From Candidatus Aminicenantes bacterium (GTDB taxonomy: Bacteria > Acidobacteriota > Aminicenantia > S016-38): 64,000 nt of DNA. This document shows, piece by piece, positions 1 to 64,000 of this stretch (position 1 is the first letter of the stretch; each line of letters opens with the position of its first letter). The notes below the pieces were generated by a model, which searched no databases, was not told where the DNA came from, and saw nothing but the letters and a program-made list of their open reading frames with translations. The stretch spans positions 218,706-282,705 of the forward strand of contig JAMOUJ010000006.1 of the NCBI GenBank assembly GCA_027068075.1, given 5' to 3'. Position numbers and translations under genes: made by a program.

Positions 1-1
1 T

Positions 2-1144
2 CCGGAAAAGAAACTTCCCGAGATGGGAATAGACATCATGGACAGGGCAGCCTCCAGGGCGGCCATAGGGTTTTCCAGCGGGGAGAGGCGGATGCCGGAG
101 GTTACCGTTGCAGACCTTCAGAAGGTGGTCTCAGAAATGAGCGGACTCAGGGAGGAGGAGGTCAAGACCTCCAGCCGGGAGGCCGTCAGGGACCTGGAGA
201 AAAAACTCAAGGAGCAGATAATAGGTCAGGATGAGGCCATAGAAAGGATAGCCCGGGTAATCCGGACGGCCAAACTGGGTTTAGATGTGGACAGCCGCAG
301 GCCCGACGGCGTTCTCCTGTTCGTGGGGCCCACCGGCGTGGGCAAGACCGAAACCGCCCGGGCCCTCAGCAGGATACTTTACGGAAACGAGAAGGGCCTC
401 ATAAGAATAGACATGTCCCAGATGATGGAAAAGCATTTTTACTCCTCCCTGGTGGGTGCTCCTCCGGGCTATGTGGGCTACTACGACCAGAATCAACTCA
501 CCGACAGGGTCATGGCCAGGCCCAATTCCGTAATTCTCCTGGACGAGGTAGAAAAGGCCCACGGCCAGGTGCTCAACATATTCCTTCAGGTTTTTGACGC
601 CGGAAGGCTCTCCGACGGAAGGGGCAGGACGGCGTACTTCAACCACGCCACGGTTATAATGACCTCCAACATAGGCACGGACCTTTACTTCCGCTCCAAG
701 ATAGGATTTGAATGGGGGCGGGTGGTCCGGTCCGAAATCATGCAGGAAATAAGGCGGTTTTTTACCCCCGAATTCCTCAACCGTATAGACGAAATAGTCT
801 TTTTCAGACCCCTGGAACTGGAGGATGTGGAGAAGATAGTGGAACTCCAACTGGGGGATGTGAGGAAGAGGCTTAAACTGGAGGGGAAGGCCCTCGTCCT
901 TACGGAAAAGGCCCGAAGGCTTCTGGCCAGGAGGGGCTACTCCAGGGAATACGGAGCCCGGCTCCTGGGCAGAACATTGAGGGAAATGCTACTGGACAAA
1001 CTGGCGGAGATGAAGTTAAAGAAGGAATGGGAGGGATTTAACACCCTGGTGGCGGATGTTCGGGAGGACGAAATAATAATACTTCCTTCCCGGGAGCCTT
1101 CCCTGGAAGAGGCCTATTTATCCAGGGAGATTGAAGGGGTTTGA
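2..1144 (+). CDS. Clp/Hsp100-family AAA+ ATPase, C-terminal (D2) part; 5' end cut by the window edge
   Basis: The reading frame stays open to the window start. Contains 'IIGQDEAIERIA' followed by Walker A 'FVGPTGVGKTE', 'IRIDMSQMMEKH', 'GAPPGYVGY' and Walker B 'ILLDEVEKAH', as in ClpA/B/C D2 domains. Confidence 0.75.
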   Translation, partial: PEKKLPEMGIDIMDRAASRAAIGFSSGERRMPEVTVADLQKVVSEMSGLREEEVKTSSREAVRDLEKKLKEQIIGQDEAIERIARVIRTAKLGLDVDSRRPDGVLLFVGPTGVGKTETARALSRILYGNEKGLIRIDMSQMMEKHFYSSLVGAPPGYVGYYDQNQLTDRVMARPNSVILLDEVEKAHGQVLNIFLQVFDAGRLSDGRGRTAYFNHATVIMTSNIGTDLYFRSKIGFEWGRVVRSEIMQEIRRFFTPEFLNRIDEIVFFRPLELEDVEKIVELQLGDVRKRLKLEGKALVLTEKARRLLARRGYSREYGARLLGRTLREMLLDKLAEMKLKKEWEGFNTLVADVREDEIIILPSREPSLEEAYLSREIEGV

Positions 1145-1161
1145 CAGAAAGTCCTGATGGT

Positions 1162-1200
1162 GGAAATTAAAAGGCCGCTCCCGGAGGGAGCAGCCCTTTA
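1162..1200. terminator. Bidirectional rho-independent terminator between the convergent clp-like (+) and HU (-) genes
   Basis: Hairpin GGCCGCTCCC-gga-GGGAGCAGCC at 1173..1195 (10-bp stem, 1 mismatch). The minus-strand side is followed by TTTTAATTTCC and the plus side by CTTTAACTT. Confidence 0.5.
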
Positions 1201-1206
1201 ACTTCC

Positions 1207-1500
1207 TTACTTGGCTACCCTTTCCTTGAGGGTCTTTCCTGGCCTGAATACTGGATAATACTTGGCAGGTATCTTGATCTTGGCACCGGTGGCAGGATTC
1301 CTTCCTTCCCTGGCCTTGCGATGGCGGGTAAGGAAAGTGCCGAATCCGGGAATGGAAACCTTCCTTCCAGCATCCAGTTCAGTGGCGATTATCCCCTTGC
1401 CGGGACGAGCGTCAAAGATTGCGTTGATAACCTCAAGAGCTTTGGCCTGAGAAAGGCCGGTGATCTTGGCCAACTTTTTCGCCATTTCGGTCTTGGTCAT
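1207..1500 (-). CDS. hup: HU/IHF-family nucleoid-associated DNA-binding protein
   Basis: 'MTKTEMAKKLAKITGLSQAKALEVINAIFD...GFGTF...R.GRNP.TG..I.IPA' HU signature. Start taken at the internal Met (codon 19 of ORF 1207..1554); the upstream extension is not HU-like. Confidence 0.8.
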   Translation of the reverse strand: MTKTEMAKKLAKITGLSQAKALEVINAIFDARPGKGIIATELDAGRKVSIPGFGTFLTRHRKAREGRNPATGAKIKIPAKYYPVFRPGKTLKERVAK

Positions 1501-1663
1501 AGGAACACCTCCTCTTTTTTTTGTATTATAGGACCAGTAAAACTGAAATGTCAATGGTTTTAACGGTTTTAATTAAATTATTTTTTTGAATTAAGGCTAA
1601 ATCCAGCATCCCCGCATCCTGGAGGGGAGGGCGGAGAACCGCCCTCCGTTTCTCCTCTTATTT

Positions 1664-3331
1664 CTAAAGCAGTCCAGTGATGTTTCCCTCTTCATCTATG
1701 TCCACATTTTCGGCGTTGGGATTTGCCGGAAGCCCGGGCATGAGGAGTATGTCTCCGGTTATGGGCACCAGGAACCCCGCCCCGGAGGAGATCCTTATTT
1801 CCCTAACCGTCACCAGGAAGTCCTTGGGCCTTCCCAGCAGGGCAGGGTTGTCCGAAAGGGATTTCTGGGTTTTGGCGATGCAGACGGGAAAGTGCTCAAA
1901 GCCCATCTTCTTGATTTTCTTCAGGTCGGATTTTGCCTTTTTGGTGAAGTCTATGGCCTGGGCCCCGTATATCTCCCGGGCCACGGTTTCTATCTTCTTC
2001 TCCACGGGCATGTCCAGGGGATAGAGGAATTTTCTGGGGGGATTTTCGTCCAGCCGGCCCATGACGGCCTCGGCCAGTTCCACGGCCCCTTCGCCTCCCC
2101 GACTGTAGGCGTCCATGAGGGCTGGAACCGCCCCCATGCTTTCGGCGAACTCCCGTATTATTTTTATCTCCTCCTCCGTATCTCCGTGGAAGCGGTTGAT
2201 GGCTACCACCGCCCTCACGCCGAATTTCCTTATGTTTTCCAGATGCTTTTCCAGGTTTGGTAGGCCCTTTTCCACGGCCTCTGGATCGGGCTCCTGAAGT
2301 TGGGATAGTTTTTTTCCTCCGTGCATTTTGAGGGCCCTGACGGTGGCCACCAGCACCACCAGATTGGGATAGAATCCGGCGGTTCTGGAGACTATGTCAA
2401 AGAATTTTTCCGCCCCCAGGTCAAAGCCGAAACCCGCTTCGGTGACGGCCACCTCCGAGAGTTTCATGGCCAGTTTTGTGGCCAGAATGGAATTGGCTCC
2501 CTGGGCTATGTTGGCAAAGGGACCCCCGTGGATCAGGGCCGGGGTGTTTTCCGTGGTCTGGACCAGGTTTGGTTTAAGGGCATCCTTGAGCAGGGCTGCG
2601 GCGGCCCCCTCCACCTTCAGGTCCCTGGCGAAGACCGGTTCTCCCTCGTAGGTGTAGCCTATGAGGATGTTTCCAATCCTCCTCTTCAGTTCTTCGTAGG
2701 ATTGGGCCAGGCAAAGTATGGCCATAATTTCCGAGGAAGCGGTGATGTGGAAGAAACTTTCCCTAGGGACCCCCTGGGTTCTTCCCCCCAGTCCGATAAC
2801 TATGTGCCTCAGGGAGCGGTCGTTCATGTCAATGACCCTGGACCATTCAATCCTGCGGGGATCCAGGCAGGGCTTTTTTCGCCGGTAGAGGTGGTTGTCC
2901 ACCACGGCGGCTATGAGGTCGTGGGCGGCGGTTACCGCATGGAGGTCTCCGGTAAAGTGAAGGTTTATGTCCTCCGGTGGGAGAACCTGGGCCCTTCCTC
3001 CTCCGGTGGCCCCTCCCTTCATCCCGAAAAGGGGGCCTAAGGAAGGTTCCCTCAGGGCCACCACGGACCTGACCCCTATCCTGTTGAGACCCAGGGAGAG
3101 TCCGATGGATGTGGTGGTTTTACCTTCCCCCGCCGGGGTGGGGGTTATGGCCGATACCAGCACCAATTTTCCGTCCGGTTCACCGGAAAGGCGCTGAAAA
3201 ATGGAGAGGTTAACCTTGGCCTTGAAATCTCCGTAGAGGTCCAGTTCTTCCCTCTTTATTCCGGCCTTTTCCGCTATTTCCCATATGGGTTTCATTTCCA
3301 CGGACCTTGCGATTTCCATGTCGTAACTCAT
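1664..3331 (-). CDS. fhs: Formate--tetrahydrofolate ligase
   Basis: 555 aa with the FTHFS family signature 'ITPTPAGEGKTTTSIGL' and family-typical length. Confidence 0.9.
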   Translation of the reverse strand: MSYDMEIARSVEMKPIWEIAEKAGIKREELDLYGDFKAKVNLSIFQRLSGEPDGKLVLVSAITPTPAGEGKTTTSIGLSLGLNRIGVRSVVALREPSLGPLFGMKGGATGGGRAQVLPPEDINLHFTGDLHAVTAAHDLIAAVVDNHLYRRKKPCLDPRRIEWSRVIDMNDRSLRHIVIGLGGRTQGVPRESFFHITASSEIMAILCLAQSYEELKRRIGNILIGYTYEGEPVFARDLKVEGAAAALLKDALKPNLVQTTENTPALIHGGPFANIAQGANSILATKLAMKLSEVAVTEAGFGFDLGAEKFFDIVSRTAGFYPNLVVLVATVRALKMHGGKKLSQLQEPDPEAVEKGLPNLEKHLENIRKFGVRAVVAINRFHGDTEEEIKIIREFAESMGAVPALMDAYSRGGEGAVELAEAVMGRLDENPPRKFLYPLDMPVEKKIETVAREIYGAQAIDFTKKAKSDLKKIKKMGFEHFPVCIAKTQKSLSDNPALLGRPKDFLVTVREIRISSGAGFLVPITGDILLMPGLPANPNAENVDIDEEGNITGLL

Positions 3332-3333
3332 TT

Positions 3334-4284
3334 TTACCTCCAGACTGGTGTTAAGGGTTCTTTGCCGCTTAGAACGGCTATTATGTTATCCGCCGCCAGA
3401 TGGGCCATGGCTAAGCGGGCCTCTTCCGTGGCGCTCCCTATGTGGGGAAGGAGGACCACATTGTCCAGTTTGAAAAACTCCGGATTGATGCGGGGTTCTC
3501 CCCTGTAGACATCCAGGCCTGCCCCGAAGAGGCTTCCGTCCTTGAGCCTCTCTATAAGCGCCTCCTCGTCTATCACCGCACCCCTGGCGGTGTTTATCAG
3601 GATGGCTCCCTTTTTCAATTTATGTATCCTGTCCCGGTTTATGAGGTTCTCCGTCTCCGCCGTCAGGGGGATGTGGAGGGTTACTATGTCGCTGGTCTGA
3701 AGCAGTTCGTCCAGTGGAAGGTATCGGGCGCAGAGTTCCGCTTCCCTCCAGGTCTCCAGGTTCCTTCGGCTGTGGTAGACCACCTCCATGGAAAAACCCC
3801 GGGCCCTTCTGGCTACGGCCCTTCCTATCCTTCCCATTCCCACGATCCCCAGCCTTTTTCCCCGGAGTTCTTTGCCGAGAAACAACCTGGCTTCCCATCC
3901 CTTGAACTTTCCCGCAACGGTGAACATGTGGGCTTGAACCACTCTCCGGCTGACGGCGAGAATCAGGGCCCAAGTCAGGTCTGCGGTGGCGTCGGTAAGC
4001 AGGTCCGGGGTATTGGTCACCACAATGCCCCTTTCCCGGGCCGCCTCCACATCTATGTTGTCGTAGCCCACGGCATAATTGGCTATAATCCTGAGTTTTC
4101 TTCCCCTCTCAATGACTTCCCGGTCTATGCGGTCCTTCAAAAAACAAAGGAGTCCTTCCTTGTCCTCTATCTTTTTCAGCAGGTCCTGCCTGTCCTTTAT
4201 CCCTATCTCCAGGTCAAAATTGGAGGAAAGTTTCCGGTGAACTTCCTCAAACAGGGGATGGGTGAGGAGGACCTTTTTCTTCAT
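3334..4284 (-). CDS. D-isomer-specific 2-hydroxyacid dehydrogenase (glyoxylate/hydroxypyruvate reductase-like)
   Basis: NAD-binding 'GIVGMGRIGRAVARRA' and the catalytic region are typical of the family. Start set at 'MKKKVLLTHPLF' (ATG 4284..4282), which forms an ATGA overlap with the stop of the upstream gene. The longer ORF to 4470 has a Pro/Gly-rich non-protein-like N-terminus. Confidence 0.75.
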   Translation of the reverse strand: MKKKVLLTHPLFEEVHRKLSSNFDLEIGIKDRQDLLKKIEDKEGLLCFLKDRIDREVIERGRKLRIIANYAVGYDNIDVEAARERGIVVTNTPDLLTDATADLTWALILAVSRRVVQAHMFTVAGKFKGWEARLFLGKELRGKRLGIVGMGRIGRAVARRARGFSMEVVYHSRRNLETWREAELCARYLPLDELLQTSDIVTLHIPLTAETENLINRDRIHKLKKGAILINTARGAVIDEEALIERLKDGSLFGAGLDVYRGEPRINPEFFKLDNVVLLPHIGSATEEARLAMAHLAADNIIAVLSGKEPLTPVWR

Positions 4285-5684
4285 TCTTCCTCCGAAAATT
4301 CTATTCGCAGGGGCTGGCTCCGGTTTCCAGCCCTGTCGTAGGATACGACTTCCAGGGGCTGGAGGTCCATGGGGTGAAGGTTCCACGAAAACCGCAGGCC
4401 CAGGTCCAGGCAAACACCCTGCCGGCAAAGCAAAAACCCGGTGAGGTCCGCCTCTCCTCCGCCCTCCCATTGAAGGTAGATTTTCCCTCCTCCGTGGACC
4501 ACGGACAGGGAATGTGGGGGATAGGGAGCAATGGTTTCAATGGCCTGTTCCCAGACCTCCGCCATTAACTGATATCCCTTCCGGGAGGGATGGTTTCCTT
4601 CGGAAAGGAGTTCGTCCTTCCAGTTGGGATTGCTGGTGAAGGCCTTGAAAAAATCCGCCAGGGGCAGGGAATACTTCCTGGCGAACTTCCTCTGAAGTTT
4701 AACTATGCTGAGGAGTTTGTTGTGGAAATAGGGGGCGTACCAGAACCAATCCTTCCTGGGTATTATGGTGGAGAGGACCACATAGGTCCCGAATCTGAGG
4801 GAACGCTCAATGAGGCCCCGGAGGTTTTCTTCCGTGACGGATAGAGGGTATTCTGCGTGAACCACATCGTTGGTGCCTTCGTTGAGAAGGAGGTATCGCG
4901 CCTGCTCTTCCTCCAGTACCCTGTTGATCCTCAGGATGCCTTCCCGGGTTTCTTCCCCGGGCACTCCCCGGTTGACCACCTGGCTGGGTCCAATTCTTTT
5001 GTTAAGGAGTTTTTCCAGCCTGGGCGGGTATCCTATGGGAGGGTCGTGCTGGCAGGTTCCGTATCCGCACCCGTATGTTATGCTGTCGCCGAAGGCTATG
5101 TATTTGTTGGGGGCCAGTTGGTAGTTAAACCAGAAGGGATGGGAGGGAACCCTCAGGGGAAAAGTTTTAATGCCGGGATTCGGTGGAGGGGGCAGGAGAA
5201 CCTCCCTTTTGAGAAGCATGCCGGCGAAGACCTCCTCCAATTCCAGGAGAAGTTCCCCGTCCTTCACCTTAAACTTTGGGTTTATCTGGGGGCCGAATAG
5301 GGGTTTTATCCAGTATTCCCTTCCTCCCATAAAGACGGCCATTCTGTCCTTTACCCCCACGGAAAGCACCCTCCCCCCTTCCAGACACAGGGCCCGGGGG
5401 GAGTAGAGTTCCTCCTGGGAACTCAGGTAGGGTCTTCTGTCCACCAGAAGAGAATACATGTTTCCCTGGTAGCGAAGTTCCAGGAAATGAAGGGTTCCTC
5501 CGCAGGAAAAGGCCCTGGCGTAGTAACTTCCCGCTCCACCCCGGTAAATCAGGCGGTCCCCCTGAAAAATCGCCGCCCGCCCCTGGACAAACCTCAGGGA
5601 AAACTCCACCCCATCCACCTGAAAACTTCCACCGGTTAGGGCCGAAGCCAGGGCCAGGACCAGGACCAGAAACATTTTCCTCAT
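4281..5684 (-). CDS. Secreted SGNH/GDSL-family hydrolase-domain protein
   Basis: N-terminal signal peptide 'MRKMFLVLVLALASALTG'. Block I 'FGDSITYG' and a later 'NEGTNDV' block match the SGNH pattern. Flanking N- and C-terminal regions are unassigned. Confidence 0.6.
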   Translation of the reverse strand: MRKMFLVLVLALASALTGGSFQVDGVEFSLRFVQGRAAIFQGDRLIYRGGAGSYYARAFSCGGTLHFLELRYQGNMYSLLVDRRPYLSSQEELYSPRALCLEGGRVLSVGVKDRMAVFMGGREYWIKPLFGPQINPKFKVKDGELLLELEEVFAGMLLKREVLLPPPPNPGIKTFPLRVPSHPFWFNYQLAPNKYIAFGDSITYGCGYGTCQHDPPIGYPPRLEKLLNKRIGPSQVVNRGVPGEETREGILRINRVLEEEQARYLLLNEGTNDVVHAEYPLSVTEENLRGLIERSLRFGTYVVLSTIIPRKDWFWYAPYFHNKLLSIVKLQRKFARKYSLPLADFFKAFTSNPNWKDELLSEGNHPSRKGYQLMAEVWEQAIETIAPYPPHSLSVVHGGGKIYLQWEGGGEADLTGFLLCRQGVCLDLGLRFSWNLHPMDLQPLEVVSYDRAGNRSQPLRIEFSEEE

Positions 5685-5710
5685 ACCCCTATGATATCAT
5701 TTAAGAGGAG

Positions 5711-8700
5711 ATGAAAGAATTCGTTCACCTTCACCTGCACACCGAGTATTCAATCCTGGACGGAGCCATCAGGCTGGAAGAACTCTATCAGGAGGCCCGG
5801 CGGCAGGGGATGAGGGCCGTGGCCATGACGGACCACGGCAACCTCTTCGGAGGGGTGAAGTTTTCCCTTCTGGGGGAAGAGTTCGGGGTAAAGCCCATCC
5901 TGGGGGCAGAACTTTACATAGCCCCCGAAGGCATCGGCAAAAGGGAGAACGCCCCCGGAAAACCCTCCTTTTACCACATAACCCTCCTGGCCGAATCCGA
6001 AGAGGGTTACAGGAACCTGAGCAAACTCATCACCGTTTCCTATCTTGAGGGTTTTTATTACAAACCGAGGATTGATAAGGAGTTGTTGAGAAAGCACAGT
6101 GGAGGTCTCATTGCCCTTTCAGGGTGCCTCCAGGGGGAAATTCCGCGGTGGATTCAACTTCAGCGGGAGGACATGGCGGAAAAAGCCATCGCCGAATACA
6201 TGGAGATATTCGGAAGGGACAGGTTTTACCTTGAGATGATGGACCACGGCCTGGAGGAGCAGAAACTGGTAAATTCATACCTGGTCCGGGCCAGCAAGAA
6301 GTTCGGACTGAAACTGGTGGCCACCAACGATGCCCATTACCTCAAGAGGGAAGACAACGAACTTCACGACATCCTCCTATGTATCCAGACCAAATCCAAA
6401 CTTTCCGACGAAAATCGGATGAGGTTTAAAACCCCTGAGTTTTACTTCAAGAGCGCCCGGGAGATGGAGGAGGTTTTCCGGGAAATCCCCGAAGCCTTGG
6501 ACTCCACCCTGGAAATTGCCGAGAGGGTGAACTTCAGGCTCCGCCGCAGCGACAAGTACTATCTCCCAAAATTTCCAGTTCCCCAGGGTTATACCCTGGA
6601 GGGTTATTTTGAAGAACTGGTGAAAAAGGGGTTTGAAGACAGGTGGGAAGAACTCAAAGGGAGCGGAATTAGCAGGGAGGAGTACCTGAAGAGGCTGGAG
6701 AGGGAGATTTCCGTAATAAAGAAGAAGGGCTTTGCCGGATATTTTCTCATCGTCTGGGACATAGTGAGGCGGGCCCGGGAGAGGGGGATTCCCGTGGGTC
6801 CCGGCAGGGGTTCCGCCGCCGGGAGTTTGGCCGCCTACAGTTTAGGAATAACCCAACTGGACCCCCTGAAATACGGGCTTCTCTTTGAGAGGTTCCTGAA
6901 CGAAGAAAGGGTTTCCATGCCGGACATTGACATAGACTTCTGCCGCAGAAGGCGGGGAGAGGTGATTGAGGAGATAAAGAACTCCTACGGGAGCGAAAAT
7001 GTTAGCCAGATAATAACCTTCGGAACCATGAAGGCCCGGGCGGCCATCAGGGATGTGGGGAGGGTGATGGGCATAGACGACGATGTGGTGGACAAGACAG
7101 CGAAGAAAATACCTGCCAACATGAGCATAAAGGAGGCCCTGGAGGCGGAGCCCTCCCTCCGGGAAAGTTACGAGAAGGACTCTCAGGTCAAAAAACTGAT
7201 AGACAACGCCGTGAAGATAGAGGGTAGGATAAGACAGGCTTCTGTCCACGCCGCCGGGGTGGTCATCTCCCCCAGACCCCTGGATGAAATCCTTCCCCTT
7301 CACCGGTCCAAAAAGGGCATAACCACCCAGTTTGAGATGTCCGACCTGGAGGCTTTGGGCCTTCTGAAGATGGACATTCTGGGCCTTGCTAACCTCACGG
7401 TTATTGACGATACCCTGAAAATGCTGAAGGCGAGGGAGGGGGTGGAGGTTAACCTGAAGAAAATACCCCTGGACGATCCCGAAACCATGAAGATCTTTCA
7501 GGAGGGAAGGACCAACGGCGTCTTTCAGTTTGAAAGTTCCGGCATGAAAAGAACCCTTATGAAGGCTCGTCCGCAGAGGTTTGAGCACCTCATCGCCTTA
7601 AACGCCCTCTACCGACCGGGTCCCATGCAGTACATAGATGTTTACATAAGGAGGATGCACGGCGAGGAGAAGGTTACCTATCCCTTCCCGGAACTGGAGT
7701 CCATCCTTAAGGAAACCTACGGTGTTCTGGTCTATCAGGAGCAGGTCATGCTGGTGGCGGTTACCCTGGCGGGTTTTTCCATGACCAAGGCCGACGATCT
7801 GAGGAAGGCCATGGGGAAGAAGAAAATAAAACTCATGGAAAGATTGGGGAAGGAGTTCGTGGAGGGGGCTGTGGCCCGGGGAAAGGACCCGGCCCGGGTG
7901 AAAAAACTCTTTGAGGACATGATGCACTTCGGGCAATACGCCTTCAACAAGTCCCACGCTGCGGTCTATTCCCTCATCGCCTTCTGGACGGCCTACCTGA
8001 AGGCCCACTATCCCACCTATTTCCTTTCCGCCCTTTTGACCAACGCCGCCCAGCGGGGGGAGACCTCTGAAATTCTCAAGTACATAAACGACGCCAGGGA
8101 CTTCGGCATAGAGGTCCTTCCGCCGGATGTCAACGAGAGCGAAAGCGAGTTCGTTCCCGTGGGGGAGAAGAAGATAAGGTTCGGTCTCTCCGCCATAAAA
8201 AATGTTGGGGTGAATGCGGTGAGGAACATAGTGGAGACCAGGAAGAAGGTGGGCAAATTTGACTCCATCTTCCACTTCATAAGGACCGTCAACACCAGAA
8301 TGGTCACCCAGAGAGTCATGAAGTACCTTATAATGGCAGGCGCCATGGACTGCTTCGGTATGGACCGCCATCAAATGGTGGAGTTGGTGGAGAGGTATCT
8401 GGACAGGGTGAAAAAACAGGTGGGGGGACTTTTTGACCAGGAAGACGAGGAAATGCTGGAAATTATAAAAAAGATTCCCCGCTGGGATACCCAACTCCTC
8501 TTGAGCCACGAGAAGGAGGCCCTGGGATTCTATCTCTCCCGCCATCCCCTGGACCCATACAGGGATAAACTTAGCAAAATTCCCCACACCGACCTGGTTA
8601 CCCTGGCGGAGGAGGAAGAGGAAAGACTCCAGATGAAGCACCGGGTGGTGGGGGTGATCACGGAGAAGAAAATAAACAAAACCAGAAACAAGAGAAAAAT

Positions 8701-9136
8701 CGCCTGGTTGTTGATAGAGGACCTCACCGGAGTCATGAAAGCCCTGGTTTATCCCGACACCCTGGCCAGGTACGAGGGGCTTCTGGCGGAGAATGTTCCC
8801 CTGGTCTTTCATGTGACCCTGAGGATAGAACCGGAAGGAGAGAGGCTCCTCATAGTGGATAAGGTTTCCCTTCTGGACGACGAAGCCCTGGCCCACGCCA
8901 AGGAATTGGTTCTCCTGTTCAAGGAGGAGGAAATAACCCTGGAGAAACTGGAGGAGGTCATGAAGGTTCTTCGGGATTACAGGGAGGGAACCACCAAACT
9001 AATTCTGGTGGTGGAATCAGGAGGGGAAAGGAAGAAGTTCGCCTCGGAACTCATCCCGACCCTGAAGGTGGATTCTACCCTCCTGAGGTTGCTCAAGAGG
9101 AAACTGGGGGAGGATGGATTTACCCTTGTTTATTGA
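5711..9136 (+). CDS. dnaE: DNA polymerase III alpha subunit
   Basis: 1141 aa. PHP domain 'VHLHLHTEYSILDGA' and conserved polymerase core ('GPGRGSAAGSLAAY', 'PDIDIDF'). Confidence 0.95.
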   Translation: MKEFVHLHLHTEYSILDGAIRLEELYQEARRQGMRAVAMTDHGNLFGGVKFSLLGEEFGVKPILGAELYIAPEGIGKRENAPGKPSFYHITLLAESEEGYRNLSKLITVSYLEGFYYKPRIDKELLRKHSGGLIALSGCLQGEIPRWIQLQREDMAEKAIAEYMEIFGRDRFYLEMMDHGLEEQKLVNSYLVRASKKFGLKLVATNDAHYLKREDNELHDILLCIQTKSKLSDENRMRFKTPEFYFKSAREMEEVFREIPEALDSTLEIAERVNFRLRRSDKYYLPKFPVPQGYTLEGYFEELVKKGFEDRWEELKGSGISREEYLKRLEREISVIKKKGFAGYFLIVWDIVRRARERGIPVGPGRGSAAGSLAAYSLGITQLDPLKYGLLFERFLNEERVSMPDIDIDFCRRRRGEVIEEIKNSYGSENVSQIITFGTMKARAAIRDVGRVMGIDDDVVDKTAKKIPANMSIKEALEAEPSLRESYEKDSQVKKLIDNAVKIEGRIRQASVHAAGVVISPRPLDEILPLHRSKKGITTQFEMSDLEALGLLKMDILGLANLTVIDDTLKMLKAREGVEVNLKKIPLDDPETMKIFQEGRTNGVFQFESSGMKRTLMKARPQRFEHLIALNALYRPGPMQYIDVYIRRMHGEEKVTYPFPELESILKETYGVLVYQEQVMLVAVTLAGFSMTKADDLRKAMGKKKIKLMERLGKEFVEGAVARGKDPARVKKLFEDMMHFGQYAFNKSHAAVYSLIAFWTAYLKAHYPTYFLSALLTNAAQRGETSEILKYINDARDFGIEVLPPDVNESESEFVPVGEKKIRFGLSAIKNVGVNAVRNIVETRKKVGKFDSIFHFIRTVNTRMVTQRVMKYLIMAGAMDCFGMDRHQMVELVERYLDRVKKQVGGLFDQEDEEMLEIIKKIPRWDTQLLLSHEKEALGFYLSRHPLDPYRDKLSKIPHTDLVTLAEEEEERLQMKHRVVGVITEKKINKTRNKRKIAWLLIEDLTGVMKALVYPDTLARYEGLLAENVPLVFHVTLRIEPEGERLLIVDKVSLLDDEALAHAKELVLLFKEEEITLEKLEEVMKVLRDYREGTTKLILVVESGGERKKFASELIPTLKVDSTLLRLLKRKLGEDGFTLVY

Positions 9137-9783
9137 TGGGAGAGTTTCCTTATGTCTTCGTCCTTCCCCACCACCAGGAGCATGTCGGATTCTTTGATGA
9201 CGAAATCCCCCGAGGGTATAAGGTGGAGTTTTTCCGGGATGATTTCCTTCACCGCTATAACCTGAACTCCGTACCTTCTTCTGAGGTCAAGTTCTTTGAG
9301 GCTTTTTCCTATGAACTCCGGAGGAGGGGCTATCTGCTGAATGGAGTATCCCGGGGCCAGGGGAAGAAGGTCTATCACATTGCCGCTCATGATTTTGTGG
9401 GCGGTTCTTATGGCGATGTCCTTTTCAGGGTAAATCACCTCGGTGGCTCCCAGAACTTCAAGGATCTTCTGGTGGTCCTCGTTGAGGGCTTTAACTATTA
9501 TCTCTTTGATTCCCAGTTCCCGAAGGTAGAGAACGGATAATATGCTGGGTTCCATCCGGGGGCCCAGACCCACTATCACGGCGTCGGCCTCCTTCACTCC
9601 GATACTCTCCAGGGTCTCCTTGTCCGTGGCATCCGCCACGAAGGCCTGGGTGGAGAGATCCTTTATCTTCTCAATTATTCCCTCATCGTTGTCCACGGCT
9701 ATAACTTCCTGGCCGTTTTCGTAAAGGGTTTTGGCTATGTAAAAACCGAAACTTCCCAGTCCCAGAACCACGAATTTTCCCAT
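9130..9783 (-). CDS. trkA: K+ uptake regulatory subunit TrkA/KtrA (RCK N+C domains)
   Basis: 'KFVVLGLGSFGFYIAKTL' Rossmann GxGxxG and a TrkA-C-like C-terminus. Lies upstream of trkH on the same strand. Confidence 0.8.
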   Translation of the reverse strand: MGKFVVLGLGSFGFYIAKTLYENGQEVIAVDNDEGIIEKIKDLSTQAFVADATDKETLESIGVKEADAVIVGLGPRMEPSILSVLYLRELGIKEIIVKALNEDHQKILEVLGATEVIYPEKDIAIRTAHKIMSGNVIDLLPLAPGYSIQQIAPPPEFIGKSLKELDLRRRYGVQVIAVKEIIPEKLHLIPSGDFVIKESDMLLVVGKDEDIRKLSHQ

Positions 9784-9792
9784 TTTTTCCTC

Positions 9793-11115
9793 CTATCCAA
9801 TCATAACATTTTCGTAGGGAAGGGTGAACCTTCCCCGGGACCTTCTCACCAGGGAGGAGAGAATGGTGAGGGGACCCACCCTCCCCACATACATGGACAC
9901 GATTATGATGATCTTTCCCAGGGGAGAGAGTTTGGGGGTTATTCCTGTGGAAAGCCCCACGGTTCCCATGGCGGACATCTCCTCAAAGGCCAGTTGGAGG
10001 AAGGAGAAGTTTTCCGTGAGGGAGAGCAGGAAGGTGGAGAAAAAGTGGAAGGAGATGAAAAAGACCATGAGGACCAGGGCCCTCTCTATGGCCTCCTCCT
10101 TTATGCCCCTTCCAAAGACCTGAACCTGGTCCTTCTTGGTGAGGATCTTCCTCATGGCCAGAAATCCCAAGAAACCGGTGGTGGTTTTTACACCGCCTCC
10201 GGTGGAGCCCGGTGATGCCCCTATGAACATGAGCCATATTAAAAGAAGCAAACTCGGCAGGGAGAGGGAGGCGATGTCCACGGTGTTGAAACCGGCGGTC
10301 CTGGGGGTTATGGCCTGAAACAAGGAGGCCAGGATTTTCCCCTTGAGGGAGAAACCGCTGAAGGCCCGGTTGAATTCTATGGCAAAGAGGAGAACGGTTC
10401 CCCACAGGATCAAAAAGGCGCTGCTGGCCAGGACCATTTTTGTGTGGAGGGATAGATGCTCCCTTTTCCTCAAGAATTTCTCTTTGAGGTCCCAGAAGAC
10501 GAAGAATCCCACCCCTCCCACCACGATGAGGGTCAATATGACGGCGTTTACCCAAACATCCTCCCGCCACGCCATCAAACTGTCGGAAAAGATGGAAAAG
10601 CCGGCGTTGCAGAAGGCGGATATGGAGTGAAAAACCGAGGCGAAAAGGGAGTAGGCCGCCGGAAATCGGGTGGAAAAGCGGGGATATAGGAGCACTGCTC
10701 CCAGGGCCTCCACCGAGAAGGTATATAAGAGGATGTTTTTCAGAAAAAGGCTGAAGTTTCCCAATCCCGTGGGGGTGAAACTCTGCTGGAGGGCCGAGCG
10801 GCTCAGGATGCTCACCCCCCTTCCCATGAACAAGAATATTATGGAGGAAAAGGTCATAAGCCCCAGGCCCCCTAATTGAAGGAGGGCTAATATTACCATT
10901 TGACCGAAGAGGGTAAAATCCTTTCCCGTGTCCTTGACTATGAGTCCGGTGACGCATACGGCGGAGGTGGAGGTAAAGAGGGCGTCAATGTAGGACAATC
11001 TTTCCCCCCTGGAGGCGGCCGGAAGGGAAAGGAGAATGGACCCTATCAGAATGGCCACGGCGAAACTTATAAGGAGAAGTCTTTCCGGGGTTATTTTTTT
11101 CTTCATTTCAACCAC
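9793..11115 (-). CDS. trkH: Trk/Ktr-type K+ transporter membrane subunit
   Basis: 440 aa polytopic protein with repeated selectivity-filter-like 'VTGL/GFNT/GLSTG' segments typical of TrkH/KtrB. Confidence 0.8.
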   Translation of the reverse strand: MVEMKKKITPERLLLISFAVAILIGSILLSLPAASRGERLSYIDALFTSTSAVCVTGLIVKDTGKDFTLFGQMVILALLQLGGLGLMTFSSIIFLFMGRGVSILSRSALQQSFTPTGLGNFSLFLKNILLYTFSVEALGAVLLYPRFSTRFPAAYSLFASVFHSISAFCNAGFSIFSDSLMAWREDVWVNAVILTLIVVGGVGFFVFWDLKEKFLRKREHLSLHTKMVLASSAFLILWGTVLLFAIEFNRAFSGFSLKGKILASLFQAITPRTAGFNTVDIASLSLPSLLLLIWLMFIGASPGSTGGGVKTTTGFLGFLAMRKILTKKDQVQVFGRGIKEEAIERALVLMVFFISFHFFSTFLLSLTENFSFLQLAFEEMSAMGTVGLSTGITPKLSPLGKIIIIVSMYVGRVGPLTILSSLVRRSRGRFTLPYENVMIG

Positions 11116-11597
11116 CTCATCCTTGAAGGGGGCCAGAATACCGCCAGGGCCTTCCCTTCAATGTAATCGGCGGGGACCAGCCATCCGTTCCTGCTGTCGT
11201 TGCTCACCTCAGAATTGTCTCCCAAAACGAAGAAAAATCCAAGAGGAATTTTCACCTTCAGTCTCAGTTGTTTCTGGATGCTTAGGCAGTGTCGTTTTAC
11301 CGGGGAATTGTTGACTATCAACCTCCCCCGGGAAATTTCTATGGTTTCCCCCGGGAGTCCCACCACCCTTTTTATGAAACTCTTCTGAGGGTTCACGGGG
11401 TAAAGAAATACCACTATGTCGCACCTCTTGATGGCGGGCGGGGGAAATTTTATCACCAGGATTCTTTCCCCGGGGAGGATGGTGGGGGCCATGCTAAGGC
11501 CCTGTACGGTAAATTCTCCGAAAAACAACTGATTTATCAATAGGAAAAGGATGGAGGCTAACAGGAGGTCTATGGCGAGTTTCTTTAAAAACCTCAA
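11103..11597 (-). CDS. lepB: Signal peptidase I
   Basis: 'VVGLPGETIEI', 'GDNSEVSNDSR' and an N-terminal TM anchor, typical of the S26 family. Confidence 0.8.
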   Translation of the reverse strand: MRFLKKLAIDLLLASILFLLINQLFFGEFTVQGLSMAPTILPGERILVIKFPPPAIKRCDIVVFLYPVNPQKSFIKRVVGLPGETIEISRGRLIVNNSPVKRHCLSIQKQLRLKVKIPLGFFFVLGDNSEVSNDSRNGWLVPADYIEGKALAVFWPPSRMRWLK

Positions 11598-11607
11598 AAA
11601 AAAGAAA

Positions 11608-11685
11608 TGGCGGGGCCGACGGGATTTGAACCCGCGACCTCTGGCGTGACAGGCCAGCGCTCTAACCGGGTTGAGCTACGACCCC
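11608..11685 (-). tRNA. tRNA-Asp (anticodon GTC)
   Basis: Reverse complement folds as a cloverleaf: acceptor GGGGTCG/CGGCCCC, anticodon loop CTGTCAC, T-loop TTCAAAT, 3' CCA encoded. Confidence 0.85.
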
Positions 11686-11692
11686 GCTACAC

Positions 11693-11764
11693 TGGGCGGT
11701 AGAGGACTTGAACCTCTGGCCCCCGGCTTGTAAGGCCAGTGCTCTACCACTGAGCTAACCGCCC
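11693..11764 (-). tRNA. tRNA-Val (anticodon TAC)
   Basis: Reverse complement GGGCGGTTAGCTCAGTGGTAGAGCACTGGCCTTACAAGCCGG...ACCGCCCA. Anticodon loop CTTACAA, T-loop TTCAAGT, no encoded CCA. Confidence 0.85.
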
Positions 11765-11775
11765 AATGGCCTATT

Positions 11776-12336
11776 TTATAAGAAGCCACCGGGTTTGTCA
11801 ACTTCTCCAGAAAAATTAGGGAAGGTTATCCTCACCCTGTTGCCGTCCAGGACTTCTATTTCCAGGGGAGTGTTGAAGAGTTTTCCCACCCCCTTCAGGG
11901 CTCCCAGGAAAATTCCCATAAGGCCCCGATGGGATTTGTAGGTCATGATAAGGGTGTTGGGGCCTTCCCATTGATAGGAGAACCGGGGAGGCCGGGCCTC
12001 TGGAATGTTGGTGGTTACCCTGCGGTGGATTTCGTCCATTTTCAGCAGGAATTCTCTGGCGTTGGTAATTCCCCGGTAATAGGGCTTGTAGACCTTTCTG
12101 GTGTAAACCGTCACCCAGTATTCCCCGAAGGCATCTGCCAATTCCTCCGGGGTCATGTTCAGGTGTCTGGACATGGAGTTCAGGATGGCCAGGACGGTTT
12201 CGTCGGGGATGTTTTCCCCCACGGAGAAGGTTTTTCCCACGGGAAGCCCTGCTCCGTCAAGTATGTCATACCATTTCTCCTGGCCGAAGTGTTCCACCAC
12301 CAGATCCCTTATGGCGTCAACTATGCAACCCTTCAT
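11776..12336 (-). CDS. Stand-alone H-NOX (heme NO/O2-binding, HNOB) domain protein, copy 1
   Basis: 186 aa. Aligns along its length with Tt H-NOX: 'MKGCIV..', proximal His in 'FLLKMDEIHRRV', 'PPRF', and heme-propionate motif Y-x-S-x-R ('YKSHRGL'). Confidence 0.85.
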   Translation of the reverse strand: MKGCIVDAIRDLVVEHFGQEKWYDILDGAGLPVGKTFSVGENIPDETVLAILNSMSRHLNMTPEELADAFGEYWVTVYTRKVYKPYYRGITNAREFLLKMDEIHRRVTTNIPEARPPRFSYQWEGPNTLIMTYKSHRGLMGIFLGALKGVGKLFNTPLEIEVLDGNRVRITFPNFSGEVDKPGGFL

Positions 12337-12346
12337 GGCGAGTTTC

Positions 12347-12739
12347 TTAAATTTCCCCCAGGTCCTTCAGGGCCTCCAGGAAGGAGACCTCGTATTTCTT
12401 CATGATGACTCTGGCCAGGCCCAGGTTTCCCTGCCTGCTTATGGCCACTCCGTGATAATGTCTGCTCCCGAGGTGGCGGAGAAGAAGGTAGATTTTATCG
12501 GTGGTTATTAGAATGTCCTCGGTTTCTCCCACCACCTCCGGTCCTCCCAGAAGTTCCAGGGCCTTGTTGTTTTCCTTCAGAACCTCGGCGTATGTGGCGG
12601 AGCCCACGGTCACATCAAACTGGGGGTTGGTGGAAAAGGAGGCCAGGGCCAGTCCGGAATCAATGCTGGCTATGGCGGTCCCCACCAGTTCAGGTATTTC
12701 CTCAGCGCATTTTTTCAATATCTCCTGAAGATTTGGCAT
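12347..12739 (-). CDS. Roadblock/LC7 (MglB-like) domain protein
   Basis: 130 aa. Near-identical to the C-terminal domain of the response regulator at 13397..14524 ('VGETEDILITTDK.Y.L.R.LG..HY.GVA..R.GNLGLARVIMKKYE..FLEALK.LGEI'). RBS GGAGGT lies 8 nt upstream. Confidence 0.75.
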   Translation of the reverse strand: MPNLQEILKKCAEEIPELVGTAIASIDSGLALASFSTNPQFDVTVGSATYAEVLKENNKALELLGGPEVVGETEDILITTDKIYLLLRHLGSRHYHGVAISRQGNLGLARVIMKKYEVSFLEALKDLGEI

Positions 12740-12771
12740 CTTAACTTACCTCCACTTAAAGAATCATATTT

Positions 12772-12799
12772 ATTGTAACACCTTTTTTGATTTTGTAAA
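12772..12799 (-). promoter_or_regulatory. Putative sigma-70 promoter (TTTACA-16-TGtTACAAT) for the roadblock/H-NOX-1 operon
   Basis: Minus-strand sequence TTTACAAAATCAAAAAAGGTGTTACAAT sits about 30 nt upstream of the ATG at 12739, in an AT-rich 120-bp intergenic region. Confidence 0.4.
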
Positions 12800-12859
12800 A
12801 ATTTTAAAAACTTACTTAAAATTCTGGCCTCACCTCCGCCGTGGTTTTTCCGGGTTTAA

Positions 12860-13384
12860 CTATTCGGGAAACACTATCCTGACTTCGTTTTCAGATATCT
12901 GCTCCACCTTGAGTGGGGTGCGGAAGAACTTTCCCACCCCTTTCACCAGGCCCGTGAAGATGCCCACAAGCCCCCGGGGGGATTTGTATTTCATTATGAG
13001 GGTGTTGGGGCCTTCCCATCGGTATTCAAACCTGGGGGGATGGGCGTTGGGGATGTTCTGGGTTGCCTTGCGGTGAATTTCGTCCATCTTGGACAGGAGT
13101 TCCTTGGCGCTGGTTATGCCCCGGTAATAGGGCTTGTAAACCTTGGGCATGTAAACCGTCACCCAGTATTCCCCGAAGGCATCAGCCACCTCTTCCGGGG
13201 AAAGGTTCAGGGTCTTTGATATGGATTCCACCACCGCCAGGATGGTTTCGTCCGGAACATCCTCCCTCAGGGAGAAGGTGGTAGTCCGATCAAGGCCTGC
13301 GTTTTCCAGGATGTCCTTCCACTTGTCCATCCCGAAGTTTTCAATGACCAGGTCCTTGATGGCGTCTATGATAACGCCCTTCAT
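12860..13384 (-). CDS. Stand-alone H-NOX domain protein, copy 2 (paralog of 11776..12336)
   Basis: 174 aa. Same motifs as copy 1: 'MKGVIIDAIKDL', 'MDEIHRKAT', 'PPRF', 'YKSPRGL'. Starts 12 nt downstream of the response-regulator gene stop. Confidence 0.85.
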   Translation of the reverse strand: MKGVIIDAIKDLVIENFGMDKWKDILENAGLDRTTTFSLREDVPDETILAVVESISKTLNLSPEEVADAFGEYWVTVYMPKVYKPYYRGITSAKELLSKMDEIHRKATQNIPNAHPPRFEYRWEGPNTLIMKYKSPRGLVGIFTGLVKGVGKFFRTPLKVEQISENEVRIVFPE

Positions 13385-13396
13385 ATCATGCCTCCA

Positions 13397-14524
13397 TTAG
13401 ATTTCGCCCAGTTCTTTCAGGGCTTCCAGGAAGGCTATCTCGTATTTTTTCATTATCACCCTGGCCAACCCCAGATTACCCTTTCTGGTCATGGCCACTC
13501 CCTGGTAATGTTTCTCACCCAACTGTCTCACCAGGATGTAGACCTTGTCGGTGGTTATGAGGATGTCTTCGGTTTCTCCCACCACCTCCGCTCCTCCCAG
13601 GAGTTCCAGGGCCCTGTTGTTCTGTTTTAGCACCTCCGCGTAAACAGCGGAAGCCACGGTGTCGTCAAAACTGGGATCCGAGGAATATGTGGCTATGGGC
13701 ATGCCGGATTCAATGTTCACTATGGAAGTTGCCAGAATTTCTGGAATTTCTCCCGCCGACTTTTCCAGGATTTTTTGGATTTCAGACATTTTATCACCTC
13801 CTTTGATAATCACCTCAAATTCTTCCTTCTCCCTGGTCCTCTCCTCGTCCTTGTACCTGGCGGCCTCCAGGACCAGGTGCATGATGTTCTCCCCTATCAA
13901 GCCATCCCTTTCTTCCCTGTAGGGTTCCGATGAGAAGGTTCCCCCCTCCCACTTCATCATCTCCATGAAGGCATCCATTCCCAGGAGGCCTCCTTCGGTT
14001 TTTGCCCAGACCACCTTTCCGTTCTTTATGCCCATTTCACCCTTGAATCCGATGGAATTTTCCACATTGAGCACCACATCCTTGTTGTAGAAGGACAGGA
14101 ACTGAAGGATGTCCACCAGTTCAAGGTCGCTCAGGGAGACCTCAAAGCCCTTGGTCTGGAAAATTTTTCCGATAATCCTCAGCAGTTGGTTCAGGTCCAC
14201 GGGCTTTTCAATGTAGAGGAGGGCTCCGGATTTCTTGGCCTTTTCCTTGAAGGCCGGGGATCCGTAGGCGGTAATGAGGATGACCCTGGTCTGGGGCATG
14301 TTTTCCCTCACCCAGAGGAGAAGTTCAAACCCGTCCTTGCCTGGCAGTTTTATGTCGGAGATAACCAGGTCCACGGGATGTTTTTTCAAAAACTCCACCG
14401 CCTCCTCGTAACTGTAGGCCCCGTAGCATTCCAGTTTTTTGCTCAAAAATTCCATCATGGAAAGGGTTATGTTGACTTCGTCGTCCACGATGAGAACTTT
14501 GGGTTTCTTCTTACGCTTAGCCAT
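13397..14524 (-). CDS. Response regulator: receiver domain + DUF4388-like domain + C-terminal Roadblock/LC7 domain
   Basis: Receiver 'KVLIVDDEVN...DLVISDIKLPGKDGFELL...ILITAYG'. Middle 'LSDLELVDILQFL...GKVVWA' resembles DUF4388. The last ~125 aa are paralogous to the 130-aa Roadblock protein. Start placed at 'MAKRKKKPKVLIVDDE' (14524); the longer ORF to 14680 is not receiver-like. Confidence 0.75.
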   Translation of the reverse strand: MAKRKKKPKVLIVDDEVNITLSMMEFLSKKLECYGAYSYEEAVEFLKKHPVDLVISDIKLPGKDGFELLLWVRENMPQTRVILITAYGSPAFKEKAKKSGALLYIEKPVDLNQLLRIIGKIFQTKGFEVSLSDLELVDILQFLSFYNKDVVLNVENSIGFKGEMGIKNGKVVWAKTEGGLLGMDAFMEMMKWEGGTFSSEPYREERDGLIGENIMHLVLEAARYKDEERTREKEEFEVIIKGGDKMSEIQKILEKSAGEIPEILATSIVNIESGMPIATYSSDPSFDDTVASAVYAEVLKQNNRALELLGGAEVVGETEDILITTDKVYILVRQLGEKHYQGVAMTRKGNLGLARVIMKKYEIAFLEALKELGEI

Positions 14525-14536
14525 CGCCCTTAAACA

Positions 14537-14552
14537 AGCAAAAAACTTGCCA
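14537..14552 (-). promoter_or_regulatory. Candidate sigma-54 (-24/-12) promoter TGGCAA-N5-TTGCT upstream of the RR/H-NOX operon
   Basis: The minus strand reads TGGCAAGTTTTTTGCTT. It matches the TGGCAC-N5-TTGCW consensus with one mismatch and correct GG-N10-GC spacing. A divergent NtrC-type activator is encoded 1 kb away. The predicted TSS is only about 2 nt before the ATG (leaderless-like), which is the main caveat. Confidence 0.35.
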
Positions 14553-14607
14553 GAATTCCTCCGCTCCAGTCCTTGCCTTTTCGTCGCCGTGTGGTAAAAT
14601 TTTTTCC

Positions 14608-15513
14608 ATGGAAGATTTGCTACCCACAAACTTGGTGGGGGTTTTTTGTCAGAGGGAGGATGGGATAACCCTTTATCCAAAGGACTTTGAAAGGCTTTTT
14701 TCTCCAGAGAAGGAGAGGATCCTTCAGGAAATAGAAACTGGAAAGAAAAGTGTCACCTTCGGAAGTTGGGACTGGGAAGTCTTTGATGTTACCGAAGGGG
14801 TGGGCGACGGAGAGATTTACAAACTGCTCATCTTCGTTCCCCTCAACAGGGAAATGACCCACATATATTCCATGATAATCCACGAACTGAAAAACCCCAT
14901 AGCGGCCATAAGAGCCATGGTCCAGGTGATGGAAACCAGCATTCTGGAAGGCACCCTGGCCAGGGACAAATTGCTCCAGTATTCCTCGCTGATCCTGGAG
15001 GAGATAGACCGAATGAACCGGTTGCTTTCCTCCATAATAAAACTGGCGAAGCCCCGCACCAAGTTCCAATATCGTTTTGACCTGGTGGAGGAAGTTAAAA
15101 AGGCCATGGGAACCTGGAGCGAGGAGTTTCGGGCTCGGGGGATAAAAATGGTTCTGGTTTCCAATGTGGAGAAGGTGTTTTTCCTGGGCAATCCCGACGA
15201 AATACACCAGATAATCAACAACCTATTGAGGAATTCCAGGGAAGCCTTAGAAGGGGTAAAGAAGCCCAGGGTGGAGGTGAATTTGTGGGATAAGGGGAGC
15301 GAAATCCTCCTCACCGTGAAAGACAACGGCCGTGGAATTCCTCCGGATGTTCTTCAGAAAATAAAAACTTCCTTCTACTCCTCCAAGCCCCACGGACTGG
15401 GGTTGGGTCTCTTCGTGGTGAAGAGCATCGTGAGAAGGTATCGGGGAACCATAAGCATCAATTCGGAGCCCGGAAAGGGCTGCGAGGTGGTGGTTCGTTT
15501 TCCCAAGCGATGA
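14608..15513 (+). CDS. Soluble sensor histidine kinase (short N-terminal input region, HisKA, HATPase_c)
   Basis: H-box 'IHELKNPIAAIRAMV' and G-boxes 'DNGRGIP...GLGLGL'. No TM segments. Its stop overlaps the downstream RR start (ATGA). Confidence 0.8.
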   Translation: MEDLLPTNLVGVFCQREDGITLYPKDFERLFSPEKERILQEIETGKKSVTFGSWDWEVFDVTEGVGDGEIYKLLIFVPLNREMTHIYSMIIHELKNPIAAIRAMVQVMETSILEGTLARDKLLQYSSLILEEIDRMNRLLSSIIKLAKPRTKFQYRFDLVEEVKKAMGTWSEEFRARGIKMVLVSNVEKVFFLGNPDEIHQIINNLLRNSREALEGVKKPRVEVNLWDKGSEILLTVKDNGRGIPPDVLQKIKTSFYSSKPHGLGLGLFVVKSIVRRYRGTISINSEPGKGCEVVVRFPKR

Positions 15514-16751
15514 GCGACATTCTGATAATAGAAGACGATGGGGCCTTTGCCCTGGCCCTTCAGGATTATTTATCCTCCCGGGGATTTACGGTGGATGTGG
15601 TTTTTTCAGCCCGCAGGGCCCTGGATGTGGTCAGGTGGAATCCCCCCAGGGTGGTAATTCTTGACCTCTTCCTTCCCGACGCCAACGGCCTGGACCTCAT
15701 TCCTGAACTTTCCACGGCAGGGGTTTTCATCGTGGTGATCACCGGTTCAGAGGAGGTAAGGCTGGCGGTGGAGGCCATGAGGAGGGGGGCCCACGATTTT
15801 TTGGTCAAGCCCGTGGACCTGGAGGCCCTGGCCCTGAAACTGGAAAGAAATTTTCCAGCGGAATCGGAGCACGGCCTCGTGGGGAATTCCCCGGCCATGA
15901 GGAGGGTGGTGGAGGAAGCGAAACTGGCTTCACGCGGCAGGGCCAGCGTCCTCATCCTGGGGGAGACCGGGGTGGGCAAGGAGGAGGTGGCCCGGGCCAT
16001 TTACAGGTTGTCGGGTAGAAGGGGTAAGTTCGTGGCAGTGAACGCTTCGGCGGTTCCCGAGGCCCTCTTTGAATCCGAACTCTTCGGTCATAAGAGAGGG
16101 GCCTTCACCGGGGCCTCCTATTCCAAGAAGGGCCTTCTGGAGGAAGCCCACGGCGGGGTTTTCTTTCTGGACGAAATCTCCGAAATGCCACCTCACCTTC
16201 AGGCGAAACTCCTGAGGGTTCTGGAGACCAGGAGGCTCCGCAGGCTGGGTGAGACCCGGGATGTAGAGGTGGACTTTAAGTTTATAGCGTCTTCCAACCT
16301 GAGCCTGGACGGGGTCCGTCAGCGGTTGAGGGAGGATTTATTCTACAGGATATCCACCTTCATCATAGAAATACCTCCCCTGAGGGAAAGGAAAGAAGAC
16401 ATACTTCCCCTGGCCAAGCATTTTCTGAGGGAGTTCGGAAGGGACAAGGGGATATTCGGGTTGAGCCCCGCCGCCGAGGAACTTCTACAAAACTATCCGT
16501 GGCCCGGAAATGTTCGGGAACTGAGAAACGAAATAGAAAGGGCATGTATAGTTTGTGGCGGCAAACAGTTGGAGCCATCGCATTTCAGTCCCAACATAAG
16601 GTCCCGGACCAGAATTTTGACCCTGGAGGAGATGGAGAGGGAATACATAAAAAAGGTGGTTCAACTCTGCGGTGGGAACAAGAGCAAGGCCGCCAGGCTC
16701 CTGGGAATTTCCCGGCCCACCCTCCGCAGGAAACTTTCCGGCAAGCCTTGA
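15510..16751 (+). CDS. Sigma-54-dependent transcriptional activator, NtrC family (REC-AAA+-HTH)
   Basis: Receiver 'ILIIEDDG...VVILDLFLPD'. AAA+ 'VLILGETGVGKEEVARAIY', GAFTGA motif 'GAFTGA', 'ESELFGH'. C-terminal Fis-type HTH 'AARLLGISRPTLRRKL'. Confidence 0.9.
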   Translation: MSDILIIEDDGAFALALQDYLSSRGFTVDVVFSARRALDVVRWNPPRVVILDLFLPDANGLDLIPELSTAGVFIVVITGSEEVRLAVEAMRRGAHDFLVKPVDLEALALKLERNFPAESEHGLVGNSPAMRRVVEEAKLASRGRASVLILGETGVGKEEVARAIYRLSGRRGKFVAVNASAVPEALFESELFGHKRGAFTGASYSKKGLLEEAHGGVFFLDEISEMPPHLQAKLLRVLETRRLRRLGETRDVEVDFKFIASSNLSLDGVRQRLREDLFYRISTFIIEIPPLRERKEDILPLAKHFLREFGRDKGIFGLSPAAEELLQNYPWPGNVRELRNEIERACIVCGGKQLEPSHFSPNIRSRTRILTLEEMEREYIKKVVQLCGGNKSKAARLLGISRPTLRRKLSGKP

Positions 16752-16813
16752 AAACCCCGGAAAAATTTAGTATACAATAAGTTCACTTTTTATAACGATG
16801 CCAGGAGGAATTA

Positions 16814-19186
16814 ATGATGATGAAACTTAAGAGAAAAGGTATGTGGAGTTCAGCCCTTTTGTTCTCTATGGTCGCCCTTCTGGGGGCCCGGGACTCCCAC
16901 CCCGACCTGGCGGTGAAGGCCCTGAGGTACTTTACACAGCAACGGAGGGTGGAGGTGAGGATCTGCAACCAGGGGAGTTCCTCCTCCCCGGAGTTTGCGG
17001 TGAGTATTCTGGGCAATTTTACCGGGAGAGAATGGAAGGAAGTCCTTCGCCTCTCAACCATGGGCCTCAGGTCGGGGGAGTGCAGGGTTCTCATAGAAGA
17101 CCTGAAAGGCAGTGTTTTACCCCGGCGGGTGAAGGCGGTGGTGGACCCGGAAGACGCCGTGGCGGAGATGAACGAAAACAACAATTCCCTGGAAGTGGGC
17201 CTGAAGGAAGGCTCTCCCCTATACGCCCACATGGGAGGACTGGAGATCACCGTCACCGCCCCCCGCATGGAAATTCCTCTGAAGGAACTGCCCGCCGCCG
17301 CTACGGTGGTGGGCCAGGATTTTCTGGAGACCATGCCCAGAACCGTGGGAGCCGAGGAGGCCCTGGCCTTGGTTCCCGGGGTGAGGGTGGAAAATCAGGC
17401 CAACGGGGAAAGGGTTCACATTTCCATAAGGGGGCATGGGATCCTCACGGAAAGGGGCATCCGGGGGATCAAAATTCTCGTGGACGGTCTTCCCCTGAAC
17501 GATCCCACGGGGTTTGCTCCGGACCTCTACGATGTGGATTGGGCCACGGTGAAGAGGATTGAGGTTTTGAGGGGACCTTCCGCTTCCCTCTACGGGGGAG
17601 GGGCCGCCGGAGGCATAATAAACATTGAAACCATAGACGGGTACAGTGAGCCCCTGCGCTTGAGCGGTCTTTTTTCCCTGGGTTCCTACGCCTTCGGCAA
17701 GGCCCTTTTGAACGCTGGAGGGACCCTGGGGAAGGTGAATTATCGGATCTCCGCCTCCCGGGCCCAGGGCGACGGCTACAGGGAACACACCAGGTTCCAC
17801 GGCAACAACCTGTACAGCAAGTTCCGGTGGACCCCCAGGGATTCGGTCAGGCTCACCGCCATAGTGGCCTGGACGGATTTTTACAACGACAACGCCGAGG
17901 GTTTGAACCTGGAATGGCTCCGCCAGGACCGGAGAATGGCCAATCCCGACGCCATAATTTACAACGAATATCAGAGGACCGGCAGACTTACCGCCGGAGT
18001 CTCCGGTGAGGTGGACTTAGGGGAGAATCAGGGCTTTTCCTTTGCCCTTTATCACCGGGGCACAGAATACGAGGAGTCCGTTCCGTCCTCGGTGGACCAC
18101 AGGTTTTACAGGGCTCCGGGATTTATATTCCAGTACAGGATCACCTTTGATGCCGGCTCCCTGGTCAACCACCTCAGCGTGGGGACGGAGTTCCAGTGGC
18201 AGAGAATCCACGACTTCCGCCATCCCAATCTGGGAAAGGCGGTGGAGGGTCCGGAACTTCTCTCCGACCAGTGGATTTATCAGAAGAACCTGGGCCTTTA
18301 CCTCATAGACAGGGTGGAACTGGGGAAGAACTGGGGGGTGGTGTTTAACCTGAGGCACGACGAGATAGCCAACGAATTGAGGGACCAGTTGAAATCCGGA
18401 GGAATAGACCGCTCCGGCAGGGCCGATTTCAAAAAGACCACCTTTAAACTGGGGGTGGCCTGGAATCCCTGGGCCCACATGGGGTTCTACGCCAACCTGG
18501 GCACCGGTTTTCTACCCCCATCCACGGAGGAACTGGCCAACAACCCCCGGGCCATGGGAGGGTTCAACACCTCCCTCAAGCCGGCCCGTTCCGTGGGCGC
18601 GGAGGTAGGCGTCAGGGGTTATCTCAAAAATTCCCTCTTCTACGACATAACCCTGTTTCACATCCACACCGAGGACGACTTCGGCCGCTACAGAATTCCC
18701 TCCCGTCCCCTGGAGACCTTTTACAGAAATGTGGGAAGCACCAGGAGGTACGGTCTGGAAACCTTCCTGGCCTGGTATCCCATAAGCAACCTGAGCGTGA
18801 GACTTGCCTATACCCTGGCCGATTTCAAATACCTTTCCTTTAAGGTGGACGAGGAGGAGATTTCCGGAACCTTCCTTCCCAACTCCCCGAGGCATAGATT
18901 TTTCCTTGACCTTGGTTACAGGCCCCGGGAAAGATTATCTTTGGGATTGAGTCTGGAAGGCCAGAGCCGCTCATATGTGGACCAGAAAAACGATGTCTGG
19001 ATTGACGGTTATGTTCTCTTAAACGCCAGGGTTTCCTTCAGGATTTCTTCCCGGGTGGAACTCGTCCTCTACGGGAGGAACATCCTGAATCAGGAATACA
19101 TAGCCTTTACGGAGCCCGATCCCGACGGAAACTCCTTCCAGCCAGCGCCCACCCGGGAGGTATTTCTTTCCCTGAGGTTCCGCTGA
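16814..19186 (+). CDS. TonB-dependent outer-membrane receptor with an N-terminal CARDB-like extension
   Basis: Signal peptide, TonB-box-like 'EITVTAP', plug 'VLRGPSASLYGGGAAGGIINI', long beta-barrel, C-terminal '...FLSLRFR'. Residues ~30-130 resemble a CARDB fold ('VEVRICNQG...NENNNSLEV'). Confidence 0.8.
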   Translation: MMMKLKRKGMWSSALLFSMVALLGARDSHPDLAVKALRYFTQQRRVEVRICNQGSSSSPEFAVSILGNFTGREWKEVLRLSTMGLRSGECRVLIEDLKGSVLPRRVKAVVDPEDAVAEMNENNNSLEVGLKEGSPLYAHMGGLEITVTAPRMEIPLKELPAAATVVGQDFLETMPRTVGAEEALALVPGVRVENQANGERVHISIRGHGILTERGIRGIKILVDGLPLNDPTGFAPDLYDVDWATVKRIEVLRGPSASLYGGGAAGGIINIETIDGYSEPLRLSGLFSLGSYAFGKALLNAGGTLGKVNYRISASRAQGDGYREHTRFHGNNLYSKFRWTPRDSVRLTAIVAWTDFYNDNAEGLNLEWLRQDRRMANPDAIIYNEYQRTGRLTAGVSGEVDLGENQGFSFALYHRGTEYEESVPSSVDHRFYRAPGFIFQYRITFDAGSLVNHLSVGTEFQWQRIHDFRHPNLGKAVEGPELLSDQWIYQKNLGLYLIDRVELGKNWGVVFNLRHDEIANELRDQLKSGGIDRSGRADFKKTTFKLGVAWNPWAHMGFYANLGTGFLPPSTEELANNPRAMGGFNTSLKPARSVGAEVGVRGYLKNSLFYDITLFHIHTEDDFGRYRIPSRPLETFYRNVGSTRRYGLETFLAWYPISNLSVRLAYTLADFKYLSFKVDEEEISGTFLPNSPRHRFFLDLGYRPRERLSLGLSLEGQSRSYVDQKNDVWIDGYVLLNARVSFRISSRVELVLYGRNILNQEYIAFTEPDPDGNSFQPAPTREVFLSLRFR

Positions 19187-19197
19187 AGTGGCCCGCC

Positions 19198-20553
19198 TCA
19201 GGTAAAAATCTTGCCGGGATTCAGTATGTTGTTGGGATCCAGGAGGAGTTTTATTCTTCTCATGAGTTGGTAGGTTTCCTGACCCAACTGGGCTTCCAGG
19301 AAGGCCGCCTTGGTGAGTCCGATGCCGTGTTCTCCGGAAATGGCCCCACCTGCTTCTATCACCCAGCGGAAGAGTTTCACCACGGCCTCTTCTGCCCTGG
19401 GCTTTTCGCTTTCCTCCACCATGAAGTTCACATGGAGGTTGCCGTCGCCCATGTGGCCAAAGACCACCACGGTGAGCCCGTATTTTTCCCCTAAACCGTA
19501 GATGAAATCCACCGCCTGGGGAATTTTTGACCTGGGCACCACGATGTCCTCGTTTATCTTTATGGGCTTCAGCCGGGTAAGGGCCGGGGAAATGCTCCTG
19601 CGGAGTTTCCAGACTTCTTCCTCCTGCTCCTGGTTTTCCGCAATTACCACGGTCAGGGGGGAGTGTTCCTCCAGGCGATTTTTTATCCTCTCCAGTTGGT
19701 TTTTCACCGAGTTTTCGTCGCCGTCCACCTGAATTATCAGACTTGCCCCTGCCTTTATTTCCACTCCCAGATAGGAGGCCACGGCTTCCAGGCTCTTTCT
19801 ATCCACGAACTCCAGGGCCGAGGGAAGGATGCCCGAGGTCAAAAGGGAAGTGGCGGCCCGGGAAGCCTCCCCCACATCCCTGAAGTCCGCCCGGAGACTT
19901 TTCCTGACCGGGGGAAGGGGAAGCAATCTCAGCCAGGCCCTGGTGATGATCCCAAGGGTGCCTTCGCTCCCCACGAAGAGGCCCATCAGATCGTAGCCCG
20001 CCACATTTTTCTGAAGCCCTCTTCCCTGCTCTATCACTTCCCCGGAGGGAAGCACCACCCGAAGGCCCAGGACATAGTTTTTGGTGACGCCGTATTTGAG
20101 GCACCTGGGACCTCCGGCGTTTTCCGCCAGGTTTCCCCCTATGGTGGAGTTTTTCAGGGAAGCGGGGTCCGGGGGATAGAAAAGTCCCTGCCTTTCTGCC
20201 TCCCTTTGAAGTTCCTCGGTGATCACCCCCGGTTCCACCTCGGCCACCATGTTTTCCCTGTGGACCTTCATAAACCGCATGCGGGTAAGGGAAAGGACCA
20301 ATCCTCCCCGGTGGGGAACGGCCCCTCCGGAAAACCCCGTGCCGGAGCCCCTGGGAACTACGGCGAAACCGTAAAAATTGGCCAGTTTAAGGGTTTCAGC
20401 CACCTGTTTTTCTTCGGTGGGGAAGGCCACGGCGTCGGGTTTTCCCTCTATCCTGGTGGCGTCGCTGGAATGGGCCAGAAGGTGAGGAAGGTCCTCCCGG
20501 AGATTTTTCCCGTAGAGCCTCCTTAGAGCCCTTTTAGCCTGCTCCGGAATCAT
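19198..20553 (-). CDS. FAD-linked oxidase (glycolate oxidase GlcD / D-lactate dehydrogenase family)
   Basis: FAD-binding PCMH domain 'VVPRGSGTGFSGGAVP' with a C-terminal FAD-oxidase domain. 451 aa. Confidence 0.8.
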   Translation of the reverse strand: MIPEQAKRALRRLYGKNLREDLPHLLAHSSDATRIEGKPDAVAFPTEEKQVAETLKLANFYGFAVVPRGSGTGFSGGAVPHRGGLVLSLTRMRFMKVHRENMVAEVEPGVITEELQREAERQGLFYPPDPASLKNSTIGGNLAENAGGPRCLKYGVTKNYVLGLRVVLPSGEVIEQGRGLQKNVAGYDLMGLFVGSEGTLGIITRAWLRLLPLPPVRKSLRADFRDVGEASRAATSLLTSGILPSALEFVDRKSLEAVASYLGVEIKAGASLIIQVDGDENSVKNQLERIKNRLEEHSPLTVVIAENQEQEEEVWKLRRSISPALTRLKPIKINEDIVVPRSKIPQAVDFIYGLGEKYGLTVVVFGHMGDGNLHVNFMVEESEKPRAEEAVVKLFRWVIEAGGAISGEHGIGLTKAAFLEAQLGQETYQLMRRIKLLLDPNNILNPGKIFT

Positions 20554-21025
20554 GGAATTTTTTCTTCAGTTCTCTGTCCACCGCTTCCGGGACCAGGTCG
20601 GGAAGACTTCCCCCCAGGCTGTAGACCTCCTTTACCAGTTTGGAACTCAGAAAGGAGTATTCCACCCTGGGCATCATGAAAATTATCTCCACGGAGGGGT
20701 CCAGTTTGAAGTTCATCAGGGCCATCTGGAATTCGTATTCAAAATCGGATATGGCCCGAAGACCCCTTATGATGACATCGGCGCCGGTTTTCCTGGCGTA
20801 CTCCACCAGGAGCCCCCGGAAGGAGCCCACCTTTATGTTGGGTTTGCCACGGAATATTTCCCTTATCATAGCCACCCTTTCCTCCACGGAGAAAAGGGGG
20901 TTTTTGGATGGATTTTCAAGGACCGCCACCTCCACCATGTCAAAGATTCTACTGGCCCGCTCCAGAATGTCCACATGGCCGTTGGTTATGGGGTCAAAGG
21001 ACCCCGGATAGAGAGCCTTCTTCAT
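20534..21025 (-). CDS. coaD: Phosphopantetheine adenylyltransferase
   Basis: 'ALYPGSFDPITNGHVDI' H/TxGH nucleotidyltransferase motif. 163 aa. Confidence 0.9.
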   Translation of the reverse strand: MKKALYPGSFDPITNGHVDILERASRIFDMVEVAVLENPSKNPLFSVEERVAMIREIFRGKPNIKVGSFRGLLVEYARKTGADVIIRGLRAISDFEYEFQMALMNFKLDPSVEIIFMMPRVEYSFLSSKLVKEVYSLGGSLPDLVPEAVDRELKKKFHDSGAG

Positions 21026-22670
21026 CCAGTTCCTCCAGGCTAATAATGGTATAGTTATATCCCTGCTCGGTCAAGAAAATCTGCCTCTTGGCGGAGTATT
21101 CTTCGTCCACCGTTTCGGCGCTTACGATGGCGTAAAAATAGGCCTCCCCTTCCCCCTTGGGTCGGAGGATTCTCCCCAGCCTCTGGGCTTCTTCCTGGCG
21201 GGAGCCGAAGGTTCCGGAGATTTCTATGGCCACATTGGCCGAGGGGAGATTGATGGCGAAATTGGCCACCTTGGAGACCACCAGGAGGTTTATTTCCCCC
21301 CGGCGGAAGTTCTCGTAAAGTTTTTCCCTTTCCGAATTGGGGGTGGTTCCGGTGATGAGGGGAGCCTTAAGTCTGGTGGCCACCTCCCTAAGTTGGTTTA
21401 TGAACTGACCTATGATGAGAACCTTGTCCTTTCGGTGTCTTTTAAGTATTTTGAGAAGGGCCTCAATTTTTTTGGGGTTGGTGGAGGCCAGGGTGAATTT
21501 TTTCCTGCGGGAGGCCTTTAAATACTCAATTTTGAGTTCCAGGGGCATGGGAACCCTTACTTCAAAGCACCGGGCCCTGGCTATCCAGCCCATCTCCTCA
21601 AAACTTTTCCAGGGGGCATCGTATTTTTTGGGGCCTACCAGGGCGAAGATTTCCTCCTCCCTCCCGTCTTCCCTCACCAGGGTGGCGCTGAGTCCCAGGC
21701 GGCGTTTGGCCTGAATGTCTGCGGTGATTTTAAAAACAGGCGCCGGCAGAAGGTGAACTTCATCGTAGATGACCAGTCCCCAGTTTCTGCTGGAAAACAG
21801 GTCCAGGTGGGAGAAGTTCCCTTCCCTTTTTCTGCGGTGGACCAGGATGTTGTAAGTGGCTATGGTTATGGGGCGGATTTCTTTTCTTTCTCCGCTGTAT
21901 TCCCCGATGTCCTCCCGGGGGATGTTGGTCCAGCGGAGGAGTTCCTCCTTCCACTGGCGGGCGGCCACGGTGGAGGTCACCACCACCAGGGTCTGAGTCT
22001 GGAGTTTTTCCATGACTCCTATGCCCACCACCGTTTTTCCTGCGCCGCACGGAAGCACCACTATACCGCTTCCCCCCCTTTCGCTTCCGCCTGAATGGAA
22101 GGCCTCCACCGCCTCTACCTGATAGGGGCGCAGTTTCAGGGTTTCCTTCAGGGTGAAGTGATAGGGTTCCCCGGGGGAGTACCCCGCCCAGTCCTCCACG
22201 GGATACCCCATCTTTACCAGAAAGAGTTTCAGGTGACCCCGGGCGTATTTTTTTATAACGAGGTCCGCTTCGCTTACCACATCCTCCACGAACTGGCGGG
22301 CCCTGCGGTCCGAAAATATGAGGAAGGAGATGGAGGGATCCTCTAATACCAGGTGGAGTTTTCCCTCCTTCATTATGAGCCTGGCCTTGCCGTATCTTTC
22401 CATGTAGGTTTGAATTTTCTTCACTATGGCAGCGGGAACCTCGTAGAGGGAATTTTCCCTGAGAAAATCCAGGATGGATTGGGGGGAGATCCCCATGGCT
22501 GCGGCGTTCCAGAGGGATATGGGGGTTATTCGGTAGGTGTGAACATATTCCGGAGATTTCACCAGTTCGGCGAAGAGGGATAATTCCGCCCTTACCTCCC
22601 TGAAGCCAGGGGCATCCACGAAAAGCAGGACCGTTCCGTCAGTCTGAATTATGAGAGGTTTTTCCCTCAA
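20994..22670 (-). CDS. XPB/ERCC3/Ssl2-like superfamily-2 DNA repair helicase
   Basis: N-terminal damage-recognition-like region 'LIIQTDGTVLLFVDAPGF...YVHTYRITPISLWNAAAMG' is close to mycobacterial XPB. Helicase motifs are 'LPCGAGKT' (I) and 'DEVHLLPA' (II). Confidence 0.75.
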   Translation of the reverse strand: MREKPLIIQTDGTVLLFVDAPGFREVRAELSLFAELVKSPEYVHTYRITPISLWNAAAMGISPQSILDFLRENSLYEVPAAIVKKIQTYMERYGKARLIMKEGKLHLVLEDPSISFLIFSDRRARQFVEDVVSEADLVIKKYARGHLKLFLVKMGYPVEDWAGYSPGEPYHFTLKETLKLRPYQVEAVEAFHSGGSERGGSGIVVLPCGAGKTVVGIGVMEKLQTQTLVVVTSTVAARQWKEELLRWTNIPREDIGEYSGERKEIRPITIATYNILVHRRKREGNFSHLDLFSSRNWGLVIYDEVHLLPAPVFKITADIQAKRRLGLSATLVREDGREEEIFALVGPKKYDAPWKSFEEMGWIARARCFEVRVPMPLELKIEYLKASRRKKFTLASTNPKKIEALLKILKRHRKDKVLIIGQFINQLREVATRLKAPLITGTTPNSEREKLYENFRRGEINLLVVSKVANFAINLPSANVAIEISGTFGSRQEEAQRLGRILRPKGEGEAYFYAIVSAETVDEEYSAKRQIFLTEQGYNYTIISLEELDEEGSLSGVL

Positions 22671-23466
22671 GTTTTCTCCTTAAAAGCAATGCAAGATTTG
22701 AAAACAACATCAAAGGAGTGAAGGTTCCAACTCCCCCGGGAACCGGGGTCAGGAGGGCCTTTTCCTTCACCTGAGGGTCCACATCTCCTGTTATTTTGCC
22801 GTCCACCACATTTATCCCCACATCCACTACCACGGCTCCTTCCTTTACCATGGACGGTTTTATCAGATGTGGTCTTCCTGCGGCTACCACCAGGAGGTCG
22901 GCCTGGGATGTAAGCCTTTCCAGGGGTTTTGTCCTGGAATGGGCAGTGGCCACCGTGGCGTTTTCGGCCAGGAGCAGGAAAATCAGGGGTTTCCCCACGA
23001 TGATACTTCTGCCCACGATGACCGCCATTTTACCTTCCAGGGGAAAGTTCAGGACCTTTAGTATTTCCATGACCGCCAGGGGGGTGGCGGGCCTGGGACC
23101 ATCCTCCCCCCTCACCAGCCTTCCCAGGTTAAGGGGAGTTATGCCCTCCACATCCTTTTCCGGGGATATGAGGGAAGAATACTCCAGGAAGTTCTCCCGG
23201 CGGCAGTGGATGATAATCCCATCTATTCCCGGATCCCGGTTTAGTCTTCGGAGGTCTTCCCGGTTTCCCTCCATCAGTTTTACCCTGACGCCCAGGGATT
23301 CTCCCTTTTTCTTTATACTGTTCCTGTAAACCTCGGAGGAGGGATCCGCCTCCAGGGCCAGGGAGACCAGGACCGCTTCCCTTCCCAACCTGTTCCCCAG
23401 TTGGGAAAACTCCTCCCTGAGCCCCTCCTTTAATTCGTTCCTTCTTTTCTTTATGAGCGCTTTCAT
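22639..23466 (-). CDS. folD: Bifunctional methylene-THF dehydrogenase / methenyl-THF cyclohydrolase
   Basis: 'PGIDGIIIH', 'VIVGRSIIVGKPL', 'ATVATAHSRT'. Start chosen at 'MKALIKK' (internal Met of ORF 22639..23511); start uncertain. Confidence 0.75.
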   Translation of the reverse strand: MKALIKKRRNELKEGLREEFSQLGNRLGREAVLVSLALEADPSSEVYRNSIKKKGESLGVRVKLMEGNREDLRRLNRDPGIDGIIIHCRRENFLEYSSLISPEKDVEGITPLNLGRLVRGEDGPRPATPLAVMEILKVLNFPLEGKMAVIVGRSIIVGKPLIFLLLAENATVATAHSRTKPLERLTSQADLLVVAAGRPHLIKPSMVKEGAVVVDVGINVVDGKITGDVDPQVKEKALLTPVPGGVGTFTPLMLFSNLALLLRRKLEGKTSHNSD

Positions 23467-23543
23467 CAGGATATTATACCAGCGGAGAGGTTTCCGCCTG
23501 AAGATGACCACCGGCGAGCGAATTTGATATCATTTGCCAGGAG

Positions 23544-24617
23544 GTGAAAATGGGTCAACTTATTCTTGCGATAAACCCCGGTTCTACTTCAACAAAAATA
23601 GCGGTTTTTGACGGCCACAGGGAAATTTATAAAAAGACTATAACCCATTCTGCGGAGGAACTCGCCGGGTTTCATAGCGTTTACGAACAGAAGGATTACA
23701 GAACAGCCCTGGTGAGGAAGGCCCTGCAGGAGGCCGGCATATCCCCCTCAGACCTGGCGGCGGTGGTGGCCAGGGGAGGGCTTCTTAAGCCCCTGGAAAG
23801 CGGCACCTATGTGGTAAACGAGGCCATGCTTCGGGACCTGGAGAGGGCAGAGAGGGGGGAACACGCCTCCAACCTGGGGGCTGTTATAGCCTACGAGATA
23901 GCCAGGGAGGCAGGGGTTTCCGCCTACATAGTGGATCCGGTGAGCGTGGACGAACTGCCCAGAATTGCCAAAATTACCGGGATGGCCGAGATAGAAAAGC
24001 CCGTCCTTTCCCACGCTCTTAACACCAAGGCGGTGGCCAAGAGATATGCCAGGGAAAGGGGGGTTCCCTACGATAACCTTCGCCTGGTGGTCATCCACAT
24101 GGGCTCCGGCAATTCCGTTTCCGCCCACAGGGGCGGGAGGATGATAGATGTTACCAACTCCATGGAGGAGGGTTCCTTTGGAATGGACAGGGCCGGAGGA
24201 GTTCCCTGCGTTCAACTCCTGAGACTGGCCTACAGCGGAAAATACGATTTTAGAACCCTCAGAAAAAAACTCTTCGGAGAAGGAGGGGTTTACTCCTACC
24301 TGGGGACCAAGGATTTCAGGGAGGTGGAAAGAAGAATGGGAGAAGGGGATGAAAGGGCCCGGGAGGTGTCGGAGGCCATGGTTTACCAGATAGCCAAGGA
24401 TGCGGGAAGCATGGCGGCGGTGCTGGAGGGTAAGGTGGACGCCGTGCTGGTGACGGGGGGCCTGGCCAAGAGCGGGTGGGTACTTGAGAAACTCCTTCCC
24501 CGGATAGAATTTATAGCCCCGGTGAAGGTTTACCCCGGGGAGGATGAACTCCGGGCCCTGGTGGAGGGGGTTCTCAGGGTGCTTTCCGGAGAAGAGGAAG
24601 CGAAGATTTATTCCTGA
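23544..24617 (+). CDS. buk: Butyrate kinase (ASKHA family)
   Basis: 'ILAINPGSTSTKIAVF' N-terminal signature. 357 aa with family-typical length and C-terminal 'VLVTGGLAKS'. Confidence 0.8.
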   Translation: MKMGQLILAINPGSTSTKIAVFDGHREIYKKTITHSAEELAGFHSVYEQKDYRTALVRKALQEAGISPSDLAAVVARGGLLKPLESGTYVVNEAMLRDLERAERGEHASNLGAVIAYEIAREAGVSAYIVDPVSVDELPRIAKITGMAEIEKPVLSHALNTKAVAKRYARERGVPYDNLRLVVIHMGSGNSVSAHRGGRMIDVTNSMEEGSFGMDRAGGVPCVQLLRLAYSGKYDFRTLRKKLFGEGGVYSYLGTKDFREVERRMGEGDERAREVSEAMVYQIAKDAGSMAAVLEGKVDAVLVTGGLAKSGWVLEKLLPRIEFIAPVKVYPGEDELRALVEGVLRVLSGEEEAKIYS

Positions 24618-25846
24618 GAGCCGGCGGGCCTGAGGAAGAGGAGGAAGGTTTTGTATAGGATGTGTAAATCCATGTAAAAATTCCTGTGCTTTATGTAATA
24701 GAGGTCGTATTCAAGTTTTCTCAGGTGTTGATGGAAATCGTCGCCGGCGTATCCGAAATGAATCTGGGCCCAGCCTGTAACCCCGGGCCTTATTCGGGTT
24801 CTTAAGGGATAAAGGGGAAGTTGCCTTTCCAGTTCCTGGCTGATCATGGGTCTTTCCGGTCTGGGACCTACCAGGGACATGTCCCCCTTCAGGACATTCA
24901 ACAATTGAGGGACTTCGTCCAGGTGCAATTTTCGGATAACCCTGCCTATGCGGGTTATTCTGGGGTCGTTCTTTTTAGCAAAAACCGGCTTCCCTTCGGG
25001 TTCGGCGTTGGGGATCATGGTGCGGAATTTTATTAATTTGAAGGGTCTGCCGTCCTTTCCGAGCCTTTCCTGGAGGTAAAACATGGGCCCCGGGCTTTCC
25101 AGTTGATGAAGAAGGGCCATAAGTAGGGCCGGTGGGAGGAGCAGAAGAAGAGCCAGCAGAGAGATGGGTATTTCCAGGAGCCTCTTGACCCCTTCGTAGG
25201 AAAGTTTTTCCGAAGCAAGGACTTCCTCCGCCACCCTGTTTTCCGGTTTAAGTTCCAGGGGGACCAGTTTACCCAGGGTCTCCACGAATTCCTCCACGGA
25301 GAGGACGAGAACCCCATCCTTCCTTAAAATTTCCCGGAAGGTTTCCTTGTCCAACCTCCCGTTCACCACCATTATGTCCGAATCGTTGAGTTCCTTCACC
25401 GGCTTTGAGATTAGCATGTATTTTTTCTTAATCTCCTCAAAGGGAATTTTGGCTCTCCAGTGGACCCTGGGGAGTTTTTCCGGATTTTTGAAGAAAATGT
25501 AGGCGGAGATCAGAAGGAAGAAGGTTGCGTAGGTGAGCCTTCCCAGACCGTGGGAAAAGAAAAGGAAGGACTCTACTATGTAGGCCACCACCAGGGATAA
25601 TGTCACCTTTCCCATTCTGGAAAAAAAGGAGAATTCCCTCTCCAGGAGGTGAACCGGAGAGTTGAAGGTAAACCCCTTCAGGGCCTCGCACATGACGAAG
25701 AATACTGCCGAGAGCACCAGAAGGTTGGGATAATATTCTATCAGTAAGGTTTTCCACTTGGACAGGGAACCGGCGTAGGGGAGCAGGGAAAATCCTGAGA
25801 TGAGAAGAATGAAAAAAAGGTCTTTAAAGTAGTTCTTAATCTTCAT
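24608..25846 (-). CDS. Polyprenyl-phosphate glycosyl-phosphotransferase (WbaP/WcaJ-type EPS priming transferase)
   Basis: C-terminal bacterial sugar-transferase domain 'FKLIKFRTM...LDEVPQLLNVLKGDMSLVGPRPE' with N-terminal TM segments. Confidence 0.8.
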   Translation of the reverse strand: MKIKNYFKDLFFILLISGFSLLPYAGSLSKWKTLLIEYYPNLLVLSAVFFVMCEALKGFTFNSPVHLLEREFSFFSRMGKVTLSLVVAYIVESFLFFSHGLGRLTYATFFLLISAYIFFKNPEKLPRVHWRAKIPFEEIKKKYMLISKPVKELNDSDIMVVNGRLDKETFREILRKDGVLVLSVEEFVETLGKLVPLELKPENRVAEEVLASEKLSYEGVKRLLEIPISLLALLLLLPPALLMALLHQLESPGPMFYLQERLGKDGRPFKLIKFRTMIPNAEPEGKPVFAKKNDPRITRIGRVIRKLHLDEVPQLLNVLKGDMSLVGPRPERPMISQELERQLPLYPLRTRIRPGVTGWAQIHFGYAGDDFHQHLRKLEYDLYYIKHRNFYMDLHILYKTFLLFLRPAGSQE

Positions 25847-26846
25847 CCTTCAGGGCGTTCCACGCCAGGGCCAGGGCCAGAAAGAGGAAGAAGGAAAGGA
25901 AAAAGGAATATAGCACACCCTTGAAGTCAGGTTTTTTCTGGACTGCTGGGAGGGTTACGGAAAAGACCTTGGGGAGGAGACAGTCCCTGCCCAGTTCTCC
26001 CATGAGCCTGGGAAGCAGGGGTGCCGGCATGAGGGATTGGGCCTTTTTTTCGGCTTCTCGGCAGGAATTTACTTCCGGAAGATCCCTGTAGAATTTTGAA
26101 TAAGCGGAGAAATACTCCACTTCCTTCTGGAGGGTGGAAAGGTCCGTTTTCAATTCCTGAAGGATTATGGAATAGGCCCGGGCCTGGGTCCTGGGCGATA
26201 AATAAGGAAGAAAATAGGGCTCCACCGAGGTGGCCAGGTTGGGGACTTCTCCGTTGCCGTATTTTCTTCCCAGATTCTCCATGAAGGAGGTGGTTTTACG
26301 AAGTTCCTGGATTTTCTTCTCTATCCTGGTGCGGAGGTAAAGGAGGTTCTGAATGTGAACCCGGGAAAGGTACGATTTTATCTTCAACAGGGAGAAAAGT
26401 TGACGGGAAAGTTTGCCCACCAGGGAGTTAAGGAATTTTTCCCTATTCCCTTCAGCACCGTAGATCCTTAGGGTTTTCAAGTAGAGGGTGGGGGATACCA
26501 CCCGCCCGGGAAGGTATTTGTAATTGCCCGGCAGGGCGTATTCGGCGGTGACTTTGATCCCCGGATTTATGCTGGTTATTACACTGGTGATGTTTTCCTT
26601 TCTCAGAAGGGAGTTTTCCTCCAGGGTGTAGGAGCCCGAGTCCTTTCTGGCGGGATAATAGCGGGCAAAATAAAGGAAGGGTATGTTGTAGGAGATTTCC
26701 CTTCCTTCCCGCAATTCCGGAGGCACCTCTATGTAAATTCCAGCAGAGGTCTTTTCCCTCCTGTAAAAGGTCCATGCGGCAGAAAAAAAGCCCACTACCA
26801 GGGCGCCCAGCAGGGGGTAGGCCAGCAATAGAAGTCTTTTCCTCAC
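25836..26846 (-). CDS. Membrane protein with polysaccharide co-polymerase (Wzz/PCP)-like topology
   Basis: N-terminal TM 'LLLLAYPLLGALVVGFF', a long coiled-coil-rich periplasmic region, and C-terminal TM 'VLYSFFLSFFLFLALALAW'. It lies between two EPS priming transferases. No sequence signature recognised. Confidence 0.4.
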   Translation of the reverse strand: MRKRLLLLAYPLLGALVVGFFSAAWTFYRREKTSAGIYIEVPPELREGREISYNIPFLYFARYYPARKDSGSYTLEENSLLRKENITSVITSINPGIKVTAEYALPGNYKYLPGRVVSPTLYLKTLRIYGAEGNREKFLNSLVGKLSRQLFSLLKIKSYLSRVHIQNLLYLRTRIEKKIQELRKTTSFMENLGRKYGNGEVPNLATSVEPYFLPYLSPRTQARAYSIILQELKTDLSTLQKEVEYFSAYSKFYRDLPEVNSCREAEKKAQSLMPAPLLPRLMGELGRDCLLPKVFSVTLPAVQKKPDFKGVLYSFFLSFFLFLALALAWNALKDED

Positions 26847-26883
26847 GGAATTATTTTAACTCCATTGCTGGAGTTGTTACAAG

Positions 26884-28245
26884 TTAATAAGCCCCCTCCC
26901 TTTCCAGGATGGCCTTGGTGGTCTTTATCAGGATAACGAAGTCAAGCCACAGGGACCAATTCCTAACATAGAATTCGTCTAAGGCGAGCCTCACCTTAAA
27001 GGGGAGGGTGTTTCTTCCCCTTATCTGCCACAGCCCGGTTATACCCGGTTTCACCTTAAAGATCACCTTCCTGTAGTCCCCCATGTCTCCCCTTTCCTTG
27101 GGAAGGTAGGGCCGTGGACCCACCATGGACATCTCTCCCTTCAGGACATTTATGAGTTGGGGAAGTTCGTCAAGGCTCCATTTTCTGAGAAAACGACCCA
27201 CCCTGGTTACCCGGGGGTCGTTTTTCAATTTTTTGTATTTTTCCCATTCTTCTCTTTTTTTGGGGTTGTTCCTCAAGATTCTCTGAAGCACCCTGTCCGC
27301 ATCAACCTTCATGCTGCGGAACTTGAACATGAAGAAAGGCTTTTCTCCCCTGCCCAGCCTCTTCTGCTTGTAGAAAACCGGTCCCCGGGAGTCCAGTTTA
27401 ATCGCCAGGGCAATGACCGCAAAGAGGGGAGAGAAAAGGACCAGAAGTGTTGAGGAAAGCAATATGTCCATGATCCTCTTTACGATGAGGTTTTCCCTTC
27501 TGGAAAGTTTGTAATACGGGGATAGGCTCATGTAGATGCCGATGTTTTTGAGTTTCCCGTAGGCCAGGGAAAGTTTGTGGACCTCGGGAATTATGTTGAT
27601 CTCCGCCAGGCCCTCCAGCCTCAGAACCAGGGACCTAAGGGTTCTGGGGGCGAAGCAGGAGGATATTATGAAAACTTCCCGTATGTTCTTTTCCTGGATT
27701 TTCTTCTCCAATCTTTTAGTGTCCTCGCAGATTTCCTTCACCCTGTAGCCCGCATACCATTCCCTCTCCAGTTCCTCCGCCAGGTTTTCGCTTTCCCTTT
27801 CCTTTCCGATTATGGCCACGGGACGGAGACCCACCCCCAGGGTGAAGGCAATCTTTTTTAACACCAGCCTGAAGAGGGGAACCAGCAGGGCCGCCGAAAA
27901 AATGGTGAGGAGGAGCATGACCCTGGAAAGGATGAAGTCTCTTTTTGCTATGTAGGCGATGGACAGAGTAAGAAAACCTGTGAGTATGTCCGTGATCCAT
28001 ATGGCCTTAAGTTCGTCCCAGAAGCCCCGGGGTTCGTAAATCTGCTCCTCCCATCCCACCGCTATCCATATCACCATGAAAATAAGGACAAAGGGAAGAT
28101 ACGATTTCAGAGGTTCCAGGTGGGGCATGTAAAGGGTGTTGAGCACCCGGGAGGTTATTTTCTCCCGAAGGAAATAGGAAAGTAGAAAGGATGCGGAAAT
28201 GGCCAGGGCGTCCCCCGCCAGAAGTATGGCCCAGAAGAACCTCAT
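26884..28245 (-). CDS. Polyprenyl-phosphate glycosyl-phosphotransferase, second paralog
   Basis: '[13 protein letters not shown]...[22 protein letters not shown]' with an N-terminal multi-TM region. Same family as 24608..25846. Confidence 0.8.
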
Positions 28246-28295
28246 AGAAGTATTATAAGCGATAATGTGTTAGAATTACCCCTGGAGTTGTAAAA

Positions 28296-28964
28296 ATGGA
28301 AGTGATAACTCTTCGTCTTTACGATACAGGGATTATAAAGAGGGTGGACTCCACAGGGATCCCCTGCGATGTGGGAGATTTTTGCGTCATAGAGTCCCCC
28401 TACGGGGAGGAATTGGGGGAGGTTCTGCGGGAGAATTCCCTGGTGAAGAAGGCCTGGGAAGGGGTGAAACTTGAGAAGGTTCTCAGGAAGGCTTCGGAGA
28501 AGGACCTCCAGTTCTTTCAGGATAAATTAAAAAGGGAGAAGGAGGCCTTCCAGTTCTGCCGCAAGAGGATAGAGGAAAGGGGAATGCCCATGAAACTGCT
28601 GAAGGTCAAGTTTTTCACCAACGAAAGGAAGGTGATGTTCTTCTTCTCCGCCGAAGGAAGGATAGACTTCCGGGACCTGGTGAAGGACCTGGCCAAGAAA
28701 TACCGCATGAGGATTGAGATGAGGCAGGTGGGAATAAGGGACGAGGCTAAAATGCTGGGGGGAGTGGGGGTGTGCGGTAGGTTCCTGTGTTGCATGTATG
28801 TTCTCAAGGAATTCAAACCCATCGGCTCAGGGCTTTTGAAGGAAATGGAAGTAAAGGTAAATCCCAACAAGATTTCCGGACTTTGCGGCAGGCTTATGTG
28901 CTGCCTTTCCTACGAAGTGGGGGTTACTCTCAACCTTTCCGACATGGGCGAGGAGGAGGATTGA
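28296..28964 (+). CDS. PSP1 C-terminal domain protein (RicT/YaaT-like)
   Basis: 'VCGRFLCCMYVL' and 'LCGRLMCCLSYE' are PSP1-type CGR.LCC motifs. 222 aa. Confidence 0.6.
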   Translation: MEVITLRLYDTGIIKRVDSTGIPCDVGDFCVIESPYGEELGEVLRENSLVKKAWEGVKLEKVLRKASEKDLQFFQDKLKREKEAFQFCRKRIEERGMPMKLLKVKFFTNERKVMFFFSAEGRIDFRDLVKDLAKKYRMRIEMRQVGIRDEAKMLGGVGVCGRFLCCMYVLKEFKPIGSGLLKEMEVKVNPNKISGLCGRLMCCLSYEVGVTLNLSDMGEEED

Positions 28965-29956
28965 AGGGCAGAAAGGGTCTCCTGAAGTCCCTCGTTTCCC
29001 TGGCAGTGGCCCTGGTTCTCCTGTACTTTTTCTTCAGGGGCACGGATTTCAGGAGTTTCTGGAATTATCTGCGGGGGGCTAATCCCATTTATCTCCTTGG
29101 GTTTGCCCTGGGGCTCGTGGTTTTCTACTGGATAAGGGCCCTGAGGTGGCGTCTCCTCTATCAGGGGGATGGGGTCCCCGGGGTAACGGAGTTCTTCAAA
29201 GCCAATGTCCTGGGTTTTTCCCTCAACTACCTTCTTCCCGGAAGGCTGGGGGAAGTGGCCCGGGCGGTTTACATTTCCAGAAAGAGCAACTACTCCACGG
29301 GATATTCCGTGGCTACGGTGGTGGTGGAGAGGTTTTTTGACTTCTTTTCCATGGGGGTCCTCCTTCTCCTGTACCTGGTGAGTTTCCCTGTGAGCGCCGT
29401 TAACCTTCGGGGAAACCTTTCCACCATAATCGCAGTGAGTTTCGTGGCCACCCTCATGCTGATTATGGGCATCCTTCTGCTGGCCCACCTTTGGAAAAGG
29501 GGGCGTCTCCACTACATAGGAAAAATCCTGGCCCTGTTCCCCGTCTCCTTGAGGGAGAAACTTAGAAACAGCGGTCGGTCCTTTCTTCAGGGCCTGTTTT
29601 TTTTCTCCTCCCCCCGAAGGGCGGTGTATTTTATCCTCTTAGGTTTTCTCGTGTGGCTGGCGGTGGCCTTCCAGTACTGGCTTGGACTTAAGGCCTTCGG
29701 AATAAACAGGCCCCTTCCCCAGATAATCCCCTTCATCGGCGTTCTCCTGGTGGGGGTTTCCATTCCCACACCGGGAATGGCCGGGGGATTTGAGGTGGCT
29801 TCCAAGTTTTTCATCGTGGAAGTGTGGAAGTATTCCGCCAGCAAGGCGGTGGCCGCCACCCTTACCCTCCATGTTATACTTCTTTTGGTAACCCTTTTAA
29901 TGGGGGCCTTAGTGGGCCTGAAGGAAGGTTTTAAACTGGGACGGCAAAGGCAATGA
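28961..29956 (+). CDS. Flippase-like / lysylphosphatidylglycerol-synthase-TM (UPF0104) family membrane protein
   Basis: Polytopic membrane protein ('[11 protein letters not shown]', '[15 protein letters not shown]'). A putative TTG start at 28961 is preceded by AGGAGGAGGA and overlaps the PSP1 stop. The ATG ORF start at 28787 would overlap PSP1 by 178 nt. Confidence 0.5.
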
Positions 29957-30420
29957 GATGCCCTTACTGCGGAGCCAACAATGACCGGGTGGTGGACAGC
30001 CGGGAAATCAAAAACGGCACCGAAGTGAGGAGGCGCCGTCAGTGTCTGGTCTGCGGAAGAAGATTCACCTCCTACGAAAGAATAGAACTCATCCCCGTGA
30101 TGGTGGTTAAAAAGGACGGGAGCCGGGAGGCCTTTTCCCGGGAAAAAATAATAAACGGGCTTCTGAAGGCCTGCGAGAAAAGGCCCGTCTCCGGCGAGGA
30201 CCTGGAGGCCATAGCCGACGAATTGGAAGCCCTGGCCCAGAGCCGGGGGGAAATTTCCTCCAGGGAAATAGGGGAGGTCATAATGGAAAGGCTGAAGTCC
30301 CTGGATCAGGTGGCCTATGTCAGGTTCGCATCGGTTTACAAGGAATTCAGGGATGTGGATGAATTTTATCGGGAACTGGAGGTTCTCAAGGGAGGAAGTT
30401 CACATGAAGGAGAAAATTAG
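29953..30420 (+). CDS. nrdR: Transcriptional repressor NrdR
   Basis: '[17 protein letters not shown]...[17 protein letters not shown]' zinc ribbon plus ATP-cone. 155 aa. Confidence 0.9.
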
Positions 30421-30763
30421 GGATTTCGTCCAAGCCTGGGGAAGTTGGACCCCTCCCGTGGACATCATGATGGGGCCCGAAAGGGTGAGAGTTATCGTGG
30501 AGGTTCCCGGCGTGGATTCGTCCTCCCTGGAGGTTAGGGTGGAGGGGGATAACCTTATAGTGGAAGGTAGAAAATTGCCCCCGATGGTAAAGCGGGTTCT
30601 TCACACGGAGAGGGAATATGGGGACTTTTTCCTGGTGATAAAATTAAACGAAGATGTGACTCCTTCTTCTGCCAGGGCCAGTTTGAGGCAGGGCGTCCTG
30701 GAAGTGGAAATCCCCCGGGTCAATCGGAAAATAAAAATTCATGTGGAGGAAGAAAATGAGTGA
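30404..30763 (+). CDS. Small heat-shock protein (Hsp20/alpha-crystallin family)
   Basis: Alpha-crystallin domain '[22 protein letters not shown]...[16 protein letters not shown]'. Start set at 'MKEKIRDF', 6 nt after GGGAGGAAG. The longer ORF from 30317 runs inside nrdR. Confidence 0.65.
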
Positions 30764-33110
30764 GAAGAAAAACGGCGAAAAAAAGGAAATACCCGAAAAA
30801 ATTCCCGTTCTGGCGGTAAGGGATGTGGTGATATTTCCCCATATGATAGTTCCGCTATTCGTAAAAAGGGACAAGTCCGTAAAGGCCATAAACGAAAGCC
30901 TTTCCTCCCACAGGAAAATACTGCTTCTCACCCAGAAGGACCCCGAAATAGAGGATCCCGGCCCCGAGGATCTATATCGGGTGGGAACCGTATCCATGAT
31001 TTCAAAGATGATCACCCTTCCCGACGGCACCCTCAGGGTGCTGTTCCAGGGCCTTACCAGGGCTAAGGTCAAGGACATCAAAACCGATGGTGACTACATA
31101 GAGGCCGAGATAGAGGTGGTGGAGGAGAAGGCGAAGGAAGAAGGCGAAGTGGAGGTGGAGGCCCTCAAGAGGAGTTTAAAGGCGGCCCTGGAAAAAATAG
31201 CCGAACTGGGAGGGAAAAACCTGACCCAGGACTTCCTCATGTTCATCGGGAGGATAGAGGATCCCAGCAAACTGGCGGACCTGATAGTGGCCAACATAGG
31301 GATAAAGACCGAAGAGGCACAGGAAGTCCTGGAAACCTTTGACCCCGTGGAGAGGATGAAGAAGGTTCTCCAGTTGCTGGAGAGGGAAATCCAACTCCTT
31401 ACGGTCCAGAAGGAGATCATGGAGGACACCAAAAAGCGCATGGACAAGATGCAGAGGGAGTTTTTCCTCCGCCAGCAACTTCAGTCCATCCAGAAGGAAC
31501 TGGGAATAGGCTCAGAACTGGCCGAGGAGATAAGGGAGTATAGAGAGAAACTGGCCAAGATCAAAAAGATGAGTCCGGAGGCCAAGGAGGAAGTGGAGAA
31601 GCAAATAGCCCGCCTGGAGAAACTTCCCCCCGAGAGCGCAGAGGCAGGAGTTATACGAACTTATCTGGACTGGATGCTTTCTCTTCCCTGGGACAAGTCC
31701 ACCAGGGATAACCTTGACATAAAGAGGGCGAAGAAGATCCTGGACCAGGACCACTACGACCTGGAGAAGGTAAAGGAAAGAATACTTGAATACCTCAGCG
31801 TCAGAAAACTGGCCAAGAAGATGAAGGGTCCCATACTTTGTTTCGTGGGACCTCCGGGTGTGGGAAAGACCTCCCTGGGAAAATCCATAGCCCGGGCCCT
31901 GGGAAGGAAGTTCGTGAGGATATCCCTGGGTGGAGTTCGGGATGAAGCCGAAATAAGGGGACACCGCAGAACCTATGTGGGGGCCATGCCGGGCAGGATA
32001 ATCCAGGGAATCCGCCAGGCTGGTTCCAACAATCCGGTTTTCATGCTGGACGAGGTGGATAAGATCGGGGCGGATTTCCGGGGCGATCCATCCTCCGCCC
32101 TTCTGGAGGTTCTTGACCCGGAGCAGAACCACTCCTTCGTGGACCATTATCTGGGGGTTCCCTTTGACCTTTCCAAGGTTCTCTTCATAGCCACCGCCAA
32201 TGTGACTTACACCATCCATCCGGCCTTCCTTGACCGGATGGAGGTTATTCACCTGCCCGGTTACACCGAGGAGGAGAAGGTCCACATAGCCAGAAAGTTT
32301 TTGATCCCCAAGCAGATGAAGGAAAACGGGATAAAGCCGGAAATGCTTCAGATCAGCGACGATGCGCTCAGGAAGATAATTTCGGAATACACCCGGGAGG
32401 CCGGGGTTAGAAACCTTGAAAGGCAGATAGCGGCGGTGATGAGAAAGGTGGCCAGAAGGTGGGCCGAGGGCAAAAAGAGGAGGGTGAGGGTGACCGCCAG
32501 AAACCTCCACAAATTTCTGGGGCCTCCGCTGGTTTTCAGGGACGAGCCCCTGCCGGAGCCCAAGGTAGGGGTGGCCACCGGAGTGGCCTGGACCCCCACC
32601 GGGGGTGAACTCCTCTTCGTGGAGTCCATAAAGATGCCCGGCAAGGGCGACATCAAACTAACCGGGTCCCTGGGAGATGTTTTAAAGGAATCGGCCCTGG
32701 CGGCCATGAGTTACATAAAGGCCAACGCCGAAAGACTGGGCATAGACCCGGAGGAATTTACCAAGCACGATGTTCACATCCACATCCCCCAGGGGGCCAT
32801 CCCCAAGGACGGACCCTCCGCCGGGGTGGCCATAGTGGCCTCTTTGGCTTCCCTTTTCACCTCCAGACCGGTCCGCAACGATGTGGCCATGACCGGGGAG
32901 ATTACCCTCCGGGGAAGCGTTCTTCCCATAGGGGGGTTGAAGGAGAAGATCTTAGCGGCCAAGCGGAGTAAAATACACAGTTTCATCCTCCCCGCCAAGA
33001 ACATGAAGGAGGTGGAGGACCTTCCCCGCTATGTGAAGGAGAAGATGAAACTGATTCCGGTTCGGGAAGTGGACGAAGTTTTAGATCTGGTTCTTCTGGA
33101 TGAGAAGTGA
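30756..33110 (+). CDS. lon: ATP-dependent protease Lon
   Basis: N-terminal LON domain 'IPVLAVRDVVIFPHMIVPLFV'. AAA+ 'GPPGVGKTSLGKSIA'. Protease Ser-Lys dyad region 'PKDGPSAGVAIV...AMTGEITLRG'. Confidence 0.95.
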   Translation: MSEKKNGEKKEIPEKIPVLAVRDVVIFPHMIVPLFVKRDKSVKAINESLSSHRKILLLTQKDPEIEDPGPEDLYRVGTVSMISKMITLPDGTLRVLFQGLTRAKVKDIKTDGDYIEAEIEVVEEKAKEEGEVEVEALKRSLKAALEKIAELGGKNLTQDFLMFIGRIEDPSKLADLIVANIGIKTEEAQEVLETFDPVERMKKVLQLLEREIQLLTVQKEIMEDTKKRMDKMQREFFLRQQLQSIQKELGIGSELAEEIREYREKLAKIKKMSPEAKEEVEKQIARLEKLPPESAEAGVIRTYLDWMLSLPWDKSTRDNLDIKRAKKILDQDHYDLEKVKERILEYLSVRKLAKKMKGPILCFVGPPGVGKTSLGKSIARALGRKFVRISLGGVRDEAEIRGHRRTYVGAMPGRIIQGIRQAGSNNPVFMLDEVDKIGADFRGDPSSALLEVLDPEQNHSFVDHYLGVPFDLSKVLFIATANVTYTIHPAFLDRMEVIHLPGYTEEEKVHIARKFLIPKQMKENGIKPEMLQISDDALRKIISEYTREAGVRNLERQIAAVMRKVARRWAEGKKRRVRVTARNLHKFLGPPLVFRDEPLPEPKVGVATGVAWTPTGGELLFVESIKMPGKGDIKLTGSLGDVLKESALAAMSYIKANAERLGIDPEEFTKHDVHIHIPQGAIPKDGPSAGVAIVASLASLFTSRPVRNDVAMTGEITLRGSVLPIGGLKEKILAAKRSKIHSFILPAKNMKEVEDLPRYVKEKMKLIPVREVDEVLDLVLLDEK

Positions 33111-34002
33111 AGAAGAGTTAATAGAATTTCTGAGGGAGAAATTCCCGCCGGGCAGGGCCCTGGTGGGAATAGGGGACGATGCCGCCGTATTTGAGAACCT
33201 GGTCTTTACGACGGACATGTTAGTGGAGGGCGTCCATTTTTTAAAGGACCATCCTCCCTTCTTCCTGGGAAGAAAGGCGGTAAATGTGAACCTGAGCGAC
33301 CTGGCGGCCATGGGGGCGGAGCCGCTTTTCATATTGATGAGTCTGGCCTTTCCCGTGGAATTCACCTCCGCCTGGATGGAGGAGTTTTCAAATGGGGTGA
33401 GTTCGGCCTGTAAAGAGGGAGAGTGCAGTTTGGTGGGAGGGGACCTTTCCCGGGCCGATAGAATTTTCATTTCCGTAACCGCCGTGGGAAGGACCGATTC
33501 ACCGGTTCTACGGGGAAGGGCCAGGGAAGGGGAGGGGATATACCTGGTGGGTGACCTGGGCCTTGCCCGGGCGGGAAGGGAGGCCCTGGAGAAGGGGATA
33601 AAAGGGTTCACTATCTTAGAGATGGCCTTCTGGAATCCCCGCCCCCGGTTAAAGGAGGGGCTGGAAGCGGCCCGGTTGGCCTCTTCCATGATAGATGTGA
33701 GCGACGGATTCGTCCTGGACCTCCACAGGCTTCTGCAGGGTAAGGGGGCCCGTCTGGACCAGGAGAGCCTTCCGATTCCTTTTGAACTGAAGAGATTTTG
33801 CCGGAAAATGGGAGTCTCTCCGCTGGATTATGTTCTCTACGGGGGGGAGGATTACGCTTTGATATACACTTCTGGCAGCGACCACGGCCCCGGAAGGAGG
33901 GTGGGTGAGGTGACGGGGGATGGAAGGATACTTCTGGGAGAAAGGGAAGTCCCGGTAAAGGGTTTCTCCCACTTCTCTGGAAAACCCTCGCAAAAGTTCT
34001 AA
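33100..34002 (+). CDS. thiL: Thiamine-monophosphate kinase
   Basis: AIR-synthase-related fold 'GIGDDAAV...DMLVEGVHF', typical ThiL N-terminus. 300 aa. Confidence 0.8.
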   Translation: MRSEEELIEFLREKFPPGRALVGIGDDAAVFENLVFTTDMLVEGVHFLKDHPPFFLGRKAVNVNLSDLAAMGAEPLFILMSLAFPVEFTSAWMEEFSNGVSSACKEGECSLVGGDLSRADRIFISVTAVGRTDSPVLRGRAREGEGIYLVGDLGLARAGREALEKGIKGFTILEMAFWNPRPRLKEGLEAARLASSMIDVSDGFVLDLHRLLQGKGARLDQESLPIPFELKRFCRKMGVSPLDYVLYGGEDYALIYTSGSDHGPGRRVGEVTGDGRILLGEREVPVKGFSHFSGKPSQKF

Positions 34003-34028
34003 AATATAACCAAGCCAGGAGGTAACAA

Positions 34029-35492
34029 ATGAAGTTCTTTCTGGGGATGTGGATGATTACTATGTTTGTGGGGGGTAGTTACGCTAAGATCATCAACTAC
34101 CCCCGGGCTCAGGGCATAACCGGCTTGGATCCTGCCTCCCAGTGGAACCACTACACCTCTGAGGTTTTGGCCAACATCTACGAGGGTCTGGTGAAGTTCC
34201 GCGGGGAAACTTACAGGGTATCTCCCCTCCTGTCCACCAGATGGGAAATGAGGGAGGGGGGGAGGGTCTGGAGGTTCTACCTCCGAAGGGGGGTGAAGTT
34301 CCACGACGGGTCCCCCTTCACCGCCGACAGCGTTGTTTTCACCTTCAAAAGGCAGAAGGGTTCACATTTTGAGGCGAGGAGGTTTTTGCTTTCATTCTTG
34401 AGGGATGTGGAAAAGGTGGACGATTACACCGTGGATTTTAAACTCGGTAGCCCGTGTCCCCTCTTTCCCCGCATTCTTGCCAATCCGCTGGCCTACATAG
34501 TGAAGCCCTACCGTGGAAAATTTCTTCCCATCGGCACCGGTCCCTTCAAACTGGAGGCCTGGAACCGGGGAAAATTTGTTTTACTGAAGGCCAACGAAAA
34601 TTATTGGGGAAGGAAACCCTTTATAGATGGAGTCAGGTTTTCCGTGGTCAGCAACCCTTACTCCCGGGTTTTGCAGTTGAGGAACGGAAACGCCGATGTG
34701 ATAAGCCGTCTTTCCCGGAAGGAATACGAGGATGTTAAGGACATCCCCACCATAACGGTGTGGAAGTTTCCCCTTCTCAACATAAACTTCATAACCTTCA
34801 ACATAAAGAAGCCCCCCTTTGACGACATCCGGGTTAGGAAGGCCGTCACCTACCTGATAAACCGGAGGAAACTGGTGAAACTGGTATTTGGAGAACTGGC
34901 GGAGCCTGTGTTCTTCCCGCTTCCCCCATCCCTTTCCTCCATGAAGGGCCTGCCTCCGGTGCCGGAATACGACCCGGAGAAGGGAAAGAAACTCCTCCAG
35001 GAGGCAGGCTACGGTAAGGGTCTGCGGTGCACCCTGTATTACCTTCAGGGGAGCCCCTTCGGGGATGTGGCCAGCGTCCTCTCAAGGAGTTTGGTGTACA
35101 TGGGGGTAATAATAAAACCCGTGGGTTTATCCCGGCCGGTCTTAACCCACAAGGTGGTTTACGGAGATTTTGAAATGGCCCTGGGCGGATGGGTGGCGGA
35201 TTGTCCCGATCCGGGGAATTTTCTTTATTCCATGCTTTTCCCCTTTTCCTTTAGAGCCAGAAAGTCCAATTCCCTGCCCGAGGTTAAAAAACTTCTGATC
35301 TTGGCCAGCACCACCCCCGACGGAAAGAAGAGAAGGGAGATTTACCTCAAGGTGGTGAGGATAATAATGAGCCGTTATGTTACCGTGCCCCTTTTCCGCT
35401 CCTATCTGGTGGTGGCCCACAGGAGGGAGATAAAAGGATTAAAGATAAACCCCAAGGGTTACCTCATTTTCAGCCAGGTGAGGGCGGAATGA
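34029..35492 (+). CDS. Family-5 (Opp/Dpp/Nik-type) periplasmic solute-binding protein, copy 1
   Basis: Signal peptide 'MKFFLGMWMITMFVGGSYA'. The SBP_bac_5 fold is recognised by length and motifs ('NYWG', 'LNINFITFN'). Confidence 0.75.
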   Translation: MKFFLGMWMITMFVGGSYAKIINYPRAQGITGLDPASQWNHYTSEVLANIYEGLVKFRGETYRVSPLLSTRWEMREGGRVWRFYLRRGVKFHDGSPFTADSVVFTFKRQKGSHFEARRFLLSFLRDVEKVDDYTVDFKLGSPCPLFPRILANPLAYIVKPYRGKFLPIGTGPFKLEAWNRGKFVLLKANENYWGRKPFIDGVRFSVVSNPYSRVLQLRNGNADVISRLSRKEYEDVKDIPTITVWKFPLLNINFITFNIKKPPFDDIRVRKAVTYLINRRKLVKLVFGELAEPVFFPLPPSLSSMKGLPPVPEYDPEKGKKLLQEAGYGKGLRCTLYYLQGSPFGDVASVLSRSLVYMGVIIKPVGLSRPVLTHKVVYGDFEMALGGWVADCPDPGNFLYSMLFPFSFRARKSNSLPEVKKLLILASTTPDGKKRREIYLKVVRIIMSRYVTVPLFRSYLVVAHRREIKGLKINPKGYLIFSQVRAE

Positions 35493-36937
35493 GAAGAATT
35501 TTCATCTGTTGCCTCCTGGTGGGCGGCATATTTGGAAGAACGCTTTACTTCGGAGTGAGGAGGGAGCCCGTCAGCATGGATCCCATGAGGCAAAGGGAAA
35601 ATTCGTCCTCCTTGGTTGCCTACAATGTGTTTGAGACCCTGGTGGGGGTGGAACCGGGGTCTCTTCGCATAGTTCCCCGCCTGGCGATAAAGTGGAAAAG
35701 GTCCAGGGACGGAAAGACCTGGATTTTTTACCTGCGGCCCGGGGTTAAATTCCAGAACGGAGAACCCCTGACATCCCGGGAGGTGGTCTACAGTTTTAAG
35801 AGGTTGGTGAAGACCTCCCCCGGGAAACACCTCCTTACCCTTCTGAAGGAGGTCAAAGCCCAGGGAAAGGACAGAGTGGTCTTCGTTTTGAGGAGGGAGT
35901 TTTCCCCATTCCTCTATGTCTTGAGCGTGATCCATACCTCCATAGTTTACCCCTCCAGGGGGAAGTACGGCCCCTGGGGGACCGGTCCCTATTACATAAG
36001 TCTGTGGGAAAGGGGGAGGAGGATGATCCTTAAAAAAAATCCGTATTACTGGGGGAAGATGGGAAACATAGACAGGGTGGTGATGCTCTTTTCCCTTCCC
36101 ACGGAGACCGTTTACTCCTTCCTTTTAAGGGAGAAACTGGACCTTACCAACGGCATATCCCTCTCAGAAGTGGAGGCCCTCAGAAACTCCGGCAGGTTTT
36201 ATCTACATTCTTCGCCGGTGCTTTCCCTGGAGTATTTGGTCTTCAACCCCGGGGACAAATGGGTTCAAAGGGCATTTGTCCGGGAAGCCCTTTCCTACCT
36301 GTGGAACAGAAGGTGGGTGGTTCTTTCCTTCAGCAATTACCGGGAGCCTGCCTGCAGAATCCTGCCGCTTTTTTCCAGCAGGTGTCTCTGGAGTTATAAC
36401 CCCGGGCGTGCGGCGGAAATCGTAAAGAAAAACGGGGCCTACGGGAGGGTCAAGTTAAACCTCGTGTATCCCGATGACCCGCTTTACACGAAAATTTTCC
36501 TCCCCTTTGCCAACGAAGCCGGGAAGGCAGGCATAAAAATGAAACTGGTGGCCGTAGGGGACGAAGACGGAATGGAAAAAATCTACCGCTCCGGAACATA
36601 CTCTTTATCCCTCTGCACCTGGAGATGGGTCTATCCGGATCCTTACAACCTCCTTTCCTTTCTCCTTTCTGACCGGATGAGGTCTTCAAAATATCCCGGT
36701 ATTTCTTCCTTTTCCGGGGTGAGTTCCCTCCGGAGAACCCTGAAATGGGCCCTGAGAATTTACTCTTCCCGACGGAGAAACGAACTTTACAGGGAGGTGG
36801 AGAGGTCCATATTTGAAGGCAAGTGGATTATTCCCCTTGCCTATTTAAAGGAATCCCTTTTCGTCAACCGGAAAATAAGCGGTATAGAAATCAACCCCCT
36901 GGGCCTGGTGGACCTGAGCAGGGTTTACAAAAAATGA
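35489..36937 (+). CDS. Family-5 periplasmic solute-binding protein, copy 2
   Basis: Paralog of copy 1 ('NPYYWGK', same domain order). Its start overlaps the copy 1 stop and its stop overlaps the kinase start (ATGA). Confidence 0.75.
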   Translation: MRRIFICCLLVGGIFGRTLYFGVRREPVSMDPMRQRENSSSLVAYNVFETLVGVEPGSLRIVPRLAIKWKRSRDGKTWIFYLRPGVKFQNGEPLTSREVVYSFKRLVKTSPGKHLLTLLKEVKAQGKDRVVFVLRREFSPFLYVLSVIHTSIVYPSRGKYGPWGTGPYYISLWERGRRMILKKNPYYWGKMGNIDRVVMLFSLPTETVYSFLLREKLDLTNGISLSEVEALRNSGRFYLHSSPVLSLEYLVFNPGDKWVQRAFVREALSYLWNRRWVVLSFSNYREPACRILPLFSSRCLWSYNPGRAAEIVKKNGAYGRVKLNLVYPDDPLYTKIFLPFANEAGKAGIKMKLVAVGDEDGMEKIYRSGTYSLSLCTWRWVYPDPYNLLSFLLSDRMRSSKYPGISSFSGVSSLRRTLKWALRIYSSRRRNELYREVERSIFEGKWIIPLAYLKESLFVNRKISGIEINPLGLVDLSRVYKK

Positions 36938-39021
36938 GAATAAAGGCAAAACTCATAGTTTTTTCGCTTATTATAGTCTTCCTATCCCTCTCCGTAATTA
37001 CCGGGGTTTTTCTCCTCCGTTTCCGCATAAGCATGATAAGGGCCGAAAGCGAGTATCTTTCAACTTCCCTCCGCAGAACCGAGAGTTTCTTCTACGATTA
37101 TCTTGCCCACCTAAACAGAATAGCCACCTCCCTTTCGGAGATGAAGGAGATTTACGAAAACCTGGACAAGCCTGAACTTTTGAGCATATACCTGAAGCAA
37201 AAGGAGATCCTCTTTCCCTCAGGGTCCGTGGTAATTTTTGATAAACAGGGCCATCCCATAGTCTCCCACACCTCCGGCGGATTCGTGTGCGAGGTGGACA
37301 TGGAAGGGTACATAAAGAAAAAGGGGGAGGTTTTCAGGTTGAGCGGGATCAAATCCTTTCGGGGGAGGTTGTGCTTCATATCCGTGGTGCCCGTGGTGGA
37401 GCCCAATTCTCTGGAGGTTCTGGGCTATCTTTTGATAGAGCGCCCCATAGACTCGGATTTTGCCGATTATCTGAAGGAGAGGGTCCGGGAGGAGATTTTC
37501 TTCGTGGACACCCAGGGGAAATTTCTGGGTTCCACCTACATAGGGAAGGACGGGGACCGGATTTTCCCTTCCAGACTGAAGAAAAAAAACTGGGGGTGGG
37601 TTGGGTGGATTGAAGACCGTCTTTTCTTCATAAAGGGTGCCCCCATAAAGTGCATAGATGGGACCGTGTGCGGAAAAATCCTGGTGGGCAAGGACGAAAC
37701 GAGTCTCGTCCTTCTTCACAGAAGGTCCATAAAATACGCCCTCCTGACCCTCCTCTTGGATCTGATATTCGCCTTCGTCCTCACCCTTTTTCTGAGCCGT
37801 CATTTTACCAGGCCCATCACCCTCCTTTCCGAGGCCGGTCAGCGGTGGGCCCGGGGAGATCTGGACTATCGGCTCAGGTTCAAGAGGAGGGACGAGTTTG
37901 GAGACCTGGCCGGAGTTTTCAATTACATGGCGGAGGAAATAAAGGCCAAACAGGAAGAACTCAGAAGGACCAAGGCCTTTTACCACACGATAATTGACAG
38001 CAATCCCGTGGGGATAATAGCAGCCCAGCCCTCCGGCAGGATAGTGGAGATGAACGCCGCCGCCAGAAAAATTTTTGACGGCCAGGTGAAGGAGGGGGAC
38101 AACCTCTTTTCCGTCAGGGGGCTGGACAGGATAAAGGAAAAGTTCACCAGGGCCCTCCTGGAGGGGAAGACCCAGGAAGCCTTTGGGGTGGAGGCCGAAC
38201 TTCCCTCCAAGGAATTGGTCCTAAAACTTCTCATGTATCCCGTCCAGAGGGACAGGGAGCCCCTGGTAATAGTCCAGGTGGAGGACATAACCCACAAGAG
38301 GGAGATGGAGGAGGAACTTTACCACCTGCGGAAACTCGCCCTGCTGGGCACCAGGCTCGGTTCCTATGCCCACGACATAAAGAATTACCTCACCACTATT
38401 CTCGGATACCTGGAGATAATGGACCTGAAAATCGCCGAACCCTCCCTCAAGGAGGAACTGGAGAGGATAAAGAGGACCACCCGGGCGGCGGCCAGACTTT
38501 CCCGCTCCATCTTAGATTTTTCCAAGGAAAGGATGAAAAAGGAGGTGGTGAACCTGAGCGACACCGTGGAATCCACCCTGGAGTTCGTAAAGAGGGTTCT
38601 TCCCAGGAAAATAGACCTGGAGTTCCGCCGGGAGAACGGGGGCTTCAAAATTCTGGGGGATCCCAGCAAACTTTCGGTGGGGCTTTACAACCTCGTGATA
38701 AATTCCATAGATGCCATAATGGCTTCAGGTAAAGAGCAGGGAAGAATAAAGGTGAGCCTGGGTTCTGAGTTTGACCCCGTTTCGGGGCAACACATGGTAA
38801 AACTGGTGGTGGAGGACAACGGCACCGGCATAAGGAAGGAGGACCTCAACAGGATCTTTGAACCCTATTTCACCACCAAGGGGAGTGAAGGCACGGGCCT
38901 GGGTCTTTACATGGTGAGGAACATGGTGGAGGAAATGGGGGGGAAGATAACCGTGGAAAGCAAGGAAGGGGAATGGACCAGGTTCACCATCCTGCTTCCG
39001 GTCTGGAGGGGAGAGGCCTAA
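36934..39021 (+). CDS. Sensor histidine kinase with a large periplasmic domain (TM-periplasmic-TM-HAMP-PAS-HisKA-HATPase_c)
   Basis: Two TM segments bracket a ~290-aa extracytoplasmic region. HAMP is followed by a PAS-like region. H-box 'YAHDIKNYL'. G-boxes 'DNGTGI', 'GTGLGL'. Start at 'MRIKAKLIV' (ATGA overlap with the SBP stop). Confidence 0.85.
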   Translation: MRIKAKLIVFSLIIVFLSLSVITGVFLLRFRISMIRAESEYLSTSLRRTESFFYDYLAHLNRIATSLSEMKEIYENLDKPELLSIYLKQKEILFPSGSVVIFDKQGHPIVSHTSGGFVCEVDMEGYIKKKGEVFRLSGIKSFRGRLCFISVVPVVEPNSLEVLGYLLIERPIDSDFADYLKERVREEIFFVDTQGKFLGSTYIGKDGDRIFPSRLKKKNWGWVGWIEDRLFFIKGAPIKCIDGTVCGKILVGKDETSLVLLHRRSIKYALLTLLLDLIFAFVLTLFLSRHFTRPITLLSEAGQRWARGDLDYRLRFKRRDEFGDLAGVFNYMAEEIKAKQEELRRTKAFYHTIIDSNPVGIIAAQPSGRIVEMNAAARKIFDGQVKEGDNLFSVRGLDRIKEKFTRALLEGKTQEAFGVEAELPSKELVLKLLMYPVQRDREPLVIVQVEDITHKREMEEELYHLRKLALLGTRLGSYAHDIKNYLTTILGYLEIMDLKIAEPSLKEELERIKRTTRAAARLSRSILDFSKERMKKEVVNLSDTVESTLEFVKRVLPRKIDLEFRRENGGFKILGDPSKLSVGLYNLVINSIDAIMASGKEQGRIKVSLGSEFDPVSGQHMVKLVVEDNGTGIRKEDLNRIFEPYFTTKGSEGTGLGLYMVRNMVEEMGGKITVESKEGEWTRFTILLPVWRGEA

Positions 39022-39332
39022 GGGGAACAGGCCTCTTCAAGCCACTTTAAATAATCCGGGCTCCCTGTCTGGATGGGGAGGGCAATTATCTCAGGGACTT
39101 CGTAGGGGTGGACTTCCTTCAGGAATTTCTCCAGTTCTGGATAAATTTCCCGGGTGGTTTTTGCGATGCACAGGTATTCTTCTCCCCTTTCCACCCTTCC
39201 CTTCCACCGGTAAACGCTGGTGATGGGGCCGAGAATTTGCACGCATCCTGCCAGTCCTCTCTCCACCAACTCCCCGGCGATTTTTTCCCCGTCCTCCCTT
39301 TTTTCCACCGTGGTGAATACCACCAGAAACAT
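39018..39332 (-). CDS. cutA: Divalent-cation tolerance protein CutA
   Basis: 104 aa. 'CVQILGPITSVYRWKG...HPYEVPEIIALPI' CutA1 signature. Confidence 0.85.
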   Translation of the reverse strand: MFLVVFTTVEKREDGEKIAGELVERGLAGCVQILGPITSVYRWKGRVERGEEYLCIAKTTREIYPELEKFLKEVHPYEVPEIIALPIQTGSPDYLKWLEEACSP

Positions 39333-39341
39333 GTTTTTCCC

Positions 39342-40217
39342 CTACTGATTTTCCAGGAGGGTCAGAATGGCCGGGTCGTCCCTCCAGCCCTTTCTGACCT
39401 TTACCAGGAGGTCAAGGTATATCTTCTTGCCGAAGATGAATTCAAGTTCTTCCCTGGCCTTTTTCCCCACTATTTTCAGGTTTTCTCCCCCCTTTCCTAT
39501 AACGATTTTTTTGTGGTTTTCCTTCTCCACGAAGATGGTGGCTGAAATGTAGAGAAGGTCTCCGCGATCCTCCATCTCTTCCACCAGAACTCCCACGGAG
39601 TAGGGGAGTTCTGCCCGGAGGCGGTGTAAAAGTTTCTCCCTTATTATCTCAGAGACCAGGAATTTATCCGATATGTTGGTAACCGTTTGGGGAGGAAAGA
39701 GGGGCTCCCCTTCGGGCAGGTGCTTGTAGATCAGGTCTTCCAGCAGGTCCAAATTGGTGCCCTTGTAGGCGGATACAGGCACTATCTCCTCAAAATCCAG
39801 AAGGTCCTTGTAGAGGTCTATGACCGGAAGGATCTTCCCCTTGGACACCAGATCTATTTTGTTTATAACCAGGAATTTCTTCGGTTTTACCTCCTTCAGC
39901 ATGTTCACCACGAACTGGTCACCCTTGCCGAAGGGCTGGGTTATGTCAACCACTAAAAGGATGAGGTCCGTATCCCTCAGGGATTCGTAAACCCTCTCCA
40001 TCATCAGTTCGTTGAGTTTGTGAAGTGGGCGGTGGATCCCCGGATTATCCATGAATACTATTTGACCCTTCTCCGTGGTTTTTATCCCCAGGATCCTGTG
40101 CCGGGTGGTCTGGGGGGTGGGGGAGACTATGGTTACCTTCCTCCCCAGCATGGCGTTGAGGAGCGTGGACTTACCCACATTGGGTCTTCCTATTATGGAG
40201 ACAAAACCCGCCTTCAT
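39342..40217 (-). CDS. era: GTPase Era
   Basis: 'GFVSIIGRPNVGKSTLLN' G1, 'DTPG', 'NKID' and a C-terminal KH domain. Confidence 0.9.
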   Translation of the reverse strand: MKAGFVSIIGRPNVGKSTLLNAMLGRKVTIVSPTPQTTRHRILGIKTTEKGQIVFMDNPGIHRPLHKLNELMMERVYESLRDTDLILLVVDITQPFGKGDQFVVNMLKEVKPKKFLVINKIDLVSKGKILPVIDLYKDLLDFEEIVPVSAYKGTNLDLLEDLIYKHLPEGEPLFPPQTVTNISDKFLVSEIIREKLLHRLRAELPYSVGVLVEEMEDRGDLLYISATIFVEKENHKKIVIGKGGENLKIVGKKAREELEFIFGKKIYLDLLVKVRKGWRDDPAILTLLENQ

Positions 40218-41383
40218 CCTTTCCTCCTTATCAGAATTTTTTTGATGCTGCGCCGGTCGGCGTCCAGGATTTTAAACTTATAATCGTTGTATTCAAATTC
40301 TTCACCCCTCCTGGCTATCCTCCCCAGGTGGGACATTATAAAACCGGAAATGGTGGAGTAACTACCCTCGGGGAATTCAATCCCCAAACTTTCCTCCAGG
40401 TCCCAGAGGGGGCAGTCGCCGTCCACCTCCATGGCCCCCTTCATAACTTCTATTTCCTTTTCAGGGCTTTCGTCTATCTCCGTTATTTCTCCGAATATCT
40501 CCTCTATTATGTCCTCCATGGTTATGAGGCCTGAAACCACCCCGTATTCGTCCACCGCTATGGCTATTTTTGTTCTTTTTTCCTTCATGATTTCCAGGGC
40601 TCTGAAGATGGATATGCTTTCGGGAACGAACACCGCTTCCCTCATGACCTCCGAAACCTTTCTGTTTCCCTCCTGATGACACACCCCCACGATGTCCTTG
40701 GCGTAAACTACTCCCTGTATGTTGTCCAGATTATCCTTGTACAGGGGCAGACGGGACCTTTTTTCACGGCCTATCACCTCCGCGGCTTCCCGGAAGGTGG
40801 CGTCGTAGGGGATGGCGATAATTTCCCTCTGGGGCGTCATGATTTCCCTTACCAGGGTATCGGAAAACTCTATTACATTCCGTAAAATCTCCCTTTCTTC
40901 GCTGTCAATTATCTTTTCCTGCATGGCCTCTTCAATGAGGCCTTCCACCTCCCCTTCCTGGGCTTCCGATTCCTCCTCCTGGTTTTCCTCCCCGGGATCC
41001 GGCATGGGGCCAAACCTTCTCGCCAGGGAGATGGCCAGGGAGATTCCGGCGTTTCTGTAGGCGGAGGAAAGCCACCAGGGCAGGGCCATGTAAAAAATCA
41101 AAAAGGTGGCGGTGACGGTGGCCAGTTCCCAGTAGAGGTTCATCTTGAAAATCCTGGAGGTGTAGCCCACGAAAAGGATGAAGAAAAAGGTACCCACCAG
41201 GGAATAAAGGGGTTTGGCCCTTTCCACCGCCCGGAGATATCCGGTGGGCATCTTCTTGTTCCACAGGAAGGCGAATAGTTTTATCCTGGATATGGAAAGG
41301 CTCTGCCTCAGCCACAGAAAGAACACGGAAAGGATAAGAAAGGCCGAGGAGAGAGCCAGTTGAGTTAAAGGAATTTCTTCCAT
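40214..41383 (-). CDS. HlyC/CorC-family transporter (DUF21 TM region + CBS pair + CorC_HlyC)
   Basis: N-terminal TM helices, CBS-pair region '[11 protein letters not shown]...' and a C-terminal transporter-associated domain. Sits at the conserved position next to ybeY/phoH. Confidence 0.75.
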
Positions 41384-41757
41384 AATTTCCTTTCCAGGGC
41401 CCTCATTTCTCCGTGGTCGGTTTCGTGGTCGTAGCCCAGCAGGTGAAGAAAACCGTGGATCATCAGAACCTTGAGTTCCTTTTCCAGGGAATGGCCCAGT
41501 TCTTCCGCCTGCCTACGGGCGGTTTCCACGGAAATTATCACATCGCCCAGATAGTCCTCCTGATCCGCCTGAAAACTCAAAACATCGGTGATGTCGTCCT
41601 TCCCCCTGTAGGCCCGGTTGAGTTCCTTTATTTTTCTGTCGCTCACCAGAACCACGGTGAAGTCCCTGTTCTCCGAAAATTCCTCCATGAGTTTCCTTTT
41701 GAGTTCAAGGAGAGGTTTTTTGTCTATTTTTATTTTCCTCTGGCGATTTAGAACCAT
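41365..41757 (-). CDS. ybeY: Endoribonuclease YbeY (rRNA maturation)
   Basis: '[12 protein letters not shown]' zinc-binding H..H.....H motif. The exact start is uncertain (overlaps the upstream gene end). Confidence 0.85.
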
Positions 41758-43165
41758 TTTTCTCTTCCTTCGGGTATTCTACCCTTTTGTGGTGTATGGC
41801 CGTCAGGCTTTTTATTATTTCCTCCTTTACTATTCTCAACTCCCTCATGGTGATGGGAGCCTCGTCAAATTGCCCGTCCTCCAGAAGGCTTTCAAAAATG
41901 GAGTTTACCGTGGCCCTTATGCTTTCCTCGTTGGGTTCCTTGAGGGATTTCACCGCCGCCTCGGAGGAATCGCAAAGCATCACTATGGCGGTTTCCTTGG
42001 TCTGGGGTTTGGGTCCCGGATAACGGAAGGTGCTCTCGTCCGCTTCTATGCCCATCTCCTTGGCCTTGGCGTAGAAGTATTTTACCAGGGTGGTGCCGTG
42101 ATGCTGGGCTATGAAGTCTATTATTTCCCGGGGGAGTCCCATCTCCTTGCCCATCTCCACCCCTTCCTTCACATGGTTTATTATGATCATGGCGCTAAGG
42201 GAAGGGCTTTTGTTTTCGTGGGGATTAGGCAGGTTTACCTGATTTTCAATGAAGTACTGGGGCATCTTTAATTTTCCGATGTCGTGGTAAAGGGCTCCGG
42301 CCCGGGCCAGAAGGGAATTACCTCCGATGGCATCGGCGGCCCTCTCGGCCAGGGTGGCCACCATGAGGGAGTGGTGGAAGGTTCCCGGGGCCTCCAGGGC
42401 CATTTTCTTGAAGATGTCCTGGTTGGTGTTGGACAGTTCTATGAGTCGGAGGGGTGAGACTATGCGGAAGAGGTATTCTATTATGGGGATGAGGAAGGAC
42501 GCTATTACGCTCAGTTCCAGGACATTTACCGTGGCGGTGGCCAGGTCGTCAAGAAAGGTGGTGAGGGAAATGTCCTGAAGGTGAGAGAAAACCAGAAACA
42601 GAAGGGAGGCAGGGTAGAGTATAACGAAGGCCGTCCGGTAAATGGTTCCCCTCCTCATCTTTCCGTAGTGGAGCACCCCGTAAATGGCTCCGAAGCCCAG
42701 CATGAGGGCGTATAGGGAGGCGATCACATTGCCTGTGATCCCCAGGACTCCCAGGGATACCAGCACCGTCAGGATTATGGGGGGGAGGGGATCAAAGATG
42801 TAGGACAAAACCAAGGAGGCGAAGGCGTAGGGAAAGGAGAAAATTATGAAGTTTTCCCTGTGGCTTTCCACCAGCCTCTGGAGGATGGTTTTGTGGACCA
42901 GGAACAGAAGGAAGGTGAACAGGAAGGAGAATATGACCACATTTATGGCCTTGTCAAAATCCCCGTCGTTGGATTCCCTGAGGATTTTCGTGAGGAAGTA
43001 GAGGAGGAAAAAGGAATAAACGAGGGCCAGGTAGGAATATTCTACGGCGTAGAGGAAGTGAACCGCCACGAAAACGGTGACGGCCACCCCGATGATCTTA
43101 AGGAGAAGCCCAACCCTCAGGCTCTCTTCCTTGAGTTTCAATCCCCCTCGCTTAGGTTTTCCCAT
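41705..43165 (-). CDS. 7TM-receptor-fused HD phosphohydrolase (PgpH/YqfF family)
   Basis: Multi-TM N-terminus followed by an HD domain ('HHSLMVA', 'YHDIGK'). Start approximate. Confidence 0.75.
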
Positions 43166-44120
43166 TCTCCTTTTCCTCTTTTTCCTTTCTTCCGTAGGCT
43201 TCTATTATTTTCTGAACCAGGGGATGGCGAACCACATCTTCCCGGGAAAATTCAACGACCTTTATCCCTTCAATTTCACGGAGGAGTTCCACGGCCTCCA
43301 CCAGTCCAGATTTAACATTTTTTGGGAGGTCAATCTGGGTTATGTCCCCGGTTATTATGGCCTTGGAATCAAATCCTATCCGGGTTAAAAACATCTTCAT
43401 CTGCTCGGAGGTGGTGTTCTGGGCCTCGTCCAGGATTATCACCGAATCGTTGAGGGTCCTTCCCCTCATGAAGGCCAGGGGGGCTATCTCTATGACCCCT
43501 CTTTCCAGGAGTTTTATGACCCTTTCCGCCTCCAGGAGGTCGTAGAGGGCGTCGTAGAGAGGCCGGAGGTATGGATTTACCTTTTCCTCCATGGTTCCCG
43601 GAAGAAAGCCCAGTTTTTCCCCGGCTTCTATGGCCGGTCTGGTCAGAATTATTCTTCCGTATTTTCTTTCAAAAAGAAGGTAAAGGGCCATGGCCATGGC
43701 CAGGTATGTTTTTCCCGTGCCGGCGGGGCCCACGGCGAAGACTATGTCGTATTTCTCTATGGCCTCCATGTAGAGTTTTTGATTCAGACTTTTGGGGCGC
43801 ACGGGCTTTCTGGTTCCCTTGAACCTTATTTCCCTTCCCCTTTCAAAGAGGGCTTCAAGGTCGGCCCCGGAATCCTTTTCCAGCATGTCAAGGGCAATTA
43901 TAAAGTCCTCCTCCCTCAGGGCCCTAACCCTGTTGAGTCCTGCCATTTTTTCAAAGTATTCCCTGGCGAACTTGACCTTTTCCTCCGGGCCTGAGATGAG
44001 CAGGGTATCCCCCCGGGCGGTTATGTCCACTCTGAGCCTTTTTTCTATTATCAGAAGGGTTCGGTTCAGGGTTCCCGAGAGAATTCTTATGTAGTCTTCG
44101 GGTAGGCGTAATTTTTCCAT
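43152..44120 (-). CDS. phoH: PhoH-family ATPase (YbeZ-like)
   Basis: Walker A 'AVGPAGTGKTYLAMAMAL', 'ILDEAQN'. 322 aa. Confidence 0.9.
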   Translation of the reverse strand: MEKLRLPEDYIRILSGTLNRTLLIIEKRLRVDITARGDTLLISGPEEKVKFAREYFEKMAGLNRVRALREEDFIIALDMLEKDSGADLEALFERGREIRFKGTRKPVRPKSLNQKLYMEAIEKYDIVFAVGPAGTGKTYLAMAMALYLLFERKYGRIILTRPAIEAGEKLGFLPGTMEEKVNPYLRPLYDALYDLLEAERVIKLLERGVIEIAPLAFMRGRTLNDSVIILDEAQNTTSEQMKMFLTRIGFDSKAIITGDITQIDLPKNVKSGLVEAVELLREIEGIKVVEFSREDVVRHPLVQKIIEAYGRKEKEEKENGKT

Positions 44121-44130
44121 TTAGTTCGTC

Positions 44131-44370
44131 TTATTCATTTAGGGTAAAAATGGGGCAGGTGACCGTGCTCTCCACCTCCTCCATTTTCTGAAGGTGGTTG
44201 ACCACGAAGTCCCCCAGGGAGTTGAAGTCCTCTGTTTCCACCAGGCCTATTATGTCGTAAGGTCCGCTGACTATGTGGCATTGTTTTACGGAGGGCATCT
44301 CCCTCATTTTCCTCAAAACTTCCCCGGCCTTACCGGATTTTACATTCATGAGGACATACGCCTTAACCAT
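44131..44370 (-). CDS. Stand-alone Lrp/AsnC C-terminal ligand-binding (RAM) domain protein
   Basis: 79 aa. 'VKAYVLMNVKSG...VKQCHIVSGPYDIIGLVETEDFNSL' RAM-domain pattern without an HTH. Confidence 0.55.
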   Translation of the reverse strand: MVKAYVLMNVKSGKAGEVLRKMREMPSVKQCHIVSGPYDIIGLVETEDFNSLGDFVVNHLQKMEEVESTVTCPIFTLNE

Positions 44371-44503
44371 TCCGCCTGCCTTTGTTTATATACCTCTTTC
44401 TGTAATGGGTCAACAGTCTTTTTCTCCTTTTTCTGCTGAGCACTTCTTTAATCCGGCTCTTTGACTTCATCACTAATAATTATAGACACAGTTGGCCTAC
44501 TTT

Positions 44504-44743
44504 TCAATGGGACTCCAGGAATTCGTCCCGGCATTTTTCCGAGCAAAAATAATAGGTCCTGCCTTCGTATTGAAGTTTCAGGGCCATCTCCTCCTCTATG
44601 TACAGTCCGCAAACCGGGTCCTTTACCAGGTTCTTGACCCTGGGGGGAGCATTCCTCCGGGGTTCGGTTTTTCTCCGGGCAGGCTTAAGAAAGATAAGGT
44701 AAAAGAGGTAGCCCACGATTAATAGAAAAATGAGAGCGCTCAT
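44504..44743 (-). CDS. Membrane-anchored YHS/TRASH metal-binding domain protein
   Basis: N-terminal TM 'ALIFLLIVGYLFYLIF' then 'DPVCGLYI...YYFCSEKCRDEF', a YHS/TRASH Cys motif. Confidence 0.6.
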   Translation of the reverse strand: MSALIFLLIVGYLFYLIFLKPARRKTEPRRNAPPRVKNLVKDPVCGLYIEEEMALKLQYEGRTYYFCSEKCRDEFLESH

Positions 44744-45210
44744 CCTTCCATCATCTCCTTTATGTCGTTGTGGTAAAGAAATAGGTTGGGAGTGAATTTT
44801 CCGGGAAGGACCCTTATGGGATGTCCGTCCACCTCCTCAATTTTTTTCATGCCGTCCACATGGGGGGATATGGCCTTCATGGTTTTCAGGAGTTCCTTGA
44901 TTTTCCTCTTAGCCTCCGCCCTTTCCCTTTCCACGGCGAAAAGGATCCCGTGCCTTTCCACCGCCTCCCCCTGGATGTAATATCCCACGAAGGCGGCAAA
45001 GAGCCGTTCTTCGGTGGGTTCCCTTCCCACCTCCACCCTCCTTCCATCGGCGTAGTTTACTTCCACCAGGGAGTCAAAATGAAATTCCCCCTCCACCTCC
45101 TCCGCCACCTTCATCAGGGCTTCCCGGGGCGATCCCGCCACCCGGAAGAGGTAGCGGTGATTTTCCTCAAATTCCGTGTCAAAGCCCAGGCCTATCAGGT
45201 AAAGTTTCAT
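44740..45210 (-). CDS. Conserved-looking hypothetical protein (156 aa), translationally coupled between radical SAM and YHS genes
   Basis: Uninterrupted ORF with 4-nt overlaps on both sides. No recognisable motif. Confidence 0.4.
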   Translation of the reverse strand: MKLYLIGLGFDTEFEENHRYLFRVAGSPREALMKVAEEVEGEFHFDSLVEVNYADGRRVEVGREPTEERLFAAFVGYYIQGEAVERHGILFAVERERAEAKRKIKELLKTMKAISPHVDGMKKIEEVDGHPIRVLPGKFTPNLFLYHNDIKEMMEG

Positions 45211-46169
45211 TTTTTCCTCCCGAACACCCGGACGAGGAAGACCCTTCCCCGGTAGGTTATTTCCCGGAGTTTCCCCTCCTTTATGAGTTTCTCCACGGCG
45301 GACCAGTCGGCCCCTGACCTGCGGAGAATCTCCTCCACCGCCTCCTTCTCCATGGGGTGAACGGCGGCGGTGGCCAGTATGTCCCGCTCCGCATCGCCGG
45401 TGAAACCGAAACTTCCCTCTCCGGATCCCGTCAGGAGAAGGGGACGAAGTCCGTGGGCTTTAAAGATCAGGTAAGATCTGTGTAGAGTTTCTTCGTCGGC
45501 CCCTTCGGCCCATTCCTCCGCCGGGGGTCTTGTGGGGACCATGATGTAGGATGTTTCCGGCTTTATCCGGCTCAGAAATTCGGCGATTTTTTCTATCTCC
45601 TCCGGGGAATCGTTCAATCCCTTTATCAACATGGTTTCGCTGACCAGTTGGTTTCCAAACTCCCTGGAGAAGGTCTCCAGGCCCTCCAGTATCCTTTCCA
45701 GGGAAAGGCGGCCGTGGGGCCTGTCCACCTTTTTAAAGGCCTCCGGGGAGACCGCATCCACCTTTACGCATACCCAATCCGCCGGGGCCAGATCCCTCCT
45801 TACTTCCTCCATCCACAGGAGGGACGAATTGGTTATGACGGCTATTTTTATGCCCAGGCCCTTCAGGAGTTTTATTTCCTCTCCCAGGTTCAGGTCCAGG
45901 GTGGGTTCCCCGTCGGGAACGAAACTCAGGTAATCTATCCGAATCCCCCTGAGCCTCACCTGTTCCACCCTTTCCTTTACGCTTTCGTAGATCTGCCCTG
46001 GGGAATAAAAGACCCTCCTTTTGATGGACATTTCCAGGGTCTTTCCTATCTGACAGTAAACGCAGGAATAGGTGCAAATCTTAGGGGGAATGTTGTTGAT
46101 CCCCAGGCTCATGCCCAGGCGTCTTGAGGGGACCGGTCCAAAGGCTATGGCTTCGTTTTCCATGGTCAT
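45207..46169 (-). CDS. Radical SAM protein (COG0731-like)
   Basis: 'FGPVPSRRLGMSLGINNIPPKICTYSCVYCQ' gives a CxxxCxxC cluster within the N-terminal motif typical of the COG0731 radical SAM group. Confidence 0.7.
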   Translation of the reverse strand: MTMENEAIAFGPVPSRRLGMSLGINNIPPKICTYSCVYCQIGKTLEMSIKRRVFYSPGQIYESVKERVEQVRLRGIRIDYLSFVPDGEPTLDLNLGEEIKLLKGLGIKIAVITNSSLLWMEEVRRDLAPADWVCVKVDAVSPEAFKKVDRPHGRLSLERILEGLETFSREFGNQLVSETMLIKGLNDSPEEIEKIAEFLSRIKPETSYIMVPTRPPAEEWAEGADEETLHRSYLIFKAHGLRPLLLTGSGEGSFGFTGDAERDILATAAVHPMEKEAVEEILRRSGADWSAVEKLIKEGKLREITYRGRVFLVRVFGRKK

Positions 46170-46179
46170 GAATTATAAC

Positions 46180-46926
46180 TCATTTTGGTCTGGGACCTAC
46201 AGGGTGGAGGGCCAGGACGCCGGAGGTGGTTCCGTCCAGGTCCAGGAGTTGGTTGATGTATGTATCGTAGAAGGCCGCCACCTCCACGGTGGAGAGGCCG
46301 TAGGCCTCGCAGGCCAGGTAAATGTTCTGGGAAATGGCGCCGGATTCCATGTAAGCGTACCTGTATCCCCTGTCCAGGTATTTCCAGGTTACCCTCTGGA
46401 AAAAGGAGACGAGGACCAGGAGCAGGGGAGCCCTGGCCATCATGTCGCCCTGGGGAGAGAAACGGAGGATCTGCCTTCGGAAACTTCCCCTTTTCAGGAG
46501 GCCCACGGAGTTTTCTTCCGGCAGGAACAGGTAAAGTCCCTTCTCCAGACCCTCCACCTCCTCGGCAAAGAAGTATATGAAGATGGGGTAGAGGGCCCCG
46601 GCGGAGGGGGCTGTCCTTAACTTCAATCCATCCTTTTCACCGCTTATTCCGTCGGCGGCGTTTAGGAGTCCAGAAAGGACCTTCAATTTTATGGGGGAAC
46701 GGTAAAAACGCCTCCGGGACCTGCGGTTTTTCAGGGCCTCCTCCAGGGAAATCGGTGGAAACTCCGGCGGCGGAAGTTTAATTTTCCTTAAGAAAGTCCA
46801 TTCCATTTTCGGCCTCTTTTGCCATTTCACCGGGCCCAGGTATCCCCGGGGGGAGTAGGAGGTGAGATGGTGGAACTGGGGACCCGGAAGGTTTAAGGCT
46901 AAAAACAGGGCCAGTTCCAGGAGCAT
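46180..46926 (-). CDS. SagB-type dehydrogenase / nitroreductase-family protein
   Basis: 'LRTAPSAGALYP' hallmark of the SagB/ThcOx-type nitroreductase fold. An alternative start lies at 46806 ('MEWTFLRK'). Confidence 0.65.
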   Translation of the reverse strand: MLLELALFLALNLPGPQFHHLTSYSPRGYLGPVKWQKRPKMEWTFLRKIKLPPPEFPPISLEEALKNRRSRRRFYRSPIKLKVLSGLLNAADGISGEKDGLKLRTAPSAGALYPIFIYFFAEEVEGLEKGLYLFLPEENSVGLLKRGSFRRQILRFSPQGDMMARAPLLLVLVSFFQRVTWKYLDRGYRYAYMESGAISQNIYLACEAYGLSTVEVAAFYDTYINQLLDLDGTTSGVLALHPVGPRPK

Positions 46927-47459
46927 TATTCAACGAAAACCCGGGAATCCCCGGTGGAAAAGACCTTCACTCCAGGAAACAGGGCAAAACTCAGGTAAAC
47001 CTGGTAAAGGCTGGGCTGGTCCACCCTTTGTCTCCAGTATCTGAACCCCGTGGAAACCCTCAAATCCAGGAAGTATCTCCGCCGGTCCAGAAGCCGTGCC
47101 CTCTTGCTGGAGAAGGACAGGTCAAATAATTTTTCCTCTCCGCTCTGGAAGTATCCGATGGAGGTTCCGCCCAGGTAGAGGACCAGGAGTCTGCGGGAGG
47201 CCCCTTCGGTGAAGGGGGATGAAAAATTTATCCACCGAAGGCCCACGCCTATTCCGGCGAAGGTTATTCCCCCTCCTATCTCGGTCTGCTTGAGGAAACT
47301 AAATTCCACACTGGGAAGTTTCTCGTCCAACAATTTGCCCCGGGCATGGAAAAAGGAAAGCCCCAGGCCCAGATCAAGGAACCCCTCTATGTTCTCCCCC
47401 AGGGCCGGAGGAAGAAGCAGAAGGAGTCCCAGGACTAAGACCAGTAATTTTCCTCTCAT
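46926..47459 (-). CDS. Secreted small beta-barrel-like outer-membrane protein (hypothetical)
   Basis: Signal peptide 'MRGKLLVLVLGLLLLLPPALG'. Alternating amphipathic strands, Gly-rich. Confidence 0.4.
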   Translation of the reverse strand: MRGKLLVLVLGLLLLLPPALGENIEGFLDLGLGLSFFHARGKLLDEKLPSVEFSFLKQTEIGGGITFAGIGVGLRWINFSSPFTEGASRRLLVLYLGGTSIGYFQSGEEKLFDLSFSSKRARLLDRRRYFLDLRVSTGFRYWRQRVDQPSLYQVYLSFALFPGVKVFSTGDSRVFVE

Positions 47460-47471
47460 AAACCAATGATA

Positions 47472-49232
47472 TCACACCTCAATTTCTTCCCACAGGGTCA
47501 TGACTTCCTTCAGGAGTTCCACCCCTTCCAGGAGAAGGAATCCGGCGGTGGTTATCTTTTCGTCCTTGGAGAAATGGGATATTTTGGCCTGGGTTAGGGT
47601 TTTTTCAAAGATCTCAGGATCCAGACCGGAGACCTTCTCCGCTTCCTTGAGATTTACCCTTCCCTTTTCGTCGGTGGCCTCCCTGGCAGCCAGGAGAAAT
47701 CTTACCAGATGCGGGGTCACATGGAACTCTATCCCGTCGGGAACGGCGGAAATGGCCCTCTTTATCCTTTCACCTGCCTCGGTTAGGCGGTAAAAGCCTC
47801 CGGGCAGGGCGTCTATAAGGGATTGTCCCACGAGTTTTCTCAGGGCTGAGCGGACATGTTCCTCCTCACGGGGGGGGAACTTGGCCAGGAGCCAGGGTTC
47901 AAACACCCCCCTCCAGAGGGGCATGGATTTCAGGACCCTGGCCTCAAAGGCGGAAATCATGGGGAGCCTTTCAATGGAACTGGCCAACTGGGCGAAGAAC
48001 CTTCCGGACTTGCTGGGGAAGCCGTTTCCCAGGAGGCCCTGCTCCTCCGCCTTTGCTACCCAGGAGTCCCCCGGGGAGAGGTTCTCCATTCTGGTGGTGG
48101 TTATGGCCATTACTGCGGTGGCGGAAACTTCCTTTTTCCCGTGCTGTTTCCTGTCCTGAAAAACCTTTTCACCCCATTCTGTAAATTCGTAGACCAGTTC
48201 TCCCCTTTCACCTATCCACGAGTGGAGCATTCTGTAACTTTCCAGGAGATATAAAGAATAGGAAACCTTCCACGGGGTTATGGAGTGTTCGTCCTCCGCC
48301 TTTTTCCTTATCTGGGAATAACTGGGATATATTTCGGGATTCGCTTCGTGGGTTTTCCAGAGACCCTCAATTATCTCCAGGATGGTCAGGTCCTGGGTGT
48401 CAATGTCTATGGATGGGTTCACCGTTATCGGTTCCACATAGAGAAGTTGGGCGGCCTTCAGAAGGTGATCGCCGGCGGGAAGGAGGTTTCCTTTGCCGTC
48501 CAGGGCCCCCATGAGCATAAGTTTTTCCCGGAGTTCTCCCCCGGGATCCCTCTCCAGAAGGGAAACGAGGATTTCGTCGGTAAGGGGAAAGTTCACCGCC
48601 GCCCCTTTGAGGAGTCCAGCCCTTATCTGCTGACCTGGCCCGGTAAGGGAGTAGTTGTTGCCGTGGGGAAGGGAGAAGGTGAGCAGGCCCATGGCCTCCA
48701 GTTGCATTATTTTCTCCCTGGTGAGGGGAAGGAAGGATTTTTTGCCCGGTCCCGGAGGGGTCTTCCTGAGTTTTTCCGCCAGGGCCGGGGAAATGAAAAC
48801 CCTGGACTCCGCTATTTTGTAAGCCTGAAGCAGGGATTCTCCCAGGGGAAGAAGTTTTCCGTCCCTGGCCAGTCCCCTTCTTTGAAGGGCAGAGGAGATT
48901 TCCTCCTGGAGGGAAATGTCCCCCTGGCTGAGAACCGCTATCTCCAGCATGGAGATTACCTCGGAGCCCACGAATCGGAAGTCCTCCTCCCAGTCCTCCA
49001 CGGGTCCCAGGGTTTCTTCGCATTCCCGGATGGCCTCGGATACCATGTGGCCGGCCTGGGTGAGGGAATATACCCCTTCCTCCTCGGTGAGGAGTCCCTC
49101 CAGGTCCAGGTGAAATAAATATTCTATGTCCTCGTCGGTCAGTTTATCCAGGACCCGGTCCAATTCTATGCCCTGGTCCCATTTTTCTGCCATTCTCTTT
49201 ATCAGGGCTGCGTGCTTTTTCAGAATTATCAT
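47472..49232 (-). CDS. Large acidic hypothetical protein built of repeated winged-helix-like units
   Basis: 586 aa with at least 5 recurrences of '...GLL....G.Y.LT.AG...' (YSLTQAGHMV, YSLTGPGQQI, NLLPAGDHLL, YRLTEAGERI, KITTAGFLLL), resembling MarR/PadR wings. Confidence 0.45.
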   Translation of the reverse strand: MIILKKHAALIKRMAEKWDQGIELDRVLDKLTDEDIEYLFHLDLEGLLTEEEGVYSLTQAGHMVSEAIRECEETLGPVEDWEEDFRFVGSEVISMLEIAVLSQGDISLQEEISSALQRRGLARDGKLLPLGESLLQAYKIAESRVFISPALAEKLRKTPPGPGKKSFLPLTREKIMQLEAMGLLTFSLPHGNNYSLTGPGQQIRAGLLKGAAVNFPLTDEILVSLLERDPGGELREKLMLMGALDGKGNLLPAGDHLLKAAQLLYVEPITVNPSIDIDTQDLTILEIIEGLWKTHEANPEIYPSYSQIRKKAEDEHSITPWKVSYSLYLLESYRMLHSWIGERGELVYEFTEWGEKVFQDRKQHGKKEVSATAVMAITTTRMENLSPGDSWVAKAEEQGLLGNGFPSKSGRFFAQLASSIERLPMISAFEARVLKSMPLWRGVFEPWLLAKFPPREEEHVRSALRKLVGQSLIDALPGGFYRLTEAGERIKRAISAVPDGIEFHVTPHLVRFLLAAREATDEKGRVNLKEAEKVSGLDPEIFEKTLTQAKISHFSKDEKITTAGFLLLEGVELLKEVMTLWEEIEV

Positions 49233-49279
49233 GGTGACCTCCTTGTGGAATTTATCCAGAATAAATTATAAGGGAATTG

Positions 49280-50230
49280 TCAAAAGGTCTTTTCCCATCG
49301 GATCTCTATTTTCTGGTAGGGAACCCAGACGCCGTCCACCCATCCGCTGGCAAGGGTAAAGGCGAGGTTAAACCCTTTGAGGAAGACCTCCTTCCTGTAA
49401 CCCAGCCATGTTAAATTGTTGCCCCGGTAAAGGGGGTCCCCGTCCTGATGGTAGAAATTCCTTCCCCACCAACGGCTAAGGAAGACCTCCCCATATTTTC
49501 CCGAGAGGGAAAGGAGGGCTTCGGTTCCCCTGCCGGTAAATCTTGAGGGTTTCCACCGATCCGGTATGTAGTAGGAAAGGAACCGGGCAGCGGAGAGGTT
49601 CACCGTTCCCAGGGGGGTGGGAAGTTTAACTCCGGCTCTCCCCATGAAGGCCATGTCGTCCTGGGGACCTACATGATGCTCCATGTACTCCCCTCCGAAG
49701 TGGACATAGTGATACTGGAAGGAGGCAAAGACCCCACCGCTTTCCAGCCGAAGTTTCAGCCCCACATCAAAATTCTCCTGGACCAGTTTTTTCATTTCCC
49801 TTTCCCAGTTTATCCAAACTTCCCCCTGGAGGGTTTTGCGTTTGTAGGACAACTGAAATCCCCTCTCCGCCGGCCTTTCGTAATAGAGGGCGTCAAAGTA
49901 TAGGGCCCTGTGGAGACCATGGAATTTACGGAGGTTTCCGAAGCGAAAACTGAACTCTCTGGAGGGCGAAAAGACCACCGCCAGATAGGGGAGGATCCTT
50001 CTGTCTCCACCGTAGAACCTCCACAGCAGGGCTCCGGCCTCGGCCTTTACCGCAGAATTGATTTTTATGGAAAAATACCCCTGAATCCAGTCTCCGAAGA
50101 AGGTTCTGCCGTCGTAGTAGGGGTTGGATTTGTATTCAAAATTGTAAAAAAGGGAATAATTTTCCAGGGAGAAGTTCACCCCGGCCATCATCAACCAGGA
50201 GGAAAGAAGAATAAACGGGATTTTCCTCAT
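49280..50230 (-). CDS. Outer-membrane beta-barrel protein (hypothetical)
   Basis: Signal peptide 'MRKIPFILLSSWLMMAG'. Aromatic-rich alternating strands. C-terminal '...RWEKTF' ends in Phe. Confidence 0.5.
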   Translation of the reverse strand: MRKIPFILLSSWLMMAGVNFSLENYSLFYNFEYKSNPYYDGRTFFGDWIQGYFSIKINSAVKAEAGALLWRFYGGDRRILPYLAVVFSPSREFSFRFGNLRKFHGLHRALYFDALYYERPAERGFQLSYKRKTLQGEVWINWEREMKKLVQENFDVGLKLRLESGGVFASFQYHYVHFGGEYMEHHVGPQDDMAFMGRAGVKLPTPLGTVNLSAARFLSYYIPDRWKPSRFTGRGTEALLSLSGKYGEVFLSRWWGRNFYHQDGDPLYRGNNLTWLGYRKEVFLKGFNLAFTLASGWVDGVWVPYQKIEIRWEKTF

Positions 50231-50345
50231 GAAGGAGCCATTATAAACCATGGTTTTTTTTCAAGTCAACGCTACCCCCTTTCCCCTGAGGGTTGACTTT
50301 TGCCAGGGGAGTATAGAAAATATAACTTTAACAGGAGGAGAGAAG

Positions 50346-53096
50346 ATGCTTGATCCCAAGGAACTCAAAAAGACCCTGAACCTGCCGAAGACCGAGTTTC
50401 CCATGAAGGCTTCCCTGCCCCGCCGGGAGCCTGAGATACTGAAGAAGTGGACCGAAATGAAACTTTACCAGCGAATACGAAAGGAAAGGGAGGGACGGCC
50501 CAAGTTTATACTCCACGACGGCCCTCCTTACGCCAACGGAAGAATACACCTTGGGCACGCCCTGAATAAAATCCTCAAGGACTTTGTGGTGAAGTCCTAT
50601 TCCATGATGGGCTACGATGCCCCCTATGTTCCCGGATGGGACTGCCACGGCCTGCCCATTGAGATAAAGGTGGAAAACCGCATAGGAAGGCTGGAGGACA
50701 AGGCGAAGTTTCGCCGGGAATGCAAAAAATACGCCGAGAAGTATGTGGGCCTCCAGAGGGACGAGTTCATAAGGCTGGGGGTTCTGGGGGATTGGGAGAA
50801 TCCCTACCTCACCATGGACCCCGAATACGAGGCGGAAATAATCAGGCACATAAAGGGATTTTTCCAGAGGGGTGAGGTTTACAGGGCCAGGAAGCCCGTA
50901 TACTGGTGCCCCCATTGTAAAACCGCCCTGGCGGAGGCCGAAATAGAATATCACGACCACAAATCCCCGTCCATTTATGTGAAGTTTCCCCTCCTTGAGC
51001 CGGAGAAACTTTCACCTTCCCTGGAGGGAAAGAGGGTGTTCGTGGTCATCTGGACCACCACCCCCTGGACCCTTCCGGCCAATCTGGCCATAGCCCTACA
51101 CCCAGACTACGATTACGGGGTTTTCCGCCACGGAGACGAGTACTACATCCTTGCCAGGTTGCTGGCCCCTGTGGTGGAGGAGGAACTGGGAGCGTCCTTT
51201 GAACTGGTCCACAAATTTGAAGGAAAGGAATTGGAGGGCTTCCGGGCCAGGCATCCGTTTCTTGACAGGGAGAGCGTGATAGTCCTGGCGGATTATGTAA
51301 CCCTGGAGCAGGGAACGGGATGCGTTCACATAGCCCCGGGCCACGGGGAGGAGGACTATCAGACCGGGCTTAAATACGGCCTGGAGGTGCTTTCTCCGGT
51401 GGACGACGAGGGAAGATTCACCGGGGAGGTGGAATTTTTGAAAGGCAAGACGGTATGGGAAGCCAATCCCATAGTCCTGGAGGTTCTCAGGGAAAGGGGG
51501 ATGCTTCTGGCCCAGGGGGAGATAAGCCATTCCTATCCCCACTGCTGGAGATGTAAGGGGCCCGTGATTTTCCGGGCTACTCCCCAGTGGTTCATTTCCA
51601 TGGACAGGGCCGGGCTGAGGAAAAGGGCCTTAGAGGAGATAAAAAAGGTCCGCTGGATTCCATCCTGGGGCGAGGAAAGGATCTCCAACATGATAGAAAA
51701 CAGACCCGATTGGTGTATTTCCCGGCAGAGGAGTTGGGGAGTTCCCATTCCGGTTTTCTACTGTAAGAACTGCGGAGAACCCCTGACGAAGCCGGAGGTC
51801 ATGGACCGGGTGGCGGAGGTCTTTGAAGGGGAGGGTTCCGATGCCTGGTTCTCCCATCCTCCCCAATACTTTATTCCCCAGGGCGTGAAGTGCGAAAAAT
51901 GCGGTGGGAGGGAATTCGTCAAGGAAAACGACATCGTGGATGTGTGGTTTGAATCGGGAACATCCCACGCCATCCTCAAGCATAGGCCTGACCACCGCTG
52001 GCCCGCCGATGTTTACCTGGAGGGCAACGACCAGTACAGGGGATGGTTCCACAGTTCCCTTCTGGTGGCCCTGGCCAACGAGGGGGAAAGCCCCTACAGG
52101 CAGGTTATTACCCACGGATGGGTTCTGGACGAGCACGGCAGGGCCATGTCCAAATCCATGGGCAATGTTATAGAGCCCGGGGAGATAATAAAAGATTACG
52201 GGGCGGAAATTCTCCGCCTATGGGTGGCCTTTCTGGACTACACGGAGGATGTGAAATTGGGGGAAAACATCCTCCAGCGACTCACCGAGGCCTATCGTAA
52301 GATGAGGAACACCTGGAGGTTCATGCTGGGAAACCTGAGGGATTTCGTCCCGGAAAAGGACTCCGTGGAAGAAGACCAGTTTCTCCCTTCCGACAGGTTC
52401 ATCCTGACTAAATTCAGACGGCTGGTGGAAAGGGTCAAGAAACTTTACGAAAACTATCAGTATTACAAGATAGCCCACCTCCTCTACGATTTCTTCACCG
52501 TGGATCTCAGTTCCTTTTACCTGGACATAACCAAGGACCGGCTTTACTGTTCGGCGCCGGCCTCCCCCGGGAGAAGGGCAGCCCAGACGGCCATATTTGA
52601 AATGGCCAGGGACAGCATGAGGCTTCTGGCTCCCATCCTCTCCTTTACCTCCGAGGAGGCCTGGGAGCATCTTCCGGAATTCCCGGAGAAAAAACCTTCG
52701 GTTCACCTGGAGTTTTTCCCTCCAGCCCTTCCTTCACTCCTTTCCCAGGAGGAGGAAAGGGATTGGGAGGTTCTCATGAAATACAGGGACCTGGCCAACA
52801 AGGCCCTGGATCAGGCCAGGAAGGAGGGCTTTATAGGGAACTCCCTGGAGGCTTCCCTGGTGTTTTACGCCCCGGCGGAGGAAAGGAAGGTCCTGGAAAA
52901 ATATTCCTCCCACTTCCTGGAGATATTCATCGTCTCCTCCTGGAAAATAGAGGAAGGCGAGGAAAGGGTGGAGGTGGAGAAGGCTCCGGGCAAGAAATGC
53001 GAGCGCTGCTGGGTTTATCATCCCGAGGTGGGCAAGGACCCGGAATACCCCAACCTCTGCCCCAGGTGTGTAGCGGTGGTTAAGGAGTTGATTTGA
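50346..53096 (+). CDS. ileS: Isoleucine--tRNA ligase
   Basis: HIGH motif '[14 protein letters not shown]', KMSKS motif 'KMSKS'->'AMSKSMGN', C-terminal zinc-finger cysteines. Start at 'MLDPKEL' after GGAGGAG. Confidence 0.95.
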
Positions 53097-53575
53097 GACT
53101 GAGCAGGGCCCTGATGCTTATCCTCCTTCTTCTGGGGGTGGATCAGTATAGCAAATGGCTGGTTTCCCAGCACATTCCACCCTGGAGGGTGGTGAAACTT
53201 ACCTCCTTTTTGAACCTGGTGAATGTAAGGAATCGGGGTATGGTCTTCGGGTTTTTGTCCGATTCCCGGAACCCCGTGGTTTTCTGGATCATTACCCTGG
53301 CTTCCCTGGCCGCCGCCGTGTTCGTTCTCTACCTTTTTTTCCGGGAAAAGTCCAGGGTTGCCAGATTTTCCCTTTCCCTGATAATCGCCGGAGCCCTGGG
53401 GAACCTCCTGAACCGGTTTACACAGGGGAGCGTTTTAGACTTCATTGACCTGCACTGGGGGAAGTATCACTGGCCCGTTTTCAACTTCGCCGACGCCTGC
53501 ATAACCGTGGGTTCGGCGGTGTTCATCGTATACCTTCTCTTAAAGGGAGGTGAAGATGTATCCCATACTGGTTAA
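53093..53575 (+). CDS. lspA: Lipoprotein signal peptidase (signal peptidase II)
   Basis: 'NRGMVFGF', 'FNFADACI' conserved LspA boxes. 4 TM segments. Confidence 0.9.
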
Positions 53576-54350
53576 GATAGGACCTCTGACGGTTTACGGC
53601 TACGGCTTCTGGATAGCCGTGGGGCTTCTGGTGGGTTTCTGGGTCATGGGGAAGGAGGCGAAGAGGCAGGGGCTTCCCCACAACACCGTGGTTAACATAG
53701 CCTTCTGGACGGTGATTTTCGCCTTTATGGTTTCCAAGGTGGGTCTCCTTCTGGTAGACCCGGGATACTATACTTCCAACCTGAAGGAATTGCTCCGCTC
53801 CGGCGGGGTTTTTTACGCCGGTCTCATAGGGGGGCTTGTTTTCGTGGTGGTGGCCCTGAAGGTTAAAAAACTTCCATTCTGGAAGGTAATGGACATCTAC
53901 GCCATGGTCATTCCCCTGGGCCACGCCTTCGGACGGCAGGGGTGTTTTTCCGCCGGGTGTTGTTACGGCAGGCCCACGGATGTGCCCTGGGGTGTAGTTT
54001 TTCACAGTGAGTTCGCCCATCGGCATGTGGGAACCCCCCTGGGGGTGAAAATTCACCCGGTCCAACTCTACGAGTCCTTCCTGAACTTCATACTTTTCGG
54101 CATCCTATATTACATCATGAGAAGGAAGAAGAAATTTGACGGGGAAATATCCGCCCTTTACCTCATCGGATACGGGCTCATAAGGTTCCACGATGAATAT
54201 TACCGGGGAGACCCTGGAAGGGGATGGATAATCCACGGAAACTCCGTGTGGACCTCCCTTTCCGTGCCCCAGTTCATAAGCCTTCTCTTGATTCTCGCCG
54301 GAATAATAATATTTCTCGTCCGAAGGAGGCATGGGGAAAATAACCGCTGA
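53550..54350 (+). CDS. lgt: Prolipoprotein diacylglyceryl transferase
   Basis: 'GHAFGRQGCFSAGCCYG' Lgt signature. 266 aa. Confidence 0.9.
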   Translation: MKMYPILVKIGPLTVYGYGFWIAVGLLVGFWVMGKEAKRQGLPHNTVVNIAFWTVIFAFMVSKVGLLLVDPGYYTSNLKELLRSGGVFYAGLIGGLVFVVVALKVKKLPFWKVMDIYAMVIPLGHAFGRQGCFSAGCCYGRPTDVPWGVVFHSEFAHRHVGTPLGVKIHPVQLYESFLNFILFGILYYIMRRKKKFDGEISALYLIGYGLIRFHDEYYRGDPGRGWIIHGNSVWTSLSVPQFISLLLILAGIIIFLVRRRHGENNR

Positions 54351-55260
54351 ACTTGAGGTGGAACACGAAGGGAGGCTTGACCAATATCTGGCCTCCCGAT
54401 TGGAACTTTCCAGGTCCAGGGTTCAGAAACTCATAAAATCCGGCAGGGTCCTCGTAAACGGCCGACCGGCCCGTCCATCCCATCGCCTGAGGGTAGGGGA
54501 CAGGATCACCGTGGATGTGGAAGAGGAAGCGGGAGGGCCCGAGCCTGCGGATGTTCATTTTTCCGTAATCCACGAAGACCCCCAGATTATGGTGGTGGAC
54601 AAGCCCTCGGGGTTGACCGTTCATCCGGCCCCGGGGATAAGGGAGGCCACCCTGGTGAACGGCCTTTTGAAGTTGAGGCCTGAGATCAGTGGGGTGGGGA
54701 GCATAGAGCGTCCGGGAATAGTCCACCGCCTGGATAAGGATACCTCCGGGGTGATGGTGGTGGCGAAAACCCCGGAGGCTTATCTTGCCCTCCAGAGACA
54801 GTTTCAGGAAAGGTTGGTGAAGAAAAGTTACATAGCCATAGTGGAGGGGGAGCCTCCTCCCCGGGGGGAGATTCCCTTTTCCATCGGGAGGGATCCCCAC
54901 CGCCCCGGGAGGTTCTCCGTGGGGGCCCATTCCACCCGGGAGGCTTACACCGAGTTTTTAAAGATAGTCCAGAGGGGAGGGTATGCGGTCCTCCTGGTGT
55001 GTCCCCGCACGGGAAGAACCCATCAGATAAGGGTTCACCTTTCCTTCGCCGGATATCCCATAGCCGGAGACCCCCTCTACGGTAATCCTCCGGGGCCCAT
55101 AGGAAGACTTGCCCTGCACGCCTACTGTCTTTCCTTTATCCATCCCGAAACGGGAAAGAGGGTGAGGTTCTGTTCCCCTGTACCCCGGGAGTTCGCCTCC
55201 TTCGTGGAGGATGTTAAATTTCCCCGCTTTTGTTCCGGGGAGAGTTCTACGGAGAACTGA
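54331..55260 (+). CDS. rluD: RluA/RluD-family 23S rRNA pseudouridine synthase
   Basis: S4 domain 'RLDQYLASRL', catalytic 'VHRLDKDTSGVMVVAKT'. Confidence 0.85.
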   Translation: MGKITAELEVEHEGRLDQYLASRLELSRSRVQKLIKSGRVLVNGRPARPSHRLRVGDRITVDVEEEAGGPEPADVHFSVIHEDPQIMVVDKPSGLTVHPAPGIREATLVNGLLKLRPEISGVGSIERPGIVHRLDKDTSGVMVVAKTPEAYLALQRQFQERLVKKSYIAIVEGEPPPRGEIPFSIGRDPHRPGRFSVGAHSTREAYTEFLKIVQRGGYAVLLVCPRTGRTHQIRVHLSFAGYPIAGDPLYGNPPGPIGRLALHAYCLSFIHPETGKRVRFCSPVPREFASFVEDVKFPRFCSGESSTEN

Positions 55261-55264
55261 AAAC

Positions 55265-57430
55265 TCACCTGTCAAAGAGGGAAGGGAAGAAGTTTTCCCA
55301 ATCTTTCTTTAACTCCTCCAGGGGCAGGTCTATTTTCTTTCGTCCGTTTACATAGGCCGTAAGCCTTTCGCCCTTTACCAGGCCGATTTTTTTCACCGGA
55401 ACCTCCGCCTCCAGGTCGCCGGAGGCAAAGACCAGGGCTCTGGAGGGACTTTCCCCGAAGAGGAAGTAAACTTCTTCGTCCTCCGTTTCTATGGAGAGTT
55501 CGGCGCCCATCCCTATGTGGAAAAGGGCCTCCGCCAGGTTGGGAAGAAGCCCTCCAGGTGAAAGGTCCACGGCGTAGGCGAACCTTCCTTCCCTGGCAAG
55601 ATGTATCAGTTCCCTCTGGAGGAGCCTTTCCCTTTCCAGGTTTATTTCCGGAGGCCTTCCACCCTCCTCTCCCAGAACCACCTTTAAATAAAGGGAAGAG
55701 CCCAGGTCCCTGCCGGTCCAGCCCAGGAGGAATATCCCCATGCCTTCCTCCACACGCCCGGGCCTGGGGATGACCATGTAGTCCTCCACCAGGCCCACGG
55801 CTCCTATGGTCACCGTGGGGGGGATGGCCTTTCCCTGGGTCTCGTTGTAAAAACTCACATTTCCCCCGGTTACTGGAACTTCAAAGAACTCCAGGGCTCT
55901 CTTCATCCCTTCCACCGTGGCCACGAACTGCCCCATGATGTCAGGTTTTTCCGGATTCCCGAAGTTGAGGCAGTTGGTTATACCCAGGGGCTCCGCCCCC
56001 AGGCAGGCCAGGTTCCTGAAGGCCTCGGCCACCGTGAGCACCGCCGCCCCCTCCGGATTGGCCCTTCCCCACCCGGGGTTGGCGTCAATGGTGAGGGCTA
56101 TGCCCTCCTTCTGTCCCTTTATTTTCAGCACCGCCGCTCCGGCCCCCGGGAGGAGAACGGTGTTGGTCTGCACCATGTGGTCGTATTGCTGGTAAATCCA
56201 TCGGCGGGAGGCCATGTGCGGGGAGGAAAGAATCCTCTTCAGGGCATCTTCCCAGTCCCTTTCCCGGGTCCAGGACTCCTTCCAGGTCTCGTCGGGGTTC
56301 GGTTTTTTGTAGGGTCTTTCGTAGGCCGGGGCATCGCTGGCCAAGGATTTTACCGGCACATCCGCCACCATCTCCCCGTGCCAGAAGGCTCTGAATCTGT
56401 CCCCTTCGGTGGTTTTTCCCACCACCACGGCGTCTATTCCCCACTTATCAAATACGGCCTTTATTTCCTCTTCCTTACCTTCCCTGGCCACCATGAGCAT
56501 TCTTTCCTGGGATTCGGAGAGGAGGATTTCGTAGGGGGTCATCCCTTCCTCCCTCAGGGGAACCCTGTCCAGATACAGGTCCACCCCCACTCCGCTTTTT
56601 GAAGCCATTTCCGAGGAGGAAGAAGTAAGCCCCGCTGCCCCCATGTCCTGAATTCCCACGATGAGGTCCCTTTCCATGACTTCCAAGGTGGCCTCCAGAA
56701 GGAGTTTTTCCCTGAAGGGGTCACCCACCTGAACATTTACCTTCTTGTGTTCGGTTTCCTCACCGAATTCCGCCGAAGCCATGGTGGCTCCGTGGATTCC
56801 GTCCCTGCCCGTGGGAGCCCCGGCGTAAATGAGGGAGAGTCCGGGTTTTCCCGCCCTGGCGTAAAATATTTTTTCCTTCTCCGCTATCCCCACGCACATC
56901 ACATTTACCAGGGGATTGTGGGAGAATTCCTCCTCAAAATCCACTTCCCCCCCCACGGTGGGAACGCCCACCGGGTTTCCGTAGCCGGCGATTCCGCTCA
57001 CCACTCCCTCCATAATGGCCCGGTTGGAGGGCCTTTCCAGGGGTCCGAAGTGGAGGGAGTCCAGCAGGGCCACCGGCCTCGCTCCCATGGTGAAGACATC
57101 CCTGAGTATTCCACCCACCCCCGTGGCAGCCCCCTGGTAGGGTTCTACGAAGGAGGGGTGGTTGTGGGATTCCACCTTGAATACCACCGCCTTCCCCGCC
57201 GCCTCAACTACGCCGGCGTTTTCTCCGGGTCCCTGAATCAGGTATTTACCGCGGGTGGGAAGTTTTTTCAGGTGAATTCTGGAACTTTTGTAGGAGCAGT
57301 GCTCCGACCACATAACGGAAAAAAGCCCCAGTTCCACCAGGTTGGGTTCCCTGCCCAGAATAGATTTTATCCGTTCGTATTCTTCCCTGGTGAGATTGTG
57401 TTCTTCCAGGAGTTTTTCAAGGTTTTTCAT
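55265..57430 (-). CDS. purL: Phosphoribosylformylglycinamidine synthase subunit PurL
   Basis: 721 aa small-PurL architecture. '[16 protein letters not shown]' N-terminal signature. Confidence 0.95.
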
Positions 57431-58110
57431 GATTCCCTCACATATCTGGCCGCCGAAAGGAACATCCTCAGCCCGTCGGTGGAGCCCAACTCCGCCTCGG
57501 AGGCCCTTTCCGGATGGGGCATGAGCCCCATAACATTTCCCCGGGGATTTATTATCCCGGCGATGTCGTTAAGGGAGCCGTTGGGATTTTTAAGGTACCG
57601 GAATACCACCCCCCTTCTCCCTTCCAGTTCCGCCAGCGCCCGGGGTTCTGCGAAGTAATTTCCGTCTATGTGGGCGATGGGCATCCTTATCCTTTCTCCC
57701 CTCTGGTAGAGGAGGGTGAAGGGGGTTTCGTCGTTTTCCACCACCAGGTCCTCAAACCGACATATGAACCTCAGACCCCGGTTTCTCAGCATGGCCCCGG
57801 GAAGAAGTCCTGCCTCCAGGAGGATTTGAAATCCGTTGCATATCCCTAAGACCAGGCCGCCCTCCTCGGCAAATTCCCGCACGGCTTCCATAATAGGTGA
57901 AAACCTCGCTATGGCCCCGCTCCGGAGGTAGTCCCCGTAGGAAAAACCTCCGGGTAAGACCACCACCCGGGAGCCTTTCAGGTCCCTTTCGCCGTGCCAC
58001 AGGTAAACGACTTCCTCCCCGGCCACATCCTGGATCACATGGTAGGTGTCCCGGTCGCAGTTGGTCCCGGGAAAGACCACCACCCCGAACCTTACTTTTC
58101 TATTTCCCAT
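57427..58110 (-). CDS. purQ: Phosphoribosylformylglycinamidine synthase glutaminase subunit PurQ
   Basis: '[15 protein letters not shown]' with the catalytic Cys in '[10 protein letters not shown]'. 227 aa. Confidence 0.9.
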
Positions 58111-58325
58111 CGGAAATCCTCTATGACGGGATTGGAAAGAACCTTCCTGGCTATTTCCTCAATGACCTTTTCCGGGTTTTCATCCTCCAGGTCAATGTAG
58201 AAGACCTTTCCCTGACGAACTTCCTTTACGGTCTCGTATCCCAGGGTATGGAGGGCCCTTTTTATGGTCTCGCCCTGGGGGTCAAGGACCTCCGGTTTCA
58301 AGAAGACTTCAATTTTCGCTTTCAT
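58092..58325 (-). CDS. purS: PurS subunit of FGAM synthase
   Basis: 77 aa. '[18 protein letters not shown]' typical PurS. Confidence 0.85.
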
Positions 58326-59340
58326 GATCTCTCCTTAAATATACGGTTTGTATGGGGAAGGGGATTTCAATTCCCTCCTCCTTGAAGTTTTTGAGTATCC
58401 TATCCCTGATTTTATCCGCCGTGGTGAACACCTGCCTGGGGTCGTTCACATGAAAGACCAGGAGGAAGTTCAGGGCGGAGTCCCCGAAGTCGGTAAAAAA
58501 GGCCGAAGGGGCCGGGTGGCGCAGGACTTCCTCCACCTCCAGGGCGGATTTTACCAGAACTTCCCTTACCCTTGCCGGGTCCGCATCGTAGGCCACCCCC
58601 ACCGATATCCTTCCCGTGGACCTGCTTTCGGGGAGGTAGAAGTTCACGACCTTGCTTTTGACCAGCAGGGAATTGGGTATGATCAGAACATAGTTTTCCA
58701 GGGTTTTTATCTTGGTGGTCCTCAGCCCTATTTCCAGCACATCGCCGAATTCTCCTCCCTCCAGTTTTATCCTGTCCCCCACCTTGAAGGGTTGGTCCAG
58801 GAGTATGGTGAGGCCGGCTATTATGTTGGCCAGGGTGTCCTGGGCGGCAAGCCCTATGGCCAGGGAACCCACCCCCATGGATACTATCAGGGAAGAGATG
58901 TCGTAGTTAAACCTCTTCATGACGATCATCAACCCTGCCGTCCACACGAAGAGTTTTTCCCCGATCTCCACGATGGGGGAGAACCTCCGCAGGAATTCTT
59001 TGTTTGAGGAGGTTTCGTGGAGCCACTGAATTATGGCCTTGAAGAGGTTGTTTACGGCCAGGATCACCAGGAGAACGATGAGGACGAAGAGCGTATCGTG
59101 GATTATCCTGGAAAGGGGCGGTTTAAGGCTGGCGAAGTGAAGGGCGATGTGGGCGGCAAGGACCACCGCCGCCAGTTGCAGGGGAGTGGAAAGAGCCCTG
59201 ACGGCGTAATCGTCCAGTTTGGTCTTGGTTCTGGAGTACACGCCCCTGGCTATTCTGAGGATAAGTTTTACCAGAAAGATTCCCAGAAGCGAGAGGGCCA
59301 CAAAAATCAATAAAAATAGTGCCCATCCCTCTATTTTCAT
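58309..59340 (-). CDS. Small-conductance mechanosensitive channel (MscS family)
   Basis: 3 TM segments plus the conserved MscS beta-domain 'PFKVGDRIKLEGGEFGDVLEIGLRTTKIKT'. Confidence 0.8.
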   Translation of the reverse strand: MKIEGWALFLLIFVALSLLGIFLVKLILRIARGVYSRTKTKLDDYAVRALSTPLQLAAVVLAAHIALHFASLKPPLSRIIHDTLFVLIVLLVILAVNNLFKAIIQWLHETSSNKEFLRRFSPIVEIGEKLFVWTAGLMIVMKRFNYDISSLIVSMGVGSLAIGLAAQDTLANIIAGLTILLDQPFKVGDRIKLEGGEFGDVLEIGLRTTKIKTLENYVLIIPNSLLVKSKVVNFYLPESRSTGRISVGVAYDADPARVREVLVKSALEVEEVLRHPAPSAFFTDFGDSALNFLLVFHVNDPRQVFTTADKIRDRILKNFKEEGIEIPFPIQTVYLRRDHESEN

Positions 59341-59366
59341 GGCTTTTTCTCCTTCAGGCGGGGAAT

Positions 59367-59453
59367 TGGTGCCGAGGGCGGGACTCGAACCCGCACGGGC
59401 TTAGACCCACCAACACCTCAAGCTGGCGCGTCTGCCAATTCCGCCACCTCGGC
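59367..59453 (-). tRNA. tRNA-Leu (anticodon GAG)
   Basis: 87 nt class-II tRNA with a long variable arm: GCCGAGG...CCAGC-TTGAGGT-GTTGG...CCTCGGC-A-CCA. CCA encoded. Confidence 0.8.
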
Positions 59454-59459
59454 ATCCGT

Positions 59460-59747
59460 TTATTTTTTCGTTTCGCTCTGTTTGACTACGGATTTCTCCA
59501 GAACGGAGGATTTTTCGGCCTTGGAGGAAAGAATGTAGAGACTCAGGGATGTCAGGATAAAGAGGGTGGCCAGCACCGCCGTTACCTTGGCCAGGACGGT
59601 GGTGGCTCCCCGGGGGCCGAACACCGAGGAACTGCTGGCTCCTCCGAACACCGCCGCTATGTCCGCCTTCTGCCCGCTCTGCATGAGAATAACTATAATG
59701 AGCAGGATGGAAATAATCACATGAAAAACTAAAATGACATCATACAT
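59460..59747 (-). CDS. secG: Preprotein translocase subunit SecG
   Basis: 95 aa. 'ILLIIVILMQSGQKADI...FGG' SecG signature. Confidence 0.8.
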   Translation of the reverse strand: MYDVILVFHVIISILLIIVILMQSGQKADIAAVFGGASSSSVFGPRGATTVLAKVTAVLATLFILTSLSLYILSSKAEKSSVLEKSVVKQSETKK

Positions 59748-59759
59748 GATCCTTTCTCC

Positions 59760-60502
59760 TCAAAACAAAGGCCCTGAGTCCTTCACTTCAAAGGCCTTAA
59801 TTCCAGACTGGATTATATCATAAAAGGAATCGGGTTTCAAGGAAGCACCCCCCACCAGGACCCCGTCTATGTGGGGCTGGCTCAGGAGGGAAAAGGCGTT
59901 TCCCGGCTTTACCGAGCCTCCGTAGAGGACCTTGACTTCCCCCAGGTACTGTTTTATGAAGGCGTGAACCTCTTCGGCTTGCTCCGGGGTGGCGTTCTTT
60001 CCCGTTCCTATGGCCCATATGGGTTCGTAGGCGATAATCACCCGGGAGGGATGGATTCCGGAGAGGTCCGCATCCAACTGAAATTTTATCTTTTCCATGG
60101 CCCTTCCCTCCTCCCTCTCCTGAAGGTTTTCTCCCACACAGAGGATGGGTTTAAGGCCGTAATCTAAGGCGGTTTTCAGTTTGAGGTTTATCAGTTCGTC
60201 GTCCTCCCCCAGGATGTTTCTCCTCTCCGAGTGGCCCACCAGGACGAAGTCCACCCTGGCCTCCACCAGCATTTTCGCCGATATTTCCCCGGTGAAGGCT
60301 CCATGGGGCCTCCAGTATAGGTTCTGGGCCCCTAAGAATATCCCCCTTTCCCTGGCCAGGTCCTTCACATAGGCTATGGTTACGAAGGGAGGAAAGATCA
60401 CCACATCCGCCTTTTTTCCGGGGATTTCCTTTATTTCCTCAAAGAAGGTCTTGCCTTCCTGGGGACCGTGATTCATCTTCCAGTTTCCGGCTATTAAGGG
60501 CT

Positions 60503-60506
<4 letters not shown>
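59760..60506 (-). CDS. tpiA: Triosephosphate isomerase
   Basis: 'IAGNWKMN', 'VLVGHSERR', 'AYEPIWAIGTG'. Confidence 0.95.
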
Positions 60507-62706
<2,200 letters not shown>

Positions 62707-62764
62707 TTATTATCTCCTGCCTCTGGTTGTCAACAGGATTTTTTCGTAGGATAATAAAAAAAAT

Positions 62765-63553
62765 ATGGAGGTCATCATGATAGAGGAGAAAAAGATAACC
62801 GAAGTTATAATACGGAGTTACAGCGAGAAACTTCTGAAACATCTGGAGAACGATGTTCTCATCGCAGGGAGCGGTCCCTCCGGGTTGGTGGCCGCCTATT
62901 ATCTGGCGAAAAACGGAGTGAAGACCGCCATCCTGGAGAAGAAACTCAGCATCGGAGGGGGGATCTGGGGCGGTGGGATGATGTTCAATTCCATCGTGGT
63001 TCAAGAGGAGGGAAAGGAAATACTTGAGGAATTCGGCATCCCCCACCAGGAGGTTTCCCCGGGCTACTTCGTGGCCGATGCGGTTCTCGTGGCCACCCTC
63101 CTTGCCTCCAGAGCCCTTCTGGCCGGAGCCGTCATCTTCAACGGGATATACCTGGAGGATGTGATTCTGAAGGAGGGCAGGGTTGGAGGGGCCGTCATAA
63201 ACTGGTCTGCGGTGGAGGTGGCGGGGCTTCATGTGGATCCCCTTACCCTCCATTCAAGGTTTCTCATAGATGCCACCGGCCACGATGCGGAGGTGGTGAA
63301 GGTTCTCCAGGAGAAGAGCAAGGTTAAACTTAAGACCCCCTCGGGTAAAATGGAGGGGGAAAGGTCCATGTGGGCGGACAAGGCCGAAAACTTCGTGGCC
63401 TCTAACACCAGGGAGGTGTTTCCCGGCCTGATAGTGGCTGGGATGGCCGCCAACGCCACCTTCGGAGGGCCCAGGATGGGGCCCATCTTCGGCGGAATGT
63501 TTCTTTCGGGAAAACGGGCCGCCGAGATAATTCTTGAAGAAATCAGGGGGTAA
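62765..63553 (+). CDS. thi4: Thiazole synthase, Thi4 family
   Basis: FAD/NAD-binding '[19 protein letters not shown]', 'GGMMFN', '[10 protein letters not shown]', characteristic of archaeal/bacterial Thi4. Confidence 0.8.
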
Positions 63554-63556
63554 AAA

Positions 63557-64000
63557 ATGGCACAGAAAAATGTTCTCCCCTTTGAAGAGCCCATCGTGGA
63601 ATTGAGGGAGAAGATAAGGGAACTTCAGAAAAGAAGGGACGAGGAAGCCAGGATCAAGGAAAGGGAGTTGATGGAAGAACTGGATCGGGAGTGGAAGAGG
63701 ATCACCTCCTCCCTGAGCCGGTGGCAGAAAACCCTCCTTGCCCGTCATCCCCTGAGACCTTACACTCTGGACTACATTTACCGCCTCTTTGACGATTTCG
63801 TGGAATTGCACGGAGACAGGCGCTTCGCCGACGACCCGGCCATAGTGGCGGGCTTTGGGTTTTACCACGGAATGTCCGTGGCGGTGGTGGGACACCAGAA
63901 GGGAAGGACCACCCAGGAGAGGCTCAAGAGAAACTTTGGACAGGCCAATCCTGAGGGTTATCGCAAGGCCATAAGGATAATGAAGATGGCGGAGAAGTTT
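63557..64000 (+). CDS. accA: Acetyl-CoA carboxylase carboxyltransferase alpha subunit (3' end beyond the window)
   Basis: '[18 protein letters not shown]...[12 protein letters not shown]...[21 protein letters not shown]' AccA N-terminal pattern. Open to the window end. Confidence 0.8.

Follow-up and report, generated by a model that had tools for sequence, protein, structure and literature searches.

The DNA analysed here is a window of 64 kb, in which an ATG-to-stop open reading frame (ORF) of 586 codons occupies positions 47472–49232 of the minus strand, with the stop codon at 47472–47474, as given by the ORF list and the translation. A Shine-Dalgarno-like AAGGAGG (49238–49244, minus strand), read from the sequence, ends 5 nt before the ATG and sits within the 47-nt gap that separates the gene from the upstream ORF, whose stop lies at 49280. 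The start is conserved among 48 homologues, which retain M1 and the MIIxKKH segment. The encoded protein is acidic, with 92 Asp and Glu residues versus 69 Lys and Arg residues, a net charge of -23 and a pI of 5.2. An initial annotation had described an acidic protein of this length without stating its strand, and that description holds. In the direction of transcription the gene is followed by a gene for a signal-peptide protein and then by SagB and radical-SAM (rSAM) genes, so that its reported position upstream of the latter two is also correct. The order p323, DUF505, p177, SagB, rSAM, DUF1543 and YHS is co-directional, with overlaps or gaps of no more than 47 nt. No paralogue of the gene was found within the 64-kb window.

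The protein, placed by the initial annotation in no recognised family, is a full-length Pfam DUF505 protein (PF04458), with a score of 426.3 bits (cut-off 28.7; E = 2.5e-127). The match falls in two stretches, the better of which aligns residues 1–312 with positions 1–318 of the 622-position profile, and fragments corresponding to the eight structural units described below map in order onto profile positions 1–621. Nothing sets the gene apart from the rest of this rare family, and as Pfam had listed the family beforehand, calling the gene is routine; what is new is the description of DUF505 as eight winged helices (wH) in four duplicated two-unit modules. A whole-word search of a literature library for DUF505, PF04458 or IPR007548 returned no papers, and matches to words beginning with DUF505 were to near-names such as DUF5059. 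Fifty full-length homologues were found at 28–89% identity. The family is tiny: an exhaustive HMM search returned 112 clusters among 1.84 billion representatives, and a second profile search of a 5.8-billion-protein set found Methanopyrus-type proteins only. In the HMM search and at the surveyed loci, full-length members have 530–690 residues, match end to end and are never fused to another domain; all members are acidic. Short database matches that might have represented stand-alone single-module relatives appear to be truncated or frameshifted fragments.

A wing-like motif had been reported to recur at least five times. A copy is indeed present at every position that was named, but the full count is eight, of which just two, beginning at residues 53 and 479, have the strict form G-x-[YF]-x-[LF]-T-x-x-G. 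The degenerate copies comprise GNNYSLTGPG (residues 191–200), NLLPAG (249–254) and ITTAG (560–564), and three further copies had been missed: LLPLG (~127–131), VYEFTEWG (347–354) and FPSKSG (405–410). In the AlphaFold2 model each copy closes a helix and β-hairpin and is followed by a helix.

The eight units are arranged as four modules, all encoded on the minus strand, and in each module a "long-wing" unit carrying h-x-L-T-x-x-G is followed by a "short-wing" unit. Module 1 (residues 1–142; 48807–49232), delimited by DSSP on the AlphaFold2 model, aligns with modules 2, 3 and 4 at hhalign probabilities of 98.0, 96.6 and 96.6%, respectively; it consists of unit 1 (residues 1–78), which has a long hairpin and GVYSLTQAG, and unit 2 (residues 79–142), which has a short hairpin and LLPLG. 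Module 2 (residues 143–268; 48429–48806), characterized by conservation, charge and hhalign, is composed of unit 3 (residues 143–212), with a PPGPGKK loop and GNNYSLTGPGQQIR, and unit 4 (residues 213–268), with NLLPAG. Module 3 (residues 269–422; 47967–48428; DSSP, and hhalign 96–97% versus the other modules) contains unit 5 (residues 269–366), which has an extra N-terminal helix and VYEFTEWG, and unit 6 (residues 367–422), which carries AITTTRMENLSP leading to W391 and then FPSKSG. Module 4 (residues 423–586; 47475–47966; DSSP, and hhalign 96.6–97.9% versus the other modules) is made up of unit 7 (residues 423–497), with LPGGFYRLTEAG, and unit 8 (residues 498–586), with ITTAG. The internal repetition suspected in the initial annotation is borne out by profile-profile comparison on a 94-sequence family alignment, where all four modules are mutually alignable by hhalign (probability 96–98%, E 1e-9 to 1e-14, 87–130 columns) and reversed or column-shuffled control targets reach at most 1.3%. 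The eight units arose by tandem duplication, to four copies, of a ~140-residue module that holds two units.

The AlphaFold2 model is compact (pLDDT 94, pTM 0.91) and contains eight helix-helix-hairpin-helix units. Module 2 modelled alone adopts an unchanged fold (pLDDT 92, pTM 0.87). Searched with Foldseek, single units match the winged helices of MarR, PadR, MepR and ZitR with a probability of 0.99, target TM scores of 0.4–0.67 and RMSD values of 1.8–3 Å over about 90 residues. The protein is therefore predicted to be one compact, rigid chain of eight winged-helix or winged-helix-like units; its make-up of repeated winged-helix-like units is as first proposed. For the short-wing units this assignment is a structural prediction, as unit 1 is the sole unit with sequence-level likeness to a known wH family. 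That likeness is to HTH_45, HVO_A0261_N and Sso10a, with every score below threshold: HTH_45 reaches 25.4 bits for the whole protein versus a threshold of 25.5 (17.9 bits for unit 1 alone), and Sso10a (NF053610) 21.4 bits versus 60, over residues 37–63 only, with an E-value of 0.18 for the PDB profile match to 1r7j. No MarR or PadR Pfam model scored above threshold in the protein or its unit fragments, and the protein is not a member of the MarR/PadR family. Residues 440–491 in module 4 display weak PHROG/PhiH1-repressor-like and S19e-like wH similarity.

Searches with the whole model against the PDB and BFVD returned no global structural analogue; the top multi-domain Foldseek matches are multi-wH proteins, namely RPC62 (2xub, E 3.7e-3, probability 0.80) and UFL1-DDRGK1 (8b9x). 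The two-unit module, searched as module 2, likewise has no PDB analogue (best E 0.23, probability 0.14), and the best PDB match by sequence profile has an E-value of 0.18 (1r7j). The pseudo-four-fold architecture, as modelled, is without a solved counterpart.

In an alignment of 94 diverse sequences just three residues, R119, W391 and G487, never vary; what else is conserved consists of glycines, prolines, leucines and the threonines of the motif. The family alignment reveals no conserved catalytic residues or polar catalytic constellation, and Pfam and NCBIfam profile searches of the protein returned no enzyme-family match. These invariants, together with the motif glycines and threonines, agree with the earlier remark that enzymatic motifs are absent. 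A wH-built enzyme akin to the AlkZ/YcaQ (HTH_42) DNA glycosylases, in which the loops PPGPGKK, GQQIR and TTTRMENLSP would form an active site on DNA, was nevertheless considered. DUF505 and these glycosylases share a tandem wH array in a single chain, the three loops are nearly invariant among closer homologues, AlkX/YcaQ bound to DNA (9zd6_A) is a weak Foldseek match (probability 0.28), and some archaeal copies have DNA-repair neighbours (see below). In the wider family, however, GQQIR and TTTRMENLSP are not conserved, including the QQ at residues 201–202, only PxGP is left of PPGPGKK, and no constellation of polar catalytic residues remains. An HTH_42 Pfam match, the C-terminal β-barrel and a family-wide catalytic Q-x-Q/D are all lacking, which makes an enzyme of this type very unlikely. 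PPGPGKKS was also rejected as a P-loop, as it does not fit GxxxxGK[ST] and the wider family keeps only PxGP.

DUF505 proteins are patchily distributed over many phyla and are confined to hydrothermal and thermophilic bacteria and archaea. The bacterial members come from Aminicenantes, Desulfobacterales, Thermodesulfobacteriota, WOR-3, Aquificota, Thermotogae, Flavobacteriales and Campylobacterota, the archaeal ones from Methanopyrus, Korarchaeota and Micrarchaeota, and identity between phyla exceeds 50%. This patchy spread among hydrothermal organisms and thermophiles points to a niche-specific accessory function that has been passed on by horizontal transfer. A defence or phage origin was dismissed: PADLOC anti-phage defence models did not match the protein or its two flanking genes, and there was one weak regulator PHROG match.

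The gene neighbourhood was surveyed at 75 homologous loci. The tight, co-directional gene string in the window, and the link with the radical-SAM/SagB genes that the initial annotation implied, suggest that DUF505 might belong to that operon, for example as a multi-RRE-like wH scaffold on which a precursor peptide is offered to the enzymes that modify it; RREs (RiPP recognition elements) are wH domains. The gene order is kept in the three closest Aminicenantes relatives (83–86% identity), and in an Aquificales locus a 31%-identical DUF505 is directly followed by an rSAM gene from the same family (40% identity). Against this, tblastn of 18 window neighbours detected them in the three close relatives only, plus the rSAM gene in the Aquificales locus. 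SagB adjoins DUF505 in 3 of the 75 loci and p177 is limited to the same three, and this synteny is explained by relatedness because it is confined to the closest relatives. Two Aminicenantes loci at 63% identity already have other neighbours. The rSAM gene adjoins DUF505 in four loci, is missing from the other 71 and was absent from all 13 additional archaeal and bacterial contexts. No PqqD/RRE Pfam match was found in the protein or its unit fragments, and no precursor was identified. The survey largely refutes membership in a SagB/rSAM operon, which we consider highly improbable, and a general association with the cluster was discarded. DUF505 should not be labelled part of the adjoining SagB/radical-SAM cluster in annotation.

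No conserved neighbour emerged from de novo ORF clustering and a Pfam tally at the 75 loci. The 132 immediate neighbours belong to 99 Pfam families, the commonest of which appears seven times, and the commonest neighbours (GDT1, Memo and AFOR) reflect lineage-specific synteny. The genes next to DUF505 often run on the other strand, and among the adjacent ORFs without a Pfam match in archaeal contexts (three of ~350 residues) no homology was detected. The DUF505 gene is autonomous, with neither a conserved operon partner nor a functional tie to the adjoining radical-SAM/SagB genes. The variable neighbours thus provide no conserved target operon for a conventional sequence-specific MarR/PadR-type transcription regulator of neighbouring genes. 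Such a role would accord with the single-unit structural matches to MarR, PadR, MepR and ZitR and with the weak HTH_45 and "transcriptional regulator" PHROG matches, but all regulator families score below threshold and an acidic protein of 586 residues forming one rigid body of eight units is an implausible candidate; we rate this role as scarcely probable.

DNA-repair genes directly adjoin DUF505 in three archaeal lineages, encoding NreA in Methanopyrus, Hef at locus L083 and AGOG at locus L079. Four contexts added as a prospective check (L085–L088) do not show the adjacency, and it is absent from bacterial DUF505 loci; a DNA-repair association in archaea is a weak lead. A KaiC/RadA-like ATPase lies near DUF505 in Methanopyrus, WOR-3/Hydrothermota and Aquificota. 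An association with KaiC-like ATPases or an SDH protease, seen in three lineages, is too sparse for a conclusion, and the KaiC-like adjacency may be due to chance because these ATPases form a very common archaeal paralogue family.

The best guess for the role of DUF505 is that of a non-enzymatic, rigid scaffold that binds a macromolecule, perhaps nucleic acid. The favoured ligand would be a nucleic acid, for instance a structured RNA or an intermediate of DNA repair or replication. It may be gripped by a putative conserved, relatively basic surface of units 3, 6 and 7, and the acidic remainder could serve as a frame or a partner-docking surface. Three observations favour nucleic acid: unit 3 is basic within an acidic protein, DNA-repair genes occur next to DUF505 in archaea, and a KaiC/RadA-like ATPase is found nearby. 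Conservation is highest in unit 3, and no other unit is usually basic; unit 3 is so in 78% of members. Taken as a whole, the account of an autonomous, horizontally transferred DUF505 with eight wH units in four modules, acting as a non-enzymatic macromolecule-binding scaffold with nucleic acid as the preferred ligand, is in our judgement evenly balanced between right and wrong.

The family is acidic (mean net charge -14), which speaks against generic DNA binding. Six of the eight units are usually negative, and acidity of this kind fits tandem-wH proteins that bind proteins better than it fits those that bind DNA. DUF505 may accordingly be a protein-protein adaptor, whose eight acidic wH units would together form a platform on which one or several proteins dock, nucleic acid not being the direct ligand. 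Precedents include ScpB and MukE with kleisin, ESCRT-II, RPC62 in Pol III and UFL1/DDRGK1 on the ribosome. The top multi-domain Foldseek matches, RPC62 and UFL1-DDRGK1, are such proteins, conserved basic residues are few and the predicted single rigid body suits a platform. However, no conserved neighbouring gene offers itself as a candidate partner, and the RPC62 match has a TM score of only 0.12–0.15, so that the likeness is one of "many wH domains" rather than of common architecture. The two-unit module matches none of the solved tandem-wH pairs, with ScpB, MukE and ESCRT-II absent from the top 50 Foldseek PDB matches of module 2. An adaptor role is, on this evidence, somewhat unlikely.

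A more specific version of the nucleic-acid-binding scaffold, which we consider a long shot, is that DUF505 is a horizontally mobile, thermophile-specific genome-maintenance factor. Its eight-wH body would act as a clamp or platform for DNA or RNA structures arising at high temperature, for example stalled forks, crosslinks or damaged bases, and it might cooperate with Hef, NreA, AGOG or KaiC/RadA-like ATPases. Discovery of the ligand would put an annotation on a domain whose function has been unknown for 20 years, and could bring to light a niche-specific function in handling nucleic acids or proteins at high temperature.

The predicted units of DUF505 share with MarR, PadR, HTH_45 and Sso10a proteins a helix-helix-hairpin (wing)-helix fold, along with the signature L..GL(I/L)...G.Y.LT..G. 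Those proteins are basic dimers of ~100–180 residues with one wH each, whereas DUF505 combines eight wH units in a single acidic chain. RPC62/Rpc82 resembles DUF505 as a single chain of several wH domains serving as a scaffold, but it is eukaryotic and has four extended winged helices without two-unit periodicity, and the arrangement is not shared (RMSD 19.6 Å). ScpB, MukE/KITE, the ESCRT-II subunits and the tandem-wH (tWH) domains of TFIIE-β/Rpa49, none of which the Foldseek search with module 2 recovered, are acidic and have a wH pair as their building block, and DUF505 shares both features.

The 586-residue product of the gene at 47472-49232 (minus strand) is a full-length member of Pfam DUF505 (PF04458), scoring 426 bits versus a cut-off of 28.7. 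The initial annotation did not recognise this family, which is known but uncharacterised and gains a new member here. Neither DUF505, PF04458 nor IPR007548 is mentioned in the literature searched, where the apparent matches were longer DUF numbers. The gene forms one ATG-to-stop reading frame, and the plus strand of the same interval gives a translation riddled with stops. An AAGGAGG sequence lies 5 nt ahead of the ATG, and an N-terminal MIIxKKH is kept in all homologues of a 48-sequence alignment (A1), which indicates that the annotated start is correct. Further upstream, at 49265-49283 (minus strand), a TTGACA overlapping the preceding reading frame's stop codon is separated by just 7 nt from a downstream TATAAT, a spacing wrong for a sigma-70 promoter; the 3' end of this -10-like element is 33 nt from the DUF505 start. 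The best promoter-like site predicted for the gene string is at 50269-50240.

DUF505 is a very small family, with 112 clusters in an exhaustive HMM search of 1.84 billion representative proteins; about 70 of these clusters are full-length and none has a domain fusion. Full-length members, from this search and the 75 genomic loci retrieved, span 530-690 aa, and short matches resemble fragments or frameshifts. The nearest homologues (83-86% identity) are from Candidatus Aminicenantes MAGs. Other bacterial members occur in Desulfobacterales, Thermodesulfobacteriota (including the cultured Thermodesulfobacterium hydrogeniphilum), Thermotogae, Caldithrix, WOR-3, Hydrothermota, Aquificota, Flavobacteriales, Campylobacterota (Hydrogenimonas) and 'Bacterium 3DAC', and archaeal ones in Methanopyrus, Korarchaeota and Micrarchaeota. 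To judge from isolate names and organisms, the hosts come overwhelmingly from deep-sea hydrothermal or other thermophilic sources. Homologues in different phyla can share more than 50% identity, which, with the patchy distribution, implies horizontal transfer.

A two-unit module, repeated four times in tandem, makes up the protein, giving eight units. A recurring motif had been reported at five sites, and each of them holds a copy; further copies at residues ~127, ~350 and ~406 bring the total to eight. Most are degenerate, as the strict form G-x-[YF]-x-[LF]-T-x-x-G occurs only twice (residues 53 and 479). Internal repetition was examined by profile-profile comparison of pieces cut from the family alignment at predicted secondary-structure boundaries, using alignment A1 and then a 94-sequence alignment that includes the most divergent family members. 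The four pieces (residues 1-142, 143-268, 269-422 and 423-586) align with one another over nearly their full length (87-130 columns, 96-98% probability, E 1e-9 to 5e-14), and reversed or column-shuffled target controls never exceeded 1.3%. At the unit level, similarity is 95-97% among units 1, 3, 5 and 7 ('long-wing'); units 2, 4 and 8 ('short-wing') connect to these and to one another at 80-97%, and unit 6 diverges most.

The AlphaFold2 model built from alignment A1 has a mean pLDDT of 94 and a pTM of 0.91, with no disordered segment. DSSP analysis gives eight repeats of short strand, helix, (turn/short helix), helix, β-hairpin and helix, with hairpins of 3-5 residues in the odd-numbered units and of 1-2 residues in the even-numbered ones; this supports the earlier description of the repeats as winged-helix (wH)-like. 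Module 2 modelled alone retains its fold (pLDDT 92). The high pTM indicates that the eight units are packed as one rigid body rather than as beads on a string.

Among close homologues, near-invariant loops are PPGPGKK (159-165), LEAMRLLTFS...GQQIRAG (178-205) and AITTTRMENLSP (376-387). Across the full family PPGPGKK erodes to PxGP, and only R119, W391 and G487 are invariant. The other conserved positions belong to the repeated L..GL / h-x-L-T-x-x-G framework, prolines and a few charged residues (E179, R204, D281, E331, R422 and K491). This pattern is the signature of a conserved architecture rather than of an active site, and an enzyme built from wH units is unlikely; we infer that DUF505 would act as a non-enzymatic binding scaffold. 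The product is acidic (92 Asp + Glu versus 69 Lys + Arg; pI 5.2), as is the family (mean net charge -14). Unit 3 alone is usually basic, being positive in 78% of members.

In the window, DUF505 lies in a co-directional minus-strand string of p323, DUF505, p177, a SagB-type dehydrogenase, a radical-SAM protein, DUF1543 and a YHS-domain protein, with intergenic gaps of at most 47 nt. The flanking p323 (323 aa, 49280-50251) and p177 (177 aa, 46926-47459) are β-rich, have signal-peptide-like hydrophobic starts and belong to no Pfam family, p323 giving only a sub-threshold LpxZ-family match; they may be outer-membrane proteins. The tightly packed genes from SagB to YHS (44504-46926) encode the dehydrogenase (TIGR03605, 128 bits), a 320-aa radical-SAM protein with an N-terminal FGPVPSRRLG...CTYSCVYC and weak viperin/TYW1-like matches, DUF1543 and, last, a small YHS/PP0621-like protein. 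They look like a peptide- or small-molecule-modifying cluster. Downstream, at 41705-44370 (minus strand), is an ordinary housekeeping block encoding a small AsnC-type ligand-binding domain protein, PhoH and a 7TM-HD (HDIG) hydrolase. Three tRNA genes (11611-11764 and 59370-59453, minus strand) are the sole Rfam matches in the window at the gathering threshold.

The initial annotation had implied a link between DUF505 and this cluster, one that does not hold across the family. The gene order is retained only in the three closest Aminicenantes relatives (L001-L003), the only loci with p323 and p177; the SagB/radical-SAM string is complete in L001, and L002 and L003 keep SagB and the radical-SAM gene. 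Aminicenantes at 63% identity already have other neighbours. A role in the adjacent pathway is therefore unlikely, even though an Aquificales MAG, whose DUF505 is 31% identical, carries immediately downstream a radical-SAM gene (L059:3063-4016, plus strand) with a product 40% identical to that of the window; this second, independent adjacency is a weak lead.

DUF505 has no conserved partner gene. The 132 proteins encoded immediately beside it at all loci represent 99 Pfam families; GDT1 is the most frequent, with 7 occurrences, every one in a single Desulfobacterales-type lineage. Opposite-strand genes often flank DUF505, and 13 additional, mostly archaeal contexts share no neighbour. A KaiC-like ATPase lies nearby in Methanopyrus, WOR-3/Hydrothermota and one Aquificota locus, the latter two also having an SDH-type ClpP-like protease. 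The WOR-3/Hydrothermota order (ATPase, ~200-aa reading frame, DUF505, protease; L040:6515-10612) is common to L040, L041 and L064 and is interrupted by a contig end in L039; in the Aquificota MAG (L057) the genes for this ATPase (61% identity) and protease (58%) also surround DUF505, but their order differs. This association is likewise a weak lead, as is the adjacency to DNA-repair genes in three archaeal lineages: DUF505 directly follows NreA in Methanopyrus (L076/L077/L078; 33-nt gap, with a divergent KaiC-like ATPase alongside) and the Hef helicase-nuclease in L083; in L079 it is convergent with the AGOG 8-oxoguanine glycosylase. No repair neighbour was present in four more contexts (L085-L088) retrieved to check this pattern.

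The eight-unit, four-module architecture has no solved analogue. A Foldseek search of the PDB with the whole model gave no global analogue and zero matches at E ≤0.001, and the module 2 pair found no solved counterpart (best E 0.23), with ScpB, MukE and ESCRT-II all unmatched. Sequence likeness to known wH families (HTH_45, HVO_A0261_N and Sso10a) is confined to unit 1 and below threshold. The interest of DUF505 is moderate and lies in its unusual, so far unstudied arrangement of folds, apparently restricted to hydrothermal microbes; nothing in the analysis indicates a new mechanism. Many single-wH regulators (PadR-like 1xma, MepR, ZitR, BldR) and the KAT6A WH domain match at a probability of 0.99 and an RMSD of 1.8-3 Å across 70-95 residues; a classical transcription factor is nonetheless unlikely. 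For the proposed scaffold we lean slightly towards nucleic acid as the ligand, because of wH chemistry, the sporadic occurrence of repair genes next to DUF505 and a unit 3 that is both basic and the most conserved. Almost equally likely is a role purely as a protein adaptor, in keeping with the acidity of DUF505 and with its best structural matches. These, ranking ahead of the single-wH proteins in the PDB and with the same picture in BFVD, are other multi-wH proteins, human RPC62 (E 3.7e-3, TM 0.12-0.15) and a UFL1-DDRGK1 chimera.
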